From Candidatus Aenigmatarchaeota archaeon (GTDB lineage Archaea > Aenigmatarchaeota > Aenigmatarchaeia > QMZP01), in NCBI GenBank assembly GCA_043824495.1, contig JBDRSV010000025.1:1-39766 (forward strand): a stretch of DNA of 39,766 nt, given 5' to 3'. This document shows positions 1-39,766 of this stretch, piece by piece (positions within the stretch are counted from its first letter, which is position 1; every line of letters begins with the position of its first letter). A model generated the notes under the pieces. It was not told the DNA's origin. It ran no database searches and saw nothing but the letters and a program-made list of their open reading frames with translations. The translations under genes and the position numbers were made by a program.

Positions 1-1
1 A

Positions 2-226
2 GCCTTTATCGTATTAATGACATTCTATGGTGGAATAGAAAATATACAAACAGAAATAACAAAATTCTTTGGTTGGATGGACAATCAGAAATTACCCGAC
101 ACAGACAATCTTCTAAATCCTGATGGAACTCTTGGAACTGGAGGAAGTACAGGAACTACAAACAATAACCAAGGTGGCACAAGACCTCCACTTGATATAG
201 GAGAAGTTTTGGTTGATATAAGATGA
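2..226 (+). CDS. 5'-truncated small membrane/exported protein (hydrophobic N-terminal segment, Gly/Thr/Asn-rich linker)
   Basis: The frame of ORF 17..226 stays open to the window edge (AFIVLMTFYGG...), so the true start probably lies upstream. Its stop overlaps the next ATG (ATGA at 223-226). Confidence 0.6.
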   Translation, partial: AFIVLMTFYGGIENIQTEITKFFGWMDNQKLPDTDNLLNPDGTLGTGGSTGTTNNNQGGTRPPLDIGEVLVDIR

Positions 227-1617
227 AAGGGAAAATATTGATATTGATATTATGTATAACACTCGTATTTTTAGTAAGTTTGGTAGGATCACAAAACGAC
301 AATTCTCTAGATGAACCATTTGAAGGATCATATTTGAGTGATAAACCTCATTCGATGTGGACAGGAGAAGCAACTGAAATAGAGAACACACTAAAAGATT
401 TCTACATGAAAGAAAACGTTAAAATAGTCATGTATGTGTACGATTCCAAAAAAGAAGGCCGTGATATAGAAAGCTTAGCTGAATATATATTTAGAAGGTA
501 TTATCTAGACATTCTAGGAGATCCAACTCTTAATACACTCATCATTTACGATCTTCAGGAAAATAAAATCCGATTAACACATTCCAAAATATGTAGTCTA
601 GATACAGAAGACGTTTTATCAATACAAAGAAGTCCAGATGTTAGTGGTCTATTAGAAGCATATGACTATAATACAGCTTTCTCTAATCTCATAGAAAAAC
701 TTAAAATTCTAATAAAAAGAAAGCAAACAGAAGATTTTATTTGTACCCTAGATATACCAACAGAATTGGTAGGAGAAAACTGTGAAGTACTACACTATTC
801 AGGTGACCCACATGAAAAGATAAATTTAGTTTTTATTGGAAACGGATTTGAAAATTCAGAAGAATTTGAAAACCATGCATGGTTAAGCACAAAGTCTATA
901 CTGGAGTTTGATGTCTTCTCTGATTATAGCGATCTTTTTAATTTTTATTTAAATAAAAAGATAAGCAATAATTTTGGTTTAGAATCATCTTCATCAAAAT
1001 TTAGTTATGCAGTCAAGACAGAATTAGGCGAATTGTCCGCTGAGTGTGCGGGAAGCTATACAATTATAATAAGCAATGCAGGACCACGAGGAGTAGCTAA
1101 AGTTGGAAGATTTATTTATTCAAGTTTTCCAACAAGAGAACCTGAAGATCTTGCACTTTATTTATTAGAACATCAGAGACCAGGAGACAATTTTCTATCA
1201 GCGAATGATTATAGAATATCTGCATTCCCTGGATACGCTTTTATAAGAACCAGTGAGAGGGACGATTATGGAGTACAAAAAACTGTAATACACGAGCTCG
1301 GTCATATGTTGTTCGGGTTAGCAGATGAATACACTTTAGAAAACTACGGGGATAGACCCCACCAACCAAATTGTGCTCCCGATATTAAAACTGCAAGACG
1401 ATGGTGGGGAAATTTAGAACCAGAAGGTGCTGGTTATTTCCAAGGATGTTCTTATGTTGACGATAATATAAGAAGTACGGAAACTTCAATAATGAGAAAC
1501 AGTGAGGAATCTAATGTATTCGGTCCTGTTAATGAGAGACAGATAAGAGCGATTCTAGATGAATATAAAAGACTTGTTGAGGTACAGAAAGTACAAATAG
1601 CATCAATAACTGGATGA
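223..1617 (+). CDS. Secreted TPM-domain + M64 (IgA-peptidase-like) zinc metallopeptidase
   Basis: Signal peptide MKGKILILILCITLVFLVSLVGS. A TPM-like alpha/beta domain spans about aa 45-165 (VKIVMYVYDS..IESLAEYIF..TLIIYDLQENKIRL..DY..AF). M64-type motifs: KINLVFIGNGF, HELGHMLFGLADEY (HExxH at 1291-1305), SIMR, FGPVNERQI. Confidence 0.75.
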   Translation: MKGKILILILCITLVFLVSLVGSQNDNSLDEPFEGSYLSDKPHSMWTGEATEIENTLKDFYMKENVKIVMYVYDSKKEGRDIESLAEYIFRRYYLDILGDPTLNTLIIYDLQENKIRLTHSKICSLDTEDVLSIQRSPDVSGLLEAYDYNTAFSNLIEKLKILIKRKQTEDFICTLDIPTELVGENCEVLHYSGDPHEKINLVFIGNGFENSEEFENHAWLSTKSILEFDVFSDYSDLFNFYLNKKISNNFGLESSSSKFSYAVKTELGELSAECAGSYTIIISNAGPRGVAKVGRFIYSSFPTREPEDLALYLLEHQRPGDNFLSANDYRISAFPGYAFIRTSERDDYGVQKTVIHELGHMLFGLADEYTLENYGDRPHQPNCAPDIKTARRWWGNLEPEGAGYFQGCSYVDDNIRSTETSIMRNSEESNVFGPVNERQIRAILDEYKRLVEVQKVQIASITG

Positions 1618-1628
1618 TTGGAGAATAA

Positions 1629-2348
1629 ATGAAAGCGAAAAAAATAATCAAAATGAACGGCATCTTTCTACTTTTAGTTATAGCAATTCTTATTTTGGTA
1701 ATAAATTTGACTTCGATAAGTGCATACATACCATCTGTTTATAACATTCAACTAAGTAATGAAAACAATGACCTTGATCTTATATCCATTTCAATAGAAA
1801 TGGGTTTCCCTCCAGACGAAAGTTATGCAGAAAATCCAGATTATGTTTTGGATCTTATAGGTGCGGATAATGAGATTTTATATTCCCATGGGTTTTCAAG
1901 TAAAGAAATAATATTAGTTGATCCTGAAGCTGAATGTTTTGATGAAATTACAGGTGATTTCTCAGGTGATAAATGCCCTGATTTTGTCGCATACAATGAA
2001 CTAGAGTCTGATTTTATTATGCTAAATGTTCCATACTCGCCTGGAGGAGAGAGAATAGAAATTAAAAATAGAAACGATGTCAGGGCGCTCTCATTTGATG
2101 TTTCTGGAGTTGCATGTGGGAATGATGTATGTGATTTAGTTGAGACTGTTTCTTCTTGTCCTCAAGACTGTCAAGAAGTCCAAGTAGAACTTCCACCCGC
2201 ACAGGATAATTGGTTTTACGTTTATGTGATTTTTGGAGCAATTATAGTTGTAATTGTTGTTTTGATTATGATTAGTAGAATGGGAAATAAAACTCCAAAA
2301 CAAAGGCAGATGGATAGATTGTACTCAAAAACAAGGCGAAGAGTTTAG
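1629..2348 (+). CDS. Membrane-anchored exported protein with a Cys-rich CGxxxC...CPxDC module
   Basis: N-terminal hydrophobic helix, CGNDVCDLVETVSSCPQDC at 2115-2171, a C-terminal TM helix (WFYVYVIFGAIIVVIVVLIMI) and a basic tail. Confidence 0.75.
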   Translation: MKAKKIIKMNGIFLLLVIAILILVINLTSISAYIPSVYNIQLSNENNDLDLISISIEMGFPPDESYAENPDYVLDLIGADNEILYSHGFSSKEIILVDPEAECFDEITGDFSGDKCPDFVAYNELESDFIMLNVPYSPGGERIEIKNRNDVRALSFDVSGVACGNDVCDLVETVSSCPQDCQEVQVELPPAQDNWFYVYVIFGAIIVVIVVLIMISRMGNKTPKQRQMDRLYSKTRRRV

Positions 2349-2356
2349 TCAAGTAA

Positions 2357-3310
2357 TTATCCAGTATCAGACCAGAAATCTTCAGCAAGAGTGGCGTAAC
2401 CAATAGGAGAGTCATTTGCTTCATTTATTTGATCGGCTGTTAGTTCTGCTCTACTAATATATGATCCTATCATCTGATTTGCTCCTCTTACACCTTTTAA
2501 AGTCCATTGTAATCTATCTGAAGCTTCTCTGTCTTCTCGTGCACGTAAAATATCTACTCGGAACATATCTCTGTAAGCATATAACACTCTAAGAACACTT
2601 TGTCTCAATTCAACACTTTCTGGAAGATTAATTTGAGGCAATGTATCTAATAAATAGTCCATGATTCCTGACAACCCACTGCCTTCAAATACACTGATAT
2701 CTTCATCCTCATCTAAATTAAATGCCCAATCCCTTTCTATTATATTATTAATCAGTTCTGGTAACTCTACCTCAAATTTTCTACTATAGACTGCTCTTTG
2801 GACTTCTTCTAATCTTGGTGTTATTTCTGGATCTATTTCATATCCTATTTTTTCTGCCCAACGACTTGCTTGATTTAGACAGTCACGATAGCCACCATTC
2901 CCCTCTTCTGCGAATCTCTTTGCTCTTCTTAGTTCATCTTCAATACCTATTGTAGTTGGTGCTTTCCAATCACCGGTTGTATCCCAGATAATATATTCTA
3001 TAGGAATTCCATCTGGAGATTCCAAATGATTTAAAACTAAATTTGAGTCGCATCCTACGCATTTATACTCTACAAGTGTACTTAATCTATCTCCCCTTTC
3101 TCCGATTAGAACTTCTATCTTAGGAGGCTCTTCATGGTAAGTATCACATTTTTTACAGTAATGTGCGGGAACTCTCTCTTTAGGAAGAAAACCTATATCC
3201 CACTGAGAACCACGCGTTCTAAATTCAGGTTGTGAGAATTCTTCTGGTGTTAGAAGAACTTTGACGCGATTGCCATTTTCTGACATTTCACACATCGCAT
3301 AAATTGTCAT
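2357..3310 (-). CDS. Hypothetical acidic protein with a putative N-terminal Zn ribbon
   Basis: 317-aa ORF with CKKC and CVGC pairs about 30 aa apart. It has its own TATA-like box 22-29 bp upstream. Confidence 0.7.
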   Translation of the reverse strand: MTIYAMCEMSENGNRVKVLLTPEEFSQPEFRTRGSQWDIGFLPKERVPAHYCKKCDTYHEEPPKIEVLIGERGDRLSTLVEYKCVGCDSNLVLNHLESPDGIPIEYIIWDTTGDWKAPTTIGIEDELRRAKRFAEEGNGGYRDCLNQASRWAEKIGYEIDPEITPRLEEVQRAVYSRKFEVELPELINNIIERDWAFNLDEDEDISVFEGSGLSGIMDYLLDTLPQINLPESVELRQSVLRVLYAYRDMFRVDILRAREDREASDRLQWTLKGVRGANQMIGSYISRAELTADQINEANDSPIGYATLAEDFWSDTG

Positions 3311-3331
3311 GTTTTATAATTAATTAACATT

Positions 3332-3339
3332 TTTATAAA
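3332..3339 (-). promoter_or_regulatory. TATA-like box for the 2357..3310 gene (probably a near-leaderless transcript)
   Basis: TTTATAAA lies 22-29 bp upstream of the ATG at 3310, which is archaeal promoter spacing. Confidence 0.5.
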
Positions 3340-3382
3340 CTGGTTTAAATCAGGAGAAGATTTGAATTGGTGGGAGAAATAG

Positions 3383-6300
3383 CTAAAGTCCTTTAATTGC
3401 GCCCTTGAACCAGGCCATCCATTCCTCATCTATTCTTGTTGGAGATGCTTCTCCGATTTCTTGTTTCACTGTCTCAGAAATTGTGTGGAATTTTTGATTA
3501 GATAACACAGACCATTTAGCTTCAAGTAATTCTGGTTTATTTAGTTTTTCTGCGGTTTCTGTTATAGTTTGTTTTATCTTTCCTCTCAGTTTGATATTCT
3601 CCCATACAGAATTCCAGTTACCTGACCACTCTTTTACATAAGAAGCAATTCTATTCAGAATCTCTGACTCACCATTAAGTAGAGTGTCTGTTGGTTTTAG
3701 TTGATCATCTTTACTTGAATATTCCATTAGATTTACAAAAGCTCCTTCCTTCATTGGGTCACCAGACCATTCTTTTCTAACTTCAGCTATCTCAGTTACT
3801 CTTCTGAATTTATGAAGACCATCAGCTGATCTCAAGTTTTTACAAACAGGTATTATGTCCGTGGCTTTGAAAGATGTAGGAGGCACTCCTAAATCATTTA
3901 CAACTCTATCAAATACACCATAAGCAGACTCACCGTGAATTGTTCCTGCAACAACGTTTGAGAGTGCACCGATACGCATAGCTTCGTATAGGGCTTTAGC
4001 TTCTGTACTTCTGACTTCACCTATGATCAGAGCGGAATCCCCAAGCCTTAAAGCAGTTCTTAGAGCTTCATCTGCTGGTGTCTCTGTTTCCACTTTTGTG
4101 ATTACAGATCTTGATTTCAAGCTCTGTATATTGTAGTTCATCTCAATTAATTGTTTCACAGGAAGTTCTAGTGTATTATGTGCTAATATATTCTCACATA
4201 CGAAGTTTTCATTGTCTGGGACAGAAAAATCATATACATAACCAGAACTTTTGATCTTCTTTATTTCTCTGATTTCATCCCAAAAAATATCAGACGAAGC
4301 CAGACCGCTTAATTCTTCGGGAACAACAAAATCATCTCCTTGTCCTCCTAATAAGCCACCCAGATGTTCCCGTCCAATGTTATTATCCCTGTTCACATAA
4401 TCATTGAAATTAAAACCTCTTATCGAGCTTCCAAGACGAATCTTGGTAGCCATAGGCAAGGGTATCACATCTGTAGTATCATGGGTTGATACTTTACTAG
4501 ATAATAAAACGAGTTTCTCCGCTTTCTTTCTAGGCAGCACACCTATCTCTTCCTTAAACTTTCTTATGGATTTCAAAGAGCTTATCCTGCAGTTGTAAAA
4601 GCCGTTACGTTCTTTCGTCCTGCATACTATTCCAAACATAAGGAGGAGCGTTTGCATATCTTTAACCAAATTCTGTGATCTCACATCTAGCATTATTTCC
4701 TTGTCTGATACACAACCATCACCGCTTATTACTCCATTAATAACACATCCTGTTTGCTTCTTTGATAGATTAAAAATCCATGAAGGGATTCTTTTAGAGA
4801 AGGCATTACCATCTAATTCGAGTATCTTATTCATCAGGAATTTTAGTGAGTTAGAATTGATTATTGAGGAAAATCCATCAGAATGCATTCTTATTTTTGA
4901 ATCAAACATTTGAGCCACATTTCTGACAACATCTCTTATCTCCTTTTCTTGAGCTGATATTATGACCGAGTTTTTATCATAACAACCATCAGCTAGCCAC
5001 ATTCCTATGAATTTCAAGAAATCTTCATTTAGTTCCAGTATCATCGATATTGGTTTGGAGTTTTTCGAGAATTTAATTAACAGCTTAGATGCATCAAACT
5101 CGTATTCAAGTTCGAGTAGATCTGAGAATATACTGTAGGGTAGTATATTATTCCTCTTCCAACTGCCTACAGTAATCTTAGGGTACTCGTGTTTAGACGC
5201 GAGTTTTAGTAACAACTTTCTGTTTGTGAACACTTTCTTTAATTCTTCTCCGGAAATATAGGCAGAAGTTGAAGGTTTTAAATAATCAAGAATATTTAAT
5301 GTTCTTACATTTTTGTTGTTAGTGGACAGCAGTCTTGGGGTGACTATGTGATCTCCTTTTCTTAATTTGTTGGCTTTTATGGGTTCTATCTTCCCTGTTG
5401 AGGCTAAAGTGAACAAGGAATGATCTCCGGTAACTCTTATTTTTCTTCCAGTTCTTGTTTCCACTTCATAAATAGGCTTGTTTACTTTGTGTCTAATGAA
5501 TTTACTTACAGGAGATAAGTTTACTTTATTATCAGAGCTGATAGAAAACACCTTTATATTTTCTGGGTTTATGTTAGAGATATCTCTTCCAGCAAATGTT
5601 GTTCCATAGTTGTCTATCATCTCGTCTATCAAATCGCCTACAGTACCCCTTTCTAGCTTACCGTCTCTTTCAAAAAGCAGCTCACAATCCCCTGTCACGC
5701 TATCTTCTATTGTGAGTATTCTAGTTTTGGGTAAAATTTCAAGCATGAGTGATGCGAGTAAAGATGTTTTACCCCCAGATCTTCCACCAGCAATAAGCAT
5801 ACTCACTGAACCATCAATCAAGAAAGATAATAGACCAGAAGCTAAAGGAGAAACAAATCTATTTTTAATGAAAAGAGGTAAAGTCCATGGTCTGTCTCTA
5901 TGTCTTCTTATTGCGAACCCCAATCCTTCTGCTGACAAAGTTTTGGTTATCACAGCAAATCTAGCAGATCCTCCAGGAACTGCAAGGTCTGTATCTAGAA
6001 CTGGATTTGATTCATCCAAAGGTCTTCCAGATTGAATTCTCAATCTAGTTGCCCAAGCTTCTGCATCCTCCATTGTTGGAATTAAATTAGTTTTACACTC
6101 TTCCCAGTCCTGATGTCCAATTTTTATTGGCTGTCTCTCTATTGGTGAGTTTATGTAGATATCTTGTATTTTTTCATCAGCTAACAGAACTTCTAAAACG
6201 CCAAAACCTGCTGTATATCTTGTAAGCATTGAAGCTAATTGATCTAAATCACGCAGAGTCAAACTGATATTCATCCTATCGGCTGTTTCTTTTATTATGT

Positions 6301-7150
6301 CTTTACCAATATTATAGAATACTTCTCTTATTCTTTTTGATCTAACAAACTCTGCACTCCTTGGTTTATGTGAAGCCATGTATCTTCTTGCTTCGTCAAT
6401 AACTGCATACTTCTCTTCTGACATTCTAAATTCTGGAGGTAATGCGTGATAGAAATATTCTGTGGAATTAGGAACCTTGAATATTTCGACTTTCGTATCT
6501 CCAACTTGATATCTATCAACTGAGATTCCTCCTTTGGGTGGCATTATCATGTATCGTGTAAGCATGAAATTTGGTCTCACAATAGGTGCGAACAATTCTC
6601 TGTAAATTGTTCTGTCACCACTATGATGACCCACTAACCTATTCTCTGCATATTTTATCATTTTTGTGCCATCTAATTTTTTCTTAAGTGGTTGAAGAAC
6701 TTCAAGAATGTATTTTTTGTAACAATCATAAGTATTCTGATTTGCATGACTCATTTTTATTTTAGTTTCTCTTATCTCTCTGATCAGTTCTACATATGCA
6801 CCAATAGGATCTCTTCTCATCAAGTCAACGGCTAGATGTTGTATTTTAGGGCTCCAGTTAGAATAGAATCTATTACACTTATCTCCTCCTGTATAGGAGA
6901 CTATTCTTTCTCTTACTGCATCTTCTATTATCCTTGCTATTTCTAGTAAATAATCAATCTGATCTGGTCCATATTCATATTCCCTTTCTTTTACCAGAAC
7001 AACACTATTTAGTTTTTTCACTTCAAGAATAACATCAATTACACGAGACATTGTAGACTCAAAGTCTTCTATAGAGGCGCCATACATGTAGCCCATGCAA
7101 TTAATTTTAACTTTCATTCTGTTTTCATCATATTCGTAATCAGTAGACAT
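3383..7150 (-). CDS. Type II/IV secretion system / type IV pilus ATPase (VirB11/TadA/FlaI superfamily), intein-containing; about 746 aa after splicing
   Basis: Motifs: LLADEKIQDIYINSP, GRPLDESNPVLD, FAIRRH, Walker A GGRSGGKTS, Asp box TIED|TLEL split by the intein, ALRTALRLGDSALIIGEVRSTEA (Walker B), His box GTIHG. Confidence 0.9.
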   Translation of the reverse strand: MSTDYEYDENRMKVKINCMGYMYGASIEDFESTMSRVIDVILEVKKLNSVVLVKEREYEYGPDQIDYLLEIARIIEDAVRERIVSYTGGDKCNRFYSNWSPKIQHLAVDLMRRDPIGAYVELIREIRETKIKMSHANQNTYDCYKKYILEVLQPLKKKLDGTKMIKYAENRLVGHHSGDRTIYRELFAPIVRPNFMLTRYMIMPPKGGISVDRYQVGDTKVEIFKVPNSTEYFYHALPPEFRMSEEKYAVIDEARRYMASHKPRSAEFVRSKRIREVFYNIGKDIIKETADRMNISLTLRDLDQLASMLTRYTAGFGVLEVLLADEKIQDIYINSPIERQPIKIGHQDWEECKTNLIPTMEDAEAWATRLRIQSGRPLDESNPVLDTDLAVPGGSARFAVITKTLSAEGLGFAIRRHRDRPWTLPLFIKNRFVSPLASGLLSFLIDGSVSMLIAGGRSGGKTSLLASLMLEILPKTRILTIEDSVTGDCELLFERDGKLERGTVGDLIDEMIDNYGTTFAGRDISNINPENIKVFSISSDNKVNLSPVSKFIRHKVNKPIYEVETRTGRKIRVTGDHSLFTLASTGKIEPIKANKLRKGDHIVTPRLLSTNNKNVRTLNILDYLKPSTSAYISGEELKKVFTNRKLLLKLASKHEYPKITVGSWKRNNILPYSIFSDLLELEYEFDASKLLIKFSKNSKPISMILELNEDFLKFIGMWLADGCYDKNSVIISAQEKEIRDVVRNVAQMFDSKIRMHSDGFSSIINSNSLKFLMNKILELDGNAFSKRIPSWIFNLSKKQTGCVINGVISGDGCVSDKEIMLDVRSQNLVKDMQTLLLMFGIVCRTKERNGFYNCRISSLKSIRKFKEEIGVLPRKKAEKLVLLSSKVSTHDTTDVIPLPMATKIRLGSSIRGFNFNDYVNRDNNIGREHLGGLLGGQGDDFVVPEELSGLASSDIFWDEIREIKKIKSSGYVYDFSVPDNENFVCENILAHNTLELPVKQLIEMNYNIQSLKSRSVITKVETETPADEALRTALRLGDSALIIGEVRSTEAKALYEAMRIGALSNVVAGTIHGESAYGVFDRVVNDLGVPPTSFKATDIIPVCKNLRSADGLHKFRRVTEIAEVRKEWSGDPMKEGAFVNLMEYSSKDDQLKPTDTLLNGESEILNRIASYVKEWSGNWNSVWENIKLRGKIKQTITETAEKLNKPELLEAKWSVLSNQKFHTISETVKQEIGEASPTRIDEEWMAWFKGAIKGL
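4175..5701 (-). mobile_element. Intein with LAGLIDADG homing endonuclease (509 aa)
   Basis: N-terminal splice block S-VTGDC, block B IRVTGDHSLF, endonuclease motifs FIGMWLADGC and INGVISGDGCV, block F/G VYDFSVPDNENFVCENILAHN followed by a +1 Thr. Removing it restores the canonical TIEDTLEL. Confidence 0.92.
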
Positions 7151-7251
7151 TAGTTCGCACCATCCAGAAATGCTATATATTAATTATTATCCTGCTAATT
7201 AAAGGTTTCTAATACCTTTTTATGGCCCTTCGGCTAATTATATACAGTTAT

Positions 7252-7653
7252 ATGGACATGTTCAAGAAAGACGAAAGAAGAACTGTCAGCTCTGTTCTGA
7301 ATGAAGTTATAGGGAGAGTTAACTCTGATACTAGAAGACTTAGACTTATTGAGCAAGAAAATAGTGTATTCCAAACTCGTATAAACAGACTAGAAGCAGA
7401 CAATCTCAGATTAAAAAAAGATTTACTTTCAAAAACCAATTTAATAGATGGAAAACTGCTTAAACAAGGAAGTAAATTAACAAAAATAGAGAACATGATA
7501 AAAGAGATTGTAAAGCAGATGAAACTTTCTGCTACAAAGACGGATGTTTCAGCCCTTGAAGAACTTGTAGAAATTTATAATCCAATATCATCTAAATTCG
7601 TAACTAGAGAAGAAGTTGAGAGGATATTACAAGAGAGAACCAAGAAATCTTAA
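7252..7653 (+). CDS. Coiled-coil hypothetical protein
   Basis: ORF 7222..7653; the start is more likely Met at 7252 or 7258. It has a long heptad-like helix and ends in LEELVEIYNPISSKFVTREEVERIL. Confidence 0.75.
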   Translation: MDMFKKDERRTVSSVLNEVIGRVNSDTRRLRLIEQENSVFQTRINRLEADNLRLKKDLLSKTNLIDGKLLKQGSKLTKIENMIKEIVKQMKLSATKTDVSALEELVEIYNPISSKFVTREEVERILQERTKKS

Positions 7654-7690
7654 TAGTAAGAAAGTAAATAATAATTATATAAGTGATAAA

Positions 7691-8590
7691 ATGTGGGCAC
7701 CTTTTAAGAAAAAATCAGCGACTCCAAGAAGTCCTGGAAGAATGTCAAGCGGAGGTTCAGCAGCCGGTAGAGTAATGGATTTATCTTCTCAGGGCATCTC
7801 TGAACCTGAGATAATAAGAACATTAAGGGAAGAAGGATACTCACCAGAGCAAGTAGACTCTGGAATGAGAGAAGCATTAAGATTTTCTGTTAGCTCTCCT
7901 GAAGCACCAAGACCTTCTAGATTTGATGATAGACCACCTAGTTTTGATCGTAATCCTGAACCTAGAGATGATTTTAGACGTGATTTTAATAGAGGTTTTG
8001 AAGAAGATCCTGACATGAAACAGGACCCTCCTGGAATTGAATATGAAAAACATGTTCCTGATACACTCTCACTTCCACCATTACCTGGAGACGAAGCCGA
8101 TGATTTTGATCTACCACCTCCTCCTGGACAAAGAAGGAGAATGTCAGAGGATCAAGGAATGCAAGAAAGACTACCTTTTAGAGATTTGGAAGAAGACCAA
8201 GAACCCGATCCAATTCATAAACTAGAACACAGAAAAACCAGAAGACAAACTGAAAGAGACAGAATGCAAAATTTAGAAGAATTAACAGAGAGTGTGGTAG
8301 AAGAGAAATGGACAGATTTCAAAACAGAAAATGCTGAGATGCGTAAAGAGTTAAGACACATGGCAACAAGGCTTGGAATTCTAGAAAAAATATTAGATAA
8401 AATAGAATCTGACAAGAAAACTGAGATTGAAGAGATACATGACGATATAGACACTTACAAAAGATCAATAACAGAAGTTGGAGAAAGAATGGGATCAATG
8501 GAGAAAGCATTGAAAGATAGCATGACTCCTATGATGGAATCTCTTCGAAGTTTAGCTGAAACAATAAAGGCAATGAAATCAGAAAAATAG
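7691..8590 (+). CDS. Hypothetical protein: small helical N-domain, Pro/Asp/Arg-rich disordered linker, C-terminal coiled coil
   Basis: ORF 7616..8590; the likely start is the ATG at 7691, preceded by GTGAT. It contains a QGISEPEIIRTLREEGYSPEQVD helical motif, a low-complexity middle and an EELTESVVEEKW... coiled coil. Confidence 0.8.
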   Translation: MWAPFKKKSATPRSPGRMSSGGSAAGRVMDLSSQGISEPEIIRTLREEGYSPEQVDSGMREALRFSVSSPEAPRPSRFDDRPPSFDRNPEPRDDFRRDFNRGFEEDPDMKQDPPGIEYEKHVPDTLSLPPLPGDEADDFDLPPPPGQRRRMSEDQGMQERLPFRDLEEDQEPDPIHKLEHRKTRRQTERDRMQNLEELTESVVEEKWTDFKTENAEMRKELRHMATRLGILEKILDKIESDKKTEIEEIHDDIDTYKRSITEVGERMGSMEKALKDSMTPMMESLRSLAETIKAMKSEK

Positions 8591-8630
8591 TCCTTATTCT
8601 AATATAAGAAAAATAAAAAAAGTAGAAAAA

Positions 8631-9194
8631 TTAATCTTTTTTGTCTCCGCCGCTAGACTTTCCTCCACCGCCAGAACCTAACCAGAACATGGCTAGTGCG
8701 ATAATCACAACGAAGAATACCAACGTCATGAATTCAGAGGATGTTGCCCATGAAGGAACTAACCCAAATTGATCTGCGCCTGCTGCAAAGAAGATCAAGA
8801 TTGCAATTACTATTATTGCTAAGATCCAAATCCACTTCGAGTGACCGTCTCCTTCTGTTAGTTTCTTGATATCAAATCCTATCAAGCCCAGCAGTATCGC
8901 TACAAACAGTATCCCCGAACCTACGATCAATCCGATACCTGTTAGGTTTGCGAAGAATGTTACAATACCAACATTAAAGCTTGAATACAGCATCACAAAA
9001 AATGCGAATATGATTGATATCAAGCCTCTTGCTGAATTTGGTAACTGAGCGCTAAGTGAAAAAGATAGCACACCGTATATAATTGCTAACGCAAGAAGGA
9101 AAGGAAACAAGTACAAAAAGAATCCCATGTTTTGTAAGTTTTGTAATATTACTGGGAATGCGCTCCCTCCGGCTTGGAATAACACTGCATCCAT
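8631..9194 (-). CDS. Multi-pass membrane protein (about 5-6 TM helices)
   Basis: ORF 8631..9242; likely start MDAVLFQ at 9194. Hydrophobic segments include GFFLYLFPFLLALAIIYGVL, followed by a Gly-rich charged tail. Confidence 0.8.
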   Translation of the reverse strand: MDAVLFQAGGSAFPVILQNLQNMGFFLYLFPFLLALAIIYGVLSFSLSAQLPNSARGLISIIFAFFVMLYSSFNVGIVTFFANLTGIGLIVGSGILFVAILLGLIGFDIKKLTEGDGHSKWIWILAIIVIAILIFFAAGADQFGLVPSWATSSEFMTLVFFVVIIALAMFWLGSGGGGKSSGGDKKD

Positions 9195-9259
9195 AGTATC
9201 ATATTGGTCGATTAAGTTTATAAAGCTTAGAAGGCCACGCATTTAGGTTATAGGTTAGA

Positions 9260-9805
9260 TTATTTTGCTTGACGTGTCTTCTCAGAACCTCTTCCTTTCT
9301 TTCTAAGACCTCTTGATTTTTTAGAAGCAGATGTTTTACCTCTAAATGCTCTTCCTTTATGTTGAGGTTCAACTATCCATTCTGTGTTTTTATTCTTAGT
9401 TATAGAAGGATGGTAAGGATCAATCAATATACATTCGAACCATTTATGACTCCCATCTTCTGCTATCCAATAAGAATTGAGAATTTCCATGTTAGGGTAC
9501 TTTCTTGCAGCTTTCTGTTCAGCAACAACTTGTTTTGACTTATCAAGAGGATAATATCTTCCAGAAGTTTTTGGTCTTCTTCCACCAGCAGCTTTAGGTC
9601 TCTTTCTTCTTCCTTTAACAACTCTAACTCTAACAATAATAAATCCTTGCTTTGCTTTGTAGCCTAAGCTTCTTGCTCTCTGTGGTCTTGATGGCTTATC
9701 CAATTTAATAAGTGTACCTTCTTTTCTCAGACTAATCATTTTCTTTTTCCACAAAGGTCCCAAATTCTCTTTTGGTGTTTTCCAAACTTTTGCTTCAGCT
9801 TTCAT
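9260..9805 (-). CDS. rpl15e: 50S ribosomal protein L15e
   Basis: Signatures RARSLGYKAKQGFIIVRVRV, QVVAEQKAARKYPNMEILNSYWIAEDG, HKGRAFRGKTSA. Confidence 0.97.
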   Translation of the reverse strand: MKAEAKVWKTPKENLGPLWKKKMISLRKEGTLIKLDKPSRPQRARSLGYKAKQGFIIVRVRVVKGRRKRPKAAGGRRPKTSGRYYPLDKSKQVVAEQKAARKYPNMEILNSYWIAEDGSHKWFECILIDPYHPSITKNKNTEWIVEPQHKGRAFRGKTSASKKSRGLRKKGRGSEKTRQAK

Positions 9806-9946
9806 ATTTTATTTTCCTTTCTCGCGTGTGATATATATTTAAAGTAATAATATGATCTCAAGATAGATTTAAATATTTTAATGGTTATAAGAAGTATATA
9901 ACCGTGACTTATAAAGGTATTGATTTGATATACATGGGGGATTTAA

Positions 9947-10252
9947 ATGGGCATAGCAGCTAAAATCATCGCTGGATTCATCCTGATTATAATAGGACTT
10001 GGACTATTTGTAAATTCTGTTTCTCCGCTATTTCCTGAATTGGGAAATTTCTGGGTAACAAATTTCATAGTAGTGCTAACAGGTGTAATCCCAATACTCT
10101 TAATCCTTATAGGATTGTTTATTGTATGGCTTGAAATCGACGAGCTAAAAGCACAAAAAGAGCTTAGGCAGGAAGAAGAAAAAAGAAAGAAACCAACAAA
10201 TAACGATAAAAAAGACAAAACCGCTTCCAAAAAACCTAAAATCGTTCAGTAA
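9947..10252 (+). CDS. Small two-TM membrane protein with a charged C-terminal tail
   Basis: Two hydrophobic helices followed by WLEIDELK and a Lys/Glu-rich tail. GGGGA is upstream of the ATG. Confidence 0.75.
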   Translation: MGIAAKIIAGFILIIIGLGLFVNSVSPLFPELGNFWVTNFIVVLTGVIPILLILIGLFIVWLEIDELKAQKELRQEEEKRKKPTNNDKKDKTASKKPKIVQ

Positions 10253-10375
10253 AGCTCTTTTTTCTTTATTTTTTTATTCGTGGTAGTTTTTAGACTATCT
10301 CTATTTTTGATAGTAGAAAACACCCCTGGATATAGTCCTATGCGTAGATGTTTAGCTTTCTAAAATAGAATCAGT

Positions 10376-11167
10376 TTACTTAGAGACTTTCCAAGCCTGG
10401 TTGAATAAGTTGTTTATTGTGTTCTTTGCTGCATGTGGTGAATTAGACCAGAAAGCAACATCCTGTGTCTCATGTACATCGTCATCTGTCAAAGACATAA
10501 GCATGCATTCATTGTCTACAACTACAATTCTTCCAATTGGTTTGTCTAAGGTTCTTACTTCAGCAACCTTGGATAATGCGCCTACAATTATTTTGTCCTT
10601 TCCTGGAGCTAGAATTCTTACCTTGACTCCTCTCTTGCTGAGCTTTTTCAATTGTTTGAGTTGCTCATTGTGTAGGTTTTCTAATCCGTCTGTTGTTGTT
10701 GCAATTGTGATTTCATTCTTTGCCCCTCTGAGCATAGAATTTAATTGTCTATTGATCATGAATCTACCCTTAACTGTACCTGACATATCAGATGTCTTAA
10801 CTAAACTAAGTGTACTTTTGTGAATACTCTCGAGCTCTATTAAAATTGGAGAATCCTGTAATTTATCAATTCTATCAATCATAACGTCGTGATTTTTTCT
10901 TAGGTTCTCTTTTGTTCTTTCTAGAGCTTCCTTAGGGTGTAAAGCAACATATTTTATTGGTTTTGATGGTTGTACAACGACAAACCCTTTACCAGAAAGT
11001 GATTCTAAAACATCATAAGAACGAGATCTGGGAACGCCAGCAATTTCAGAAACTTCTGCTGCTGTTGCAATTCCTTTGGCTAACAAAGCCACAAAAATCT
11101 TTCTCTCATACAGATTGAGGCCAATGCTCTTCAAAGCATCCAATGCCTCTGTTGTTGCTACTACCAT
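10376..11167 (-). CDS. TrmB-family transcriptional regulator (wHTH + PLD-like effector domain)
   Basis: LKSIGLNLYERKIFVALL, EVSEIAGVPRSRSYDVLESLSGKGFV, KPIKYVALHP; the C-terminal domain has GVKVRIL and RIVVVD. Confidence 0.92.
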   Translation of the reverse strand: MVVATTEALDALKSIGLNLYERKIFVALLAKGIATAAEVSEIAGVPRSRSYDVLESLSGKGFVVVQPSKPIKYVALHPKEALERTKENLRKNHDVMIDRIDKLQDSPILIELESIHKSTLSLVKTSDMSGTVKGRFMINRQLNSMLRGAKNEITIATTTDGLENLHNEQLKQLKKLSKRGVKVRILAPGKDKIIVGALSKVAEVRTLDKPIGRIVVVDNECMLMSLTDDDVHETQDVAFWSNSPHAAKNTINNLFNQAWKVSK

Positions 11168-11243
11168 ATAAACCTCTACATTTAATAGTTCTTTTTTACT
11201 TTACTGCCTTAAAAACTTATCGGGCAGTGATTAATTTAAGGGC

Positions 11244-11263
11244 AAAAGGTTTATAAAGCTTTT
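11244..11263 (-). promoter_or_regulatory. TATA box embedded in a near-perfect 20-bp palindrome upstream of the TrmB-family regulator
   Basis: AAAAGGTTTATAAAGCTTTT pairs in 9 of 10 positions. A second 6-bp IR (ACTGCC/GGCAGT) lies between it and the gene start. Confidence 0.4.
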
Positions 11264-11310
11264 GTTACTCTAAAATGGGTACAATCTATCCAATCTGTAG
11301 AAATCAACGT

Positions 11311-13020
11311 CTATCTGCCTCTTTGCTTACTATATATCTTAATTACTCTTTCTGTAGAATCAGTATCTAGAGGACCTTTATCCTCTCTGAGCTTAACCAA
11401 GCGTGGGAAACGCAATGCGAAACCTGAGGCATAATTTGGACTCTTTTGTATCTCTTCATAAGCTATTTCTACTATTATTTTAGGCTTGATTCGGATTTCG
11501 TTGCCTTTTTCAGATATTACATAAGGCTTCAACATCTCGGTTAGCTGATCAAATGTGACTCCTTCGCCCTTCTCCTTTATACCTGTACCTATCATTCCAC
11601 ACTCTAAAAACTCTCCTGTTTTTGGGTCCCTACATCCTAGTATCAGAGAGCCAAGCCACCCAGTTCTCTTCCCTGTACCCCACGTAGCCCCTATAATAGC
11701 AAGGTCTAGAGTTTCCATTATCGGTTTCACTTTTAGCCAGTATCCTACTCTTCTACCAGGCTGATAAGTGGCATCAAGATTTTTCACCATCACACCTTCC
11801 TGATTCGCATTAAGGGCTCTTTTGTAGAATTCTTCTGCTTTTTTCAGGTCTTTTGTTATAAGCTGTTCTGCTATCTGGAATTTTCCTGGAATCTCTTTAA
11901 TCACACTCTCTAGAATTTTTCTTCTCTCTGTTAAAGATAAGTCAAATAACATTTTACCATCGAGTTGCACAATCTCAAATAAATTAGCTTGGATAGGTAT
12001 ATCTTTCATTGCTTTGTCTATGTCATATTTTCTCTTTATTCTCTGCGATAATGATTGGAAAGGCAATGGTTTTCCTGTTTTCTGATCAATTCCTAGAAGT
12101 TCACCTTCTATTACACAATCATCTGCTTTCAGACCTTTCTTGACCAGCTCTACTAAATCAGGGAATTGTTTAGTCACATCTTCCAATCTTCTTGTGTATA
12201 ACCAGATCTTATCTCCTTTTTTGTGTATGCTTATTCTTGCCCCATCAAACTTGAATTCTAATACCACATGCTCAAATTTCTCAACAGCTTCTTTCAAATC
12301 AGTTGCTTTCTCGGATAGTAGGACGTGATACGGCTTTCCTGTTTTCAGCTTGACATTTTTCAAACCAGTCAAACCTTTGGTTTTAGCAATCATAGCAACT
12401 TCACCATAATCAGTTCTCAAGAACCAAGCCCACTCTACAATCTTTATTATTTCTTTTTTCTCTTCATCTGAAACATCTGGAAAGAATGCTTTAGCAACAG
12501 AATCTCTTAGAACACCTTCAGCTACACCTATTCTCAAATCACCAATGGTTGTTCTTATTATGTATTTAGCTTCTTTAGGACCGGAAGCATTAATCAACTC
12601 AGAAACAAGCTGAAACTTTCTATCCTGTGAACCTTTACCTTCTATACTTGCTAGAGATTCTAGATTCTGAAAAACTTTCTCAACTGTGAGTGGTCTTGTG
12701 AATAAAGTTCTTTGTTTTTTCTTCTTCATGAACTCTTCTACAACCAAACCAAAATCTCCTATTTCTCTGAATTTATTTTCTATTTCTTTCAAAGAGAACC
12801 CAGTAGCCGTGGCTATAATTTTCATAGCCAATTGACTAGCTATACCAATTTCTTGATCACTCCATGAAGGGAACACTTTTCCTTGAACAAGTAATGTGAT
12901 TCTAGAAAGTAGATCTTCATCTGTTTTACTGAGCAAACTAGCAATCTGATCGATCTTTTCGAGTCTAGATGATGTGTTTTCAAGTTTTTCATATACATCA
13001 ACCAATAATGAGTATTTCAT
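11311..13020 (-). CDS. lig: ATP-dependent DNA ligase
   Basis: Motif I EFKFDGAR, IEGEL, EGVMVK, YQPGRRVGYWLKVK, LDLAIIG, ALRFPR; N-terminal DNA-binding domain present. Confidence 0.97.
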   Translation of the reverse strand: MKYSLLVDVYEKLENTSSRLEKIDQIASLLSKTDEDLLSRITLLVQGKVFPSWSDQEIGIASQLAMKIIATATGFSLKEIENKFREIGDFGLVVEEFMKKKKQRTLFTRPLTVEKVFQNLESLASIEGKGSQDRKFQLVSELINASGPKEAKYIIRTTIGDLRIGVAEGVLRDSVAKAFFPDVSDEEKKEIIKIVEWAWFLRTDYGEVAMIAKTKGLTGLKNVKLKTGKPYHVLLSEKATDLKEAVEKFEHVVLEFKFDGARISIHKKGDKIWLYTRRLEDVTKQFPDLVELVKKGLKADDCVIEGELLGIDQKTGKPLPFQSLSQRIKRKYDIDKAMKDIPIQANLFEIVQLDGKMLFDLSLTERRKILESVIKEIPGKFQIAEQLITKDLKKAEEFYKRALNANQEGVMVKNLDATYQPGRRVGYWLKVKPIMETLDLAIIGATWGTGKRTGWLGSLILGCRDPKTGEFLECGMIGTGIKEKGEGVTFDQLTEMLKPYVISEKGNEIRIKPKIIVEIAYEEIQKSPNYASGFALRFPRLVKLREDKGPLDTDSTERVIKIYSKQRGR

Positions 13021-13052
13021 AAGATATAATTAGTTTAGAGCATAAATAGGGT

Positions 13053-13901
13053 TTATTTCTCCTCTTCATCTACTACATGGTCAGTAATCAAATCGCCAAC
13101 AATGTCCATGTTATCATCACCTGTATAGTTTGTTTCTATTCCATCTTCTGTAATTGCAACACTAAGGTACATAGGCATTCCATGATGTGCAAGTAACCAT
13201 TGTTCTGTATCATCAGGGAGAATTATTACTGGTAATTTGAAAGGTGATTTTTCTCTAACTCTTCTAACTATTGAATCTTCAATTCCTCTCTCAATAAATA
13301 AATTATTTGTTGTTTCTAGATACACAATAAATTCTCTATAACTAACTCTCTCTAGTTTTCCTCTCTCACCTCTTGCTGGATCCGCATTTTCATTAGGTCT
13401 GTAATATCCAGTGCAAAAAATGGAACTTCCAGGTAAAAGATATATCTCACCCTCTCTGACATATCTTCCCATTTCATCTGTTATTGCATCCAACACTGCT
13501 CTTGTTTCAGCTATACCTGTTTCTGAATCATCTGTTCTAAGTCTCATAGGAACATCAACAACTATTCCTATATTACCAGTTGATTTTCTTTTTCTAGCAA
13601 TTGGCTTTGCTTTTTCACCATCCAACTCAAACATTCTACCGGGATAACCATAAACAGCTGTAGCAAAGGGTAAGAATAATTCATCGATTCCGCTTCTATT
13701 TTCTGCATCATAAGGAGTGCAAATATTTGCATATCCAGCGTTTTCAACAACGCGAGAAACATCAGTATAATCTCCCAGAGATCCTACAATTCCTGGATTT
13801 TCACTTATTGCCTGTAGAGCTCTCTCTAAATATTTGGATTTCAGAGTTACCAATGCACTAGATTTCTCAACAAGTCTTCCTGGGAGCAAATCTTCTGTCA
13901 T
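13053..13901 (-). CDS. Hypothetical acidic protein
   Basis: 282-aa ORF with no recognised motif. It has its own TATA-like box at 13926-13933. Confidence 0.7.
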   Translation of the reverse strand: MTEDLLPGRLVEKSSALVTLKSKYLERALQAISENPGIVGSLGDYTDVSRVVENAGYANICTPYDAENRSGIDELFLPFATAVYGYPGRMFELDGEKAKPIARKRKSTGNIGIVVDVPMRLRTDDSETGIAETRAVLDAITDEMGRYVREGEIYLLPGSSIFCTGYYRPNENADPARGERGKLERVSYREFIVYLETTNNLFIERGIEDSIVRRVREKSPFKLPVIILPDDTEQWLLAHHGMPMYLSVAITEDGIETNYTGDDNMDIVGDLITDHVVDEEEK

Positions 13902-13925
13902 GGGAGTTTAAAATTCTTAATAGGA

Positions 13926-13933
13926 TTTATAAA
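13926..13933 (-). promoter_or_regulatory. TATA-like box for the 13053..13901 gene
   Basis: TTTATAAA lies 25-32 bp upstream of the ATG at 13901. Confidence 0.5.
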
Positions 13934-13973
13934 TGTTTTTATGACTAAAACGTGACATAATTTGGATAAATAT

Positions 13974-14010
13974 ATAGAATCATCTAATAAAATCTATTAG
14001 CAGATTCTAT
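13974..14010 (-). terminator. Hairpin immediately downstream of the Cys-rich gene (possible terminator or RNA stability element)
   Basis: ATAGAATC-AT-CTAATA-AAATC-TATTAG-CA-GATTCTAT forms 8+6 bp stems with a 2x2 internal loop, 7 nt after the stop at 14018. Confidence 0.35.
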
Positions 14011-14017
14011 TTCTCAT

Positions 14018-14509
14018 TTATAGGCTTCCACATTCGCTGCATACCCACGATCCATTTAGTAAAACCAATTCGTCTGTATATTCTCCGCATTCGTCACAAA
14101 ATCCGAATTCTTGTTTTTTGTCTTCTTGTTCTTCCATTGGTCTAAACCCCTCTTTCCACATACACCCACTATGCTCAGTTACAACCCAGTCCTTTGCGAG
14201 CGGTAACATTTTGAACAACTGTTCTGCTAATTCCGGTGCTTTTGGTTTTAGCCAATTGAAAGCTTCTAATATATAACAAAATGGACATATAGAAGCTGGC
14301 GCAGATGACTTACAGTGTACACAATTCAAGAAAGTTGTATCTAAATTTGGTTCGAAGAATTTTTCAAACGTTTTATGGAATTTATTAAACGGACCTGAAT
14401 GAGCCTCAGGAAGCCATTTCGATATGTCTTCTGCTAGGCATTGGGGACAGATGTAGCTCCATATTGGATCCTTGCATAGTTGACATATTGGTATTGTTGA
14501 TTGGTTCAT
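14018..14509 (-). CDS. Multi-zinc-finger protein (six CxxC motifs)
   Basis: CQLC/CPQC, CVHC/CPFC and CDEC/CSEC. A tandem GGTGA ribosome-binding site lies upstream of the ATG. Confidence 0.8.
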   Translation of the reverse strand: MNQSTIPICQLCKDPIWSYICPQCLAEDISKWLPEAHSGPFNKFHKTFEKFFEPNLDTTFLNCVHCKSSAPASICPFCYILEAFNWLKPKAPELAEQLFKMLPLAKDWVVTEHSGCMWKEGFRPMEEQEDKKQEFGFCDECGEYTDELVLLNGSWVCSECGSL

Positions 14510-14532
14510 TTTCTTTCACCCATTCACCGTTT

Positions 14533-14690
14533 ATATCCATCTAATAGTAAATTGGATATGTTATTTAAATAGTGTCTCTAAAAAAATAATTCTTTATACT
14601 TACACTATAAAGCTTGATAGTGTGCGTAAAATTTAAAAAGAATTATCATAATACTACAATAATGTTCATAGGACTTGAGCATGTATTGTA
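14533..14690. promoter_or_regulatory. Divergent promoter region with three inverted repeats
   Basis: ATATCCA-N13-TGGATAT (14533-14559), ACACTAT-N8-ATAGTGT (14602-14623), and a 14-bp bulged hairpin (14655-14690). Confidence 0.35.
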
Positions 14691-14799
14691 ATATTATAAG
14701 AAATATTATAAAAGTATTTAAATCCTTTAGTCAAAATTATAGCACTAAGCCCGAGATATTAATATTAATTTTATAAAAGGAAAAAAGGAGGCCTTTAAG

Positions 14800-15744
14800 A
14801 TGAAGTCTACAGTACTAGTAGAAAACAATGGAGAAACACAGAAGATATACAATTCTATACTGTTATCTCCGAAAAGTCTAAACGTTGTTTCGAGTGATCT
14901 TTCGCAAAAAATAATAGGTGATCTTGTAAAAGCGCCAGCATGCGCAATGGATGTGGCAAGAAATTTAGGACAACATGAACAAAAAATTTATTACCATTTG
15001 AGAAGATTAGAATCTGCTGGCATAATCAAACTGATAAACACAGAAAAAAGATACGGAATGAATGCAAAAATTTATGATATCGTCAGTCCTGTAATAGCAA
15101 CAAAACTGCACAACAACGGATACATAATAAAATCAAAGAAATCAAAAACAGACCCTGAAATATCGAAATTCTTGGAACCTTTCATAAAGGACGGGAAACT
15201 AAACGCAACTATAATAGTTGGTGATCCATATCCACACGGAGAATACGATCAGGGCGGTCTTGACGGCTGTTACATTGCTGATTTAACTTTATTCATCGGG
15301 AATTTCTTAGATGAACTTCCAATACCATGTTACAGATTAGACACACACGTAAAAGAAATCGATTTGAAAAACAACTTGATCATATTAGGTGGTCCTAAAT
15401 TTAACGTAATCGCACATCAGCTAAACAAGAAAAGAATACTACCAATATATTTTGATGAGAAAAAAGACTTCCAAGTAATATCAAGTTTGTCTAATAACAC
15501 ATACAAAGAGAATGTGATTGGAGTGATCACAAGATTTCCAAATCCATTCAACAAAGATAAAGAAATTTTGTTAATTGGAGGAAAGAGACCTAGAGGAACC
15601 GGAGCAGCTGTAATTGCTTTCACAAAAAACACAAGAACTGTAATGCAAGGGAATGCATCAAATAACAAACATTTTGCAAATGTGATTGTGGGACGTGATA
15701 GAACAGGTGACGGTGACGTTGATACTATTGAATTTAGAGAGTGA
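14800..15744 (+). CDS. ArsR-like wHTH regulator fused to a C-terminal domain with an NLIILGGP..N motif
   Basis: AMDVARNLGQHEQKIYYHLRRLESAGII (wHTH). The C-terminal NLIILGGPKFN and NPFNKDKEILLIGG..GTGAAV motifs resemble S-layer C-terminal-like domains. GGAGG RBS upstream. Confidence 0.8.
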   Translation: MKSTVLVENNGETQKIYNSILLSPKSLNVVSSDLSQKIIGDLVKAPACAMDVARNLGQHEQKIYYHLRRLESAGIIKLINTEKRYGMNAKIYDIVSPVIATKLHNNGYIIKSKKSKTDPEISKFLEPFIKDGKLNATIIVGDPYPHGEYDQGGLDGCYIADLTLFIGNFLDELPIPCYRLDTHVKEIDLKNNLIILGGPKFNVIAHQLNKKRILPIYFDEKKDFQVISSLSNNTYKENVIGVITRFPNPFNKDKEILLIGGKRPRGTGAAVIAFTKNTRTVMQGNASNNKHFANVIVGRDRTGDGDVDTIEFRE

Positions 15745-15749
15745 TTTTA

Positions 15750-16442
15750 ATGGGCAATGAACAAGCAAGTATGATAGAGAAATTATATCCAATGGCAGTA
15801 ACACTAGCAGAACGTATAGGGACAGAACCTACATTATATCTTCCTGTAGATCAAGATGGTAAAGGATATTCATCAGCATTCGGGATCGCTTTAAGAGACG
15901 CTGGTATTAATTTTGAACGTCTAGACTTGACAGAAGACGGTAGAATAAGAGACGGTGAAGGTCCTGGTTACAAGAGAATAATTGACCCTTCTGGTAGTTT
16001 AGCGAGAACCGCAGGCTCAGGAAAACATAGATATTTACTTCTATTGGATAATGGATCTCACACAGGAGGAGTAATGACAGGAGCTTACGTAGAACTATTA
16101 AGAACATTAGAGGAAATAGAAGCATCTCCTGATCAAACAGAAATATTATCAGCTATAGTAAATGATTGCGCGGGTATTTCAAATGTCTGGGTATATCCAA
16201 CTTTTGCAAACCAAGGTCACAGACATATAGGAATGAAAAGAACGATGAGAATGTTAGCTCCTACTCAATATGAACATCATTTAGATATTCCTGGAAGCAC
16301 AGGTTTAGTAGATTCTATTTATGATTCACCATTAATGAAAGTTCCAAAAGTAAGTTTAGACGACAATCTAGATGATAGTCATGAAACAAGAATAAATGGT
16401 AGAGTCGCAGCAGCTAGAGTATTGGGAGTTCTGAGAATGTAG
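15750..16442 (+). CDS. Divergent type I phosphoribosyltransferase-fold protein
   Basis: ORF 15741..16442; likely ATG at 15750. LYLPVDQDGKGYSSAFGIAL, a PRPP-loop-like RYLLLLDNGSHTGGVM, and a following strand EILSAIVND. Confidence 0.6.
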   Translation: MGNEQASMIEKLYPMAVTLAERIGTEPTLYLPVDQDGKGYSSAFGIALRDAGINFERLDLTEDGRIRDGEGPGYKRIIDPSGSLARTAGSGKHRYLLLLDNGSHTGGVMTGAYVELLRTLEEIEASPDQTEILSAIVNDCAGISNVWVYPTFANQGHRHIGMKRTMRMLAPTQYEHHLDIPGSTGLVDSIYDSPLMKVPKVSLDDNLDDSHETRINGRVAAARVLGVLRM

Positions 16443-16451
16443 GAGTGGAAC

Positions 16452-17015
16452 ATGAATAGTAGTTTTAAAACAAATATGCATCGACTTTTGGCGGACGTGG
16501 GAGTTGTCCCAAGCGTGGCAGAATTGTTAGGCAGAAGACCTTTACTTGAAACTCTAGCTAATTCTAATACTCCTACAAGTGCAGTTGAAAAGATAATGCT
16601 TAGATTACTAGAAGAGACACAAGTAGAATTATTAGATTTTGCTAGAAATAGTAGAGATCCAAATACTCCTCTTTTGGTTTACAGTCTTACTAGAAAAACT
16701 GATAATGGAAATCAATCACATGATGGGAGGGAAACACAAAAATACGCTTTACTCGCTGGTGGATTTTTAGAAGAACATGGTATAAATACTTTTTATTCCC
16801 CATTAATCATTAATGGAGATGTCACGACAGGTTTTGATTCAGAAACAGCAAGAAATTCCGGAGCTTTATTTGTTGATGACACAGCAACAGATGAGAGGGA
16901 AACCTACTTAACGGAATTTATTGAGAGGCATTGCAATGACATACCAGCTGCTGGATACATGGCTCCTTTTCTAAAGTCTACTTTTAAAACACTTTACAGA
17001 AGAAGTGAAGTTTAA
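16452..17015 (+). CDS. Hypothetical protein, possible degenerate PRTase fold
   Basis: AGGAG RBS. Strand-helix-strand pattern (LLVYSLTR / YALLAGGFLEEHG / INTFYSPL) ending in ALFVDDTAT, like the PRPP-binding hydrophobic-DD motif. Confidence 0.5.
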   Translation: MNSSFKTNMHRLLADVGVVPSVAELLGRRPLLETLANSNTPTSAVEKIMLRLLEETQVELLDFARNSRDPNTPLLVYSLTRKTDNGNQSHDGRETQKYALLAGGFLEEHGINTFYSPLIINGDVTTGFDSETARNSGALFVDDTATDERETYLTEFIERHCNDIPAAGYMAPFLKSTFKTLYRRSEV

Positions 17016-17040
17016 TATTATACTATTCTAAGAGCTTCAC

Positions 17041-17691
17041 ATGAAACAAATTTTTCAAGGAATTTGGCAACGAGAAAAAGAATTACTTACGCAAAACTTA
17101 GTGCCAGGTTTCAGAGAATATGGTAAGCTTGTTACAATCAGTGGAAAAGAGTTTCGTATTTGGGATCATAGAAAATCCAAAGCTGCTGCAGCTTTGGTGA
17201 AAGGACTGAAAACTTTTCCTATAAAAAAGGGCTGCAAGATACTGTATTTGGGAATTTCTTCAGGTTCCACAGCGTCATTCTTCTCTGACATAATTGGAGA
17301 GAACGGAATTATCTACGGTATAGAAGTTGCTGAAAGATCTATAAGAGATCTAAACCCAGTTGCAGAAAAAAGAAAGAACATAGTTCCTATTCTTGCAAGT
17401 GCAAGAAGTCCTGAAAATTATAGCTGGGTTGAGCCAGTTGACATAGTTTACCAAGATGTTGCAACAGATGATCAAAGTGAAATCTTGATTCGTAATTGTC
17501 AAGCTTTTCTAAAAAAAGACGGATATGCAATGATAGCAATTAAATCCAGATCAATAAACGTTGTAAAAAATCCAAGAGAAGTTTACAAAGACGAGCTCAA
17601 GAAATTAAAACAACACTTCGAAATCTTAGACAAAAGAGAATTAGATCCATATGAAAAGGATCACATGTTCATTCTAATGAAGTGGAAATAA
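17041..17691 (+). CDS. flpA: Fibrillarin-like rRNA/tRNA 2'-O-methyltransferase
   Basis: FRIWDHRKSKAAAAL, ILYLGISSGSTAS, GIIYGIE, NIVPILASARSP, VDIVYQDVA, LDPYEKDH. Confidence 0.95.
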   Translation: MKQIFQGIWQREKELLTQNLVPGFREYGKLVTISGKEFRIWDHRKSKAAAALVKGLKTFPIKKGCKILYLGISSGSTASFFSDIIGENGIIYGIEVAERSIRDLNPVAEKRKNIVPILASARSPENYSWVEPVDIVYQDVATDDQSEILIRNCQAFLKKDGYAMIAIKSRSINVVKNPREVYKDELKKLKQHFEILDKRELDPYEKDHMFILMKWK

Positions 17692-17722
17692 CTATATAGA
17701 CAAGTTCAACTAATTATATATT

Positions 17723-18160
17723 ATGGATAATCCTTCCAAACCAGTGATCAAAACAGTACTGAAAAAACCAGTAGACAAAAACCAGGATAATCATCCTGCA
17801 CTCAAAAAGAAAATTAAATTACAAAATAAAGCCGCAGATTTGGTAACTAAATGGGTTGGTAGCTGGACTTTCATAATACTTCTTTTCGTCTTCATGTTTA
17901 TTTGGATCGGCATTAATGTCTATCTTGTTACTGTAAGTAAATGGGATCCATATCCATTCATTCTTCTTAATTTTGTACTCTCAACTCTAGCTGCAATACA
18001 AGCTCCTATAATTCTCATGAGCCAGAACCGAAAAGCTGAGTTAGACAGAACAACAGCTAAGTATGATTATCAAATAGATAGAAAATCTGAAAGGGAAATA
18101 CAAAAAATGACACAAGGTCTAGATGAAATCAAAAGAATGTTAAAGAGTATGAAAAAGTAA
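17723..18160 (+). CDS. DUF1003 family membrane protein
   Basis: ADLVTKWVGSWTFII...WIGIN...WDPYPFILLNFVLSTLAAIQAPIILMSQNR. Confidence 0.9.
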   Translation: MDNPSKPVIKTVLKKPVDKNQDNHPALKKKIKLQNKAADLVTKWVGSWTFIILLFVFMFIWIGINVYLVTVSKWDPYPFILLNFVLSTLAAIQAPIILMSQNRKAELDRTTAKYDYQIDRKSEREIQKMTQGLDEIKRMLKSMKK

Positions 18161-18161
18161 A

Positions 18162-19985
18162 TTATTTTTCTTCTACTTCATCTTTTATGTATAATATGTC
18201 ATCCCAAGGATGTCTATATAATGGTTGTTTCATTCTCTTCTGATCTATTATATGACCAATCAAACCAATTGTTCTCCCTAGAACAAATAATCCATTGAGT
18301 CCACCAGTTTCAAGAATTGTATTAACTTCTTTCTCTGAGAATCCACAATCTAACATAATATCTAAGAAGCAAACAGCTATACAACCATCCACATTTAAAA
18401 TTAAATTATTTCTTTTTTTTGTTGTTATCTTTTCAACTTCCAAAGCATAATCCAAATACTCTGTTTTCTTGAAGTTCTTTTTTGCGAAGTCTACAAGAAT
18501 TTCTACTCTCTTGTCTGGGTTTTGTACGCTCTTCACTCTATGTCCAATTCCAGGAATATATCTTCCTCTAATTTTCATGTCATTCACAAACTCTTCTGGT
18601 GTTTGTTTGGAATCCTTTGCGTCCTTGAAATAGCTAGCAGCATCATCTACTGCTCCACCATATCTAGGACCAATTGTGAGTAGACCTGAACATAAGGATG
18701 AAACTAAATTCTTTCCTGCTCTTGCAGCAACTATAGAGTTATGTGCTCCAGAAACTGCTGGACCATGATCAGCTGTAAGTTTTAGTAATAATTCCAAGAA
18801 TTCAGAAGCATATTTAGGCAGCTTCATTTTGAACCACATGATACCTAACAAATCACCTATGTTATAATCATCTTTTACAATCTGACTTATTGGAATTCCA
18901 CTATATTCCAATTCTTCTCCTCTTTCATCAGTGGTTGTGGAGATAAATGTAGTTGGTTTTCTTATCTTTCCTTGTCTAACAGCGTCTTTGTAATCCATTG
19001 GTATTTCAGGAACTTCTGGCTCCTCTATTTTTGGCAGATTCAGTTTTTGGAAAACTTCTGAAATTTTCTTTCCAAAATCATTGAAAGATTCTGGAACGGC
19101 TACACCAACTTCTTTCAAAGCTTGGTTCTTTGCTTCAGCTGTTTCTTTTTTACTATCAGCTTTTGCAGCTGCGTGACCGAATTGAACATCACCAGGGAAG
19201 AAACTAGAACATGTTCCTGTTACCCACATGACAACAGGCTTTGTTATTTTTTTGTTTTTAATTGCTTCTATTATTTCATACTCATCTTCTCCGCCAATTT
19301 CTCCAAGAGCTACAATCATTTTTATTTTTGGATTTGCCTCGAATCTGAGTATATGATCTAAATAATTAGTGCCTGCGAATCTATCTCCACCAATTGCAAT
19401 TCCTTCATATAAACCGTCTGTATTCTGTGATATTATATTGTATAGTTCATTAGACATTCCACCAGATTTGGAAACCATTCCAACTGATCCAGGTCTATAC
19501 AACTTACACGATATTATGTTACTAATATCTCCACCAGAGTTTCCAATTTTGAAAGCTCCGGCAACTAAACCGCCTACAGTAGCAGGACCTATGATCATTA
19601 CATCTCTTTGTTTAGCTACAGCTCCTAATTCCCTCATTCTTCTCTCAGGAACTCCCTCAGCTATAATCACAATTGTTTTGAGTGATTTTTGATCCATTGC
19701 TTCTAGAGTTACATCATAAACTGATCTGAAAGATGCAAAATTTATTAACACATCTGCATTTGGATGATTTTTACATGCTTCTTCCAAACTTCTATAAACA
19801 GGTATTAAGATTTCTTTTACGCCAAAGAATACTTTTTCAAATCCTTCTCTAACAGGACTCACCATGCATGCAACACTTGATTTATCTCTTTTACAAACAT
19901 AATCAAAATCAAGCATTCTTTGAACTGCCTGCATTTGAAGTCCATAAACAATTGCTTGAGTATTTTTGGTAAATAACTCAGACAT
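18162..19985 (-). CDS. aclA: ATP-citrate lyase alpha subunit (CoA-binding/SCS-alpha-like + citryl-CoA lyase domain)
   Basis: DVLINFASFRS, IIGPATVGG, LYRPGSVGMVSKSGGMSNEL, phospho-His motif VQFGHA, ADHGPAVSGAHN, IPGIGHRVKS, LNVDG, YRHPWDDI. Confidence 0.95.
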   Translation of the reverse strand: MSELFTKNTQAIVYGLQMQAVQRMLDFDYVCKRDKSSVACMVSPVREGFEKVFFGVKEILIPVYRSLEEACKNHPNADVLINFASFRSVYDVTLEAMDQKSLKTIVIIAEGVPERRMRELGAVAKQRDVMIIGPATVGGLVAGAFKIGNSGGDISNIISCKLYRPGSVGMVSKSGGMSNELYNIISQNTDGLYEGIAIGGDRFAGTNYLDHILRFEANPKIKMIVALGEIGGEDEYEIIEAIKNKKITKPVVMWVTGTCSSFFPGDVQFGHAAAKADSKKETAEAKNQALKEVGVAVPESFNDFGKKISEVFQKLNLPKIEEPEVPEIPMDYKDAVRQGKIRKPTTFISTTTDERGEELEYSGIPISQIVKDDYNIGDLLGIMWFKMKLPKYASEFLELLLKLTADHGPAVSGAHNSIVAARAGKNLVSSLCSGLLTIGPRYGGAVDDAASYFKDAKDSKQTPEEFVNDMKIRGRYIPGIGHRVKSVQNPDKRVEILVDFAKKNFKKTEYLDYALEVEKITTKKRNNLILNVDGCIAVCFLDIMLDCGFSEKEVNTILETGGLNGLFVLGRTIGLIGHIIDQKRMKQPLYRHPWDDILYIKDEVEEK

Positions 19986-21235
19986 CAGTTACCTCCAACA
20001 GCAAGTGAAACAATTTCAGTCATATGTGTTTCAGGTCCGTATACAGATATTGGCATATTTGTTTCCTTTCCTAGCTGTTTCATCTTTTCAAGACCTTCTT
20101 TAAAATTAGGTCCACCTCTTCTAACATAAATTTTGATTTTTTGTTCAACAATTTTATCAGAATAATCTTCTAGAGCTTTTATTATTCCTTTGAATGTTTT
20201 TGCAACATCAGTGAAGTTTGCAATTCCTCCACCTATAATTAGAACTTTATTTTGCACGTCTTGTCTTGTCATAAGATCTAGAATAGATTTTGCATATTCA
20301 TACACCTCATCATCTTTTGGGTTTCCTGAATATTCTCCATAATTTGCTAGTTCCTTTCCAAAACCAAGATCACAAACAGTATCAGCATATATCACACTAG
20401 CTCCTCCACCAGCAATCATTGTCCATATCCTACCTTTGGGATTTAGTATGGTAAGTTTCATTGAAGAACCACTCTTACTATCCAGTTCTTTTATGTAGCT
20501 TTCTTCTTTGGTTAATTCAGTTCCGAAAGCTTCCGGGAATTCAATTCCGTGCCATTTATGCGTATTCTCAAATTCAGCTGTATCATCTAATTTAGCAACT
20601 GTATCGAGAATGCCAATTTTACCTTCAGAAATTGCTAGAGGATTTATTTCCAAGTAAGCAAATCCTGTATTTTTGAAGAAAGTATAAATAGAATTTATGA
20701 AAGTTACAAGTAAATTCTTTAGTCCAATTGAATCTGGTATAATTTTTTCTACTTCTGCTAAGTCTAGACTACCCAGAACATCAACAGGAATCTGAATTAC
20801 TTTATCCCAGTTCTCTTCTACGTTAACTCCTCCTTTTTCAGAGAAGTATATCACATCTCTATTTTTTCCCATCTTAATTGCTAAATAGAATTCTTTGTCA
20901 TGTGGTATGTAAGTTTCTACAAGGAAATGTGTTAGAACGCCTTCTTTCTCTCCAATTATTGTTTTTTTGTTCATGTGTTCTTTCAAAAAAAATTTTGCTT
21001 TCTCTAAGTCAGCGTCTAGAAGTATTAGGTTATTTTTACCCCTTCTGCCGAACATGTGATCTGGTTTTATGGCTAGTTTTGTATTCTTCATCCAAGGATG
21101 ATCAATTCCAAGACTATCAATATTAGTCTCATGTGTAATCAAAGCCTGCTTCGCTTCTACCAATGCAACAGATCCATTAAGGTTCTTAGAAATCAGAATC
21201 TTTGCATCGTATTCTCGGATGCTTTTGTGAGCCAT
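19985..21235 (-). CDS. aclB: ATP-citrate lyase beta subunit (ATP-grasp + citrate-binding domain)
   Basis: MAHKSIREYDAK, KPDHMFGRRGK, YLEINPL, IWTMIAGGGASVIYAD, NYGEYSGNP, IIGGGIANFTDVAKTF, VRRGGPN. Coupled to aclA by a TGATG overlap with a GGAGGT RBS. Confidence 0.95.
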   Translation of the reverse strand: MAHKSIREYDAKILISKNLNGSVALVEAKQALITHETNIDSLGIDHPWMKNTKLAIKPDHMFGRRGKNNLILLDADLEKAKFFLKEHMNKKTIIGEKEGVLTHFLVETYIPHDKEFYLAIKMGKNRDVIYFSEKGGVNVEENWDKVIQIPVDVLGSLDLAEVEKIIPDSIGLKNLLVTFINSIYTFFKNTGFAYLEINPLAISEGKIGILDTVAKLDDTAEFENTHKWHGIEFPEAFGTELTKEESYIKELDSKSGSSMKLTILNPKGRIWTMIAGGGASVIYADTVCDLGFGKELANYGEYSGNPKDDEVYEYAKSILDLMTRQDVQNKVLIIGGGIANFTDVAKTFKGIIKALEDYSDKIVEQKIKIYVRRGGPNFKEGLEKMKQLGKETNMPISVYGPETHMTEIVSLAVGGN

Positions 21236-21266
21236 GTTTACCAGTAAATAAGAGTATATTCGTCAA

Positions 21267-21274
21267 TTTATAAA
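21267..21274 (-). promoter_or_regulatory. TATA-like box of the aclBA operon
   Basis: TTTATAAA lies 32-39 bp upstream of the aclB ATG, with an A-rich BRE-like stretch upstream on the minus strand. Confidence 0.5.
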
Positions 21275-21307
21275 TAGTTTTCCGCAATTTTAAGTCAATT
21301 GACTTAG

Positions 21308-22405
21308 TTAATCGGATTTTAGCTTTCTTATCACTCTTGACTTGAACATGCCCCAATCTGTGACAAATGCTCCAGAAGCTTGCTCGTGTCCCCCACCACC
21401 ACCAATTCCTTTGGTGCTTTCCTTTAGAACAGCCCCTGTATTCACTCTTCCTGTCTGATTCCTTGCAGAAACTTTGTATCCTTTCTCAGTTTTCCTCGCA
21501 ATAATCACTACAGTATCTTCCATCTTAACTGAGATTTTATTGGCTACTGTAGAAGTTACTCCAAATTCAGTATTTACTATATAGAATAGTAGATTAAGTT
21601 CAGGATAGAAATCAACTAATTCAGATTCTCCCTTCTTTGATTTTTTCTTCTCTTTTTTAAATGTTTTCATTACCTCGTCTATCTCTTTATTCACTTGATT
21701 ATCCCAATGTTTGAGTTCTGAAGTATCTGCAAATTCTTCGTAGTTTTTTGCTGTTTGTATAATATCCAACACCTGCTCTATTCCCACATTTGCTTTCATT
21801 GTAACAGCAGAGGCTATCATGTTTACTCCTTTTGTCATTTTTGAGTTCATTGTATCTTTGCCAATGAGTTTTGGGTATTTTTTCCTGAAAGCTGCTATAA
21901 TATCTTTTGTGTCTTCTTTTGCGAAATCTCCTATAACTCCCATAACAGCTATCCACATATATTCTTCTACATCCTTTTTCATGAGTTCAATCATTTTGTA
22001 AACCAAGTAACTTGCAGGTAGATAGTAATTATCTTCTAATCTAGGATTCACATGAACTATGTTCTTAGAATTCAGATCCTTTCCAGGAATGTGATGATCT
22101 ATGATAACGAGCTTTGTTTTGGTTAACTTCTTCATGACCAGCTGTAGTTTATCCCAGCTTTGATCTACAGGCATATCTACAAAAACAAGAACATCTGGTT
22201 TTTCTTCAATTAAATAATTTACAAAACTTGATTCTATTTCAGGTCCTCTTCTAGGTTTGTGGTCAAATCCAGAGAAGTGTTTGAGTAAAAGCGCAGCTGA
22301 ACAAACACCATCAGCATCAGAATGGTAGAAGAGCATCTTCTTACCTTTAGTATTTAGAAACTCTTCTGTTTTTTTCAAATCCTTAAAATATCCTGATACA
22401 TCCAT
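21308..22405 (-). CDS. DHH/DHHA1 family phosphoesterase (RecJ/NrnA-like)
   Basis: YHSDADG, VFVD, IIDHH, VSAR, GGGGHEQASG. Confidence 0.92.
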   Translation of the reverse strand: MDVSGYFKDLKKTEEFLNTKGKKMLFYHSDADGVCSAALLLKHFSGFDHKPRRGPEIESSFVNYLIEEKPDVLVFVDMPVDQSWDKLQLVMKKLTKTKLVIIDHHIPGKDLNSKNIVHVNPRLEDNYYLPASYLVYKMIELMKKDVEEYMWIAVMGVIGDFAKEDTKDIIAAFRKKYPKLIGKDTMNSKMTKGVNMIASAVTMKANVGIEQVLDIIQTAKNYEEFADTSELKHWDNQVNKEIDEVMKTFKKEKKKSKKGESELVDFYPELNLLFYIVNTEFGVTSTVANKISVKMEDTVVIIARKTEKGYKVSARNQTGRVNTGAVLKESTKGIGGGGGHEQASGAFVTDWGMFKSRVIRKLKSD

Positions 22406-22435
22406 CTAAAATACTTGTATATCTGATATAAAAAA

Positions 22436-23416
22436 TCAGATTAGGTTCTCTCTATTCTGCGGGAAGGCTGTTGAGTGTCTAATATCCTTTGTTTCCAGTA
22501 TGAATTGTGTTATTCGATTTAATCCGAATCCGCATCCTGAGTGAGGTATGCTTCCCTTTTTTAGTATCTCTAGATACCAGCCGAAGTCTTCTAAACTTCC
22601 ACCTTTCTTTTCTAGCTGCTTGAACATGTATGAACTTGTCAGTCTATCTATCAATTCATCGTGTTCATGTTCTCTTTCTGCAGATCCCACTGATTCTCCT
22701 GAGTGTGGCAATAGTAGATCTGTAGAATTTACAACTTTTGGATCGTCTTTATTTGTCTTCATATTGAAGAATTTGATCTCTTTTGGATAATGAGTGACAA
22801 ATAAAGGTCTATCTCCAAAGTGTTTTACTAGCTGGGCTTCATGACTACTTTTCAGATCATCTCCCCATTCTAAACTGAGGATGTCTATGGCGTCTTTGTA
22901 TGTAATTTTCTTGAATGGTATTGTGATCTTTTTTAGTTTTTCTTGATCTACCCCAAGAATTTCTAATTCTTTCTTTTTGTTTTTTAGTACAAATTGTATC
23001 ATTGAAAATATTGTTCCTTCTATGTGTCCCATGAGCTCTTTTAGGTCTCCTGGGTGTTCTATTTCAAGTAAAGTGAATTCTGTTAAATGTCTTTCATCAA
23101 CAGTGGGTTCTGCTCTAAAACTAGATCCTACACAGAAAACTCTTCCTAATCTCGGTACAAATGATTCTAAGTATAGTTGCCCGGTTTGTCTTAGATACGC
23201 TTGTCTGCCAAAGAAATCTAAGCTGAATAATGTGTCCATATTTTCACATGAGCCTGTTGCTCTTGTTATATGCGGTACAACCATTTCTGTAAATCCGTTT
23301 GTATCAAAGTAAGCTCTTGCTCCTTTTAGAAGCTCTGCTTCTATCTTAATCACTGAATTTAATTTCTCATCCTCCATCTGTTCGAATCTAGCTTCTGCTA
23401 TCTGAGTTGATGTCAT
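22436..23416 (-). CDS. Asparagine synthetase A, archaeal type (AsnRS paralog lacking the anticodon-binding domain)
   Basis: Class IIb catalytic core only (326 aa): YLRQTGQLYLE, FRAEPTVDERHLTEFTLLE, GESVGSAERE, PHSGCGFGLNR. No N-terminal OB fold. Confidence 0.8.
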   Translation of the reverse strand: MTSTQIAEARFEQMEDEKLNSVIKIEAELLKGARAYFDTNGFTEMVVPHITRATGSCENMDTLFSLDFFGRQAYLRQTGQLYLESFVPRLGRVFCVGSSFRAEPTVDERHLTEFTLLEIEHPGDLKELMGHIEGTIFSMIQFVLKNKKKELEILGVDQEKLKKITIPFKKITYKDAIDILSLEWGDDLKSSHEAQLVKHFGDRPLFVTHYPKEIKFFNMKTNKDDPKVVNSTDLLLPHSGESVGSAEREHEHDELIDRLTSSYMFKQLEKKGGSLEDFGWYLEILKKGSIPHSGCGFGLNRITQFILETKDIRHSTAFPQNRENLI

Positions 23417-23432
23417 ACTAATTACCCCCTAG

Positions 23433-23633
23433 TTAAAATGTATATTTTGCATGCTGACCACAAAGTGGAGCATGTCTTGGTAGAGTTTGAACCTCTCCTC
23501 CTGGCATTTGATAATGATTCGGTCCGAACTCGTTGTCTACAGGATTTGCATAATGAGGACTTTTGGATCCTACAGCCACGCATACAACACACTTATCGTC
23601 TTTTGGTCCACCGGGATTTACTTTTCCTACCAC
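23433..23633 (-). CDS. Small putative zinc-finger protein (CxxC...CxxH)
   Basis: GTG start preceded by AGGTGA at RBS spacing; contains CVVC and LCGQH. It fills the gap between the AsnRS paralog and the divergent regulator. Confidence 0.6.
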   Translation of the reverse strand: MVGKVNPGGPKDDKCVVCVAVGSKSPHYANPVDNEFGPNHYQMPGGEVQTLPRHAPLCGQHAKYTF

Positions 23634-23667
23634 TTTTTCACCTAGTTTACTGTATTGTTGTATTTGA

Positions 23668-23693
23668 TATACTTTTTAGTGACAAAAAGTATA
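23668..23693. promoter_or_regulatory. Perfect 10-bp inverted repeat, putative operator in a divergent promoter
   Basis: TATACTTTTT-AGTGAC-AAAAAGTATA, plus a related 12-bp palindrome CTTTTTAAAAAG at 23706-23717. Confidence 0.55.
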
Positions 23694-23747
23694 CACAGTG
23701 TTGTACTTTTTAAAAAGCTTAAAAAGCTACGTTTCTAAGTCTAAAAC

Positions 23748-24599
23748 ATGAGTCTTGACAGTAAGACCATAAAGCAAATAAATGATTATGTATATCTGAA
23801 ACCCAGAACTGTGCAAGAAGTAGCTCAACTAATTTCTAAGAACTGGAGAACAGCTGATAGATACCTAGATCAGATCTCTAAAGAAACTGGAAGTATTTCC
23901 ACGCGGGTATTTCGTGGCGGAACTAAAGGTGCTTTGAAAATTGTATTCTGGAGCAACATAGAAAAAATACATTCAAGTGAATTCCAAGAAAGACTGCTTA
24001 AGAAACTAGAATCTACTCCTAGAAAAGAATTCTTCTCACCATTTGATATATACCAATATGTAGAACCAAATAATAGAAACGCTGTGATGAAAAAAATAAA
24101 ATCATCTAAAGATGATCATGTTAAAGATTATTTGAAAAGTTCTCAAAAACAAATTCTAAGTTTTTCTGGAAATCTATCCTGGATAAATGGAACTGAAGGA
24201 AAAGAAAAGCTAAGCAAGATTATAGAAGATCTCATTAAGAATAATGTTTCAATTAAGATTCTTACTAGAGTTACAGTGGATGGCCTGAAGAATGTTAAAA
24301 GAGTTTTAGAAATAAATGATGTGGTTGGTAAACCTCTAATAGAATTGAGACACAGAGAACAACCACTAAGAGGCTTTGTAATAGATGATCAGATTGCAAG
24401 ATTCAGAGAAGTGAGAGATCCTCTAGATTACAAAGGTGGACAAATGCCTGAGAAGTTTCTACTCTTCTACGAAATTTATGATAAAGAATGGATAAGTTGG
24501 TTCCAGAAAGTTTTCTGGTACTTATTCAGAACAGCAACACCAGCAGAAAAAAGAATGAAAGATCTGGAAAGCATTCAAAACTTGTATAAATTTAGTTAA
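23748..24599 (+). CDS. HTH transcriptional regulator with a TrmB/PLD-like C-terminal domain
   Basis: PRTVQEVAQLISKNWRTADRYLDQI (HTH); C-terminal SSQKQILSFSG..LIKNNVSIKILT..RGFVIDD. Confidence 0.7.
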   Translation: MSLDSKTIKQINDYVYLKPRTVQEVAQLISKNWRTADRYLDQISKETGSISTRVFRGGTKGALKIVFWSNIEKIHSSEFQERLLKKLESTPRKEFFSPFDIYQYVEPNNRNAVMKKIKSSKDDHVKDYLKSSQKQILSFSGNLSWINGTEGKEKLSKIIEDLIKNNVSIKILTRVTVDGLKNVKRVLEINDVVGKPLIELRHREQPLRGFVIDDQIARFREVRDPLDYKGGQMPEKFLLFYEIYDKEWISWFQKVFWYLFRTATPAEKRMKDLESIQNLYKFS

Positions 24600-25258
24600 C
24601 TCCAAGGTGTCCAAATTCTATCAATTTCATCCAAACCATTCAGCATATTTGCGAATTCTGGGTGTTTGTCAACAAATTCTCTTAGCGATTCCAATGTATT
24701 AAATGCATACTCATGTGCAATAGCAAAAAATCGAATATTTGTTTCTCCTCTTGTTCTCACATTTAGAACATCCACTCCGTCCCAAACCACGTCACCAACA
24801 TAATCTAGAGATTTACAATTCTTTGCTATTTCATGTAGTTCATTTGTTTTACCTTCAAATGGACTTCTTATATTTGGAATTAGGTGAACCAATCCATCTC
24901 TTTCAAGTCTAGCTTTCACAAGAGCACCAGGTGCATTTGTAATAAAAAATATATTTTTTGAACCAACAGCTTCTTCTGATTTTTCTAGTGCTCTTCTAGC
25001 ACCTTTAATCAGATGTGGTTGTTCTGTAGAATCAAATCTAGCAACATATGCTGCTATCATACCATCAACATCTTTTTCTTTAGCGCCTAAGTCGCGATAA
25101 AACTGTTTCCAGTTATGTGGCTGGAAAAATTTTCTATATGCTTCCTTTGTCGGTGGTGTGTATCCAAAATCACTAAAAACACTCTTTATTACAGTCACCA
25201 TCACATCTAAAGAATCATACAAAGTACCATCCAAATCATAAGCAATTATTCTGTCCAT
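24596..25258 (-). CDS. HAD-superfamily hydrolase
   Basis: ORF 24596..25294; likely start MDRII at 25258, supported by a TATA-like box at 25280-25287. Motif I IAYDLDGTLYDS, motif II FFITN, motif IV YVGDVVWD. Confidence 0.88.
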   Translation of the reverse strand: MDRIIAYDLDGTLYDSLDVMVTVIKSVFSDFGYTPPTKEAYRKFFQPHNWKQFYRDLGAKEKDVDGMIAAYVARFDSTEQPHLIKGARRALEKSEEAVGSKNIFFITNAPGALVKARLERDGLVHLIPNIRSPFEGKTNELHEIAKNCKSLDYVGDVVWDGVDVLNVRTRGETNIRFFAIAHEYAFNTLESLREFVDKHPEFANMLNGLDEIDRIWTPWS

Positions 25259-25294
25259 GTTATTAGAAATATAATAAAATTTATAAGCGTTCAC

Positions 25295-25966
25295 TTAAAA
25301 CAACTTGAATCCAGCTGGTCTTATTCCTTCTTCAACTAAATCAAACTTGACACTTTTACCTTCTGGCATATGTCTATGTTTTGTTATTATAGCTTTTCTT
25401 TCAGAAGTCTTACCTGTTCTCTCTATATAGATAATTGATTTTGACCAATACTTGATTACATTTCCACCAACAACTTCATTCTCTCCTGTATCCCAATTTT
25501 CGAAAGTATGAGCTGTGATTATAACGGGAATGTTTCTATCCTTCGCTATTTTGGATAAGACTGAAAGTTGCTTGGACAATTCTCTATTAGCTTCAATTGC
25601 TTCGACTTTAGGATCTGTATATTCTAATCTATATAGTGAGACCATTGAATCAACTACTATCAAATCAGCTGCTTTATCTACCAATCCTCTTATCATCTGA
25701 CCTTGTTCTTGGAATGTAGAAGGTTCTAGTATTTCCACATTATCTGGAACTCCAGGGGGATGAATTTGTTGAACTCTCTTATAAGATAACCCATTCTCTG
25801 TATCTATATATATAACACGTCCACCACTCTTGGCACAGGCAATCATTGCTAGTATACTAGCACAAGTCTTACCGGTTCCAGGAGCACCATAAAAATTAGT
25901 AATGGTCTTAGGCTCTAGTTCCATAACTAGACTATGAAGAGGCTCTGGTAATCTTATATCAGACAT
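25295..25966 (-). CDS. radB: DNA repair and recombination protein RadB
   Basis: ITNFYGAPGTGKT, VIYIDTE, LIVVDSMVSLYR, VIITAH, GGNVIKYWSK, ITKHRHMPEG. Confidence 0.92.
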   Translation of the reverse strand: MSDIRLPEPLHSLVMELEPKTITNFYGAPGTGKTCASILAMIACAKSGGRVIYIDTENGLSYKRVQQIHPPGVPDNVEILEPSTFQEQGQMIRGLVDKAADLIVVDSMVSLYRLEYTDPKVEAIEANRELSKQLSVLSKIAKDRNIPVIITAHTFENWDTGENEVVGGNVIKYWSKSIIYIERTGKTSERKAIITKHRHMPEGKSVKFDLVEEGIRPAGFKLF

Positions 25967-26070
25967 GATTATGATTTGGAAGAATGAAATTTAAAGGGAT
26001 CTGGGCTCGTTTAAGATTTAAATATGATTCTAGCCAATTATATAGCAATAATATACAAAGGTTGAAATTG

Positions 26071-29046
26071 ATGAAACTCAAATTTGCTTTGCTCCCTATT
26101 TTTGCTATCTCATTATTACTTGTTATATCGGTATCAGCAGTGCCTGGTCCAGAAGACCCAGATCTAATTATTGAAAGTATTACTTTTGCTCCAGCAAACC
26201 CAACAATAAACTCAGAAGTTATAGTTACAGTAACAACAAAGAACACTGGTGGTTCTGCCACACCAACTCCAAGCACAACATTACTCACATTGCCCGGTGG
26301 TGGAGAATTCTTTATCACAGTCCCTTTAGGTCTCGCACCTCAAACATCACACAGTAACAGCACAACTTTCACATGCGTAACTGCAGGTAATTATGCTTTC
26401 AAAGCAGAAGCTAATAAATACGGAACTTTCGAGGAATTCCATATTGACAACAATAACAAAACAGAAGTTCTAACATGCGATCCAAATCTTCCTGACCTGT
26501 CAATAACTCGTATAACAAAAAGTTCATCATCTCCGATAGACGGAGAATTATTTAGTGTTAATGTAGATACAACAAATGTTGGTCATATACCATCAGCAGC
26601 TTCTGTTACTGGATTGACATATGGCTGGGAACCTAACGAAATGACATTAAATGGTGATTTTAATCTAACAGGAGGACCATCTGGTGGATTCCTTAATTGG
26701 GAAGTAGGAGATGGAAGAGAACAATCTCATACGATTCAAACTGCTGGCTGCCATTCAGGTAATGGTTGTATAAGAGCATCTTGGGGTAACTGGTGGGCAA
26801 AGCAAAATGTCATGTTAGAATCAAATAAAGAATACACATTAAAAGTTTGGGTTAAAAACGACGGTTCTGCTTCTCCAAGTTGGACAGCATTTGCACTATT
26901 AGAAACTGTTAATCGATACAAGCCGAATGAAGGCGGCTCATATATAGGTTATCTTAGAACTTATACAGACGCATGTGAAAACGGAGCTTTAGAAAATGGA
27001 TGGCAAGAAAGAATTTGCACTTTCAACCCTATGGAAATATTAGAATCTAGGGGACCACCATTCAATGACCCTGTATTAAATCCAGCAGACCCAAGAATGA
27101 ATGCCAATATTTATTTACTTATTGATTCTAGCTGTCCTGGAGCAGCTGGACCTACAACAGGAAATTATTGTAACACGGCCTCCCCAACACCTACATGCAC
27201 TGTTAGTGGAGCAACTTGTACAACTGACAATGACTGTGGAGATGCATGCATATTAGGAACTTGTAGCAGAACAGGTGTATCTTGTTCATCTGCTAATGAT
27301 TGTGGAGCAAATGCATGCATGCAAGTGTATCACTACATCGATGATATTTCATTGACAGCAACATCTGTAGATTACACACATGAGTCAAAGAATTTCAATG
27401 TAGGAACTCTTGCCGTCCAAGCTACACAAACAGACACTGCAAACTTTTTCTGTCCTGATGTAGGTACCTTATCTTTCACAGCAACAGCAGATAAAAACAA
27501 TGTTGTGAATGAAATAAGTAATCAGAATAACGTTGATAACATGGTTGTCTCTTGTCAGCCAGGACCTGATCTAGCTATTGATAGTATTACTTTTGATCCT
27601 CCATCTGCCAAGATAGGAGAACAAGTAACAATTACTGTTCATACAAAAAATTATGGTGACGGAAGTGCCGGAACATCTATGACAGGTCTTGCAGCTACTG
27701 TAGGTTCACCAGTTCCAACATCTGGTTCTGTGGGTAGTCTAGCTGCAGGAGCAGGACCAGTATCCCAATCATTTTCATACACATGCTCGAATGTGGGCAC
27801 AGTAGATTTCACAGCAACAGCTGACGTAAACAGTGTTATTACAGAAACAAATGAAAATAACAATATATACCCAGAACAATTTAGTTGTTTAACAAATGAA
27901 CCTGATTATATAATATCATCAATTAGTTTTAGTGATAATACTCCTGTAGTTGAAGATACCGTAACAGTTACTGTAAACACTAAAAACATAGGAGCTTCAA
28001 CAACCTCCCAATCATTTACTGGTATAAGAGGTGATGCCGGAGCTGATTTCAATGTAACTCCTTTAGGCGAAAATGAAATCAATGTAATCACATTTGATTT
28101 CACATGCTTAACTGGCGGTGCAAAAACAATAAGAGCTGAAGCAGATATCTATACTCAAATAACCGAAGCTGATGAAACTAACAACATTTTAGAAAGAACA
28201 CTCAACTGTGGCTCAGCACCTGATCTTATTGTAGAAAGTGTAAGATTTACTAAAACAAATCCATATGCAGGAGAAGCCATTACAGTTAACATACGCATAA
28301 GAAATGCAGGAACAGGACCATCAGCAGTCTCTTCACCAACCAAAATATTAAAACCTAACGGCGGAACTCTTTTCATGAATGTGAATCCGTTAACAGCAGG
28401 TAATAGTCAAACATTAACAATTCCATGGACATGTCCTTCTCAAGGAAGCCACACATTTACAGTAACAGCAGATGACGGAAACCCAAACGCAGAATCTGAT
28501 GAAACTAATAATATTGGACAAGGAACAGTTAATTGTGGAGCTGCTGGACCAGATCTTGTAGTTTCTGTAATTGCAAACCAAAATTCTGGATCAAGCTTCG
28601 GTACTGTAACAGTTAGAACAAAGAACATTGGACCACAAACAGCCCTTGAATCACAAACAGAACTTGTTGGAAAGAACTCCTTTAGTATCCCTTCATTATC
28701 TCCTGGTCAAGTATACACAAACACATATGGTTACAAATGTGCAAGAAACCAGCAACTCAGATTCACAGCAATAGCTGATAGTTATGACCAAGTATCAGAA
28801 ATGAGCGAGACAAATAACAGAGCAACTTCTCTAAATGTATGTAATCAATTCTCTCCTGGAGACTCAGGAACTCCTGTAGCATTCTTCCAGTATGTAGTTG
28901 ATGACTTTGCAACTCCAGGATCACCAGTAAACCTATTAGGCCTTTCAGGTGTGGTTCTTGTGGCAATAATCATTGTAGGTGGTTTATTCTACACAGGAAG
29001 AAGAAATAAAGGAACAAGATCCAAAGATTTAGTTATTGGTTCTTAA
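26071..29046 (+). CDS. Cell-surface protein with six CARDB (Ig-like) domains, a CBM-like insert, a Cys-rich repeat and a C-terminal TM anchor
   Basis: ORF 25984..29046; likely start MKLKFALL at 26071 (signal peptide). PDL-type repeat starts at 26158, 26491, 27565, 27901, 28219 and 28549, mostly ending in E..E.NN motifs. C-terminal GVVLVAIIIVGGLFY is followed by basic residues. Confidence 0.85.
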   Translation: MKLKFALLPIFAISLLLVISVSAVPGPEDPDLIIESITFAPANPTINSEVIVTVTTKNTGGSATPTPSTTLLTLPGGGEFFITVPLGLAPQTSHSNSTTFTCVTAGNYAFKAEANKYGTFEEFHIDNNNKTEVLTCDPNLPDLSITRITKSSSSPIDGELFSVNVDTTNVGHIPSAASVTGLTYGWEPNEMTLNGDFNLTGGPSGGFLNWEVGDGREQSHTIQTAGCHSGNGCIRASWGNWWAKQNVMLESNKEYTLKVWVKNDGSASPSWTAFALLETVNRYKPNEGGSYIGYLRTYTDACENGALENGWQERICTFNPMEILESRGPPFNDPVLNPADPRMNANIYLLIDSSCPGAAGPTTGNYCNTASPTPTCTVSGATCTTDNDCGDACILGTCSRTGVSCSSANDCGANACMQVYHYIDDISLTATSVDYTHESKNFNVGTLAVQATQTDTANFFCPDVGTLSFTATADKNNVVNEISNQNNVDNMVVSCQPGPDLAIDSITFDPPSAKIGEQVTITVHTKNYGDGSAGTSMTGLAATVGSPVPTSGSVGSLAAGAGPVSQSFSYTCSNVGTVDFTATADVNSVITETNENNNIYPEQFSCLTNEPDYIISSISFSDNTPVVEDTVTVTVNTKNIGASTTSQSFTGIRGDAGADFNVTPLGENEINVITFDFTCLTGGAKTIRAEADIYTQITEADETNNILERTLNCGSAPDLIVESVRFTKTNPYAGEAITVNIRIRNAGTGPSAVSSPTKILKPNGGTLFMNVNPLTAGNSQTLTIPWTCPSQGSHTFTVTADDGNPNAESDETNNIGQGTVNCGAAGPDLVVSVIANQNSGSSFGTVTVRTKNIGPQTALESQTELVGKNSFSIPSLSPGQVYTNTYGYKCARNQQLRFTAIADSYDQVSEMSETNNRATSLNVCNQFSPGDSGTPVAFFQYVVDDFATPGSPVNLLGLSGVVLVAIIIVGGLFYTGRRNKGTRSKDLVIGS

Positions 29047-29085
29047 TTTTCTAAAACTTTAATATTCTAAAAACAAAGTAAGAAT

Positions 29086-30171
29086 ATGGATATACAAACA
29101 CGATTAGATTTGATAAGGGGTGTAGGAGAAGAGATAATCACAGCTACAGAGCTTCATCATCTACTAGAAACTAAGACACATCCTCATGCTTATGATGGAT
29201 TTGAACCATCTGGCCTAGCTCATCTACCTTTTGGTGTGTTTAGACCTTTACTTTTGAAAGACTTACTCAAAGCTGGAGTGAAATTTACGTTATACTTAGC
29301 AGACTACTTTGCATGGATAAACAAGAAAATGGGCGGAGACTTAGAGAAGATACGTAAGGTTGGCGAATATTTCATAGAGGTATGGAAAGCAGCTGGTGTA
29401 GATACCACCAAAGTTAAGTTTGTCTGGAACAGTGAAGTGATGGACAAAGAATACTGGAAAAAGGTTCTTCTAATATCTAAGAACACATCCCTCAAGAGAA
29501 CTACGAGAGCACTCACTATTATGGGAAGAAAGGAGGGAGAACTCCAGGAAACAGCACAGTACTTCTATCCTATGATGCAAACTGCAGACATATTTCACTT
29601 GAAGGCTGATATTTGCCAACTTGGGTTAGATCAGAGAAGAGCAAATATGCTTGCTCGTGAGGTTGGACCTAAATTAGGTTGGCATAAACCTGTTGTAGTG
29701 AGTCATCATATGCTTATGGGATTAGAGGGAGCAAAAACTCCTGAAGGTTATGAAACAGATGCAGTCTATGACGCAGAAATTAGCTCAAAGATGAGTAAGA
29801 GTAAGCCTTCATCAGCTATATTTGTACATGATTCCACGGAAGAAATCAAGAAAAAAATCTCTGGAGCTTATTGTTCACCTAAAGACGTGATAAACAATCC
29901 AATGCTTGACTACTCTAAACACTTAATTCTTAGAAAGTTCGGACAGATGGAAATCAAGAGAGACAAGAAATTTGGCGGGGATTTATTCTTTGAGAAATAC
30001 GAAGACTTAGAAAAGATATTCTTAGAGGGTAAGCTACATCCAATGGATTTAAAGAACACAGTAGCAGATTACTTAGATCAAATGATCTCACCAGTAAGAA
30101 CACATTTCACTAAAACAAAGAAAGCCAGAGATCTTGTAGAATTTGTGAAGAAACAAGAAATCACTCGTTAG
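29086..30171 (+). CDS. tyrS: Tyrosyl-tRNA synthetase (archaeal type)
   Basis: AYDGFEPSG, LADYFAWIN, YFYPMMQTADI, QLGLDQR, KMSKS. Confidence 0.95.
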   Translation: MDIQTRLDLIRGVGEEIITATELHHLLETKTHPHAYDGFEPSGLAHLPFGVFRPLLLKDLLKAGVKFTLYLADYFAWINKKMGGDLEKIRKVGEYFIEVWKAAGVDTTKVKFVWNSEVMDKEYWKKVLLISKNTSLKRTTRALTIMGRKEGELQETAQYFYPMMQTADIFHLKADICQLGLDQRRANMLAREVGPKLGWHKPVVVSHHMLMGLEGAKTPEGYETDAVYDAEISSKMSKSKPSSAIFVHDSTEEIKKKISGAYCSPKDVINNPMLDYSKHLILRKFGQMEIKRDKKFGGDLFFEKYEDLEKIFLEGKLHPMDLKNTVADYLDQMISPVRTHFTKTKKARDLVEFVKKQEITR

Positions 30172-30613
30172 CTGATTTGATTTCTTTTGCTAGCTTCTTA
30201 AGTTCTTTTATATCAACTTGAGTTCCCATCTGCGTTGTTATATAACCAGGATACTTCTTAAAAAATACTCTGTCTTTAGCCAGCATCTCGTGAAATTTGT
30301 CTTCTAATCCATGCATTGGGTATAGTTTGATATGAGCATGATTAACTCCCATTCCTTCCATAACCATTGAAACTCTTTGGACTTTCAATCCTTTCTCCAT
30401 AATCCTAGCAACTGTTTTAGATGCAATCATAAGATCGTCATAAGCTTTATCAGGTATGTCAAACGCATACGAATCATAGTGTTTCTTTGTTATCAGAACT
30501 ACCATTCCTTTGGTATTAGGATAGAGGTCTAGTAAAGCAATATGCTCTTCATCTTCCCATACACTCACTGACTCCAATTCTTCCTTCACAATCTTACAGA
30601 ATACACAATCCAT
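30161..30613 (-). CDS. HIT family protein
   Basis: MDCVFCKIV, LDLYPNTKGMVVLITKKH, variant triad NHAHIKLYP. Confidence 0.88.
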   Translation of the reverse strand: MDCVFCKIVKEELESVSVWEDEEHIALLDLYPNTKGMVVLITKKHYDSYAFDIPDKAYDDLMIASKTVARIMEKGLKVQRVSMVMEGMGVNHAHIKLYPMHGLEDKFHEMLAKDRVFFKKYPGYITTQMGTQVDIKELKKLAKEIKSANE

Positions 30614-30617
30614 AGAA

Positions 30618-31847
30618 TCAGTTCCTTATCACTTTCACGCTAATTATCTTCTGTTTTGAAACCTTGTCAATCTCTAGGATAGCATTTTTTAGTTTTATTC
30701 TTTCTCCTTTCTTTGGTATTCTCTGCAATTTATGTTCTATGTAACCAGCTATAGTATCAAAATGTCCTGTATCTATTCCTAGACTCAGAATTTTGTTCAC
30801 TTCTTGCACAGAAGCTTGAGCATCTATTCTTGTCGTCTTCTCATTTATTTTCTTTATATGAATGCTACGCCTCTTGCTTTTGTCAAAAATCTCACCCACA
30901 ATTTCTTCTAGAATATCATCAAGTGTCACCATTCCCGATACATTTCCAAATTCATCGACTACTATAGCTAAAGGAACATCTTTTCCTTCAAGTTCTGTTA
31001 ATAAATCGTCTATTTCTTTGGATTCTGGGACAAATGGGACCGGTTTTGAAAGAGTTTTTACCTTTACATCAACTCTTTTATTTTTCACAAACCTCAAAAC
31101 ATCATCAATATCAACAACCCCAATTATATTATCTTTATTTTTTTCGTATATAGGATATCTAGAAAATGGAGATTTGACAACAAAATCCAACACTTCCTTC
31201 AGTTTACTATCTCCATCAAGCATCTCTATTTCAGACTTCCTCGTCATCACTTCCGTCACTCTGGTATCTTCAAACTCTATCATATTATGCATCATTTCAG
31301 CAGCTTCTCTACTGAGAATTCCTTCTTCCTTACCCATCGTAACAATTGTTTTCAACTCTTCTTCAGAAAGATCTTTCTCTTTCTTTGATCCAAGACGCTT
31401 GGACATTGCTCTTGATATAAGTTCAAAGAATTTCACAAGTGGCCATAAAATCTTGGATAGGATTTCAATTGGTCTTGCAACCTTTAGGGACATCCTTTCT
31501 GCATTCTGTGTTGCGAATGTTTTAGGTGTTATTTCACCGAACACCAGGATTAGGAATGTCATAACGCCTGTGGCTATTCCTATACCATTTGATCCGAACA
31601 TTTCTGTGAATATAACTGTTGCTAAGGACGCAGCTCCTATATTCACTAGATTGTTTCCTATGAGAACTGTAATGAGCAATTTGTGTGGATTATTTTTAAC
31701 ACGAAATAAAGCCTCAGCTCCCTTCTTTTTCTGCTTTAGAAGAGATTTGACTTTCATCATGCTGACAGACATTAAAGCGGTTTCTACTCCGGAGAAGAGC
31801 GCGGAGAGTCCTATTAATATTATTAAAATGATTATCTGAATTTCCAT
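30618..31847 (-). CDS. CNNM/CorC-HlyC family membrane protein (DUF21 + 2 CBS + CorC_HlyC)
   Basis: SALFSGVETAL, LITVLIGNNLVNI, LVFGEITPK, VTEVMT, FSRYPIY, AIVVDEFGNVSGMVTLDDILEEIVGEI. Confidence 0.93.
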   Translation of the reverse strand: MEIQIIILIILIGLSALFSGVETALMSVSMMKVKSLLKQKKKGAEALFRVKNNPHKLLITVLIGNNLVNIGAASLATVIFTEMFGSNGIGIATGVMTFLILVFGEITPKTFATQNAERMSLKVARPIEILSKILWPLVKFFELISRAMSKRLGSKKEKDLSEEELKTIVTMGKEEGILSREAAEMMHNMIEFEDTRVTEVMTRKSEIEMLDGDSKLKEVLDFVVKSPFSRYPIYEKNKDNIIGVVDIDDVLRFVKNKRVDVKVKTLSKPVPFVPESKEIDDLLTELEGKDVPLAIVVDEFGNVSGMVTLDDILEEIVGEIFDKSKRRSIHIKKINEKTTRIDAQASVQEVNKILSLGIDTGHFDTIAGYIEHKLQRIPKKGERIKLKNAILEIDKVSKQKIISVKVIRN

Positions 31848-31975
31848 TTTATATCTAATAATAAATTTGTGAAGATTCTATATATGTGTTAAAACAAGCA
31901 TCAAGAACTCATTTTATTCTTATGGGAATGTTTTGGGCATTAATATATAAAATGAAGCTTACATAATTATAGATA

Positions 31976-32983
31976 ATGTCAACAATAATAGCACATGTCA
32001 CAGGTATTTACCCGTATTCACGTAAACATTCTTTAGCTGCACGTCGTTTTGGAAGAGGAAGTATAAGCAAAGAAGATCTCCTTAAAATCCAAGTAGAAGA
32101 TTCTCGGCTGTTTGTTTCTAAACAAAAAGAACTTGGATTAGATTTTGTTTCTGATGGACAATTCTTATGGATGGATTATGCAAGACCATTCGCTCTCACT
32201 AACAATAGAATAGCAGAAGAAAACCTTGAAATGGTGAGAAGATCTGATACTAACACGTTTATCCGAAGACCAAAAGTTGATGAATTAAACGAATTGAAGA
32301 ATATAGACTTGAAGAATTTCATGCTTCCTATAGAAATAGAGAATAGGAGTCTGAAGGTTTATGGACCTTATACATTCTCTAAATTAGCTGTTTTTAATGG
32401 ATTTTCCACTGAAAAAATTATGGAGATTCATGCAGAAGCATTAGCCAAAACTGTCAATGATCTTAATTTAAGTTATCTAGAAATTGCAGAACCAGCATTA
32501 GTCGAGCACCTTCCTACAAAAGATTTATTAGAACAAACAAAGAGCTGCATTGAAACAATTACTAAAGATTTGAATGGAACAGAAACTAATCTCAGTTTAC
32601 CTTTCAATTCACCCCAACCAATATGGGAAAATATTCTAGACTTTCCAGTCAAAGGTTTGACCGTGGATATGAGATCAAGAGATTACTTCAACATCATACC
32701 ACAAGCCGAAGAAATTGTTTCAAATCATAATTTCATTTTTGACTATGACATACAAAAGAAACTCGTTCTTGGATGTGTAAATGGAAGAAATGGTGGATTA
32801 ACTCCAGGTATGGGATTAGAGACATCAGAATGGATAGTTCAAGTAGTCAATCTTGTAAAAGACAAGACTTCTACTCCTCTAGGAATAACATTTAGTGCAG
32901 ATGAGGTTCTTGTTCCAAGAAAAGTAGCTGATAAGAAATTAGAAAGCATAGCAAAAGCTAAACAGATTTTAGGAGGCGGATAA
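31976..32983 (+). CDS. N-terminal (folate-binding, non-catalytic) half of a split cobalamin-independent methionine synthase
   Basis: HVTGIYP, QKELGLDFVSDGQFLWMD, DTNTFIRRP, GPYTF, LEIAEPAL, LGCVNGRN. Lacks the Zn ligands seen in the next gene. Confidence 0.75.
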   Translation: MSTIIAHVTGIYPYSRKHSLAARRFGRGSISKEDLLKIQVEDSRLFVSKQKELGLDFVSDGQFLWMDYARPFALTNNRIAEENLEMVRRSDTNTFIRRPKVDELNELKNIDLKNFMLPIEIENRSLKVYGPYTFSKLAVFNGFSTEKIMEIHAEALAKTVNDLNLSYLEIAEPALVEHLPTKDLLEQTKSCIETITKDLNGTETNLSLPFNSPQPIWENILDFPVKGLTVDMRSRDYFNIIPQAEEIVSNHNFIFDYDIQKKLVLGCVNGRNGGLTPGMGLETSEWIVQVVNLVKDKTSTPLGITFSADEVLVPRKVADKKLESIAKAKQILGGG

Positions 32984-34117
32984 ATGTCTAATGTGAGATT
33001 ACTGGAACCAATGGAAGTTGGAAGTTTGAGAATACCTGATTGGGTTCAAACTCTTCATGGTAAAGCTAACTTCACTCCTGATAAATTAACCAAGACTTTA
33101 CAAGAAATTGAAGCATGGGAAGAAGGAACTGGAGCAAACGGAGAAGCTACAAGATTAAAAGAACTATTAAACAATCCAGGATCGAATGGCTGGAAACAAG
33201 AAACTTTAATAGAATCTTTAAGATTCCCTGTTATGTTTTTCAAAGCAGCTGGTTTACACGTATTCTCTCCTAGTGGTGAGTGGAGACTAGTACCTGGAGA
33301 CATGTACAAGTATGAAATACACCAAGTAGAAGGAATAGACCTAAGCGGAGAATATACAAGAGCTTTTGATAATAGAATATATGAACCTGGAATAATAACT
33401 GGAAAAATAGGTTTGAAACAAATGTTCCCTAATGATGAGATAAATATAGCAAGAAAATACATGGCTCCTGAAGATAAGATTAAGTTTGCTTTCTCAGGTC
33501 CTTTAACTCAGGTTTTCTGGTCATTAAATGAATATTATAGAGATGTAAGAGAAGCTGTTCTAGATTACGCAGAAAATGTAATCAGACCAAATATAATTGA
33601 TTTGATTAAACGCGGAGTTGAGATTATACAAATAGATGAACCACAAGTCCACCAACTTGGAGCTAAACTATGCGCAGAAGCATTCAATGTTGCAACCAAG
33701 AGTCTAGATGCAGAATTCTATATACACATGTGCTTCGGGGATTATAGAAATGAAATCTTCCCTGATATAATGGAAGCCAAGAACTGTAAATTATTTTCAC
33801 TGGAGTTATCTAATGGTGACAGCTGGAACACAGAGGGTAATAGACCTGGATATGAATTCTTAAAAGACTTTTCTGAGTATAATGATGGTCGTATGATTGG
33901 TGTTGGCTTATTTGATATACACAATCCAAAAATTGAATCAGTTGAATTGCAAAGAGCTAGATTAGAAACCGCCATTAAATTTTTGAAAGATCCTAAATTT
34001 GCTCAACCATGGCCCGATTGTGGAGGAAGACAATTACATCCATTCAATTCATATCTACCAAAACTAAAAAACATGGTTCAAGCAGCTGATCAAGTTAGAT
34101 CACAATTTGAAAATTAA
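32984..34117 (+). CDS. metE: Cobalamin-independent methionine synthase, catalytic (C-terminal) half
   Basis: EVGSLRIPDW, SGPLT, IIQIDEP, Zn ligands HMC, E in LELS and C in PDCG; GLFDIH. Confidence 0.85.
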   Translation: MSNVRLLEPMEVGSLRIPDWVQTLHGKANFTPDKLTKTLQEIEAWEEGTGANGEATRLKELLNNPGSNGWKQETLIESLRFPVMFFKAAGLHVFSPSGEWRLVPGDMYKYEIHQVEGIDLSGEYTRAFDNRIYEPGIITGKIGLKQMFPNDEINIARKYMAPEDKIKFAFSGPLTQVFWSLNEYYRDVREAVLDYAENVIRPNIIDLIKRGVEIIQIDEPQVHQLGAKLCAEAFNVATKSLDAEFYIHMCFGDYRNEIFPDIMEAKNCKLFSLELSNGDSWNTEGNRPGYEFLKDFSEYNDGRMIGVGLFDIHNPKIESVELQRARLETAIKFLKDPKFAQPWPDCGGRQLHPFNSYLPKLKNMVQAADQVRSQFEN

Positions 34118-34119
34118 TT

Positions 34120-35001
34120 ATGGACATGAAGACAGATTCTGAAATCTTGATAAGTTACGAGATTAAGGTACCTGGGATAAGATCTACACAAGAGAAGGTA
34201 GATAATATAATAATACAATTATCAGAAAAGATCAAAGAGAATGATTTCATTCAATTCATAAACATACCAGAAATAATCGAAGAGAACTGGAAAGGGGATT
34301 CTTATTATAGATCAGTCGATGTTGTCAGTCTAGGCGACAAAATACAGAAAGTCACACAAAAAGAAATAATAATTAATAAAATTGTTGGTCACATAGAAAA
34401 AGATATTTTCCAGGATTTTTTGAGAGAGACAAAAGAAAAAGGAATACAAAACATTGTTCTTGTTGGTCCGACAAATGACGCTTTTAGCTATCCTGGACCA
34501 TCAATTCCAGAAGCAAACAATGAAGCAGCTAACTCGGGTATCATAGTAGGAAATATCTGCATACCAGATAGAAACAATGAAGCTGATAGAATGTTCAAGA
34601 AAACAGAGTGTGGGTGCTCTTTTTTCACAACACAAGTTCTTTTTGAAGAAGAGAACATGAATAATGTCCTGAAAGAATATGATAAGTTATGCAAAGAAAA
34701 CAGAATAAAGCCAGCTAGAATATTTCTTTGTTTTGCAACAATCGCTGATGAATATGATATTGACTTTTTCAAATGGCTAGGTGTGGTAATACCAGAAAAA
34801 ACAGAACAAGAACTAAGAGAATCAACTGACATGAACGAATACTCCATCAAAAAACTCAGAGAAACATATGAAAACAATCTGAAGTTCAAGAAGGAAAACA
34901 AGATAGAAGTTCCACTAGGTCTTAACATAGCTCAGGTTTCTATACACAATTTTGATATTTCATTTAAGTTAGCAAGAGAATTGTTTCAAGTTAAGTTATG
35001 A
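34120..35001 (+). CDS. Methylenetetrahydrofolate reductase-like protein, resembling the mycobacterial flavin-independent type
   Basis: ISYEIKVP, FINIPEIIEE, GIQNIVLVG, GNICIPDRNNEADRMFKK, FFTTQVLF, ARIFLCF, FFKWLG. Operon position between metE and folC. Confidence 0.75.
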   Translation: MDMKTDSEILISYEIKVPGIRSTQEKVDNIIIQLSEKIKENDFIQFINIPEIIEENWKGDSYYRSVDVVSLGDKIQKVTQKEIIINKIVGHIEKDIFQDFLRETKEKGIQNIVLVGPTNDAFSYPGPSIPEANNEAANSGIIVGNICIPDRNNEADRMFKKTECGCSFFTTQVLFEEENMNNVLKEYDKLCKENRIKPARIFLCFATIADEYDIDFFKWLGVVIPEKTEQELRESTDMNEYSIKKLRETYENNLKFKKENKIEVPLGLNIAQVSIHNFDISFKLARELFQVKL

Positions 35002-36170
35002 AATATGAAGAAGCTATAGATTATCTCTATCACCTACCCATATTCTTGGGTGATCGTGGTCTAGAGATGATGAAAGAAGGATTAAAGAAATTTGGCAACC
35101 CAGAGAAAGAACTAAAAATAATTCACATAACAGGAACCAATGGGAAAGGTTCTGTTGGGGCAATGATCCAATCTATTCTACAAGACGCTGGATATAAAGT
35201 AGGTTTCTTTACATCACCACATCTTATCACACTAAGAGAAAGAATTAGAATAAACAATAGACTTATTTCAGAACAAGAGTTAGTCGACCTCTTCTTGAAA
35301 GTGAAAGAGAAAATGCCGGAAATGAAATTCTTTGAATTCGTAACTCTAATGTCCATAATCTATTTCAGCGAACAAAAAGTAGATTACGTAATACTAGAAG
35401 TTGGGTGTGGAGGAACAATGGACGCCACTAACATCTCCGACACTCCAGTTATTTCAGTTATAACTAATGTTGGATTAGATCATACTCACATACTCGGTGA
35501 AACAGTTGAGGAGATTGCAAAGGATAAATCAGGAATAATCAAACAAGGAGTGCCTGTAGTAACCGCAGCAAAGAAACCAGAAATTTTAGAAATAATAAAA
35601 AGCATTGCTCAAAAAAAAGATGCTAAACTTATTCAAGCATCTCCAAGTGATTATGAAACAAATCTTCTCGGAGATTTCCAGAGAATAAATACAGGAATAG
35701 CTGTAGCAACTACAAAAGAGATCGGAATAAAAGACGAGAATATAAGAGATGGTTTGAAGCATGTACAATGGCCTGGTCGTTTACAATATTTAGAAAAGGA
35801 TTTCCTTGTGGACGGAGCACATAACGTAGAAGGTTTAGAAGTTCTGAAAAAATACATAGACTCTCTAGACCGCGAAGTTATAATCATTTTCGGATTCTCA
35901 GGTAAAAGAAATGCAAAAGAATTGATGAAACATTTTCCAAAAAACAAACATTTAATTTTCACTCAATCAGAATCAGCATTGGTAGACATGGGACAAAAGA
36001 AAGGCCTAGATCCTGATTCAGTAGATGTAGACTGCAAAAAGATCAAGGATTTCAGAAAAGCAATAGAATATGCAAGATCACTTCAGAAAAACGGAGAATT
36101 AATTCTCGTCACAGGATCCATCTACCTCGTCGGGGATGTGATGAAAGAACTTGGGGCTTCAGTAGAGTAA
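34998..36170 (+). CDS. folC: Folylpolyglutamate synthase / dihydrofolate synthase
   Basis: HITGTNGKGS, FTSPHL, ERIRIN, LEVGCGGTMDATN, ITNVGLDH, WPGRLQ, DGAHN, VTGSIYLVG. Confidence 0.95.
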   Translation: MKYEEAIDYLYHLPIFLGDRGLEMMKEGLKKFGNPEKELKIIHITGTNGKGSVGAMIQSILQDAGYKVGFFTSPHLITLRERIRINNRLISEQELVDLFLKVKEKMPEMKFFEFVTLMSIIYFSEQKVDYVILEVGCGGTMDATNISDTPVISVITNVGLDHTHILGETVEEIAKDKSGIIKQGVPVVTAAKKPEILEIIKSIAQKKDAKLIQASPSDYETNLLGDFQRINTGIAVATTKEIGIKDENIRDGLKHVQWPGRLQYLEKDFLVDGAHNVEGLEVLKKYIDSLDREVIIIFGFSGKRNAKELMKHFPKNKHLIFTQSESALVDMGQKKGLDPDSVDVDCKKIKDFRKAIEYARSLQKNGELILVTGSIYLVGDVMKELGASVE

Positions 36171-37082
36171 TTAAATAAGATTAATTGGTTTGCCTTTTAT
36201 CCAAGTTTCTATGTTATCAATCATTATATCATTTGCGTGTCTGCGTTCTGCGTCTGTGTTCCATGAAATATGTGGTGTTACAAGAATTTTAGGGTGTTCT
36301 AAGAGCGTTTTATATGCTGGTTCATTAACATCACCCACTTCAGCACTAGCTGCATCATCTGCTGCACCAGATAAAATTTCTTTATCAAGAGCCTCTTTAA
36401 GTGCTTCTATGTCATAGACTTGAGATTTTGAAATTGATACAAAGAATGCTCCTTTCTTAAGAGAAAAGAAGAAGTCTCTATTAAGCACTTCCATAGTAGA
36501 TGAATTTACACTTAGACAATTTACAACAGTATCAGCATCTTTTACAGATTCCAATAAATCATCTCCACGTCTAAAGAACCTAACTTTCATACCAAGACTA
36601 TCACATATTTTTCCTAATTGTTTACCAATGAAACCAGCGCCTAAAATAGTAATTTTCTTATCATATAAACTTGTTGCAGCTTTCAAGACCTCATCTCTTG
36701 ATGGGTTTTTTGTTCTAGTCAATTCAAGTAAACGTCTGAAATGAATTAACATCATTGCAACAATCCATTCTGAAACAGGCTCTTTGTTGCAACCTGGTGA
36801 ATTGGAAATAGTTATATTTCTTTCATTGAGCTTTTTTTTATCCAAAAACTCAACACCAACAAAAGGTAATGAGATGAATACATCTTTTAATTCATATACC
36901 TTATCTGACCTCAACCCAAAAATACCTGAACATATTATATCAGCTCCTCTACATCTCTCTAACCACTCATCAGGGGATTTAAGAAGTTCATTATGATAAA
37001 CAACATCACCTAACGATTCCAAGCGCTTTTTTTGATCATTATATAAATTCAGATCTTTTGTTAGTGCTATTTTTGGTTTCAT
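36171..37082 (-). CDS. D-isomer-specific 2-hydroxyacid dehydrogenase family protein
   Basis: ORF 36171..37091; likely ATG at 37082. SNSPGCNKEPVSEW, Rossmann ILGAGFIGKQLG, LVTPHISW. Confidence 0.85.
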   Translation of the reverse strand: MKPKIALTKDLNLYNDQKKRLESLGDVVYHNELLKSPDEWLERCRGADIICSGIFGLRSDKVYELKDVFISLPFVGVEFLDKKKLNERNITISNSPGCNKEPVSEWIVAMMLIHFRRLLELTRTKNPSRDEVLKAATSLYDKKITILGAGFIGKQLGKICDSLGMKVRFFRRGDDLLESVKDADTVVNCLSVNSSTMEVLNRDFFFSLKKGAFFVSISKSQVYDIEALKEALDKEILSGAADDAASAEVGDVNEPAYKTLLEHPKILVTPHISWNTDAERRHANDIMIDNIETWIKGKPINLI

Positions 37083-37087
37083 ATAAC

Positions 37088-38359
37088 TCAATAAAATCTA
37101 AAATGTTTACACAATTCTAGAACTTCTTGTTTGATCTTGTTCTTTAATTCTGAATTGTCACGATCATTGACTACTTTTGCTATCCACTCACCAACTTGTT
37201 TCATTTCAGATTCTTTCATTCCAATTGTTGTGAGAATTGGTGTACCGAGGCGCAGGCCAGATGGTTTGAATGGTGTACTTGGATCATAAGGTATTGCATT
37301 ACAGTTTAACACTATTCCAGCTTCTTCTAGAGCTACTGCAACTGGACGACCTAAACCAACTCCCATTGGAGTGAGATCCATGAGTATTAGATGATTATCT
37401 GTTCCGTTTGAGACTAATTTGAGACCTTGTGACATCAGTTCTTCTGCTAGAGCTTTCGCGTTTTTTACAATCTGATGAGCATAATCTTTGAATTCTGGCT
37501 GTAAAGCTTCTTCAAAAGCAATTGCCTTGCCCGCTATTACATGGTTATGAGGACCCCCTTGAAGCCCCGGAAATACAGATTTATCCATTCTTGATGCAAG
37601 ATTTTTGATTCTCTTTGTTTGCTTTTCGTCTAAACCTTCTGTGTTTGCAAGTCTATCTTCTTTCTTGCACATAATTATTCCACCTCTAGGTCCACGTAGG
37701 GTTTTATGTGTAGTTGTCATGACCACGTCAGTGAATGGAAATGGAGATGGATGTGATCCACCTGCTACTAATCCAGCAATGTGAGATATATCTGCAAAGC
37801 TGTAAGCCCCGACTTCTTCTGATATTTCGTGAAACTCTTTGAATGGGATTGTCCTTGGATAAGCTGTATATCCACTAATGATCATTTTTGGTTTTTCTTC
37901 TAGAGCTATTTTTCTGATTTGATCCATATCTAGAAGACCTGTTTCTTTGTCAACAAAGTAAGGAATTGGAGTGTAATAAGTTCCTGAGAAATTAACATGA
38001 CTTCCATGTGTGAGATGGCCTCCCATGTCTAATCTCATACCCATGAACTTTGCTCCTGGTTTAAGTAGAGTGAAGAAAACTGCTAAGTTGGCTGGGCTTC
38101 CAGAATTAGGTTGAACATTCACATGTTCTGCCCCGAAAAGTTTCTGAGCACGTTCAATTGCAAGCAGTTCTACTTGATCTACAAATTCATTACCTTGATA
38201 ATACCTTTTCAGAGGATATCCTTCAGAATATTTGTTAGCTAGAACAGATCCTGTTGCTTCCAGTACAGCTTTACTTGCATAATTCTCAGACGGTATTAGA
38301 TTAATAGTTGTAGAGAGACGCTCTCTTTCTTTCTCTATATACTCGAAAACTTTGTCCAT
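37088..38359 (-). CDS. glyA: Serine hydroxymethyltransferase (bacterial type)
   Basis: LIPSENY, NKYSEGYP, NVQPNSGS, GGHLTHG, DISHIAGL, TTTHKTLRGPRGG, FPGLQGGP, NGTDNHL, SGLRLGT. Confidence 0.97.
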   Translation of the reverse strand: MDKVFEYIEKERERLSTTINLIPSENYASKAVLEATGSVLANKYSEGYPLKRYYQGNEFVDQVELLAIERAQKLFGAEHVNVQPNSGSPANLAVFFTLLKPGAKFMGMRLDMGGHLTHGSHVNFSGTYYTPIPYFVDKETGLLDMDQIRKIALEEKPKMIISGYTAYPRTIPFKEFHEISEEVGAYSFADISHIAGLVAGGSHPSPFPFTDVVMTTTHKTLRGPRGGIIMCKKEDRLANTEGLDEKQTKRIKNLASRMDKSVFPGLQGGPHNHVIAGKAIAFEEALQPEFKDYAHQIVKNAKALAEELMSQGLKLVSNGTDNHLILMDLTPMGVGLGRPVAVALEEAGIVLNCNAIPYDPSTPFKPSGLRLGTPILTTIGMKESEMKQVGEWIAKVVNDRDNSELKNKIKQEVLELCKHFRFY

Positions 38360-38445
38360 TACATCAATCTTGTTTCTTATATTTTTATATTTAAGTCATG
38401 AAATATTCCTAAAATTAATAAGGATCAAAAAGCAAATAACAGTAA

Positions 38446-39582
38446 TTGGTGATTCTCTTGGATGAAGTTAAGTCCAGATTGTTTTCGGGTACAATATTCA
38501 GTTTCTTTAAGATAACCTTAATGGCATTTGCAATGCTCATACCCACTATATACTTCTCCTCCTTGGAAATATCTATAGTTGTTTATGCTTTCTTACTCTC
38601 TATTGGAGATGTTTTCTCATTTATCATGAAACCTATTGTGGGTGCTTTGACTGACAAGCATGGAGAGAGAAGATACATGATAATTGGTGGAATAATATTC
38701 TTTGTCTCACTTTTCTTAATAGGATTTACAACAGACATTGTTTGGTTGGCTATTCTCAAGATAATTGGTGGGGTTTCAAGCGCTTTGGTTTTTGTTATCA
38801 TAATAATCTACTCACTTAGACTGGTTAAAGATAAACCAGATAGTAAAGTTGGATTCTTCACTGGTCTTGGTAATCTGGGTTGGGTAATTGGTTTGTTTAT
38901 ACCTGGATTATTCGTAGACTCTTTTGGCATTCAGCCAGCATTTTATCTTATCTTTGCTGTCGGTGTGTTATGGATTATTTTTATGTTTAGATTTGCAAAG
39001 AAGAAGGAGACTAAACATTCAGTCAGACCATCATTTTCTTTCTTAAAGAAAATACCACATCTTGTTATATTAAAATCAATGGATCTCGCAATGTTTTCTG
39101 CATTCCTATTCTTCTTCACAAGATACGCACTACAAACTCTAGGATTATCTGGTGCAGTTATTTCATCTGTTGTTGTAGCTGAAGTTATAATATTTGCTCT
39201 TAGCAACATTCTTGTTGGGAAGATATCAAATAAGAATAGGAGAAAATACTGGATACCAGCTGGTATAATATTCCATCTTTTAGCAGCAACTACAATGTTC
39301 TTCGCATTTGATTTGATGCATTACTATCTTGTTGGTGTGTTCATAGGATTAGCTGGAGGATTTGTTGATGTCTGGATATTCTCCAACATAAGTGAAAAAT
39401 TTGAAAGTGAAGAAAAAGGTAAAGTTATTGGAACATTTGGTTGGAGTTATGACTTTGCAACAATACTGGGAGCTCAAGTTCCTTTGATATTCATACTCCT
39501 CAATTTAGGCACATTCACAGCACTGTTCGTCTTCCCAATAGTAATGTTGATCACATTTGCTGTGTTAAAAGCTAAAACATAG
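38446..39582 (+). CDS. MFS transporter
   Basis: About 12 hydrophobic segments; MFS motif A-like GALTDKHGERR and GKISNKNRRK. The start codon (TTG) is uncertain. Confidence 0.85.
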   Translation: MVILLDEVKSRLFSGTIFSFFKITLMAFAMLIPTIYFSSLEISIVVYAFLLSIGDVFSFIMKPIVGALTDKHGERRYMIIGGIIFFVSLFLIGFTTDIVWLAILKIIGGVSSALVFVIIIIYSLRLVKDKPDSKVGFFTGLGNLGWVIGLFIPGLFVDSFGIQPAFYLIFAVGVLWIIFMFRFAKKKETKHSVRPSFSFLKKIPHLVILKSMDLAMFSAFLFFFTRYALQTLGLSGAVISSVVVAEVIIFALSNILVGKISNKNRRKYWIPAGIIFHLLAATTMFFAFDLMHYYLVGVFIGLAGGFVDVWIFSNISEKFESEEKGKVIGTFGWSYDFATILGAQVPLIFILLNLGTFTALFVFPIVMLITFAVLKAKT

Positions 39583-39765
39583 ATAGTTTATCTTTCTTCC
39601 TTCTTCTAGGTGTCTTTTTTCATAAAATGTTTTGATGTTTAGAACAGGGTCTGGTTCTATTTTGTAGAGATCTCTTATCTCTTCTATGATTTCCATTTTT
39701 TCTTTTTTCACTGTTTCAATTGAATAATCAAATAGCTTGGTGTCATCTGTTTTCAGATGTATTTT
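39565..39765 (-). CDS. trmB: C-terminal fragment of a tRNA (guanine-N7)-methyltransferase (m7G46, bacterial TrmB type); continues beyond the window
   Basis: Not in the ORF track. Hand translation: KIHLKTDDTKLFDYSIETVKKEKMEIIEEIRDLYKIEPDPVLNIKTFYEKRHLEEGRKINYLCFSF*, with the HLKTD, DLY and TFYE..H...G..I.Y motifs of TrmB. Confidence 0.8.
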   Translation of the reverse strand, partial: KIHLKTDDTKLFDYSIETVKKEKMEIIEEIRDLYKIEPDPVLNIKTFYEKRHLEEGRKINYLCFSF

Positions 39766-39766
39766 T

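Follow-up and report, generated by a model that had tools for sequence, protein, structure and literature searches.

A predicted folate-dependent, cobalamin-free methionine module with a split MetE and an Mfr-like reductase in an archaeon of the phylum Aenigmatarchaeota

A gene cluster in the genome of a DPANN archaeon (symbiont-type, ~1 Mb; assembly 80% complete) probably encodes a folate-dependent, cobalamin-free methyl-cycle module that recycles homocysteine to methionine. The cluster is located in the window, the 39,766-nucleotide stretch of DNA analyzed here, and comprises an operon of four translationally coupled genes on the + strand, encoding the two halves of a split methionine synthase (MetEN and MetEC), an Mfr-like protein, and FolC, together with a convergent glyA gene on the - strand.

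The operon consists of the genes for MetEN (31976..32983, 335 aa), MetEC (32984..34117, 377 aa), the Mfr-like protein (34120..35001, 293 aa), and FolC (34998..36170, 390 aa). A TATA-like AT-rich box (31939..31952, + strand), a putative promoter recognized by sequence reading alone, is found 24-37 nt upstream of the first ATG. At the MetEN/MetEC junction (GGA TAA|ATG), the gap is 0 nt, the frame is the same, and AGGAGG is present 9 nt upstream of the ATG. The MetEC and Mfr-like genes are separated by 2 nt (TAA-tt-ATG), and the Mfr-like and FolC genes overlap by 4 nt (ATGA). The ORF coordinates and junction sequences thus bear out the four coupled genes reported in the preliminary description. 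That description also placed a converging glyA gene ~0.9 kb away. The orientation and the distance (917 nt) were correct, but a gene for a D-2-hydroxyacid dehydrogenase (36171..37091, - strand, 306 aa; 2-Hacid_dh_C, 86 bits) had been overlooked in the interval. This gene overlaps glyA (37088..38359, - strand, 423 aa) by 4 nt and abuts the stop codon of FolC at 0 nt.

MetEN is the non-catalytic N-barrel subunit of the split MetE. In Pfam, it scored 45.8 bits against Meth_synt_1 (cut-off, 27) versus 26.0 bits against Meth_synt_2, and it carries no zinc ligands. The best structural matches of its AF2 model (pLDDT 90) were the N-halves of MetE (Z 29.0, 19-20% identity), level with the C-halves (Z 28.4, 15% identity). 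An invariant motif (R88..N93.F95...P99) could be aligned to TKWF-TN-Y-P of the MetE N-domain, which contains Lys104 of Thermotoga maritima MetE. MetEC (Meth_synt_2, 77.8 bits) is the catalytic zinc/homocysteine subunit. Its zinc ligands in HMC, SLE, and PDCG align to H641/C643, E665, and C726 of the Escherichia coli enzyme, and the Ser, Glu, and Asp of VGS, SGE, and IDEP occupy the E. coli homocysteine positions S433/E484/D599. MetEC further retains the DM motif and the Trp that stacks on the pterin. In T. maritima MetE, folate is contacted by Lys104, Trp539, DMV, Arg493/496, Glu583, and Arg15/Lys18 (PMC539065). Of these, Arg493, the Trp, and the DM motif are retained, Lys104 is conserved as the invariant Arg88, and Arg496 is replaced by Glu. 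The alignment is ambiguous around Glu583 and at the basic N-terminal motif of MetEN (RxxK), where 3 residues are deleted. The nearest relatives of the pair were found in Thermoplasmata, CPR, and Actinomycetota at 32-38% identity, MetEC of this lineage formed a long branch in the tree, and the pair scored 145 and 64 bits against NF003317 (cut-off, 406).

Split MetE has been described before, together with a predicted dependence on a pterin, with archaeal examples in Pyrococcus (PF1268/PF1269), Pyrolobus, and Haloferax (D4GW95/D4GW90) (Price et al. 2021, PMC7857596). As in these examples, the genes are adjacent and each encode no more than 400 aa, the Meth_synt_1 partner is zinc-free, the Meth_synt_2 partner has the full zinc/homocysteine site, and the predicted methyl donor is a pterin. 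By contrast, the present sequences are very divergent, and the pair is joined with the reductase and FolC in a single operon. The folate-independent core methionine synthases MesA-MesD have a homologous catalytic barrel and a zinc site in common with MetEC. However, they have no N-barrel partner and receive the methyl group via corrinoid proteins or MesX, whereas MetEC is encoded together with such a partner, a reductase, and FolC.

The third gene probably encodes a flavin-independent, NAD(P)H-dependent methylene-THF reductase, as suggested by its fold, family profile, and conserved residues. The protein matched MTHFR_2 and MTHFR weakly (18 bits), both below the Pfam cut-offs. PF19345 (Mfr) gave 18 bits against a cut-off of 27, and PF02219 (FAD MetF) gave 18.1 bits in the protein scan and 12.4 bits in a six-frame genome search against a cut-off of 24. 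The top Foldseek matches of the AF2 model (pLDDT 92.8) were 7wmz/7wmx, 8bgr, and 3ijd (TMq 0.75-0.82), and ranks 1-10 included 7wmz, 7wmx, 8qpj, and 8bgr (E 3e-17 to 3e-15). The family profile matched 3ijd (4.7e-38), 7wmw (2.4e-11), and 8bgr (7e-8). Functional positions A-D of Mfr, which are Glu9, Leu221, Gln177, and Glu55 in hMfr (Gehl 2024, PMC11094777), correspond to E14, L220, Q172, and E54/E55, all of which vary little or not at all within the family. Of the equivalents of the NADH-site residues I150, R153, R159, and K163 of MSMEG_6649 (PMC10586308), I148, R151, and K161 show no variation in the family, and R157 has at least 90% conservation. Identity as an FAD-dependent MetF was rejected because the PF02219 cut-off was failed and MetF structures ranked lower (TMq 0.63-0.71).

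The protein has the fold, the Glu/Leu/Gln/Glu pterin-site positions, and the I-P-x-R...R...K NADH site in common with Mfr (MSMEG_6649, Rv2172c, and the Mycobacterium hassiacum enzyme; 7wmw, 8bgr), and a role in methionine synthesis, which is predicted for the Mfr-like protein. However, its identity to mycobacterial Mfr is only 16-17%, its score is below the PF19345 cut-off, and it belongs to a separate family. This family (about 216 clusters at E<1e-30) occurs in DPANN, Thermoplasmata, CPR, and Acidobacteriota and is absent from mycobacteria. The closest solved relative is Cthe_2304 of Clostridium thermocellum (3ijd; profile E 4.7e-38, TMq 0.82), which holds two 5-methyl-THF molecules in the crystal but, unlike the present protein, has no known link to methionine synthase. 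Sequence and model comparisons thus point to a sister family of Mfr, nearer to 3ijd, with a predicted Mfr-like function.

FolC is probably of the folylpolyglutamate synthase (FPGS) type (TIGR01499, 356 bits; cut-off, 162.65), with both Mur_ligase_M and Mur_ligase_C. Among solved structures, T. maritima 1o5z and Lactobacillus casei FPGS 1fgs are closest to it; together with the lack of a FolP hit in the genome, this favors FPGS activity, although FolC may act as a dihydrofolate synthase as well. GlyA is a canonical folate-type serine hydroxymethyltransferase (SHMT, 516 bits; NF000586, 576 bits) whose best solved relatives are bacterial folate-dependent SHMTs (about 435 bits). The dehydrogenase matched phosphoglycerate dehydrogenases (~1e-17 to 1e-18) and glycerate/glyoxylate reductase (1e-15) in the PDB, and may act on phosphoglycerate or on hydroxypyruvate/glyoxylate. 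Its gene is predicted to be co-transcribed behind glyA, and was not beside glyA in 7 other genomes of the phylum.

In the proposed pathway, GlyA would load the one-carbon unit of serine onto tetrahydrofolate, and the Mfr-like TIM-barrel enzyme would convert methylene-THF into methyl-THF in a flavin-free reduction, with NAD(P)H as the direct hydride donor. A predicted MetEN/MetEC heterodimer would then move the methyl group to homocysteine, with the MetEN barrel closing the folate cleft and MetEC providing the zinc/homocysteine site. FolC would polyglutamylate salvaged folate, allowing its retention in the cell and its acceptance by MetE. The preliminary description had suggested looking for SAH hydrolase and DHFR; the genome encodes SAH hydrolase, as well as ThyX, and DHFR was not found in the 80%-complete assembly. 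Neither were FolD, FolP, formyltransferase, homocysteine synthesis genes, or Cys_Met_Meta_PP enzymes, and no folate transporter was found in the genome. Homocysteine would come from SAH via SAH hydrolase, without de novo synthesis. Because thymidylate would be made by ThyX, THF would never be oxidized to DHF, and DHFR would not be needed. The missing genes fit a salvaged, DHFR-free folate pool that serves only methionine and thymidylate. Thus, a minimal folate economy of FolC, GlyA, ThyX, the reductase, and MetE alone seems possible in a symbiont-type archaeon with a ~1-Mb genome; such an economy implies that the host must supply folate and serine or homocysteine precursors. The cassette had been called self-contained, which was not established because SAM synthetase (metK) was not found in the 80%-complete assembly; three relatives have a bacterial-type MetK.

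The steps and chemistry are the same as those of the classical bacterial pathway of GlyA, FAD-containing MetF, MetE, and FolC. Unlike in that pathway, MetE is split, an Mfr-type reductase takes the place of MetF, and the genes are clustered under an archaeal HTH-CBS regulator in a host in which DHFR, FolD, and folate synthesis genes were not found. As the pathway is known and split MetE has already been described (Price 2021, PMC7857596), the module is a variant in gene make-up.

The methyl donor of the split MetE could instead be another methyl-pterin or a corrinoid protein, with the neighboring genes serving a different pterin. Other methyl pterins were left open for archaeal split MetE (Price 2021, PMC7857596), some contacts to the folate tail are lost, and the genome encodes a ThyA-like protein in which a pterin-binding domain (DUF4346) is combined with a weak MtrA-like one, plus two proteins with B12-binding domains elsewhere. 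This explanation is nevertheless unlikely: the operon includes a genuine FolC, which in the archaeal family f1 is present only in module-bearing genomes, GlyA is of the canonical folate type, and no corrinoid genes were found near the operon. Furthermore, 3ijd, the solved structure closest to the reductase, contains bound 5-methyl-THF, and the same reductase gene lies directly downstream of MetH in a Woesearchaeote (4-nt overlap), where MetH is full-length with a folate pterin-binding domain. These results add genomic evidence that split MetE, hitherto a prediction, uses methyl-folate in these lineages.

We also considered it improbable that the third gene encodes a subunit that binds and delivers methyl-THF to the methionine synthase, or a folate store, and has no reductase activity. 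Although 3ijd was deposited as an uncharacterized protein with two 5-methyl-THF and no activity reports, and the MTHFR model scores are under the cut-offs, the family shows little or no variation at the catalytic Glu (A), the Gln (C), and the NADH-site Arg/Arg/Lys. The six-frame search identified no second MTHFR candidate in the genome, so methyl-THF would have no source unless imported. Folate salvage as the main role, over methionine supply, would mean that imported 5-methyl-THF is freed to THF only via MetE and that FolC traps the vitamin. The missing folate synthesis and DHFR genes, the joining of FolC to the operon only in the present lineage and relative L002, a folate use seemingly confined to GlyA, ThyX, Mfr, and MetE, and the need of ThyX and GlyA for the released THF are consistent with this idea. 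A reductase would be unnecessary for salvage, yet it is the tightest-linked partner of the synthase in every lineage; we therefore regard salvage as an unlikely main role, although the two roles are compatible. Overall, the folate-dependent methionine module agrees with the route from GlyA through an MTHFR-type reductase to split MetE with FolC in the preliminary description, which sequence, fold, context, and inventory support.

The other part of that claim, assembly in an archaeon from bacterial-type parts, was not supported. The MetEN-MetEC-Mfr-like core was also found in other Aenigmatarchaeota, Micrarchaeota, and one CPR bacterium; since this ready-made core is shared, its assembly in the present lineage is unsupported. 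FolC-GlyA adjacency likewise recurs elsewhere in the phylum. The gene order is MAT-MetEN-MetEC-Mfr in Micrarchaeota, whereas in the CPR bacterium Shapirobacterium, a SAM-I riboswitch (45.1 bits) precedes Mfr-MetEN-MetEC-MetK. Among 201 genomes of the phylum, the Mfr-like gene and the MetE pair co-occur in four, and within family f1 these four are also the ones with FolC. Of the arrangement thought not to have been described, only the joining of FolC, as noted above, is particular to this lineage and L002.

A candidate operator of an HTH-CBS Met/SAM regulator, ATTCTTATGGGAAT (ATTCY-N4-RGAAT; 31916..31929, no strand assigned), is centered ~53 nt upstream of the MetEN ATG. In L002, L003, L004, L005, L007, and L050, the same palindrome precedes the first met-module gene by 40-65 nt, and in L058 it lies upstream of metK. 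A looser form, ATTC-N6-GAAT, precedes the module in L051 and metK in L057. The genome encodes an HTH_3 protein with a CBS pair (C18:657-1193), whose own start carries the same site (C18:1198). In the window, 2 matches to the palindrome were observed versus 0.61 expected. These motif matches suggest that the operon is controlled by the HTH-CBS regulator, for which Met/SAM is the presumed ligand.

Taken jointly, there is about an even chance that the 3ijd/Mfr-like family represents the hitherto unassigned, flavin-free methylene-THF reductase of DPANN, many Thermoplasmata, some CPR, and Acidobacteriota, and that it forms with split MetE a three-gene methyl-cycle cassette exchanged among small-genome archaea and bacteria, each host using its own SAM sensor (HTH-CBS regulator in archaea, SAM riboswitch in CPR). 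This reading gives a testable function to an uncharacterized enzyme family to which the orphan structure 3ijd belongs, and would extend the flavin-independent MTHFR type from mycobacteria to archaea and CPR bacteria. In addition, one archaeal family was observed to contain two separate lineages of the cassette.

An ORF check of the window placed four plus-strand genes, together with glyA, at exactly the positions assigned in the preliminary description. They encode the subunits of a split methionine synthase, namely MetEN (31976-32983, non-catalytic N-barrel) and MetEC (32984-34117, catalytic zinc subunit), followed by an MTHFR-fold reductase (34120-35001) and FolC (34998-36170). The genome containing the window (as contig C25) comprises 1.01 Mb in 29 contigs and is 80% complete; its nearest public relative, L002, points to Aenigmatarchaeota (DPANN). 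At the MetEN/MetEC junction, TAA is followed directly by ATG (0 nt) with identical frames, and AGGAGG lies 9 nt 5' of the ATG. MetEC and the reductase are joined as TAA-tt-ATG, and the reductase and FolC by an ATGA overlap. The spacing of 0.9 kb reported between FolC and glyA was correct as a distance, but one gene had been overlooked there: a 306-aa D-2-hydroxyacid dehydrogenase (36171-37091, minus strand) occupies the interval, overlapping glyA by 4 nt and abutting the FolC stop codon. Comparison of this dehydrogenase with family models and solved structures gave no single answer for its substrate. The GC content of the operon (0.34-0.35) was similar to that of the flanking DNA, and this comparison revealed no compositional trace of recent import. 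An MFS transporter gene (38446-39582, plus strand) diverges from glyA, with 86 nt between them; its product carries no BT1 (folate-biopterin transporter) signature.

MetEC matched Meth_synt_2 in Pfam. Alignment to the MetE of T. maritima and E. coli showed that it contains the zinc ligands (HMC, SLE, and PDCG) and the homocysteine ligands at the positions of E. coli S433, E484, and D599, and that both the DM motif and the Trp that stacks on the pterin are retained. MetEN lacks the zinc ligands and scored 45.8 bits against Meth_synt_1, above the cut-off, versus 26 bits against Meth_synt_2. Its invariant motif R88..N93.F95...P99 aligned with the TKWF-TN-Y-P motif of the MetE N-domain, in which T. 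maritima Lys104 contacts the pterin (PMC539065). An AF2 model of MetEN alone (pLDDT 90) matched the N-halves of MetE with Z 29.0 (19-20% identity) and the C-halves with Z 28.4 (15% identity); since these scores are tied, the fold fits either barrel, and the putative assignment as the N-barrel rests on the Pfam scores and the sequence motif. In an alignment of a hypothetical read-through product of MetEN and MetEC, MAFFT put N-subunit homologues on the C half. Not every contact to the folate tail is conserved: T. maritima Arg496 is replaced by Glu in the pair, and neither the Glu583 region nor the N-terminal basic motif aligned unambiguously. Judged by sequence, MetEN and MetEC conform to the published definition of split MetE (Price et al. 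2021, PMC7857596). The two frames are in register, with only TAA and then ATG between them (32981-32986); in L002, a locus from a related Aenigmatarchaeote, the corresponding genes are out of frame with each other and share a 4-nt overlap. MetEN and MetEC are therefore not a broken fusion.

The reductase scored 18 bits against both Pfam MTHFR families, under the cut-offs. The structures closest to its model (pLDDT 92.8) were the flavin-independent reductases of M. smegmatis and M. hassiacum and 3ijd (TMq 0.75-0.82), an uncharacterised Clostridium thermocellum protein with two 5-methyl-THF molecules in the crystal; FAD-dependent MetF structures ranked lower. Searched against solved structures, a 14-homologue reductase profile matched 3ijd (4.7e-38), 7wmw (2.4e-11), and 8bgr (7e-8). 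In profile alignments, the functional positions of hMfr known from mutagenesis (Glu9, Leu221, Gln177, and Glu55; PMC11094777) correspond to E14, L220, Q172, and E54/E55 of the reductase, and the NADH-site residues of MSMEG_6649 (I150, R153, R159, and K163; PMC10586308) to I148, R151, R157, and K161. All these pterin- and NADH-site positions are invariant or nearly so across the family. It is a modest one: a search of 1.84 billion representatives recovered 782 clusters at E<1e-3, of which 216 reached E<1e-30. A separate remark likening the reductase to the flavin-independent type was borne out, the activity being a prediction. No second MTHFR-like gene was found in a search of the 80%-complete assembly, and a limited literature search found no published description of 3ijd/Cthe_2304.

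The genomic context of the reductase was surveyed at 44 genome loci encoding its relatives. The four-gene order was identical in L002. Micrarchaeota have the order archaeal SAM synthetase, MetEN, MetEC, reductase, and a Shapirobacterium (CPR) has reductase, MetEN, MetEC, MetK; 5' of this operon in the Shapirobacteria MAG, a SAM-I riboswitch (RF00162, 45.1 bits) was found at L024:6811-6914. In a Woesearchaeote, a full-length MetH gene precedes the reductase gene with a 4-nt overlap. Among the 44 loci, no link to methionine metabolism was found at the Thermoplasmata and Acidobacteriota copies. Because the family is linked to two unrelated methionine synthases, both SAM synthetase types, and a SAM riboswitch, there is strong evidence for its predicted activity of supplying methyl-THF. 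The proposed function of the locus as a folate-to-methionine module was largely right, all activities being predictions. Its proposed assembly in this organism from bacterial parts did not hold, as the same core recurs in other Aenigmatarchaeota, Micrarchaeota, and Shapirobacterium. The arrangement had also been considered undescribed; split MetE, its main component, has been published before. Several aspects are new. In DPANN and CPR, the 3ijd-like family likely supplies the reductase partner for split MetE and MetH, MetEN-MetEC-reductase is a probably mobile three-gene core, and FolC is joined to the operon in the window's lineage.

Of 201 phylum genomes searched, 4 encoded the reductase, and a MetE pair was present in those same 4; one additional genome encoded a single core-type MetE. 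FolC and SHMT were present in 38 and 108 of the 201, respectively. Within the window's own family, the reductase, the MetE pair, and FolC co-occur in the window's genome (G000) and three relatives (G034, G111, and G175); a search of the remaining 20 genomes recovered them in none. The gene order MetEN-MetEC-reductase is preserved in the three relatives, where FolC lies at another place; FolC adjoins glyA in three other phylum genomes. In an unrooted reductase tree, the window and L002 clustered with Woesearchaeota, Micrarchaeota, and Thermoplasmata, and the second main clade (96/94 support) contains the three relatives together with Acidobacteriota, the Shapirobacterium, and a haloarchaeon. 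The MetEC tree, also unrooted, likewise split the two groups, and in it the lineage of the window sits on a long branch. One archaeal family therefore carries two module lineages; on unrooted trees with long branches, separate acquisition is likely rather than certain. Full-length SHMT matches to PF00464 in Aenigmatarchaeota formed two classes, one scoring about 500-570 bits and the other about 175-235, and by our reading of the tables the high-scoring canonical SHMT is present in 34 of the 38 FolC-bearing genomes. The FolC matches at G034:C16:1916-3073 and G111:C22:10297-11454 fall within open frames of 590 and 609 aa, which exceed the usual length by about 200 aa and may represent a fusion or an N-terminal extension.

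SAH hydrolase, a check named in the preliminary description together with DHFR, was present in the genome; DHFR was not found in the 80%-complete assembly. Also not found there were FolD, FolP/pterin-binding enzymes, formyltransferases, Cys/Met PLP enzymes, the BT1 folate transporter, archaeal MAT, and bacterial MetK. A MetK tblastn match on contig C15 (E 0.55, 25 aa) lies antisense within another ORF and was taken as chance. ThyX is present in the genome as a tandem-domain protein (G000:C8:23528-24796), its two Thy1 domains sharing a single 575-aa frame. DHFR was likewise not found in the three relatives, one of which is 95% complete; all three encode a bacterial-type MetK. A salvaged folate pool would cycle only among THF, methylene-THF, and methyl-THF, feeding ThyX and the methionine cycle, and the proposed reason for the absence of DHFR is that ThyX regenerates THF. 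As read from the gene content, this predicted minimal folate network without DHFR is also new. A 508-aa protein at locus L053 (G000:C15:58544-60070) has a weak resemblance to MtrA at its N-terminus, a partial thymidylate-synthase (ThyA) core, and a pterin-binding PterinBD-DUF4346 domain at its C-terminus, and could use a non-folate pterin. In one relative, the bacterial-type MetK lies within an 833-aa open frame (L059, G034:C7:113912-117241), in which the stretch matching model positions 1-32 lies about 1.3 kb from that matching 31-138; the gap looks like an intein insertion.

Upstream of MetEN, a candidate operator, ATTCTTATGGGAAT (31916-31929), forms an ATTCY-N4-RGAAT palindrome. The same pattern occurs 40-65 nt 5' of the module's first gene in L002, L003, L004, L005 (before MetH), L007, and L050, and precedes metK in L058; in its looser ATTC-N6-GAAT form, the palindrome precedes the module in L051 and metK in L057. 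Every strict match in those module loci falls within such a promoter. A gene for an XRE-HTH protein with a CBS pair is the divergent neighbour in L002, L003, L007, and L057, and in the window's genome this protein is encoded on contig C18, with an operator site at its own start. The candidate operator and the putative HTH-CBS regulator tie the operon to methionine/SAM control; a limited literature search found no description of an archaeal HTH-CBS methionine regulator. Genome-wide, 20 strict matches were found versus 8.2 expected, most of them inside ORFs, and no additional regulon members were recognised in this search. Two copies of GAAACAATTCTAnAAGGAATT (G000:C7:7959 and C7:9327), 1.37 kb apart around two small minus-strand ORFs, fit the operator pattern, although they have the look of a different type of repeat.
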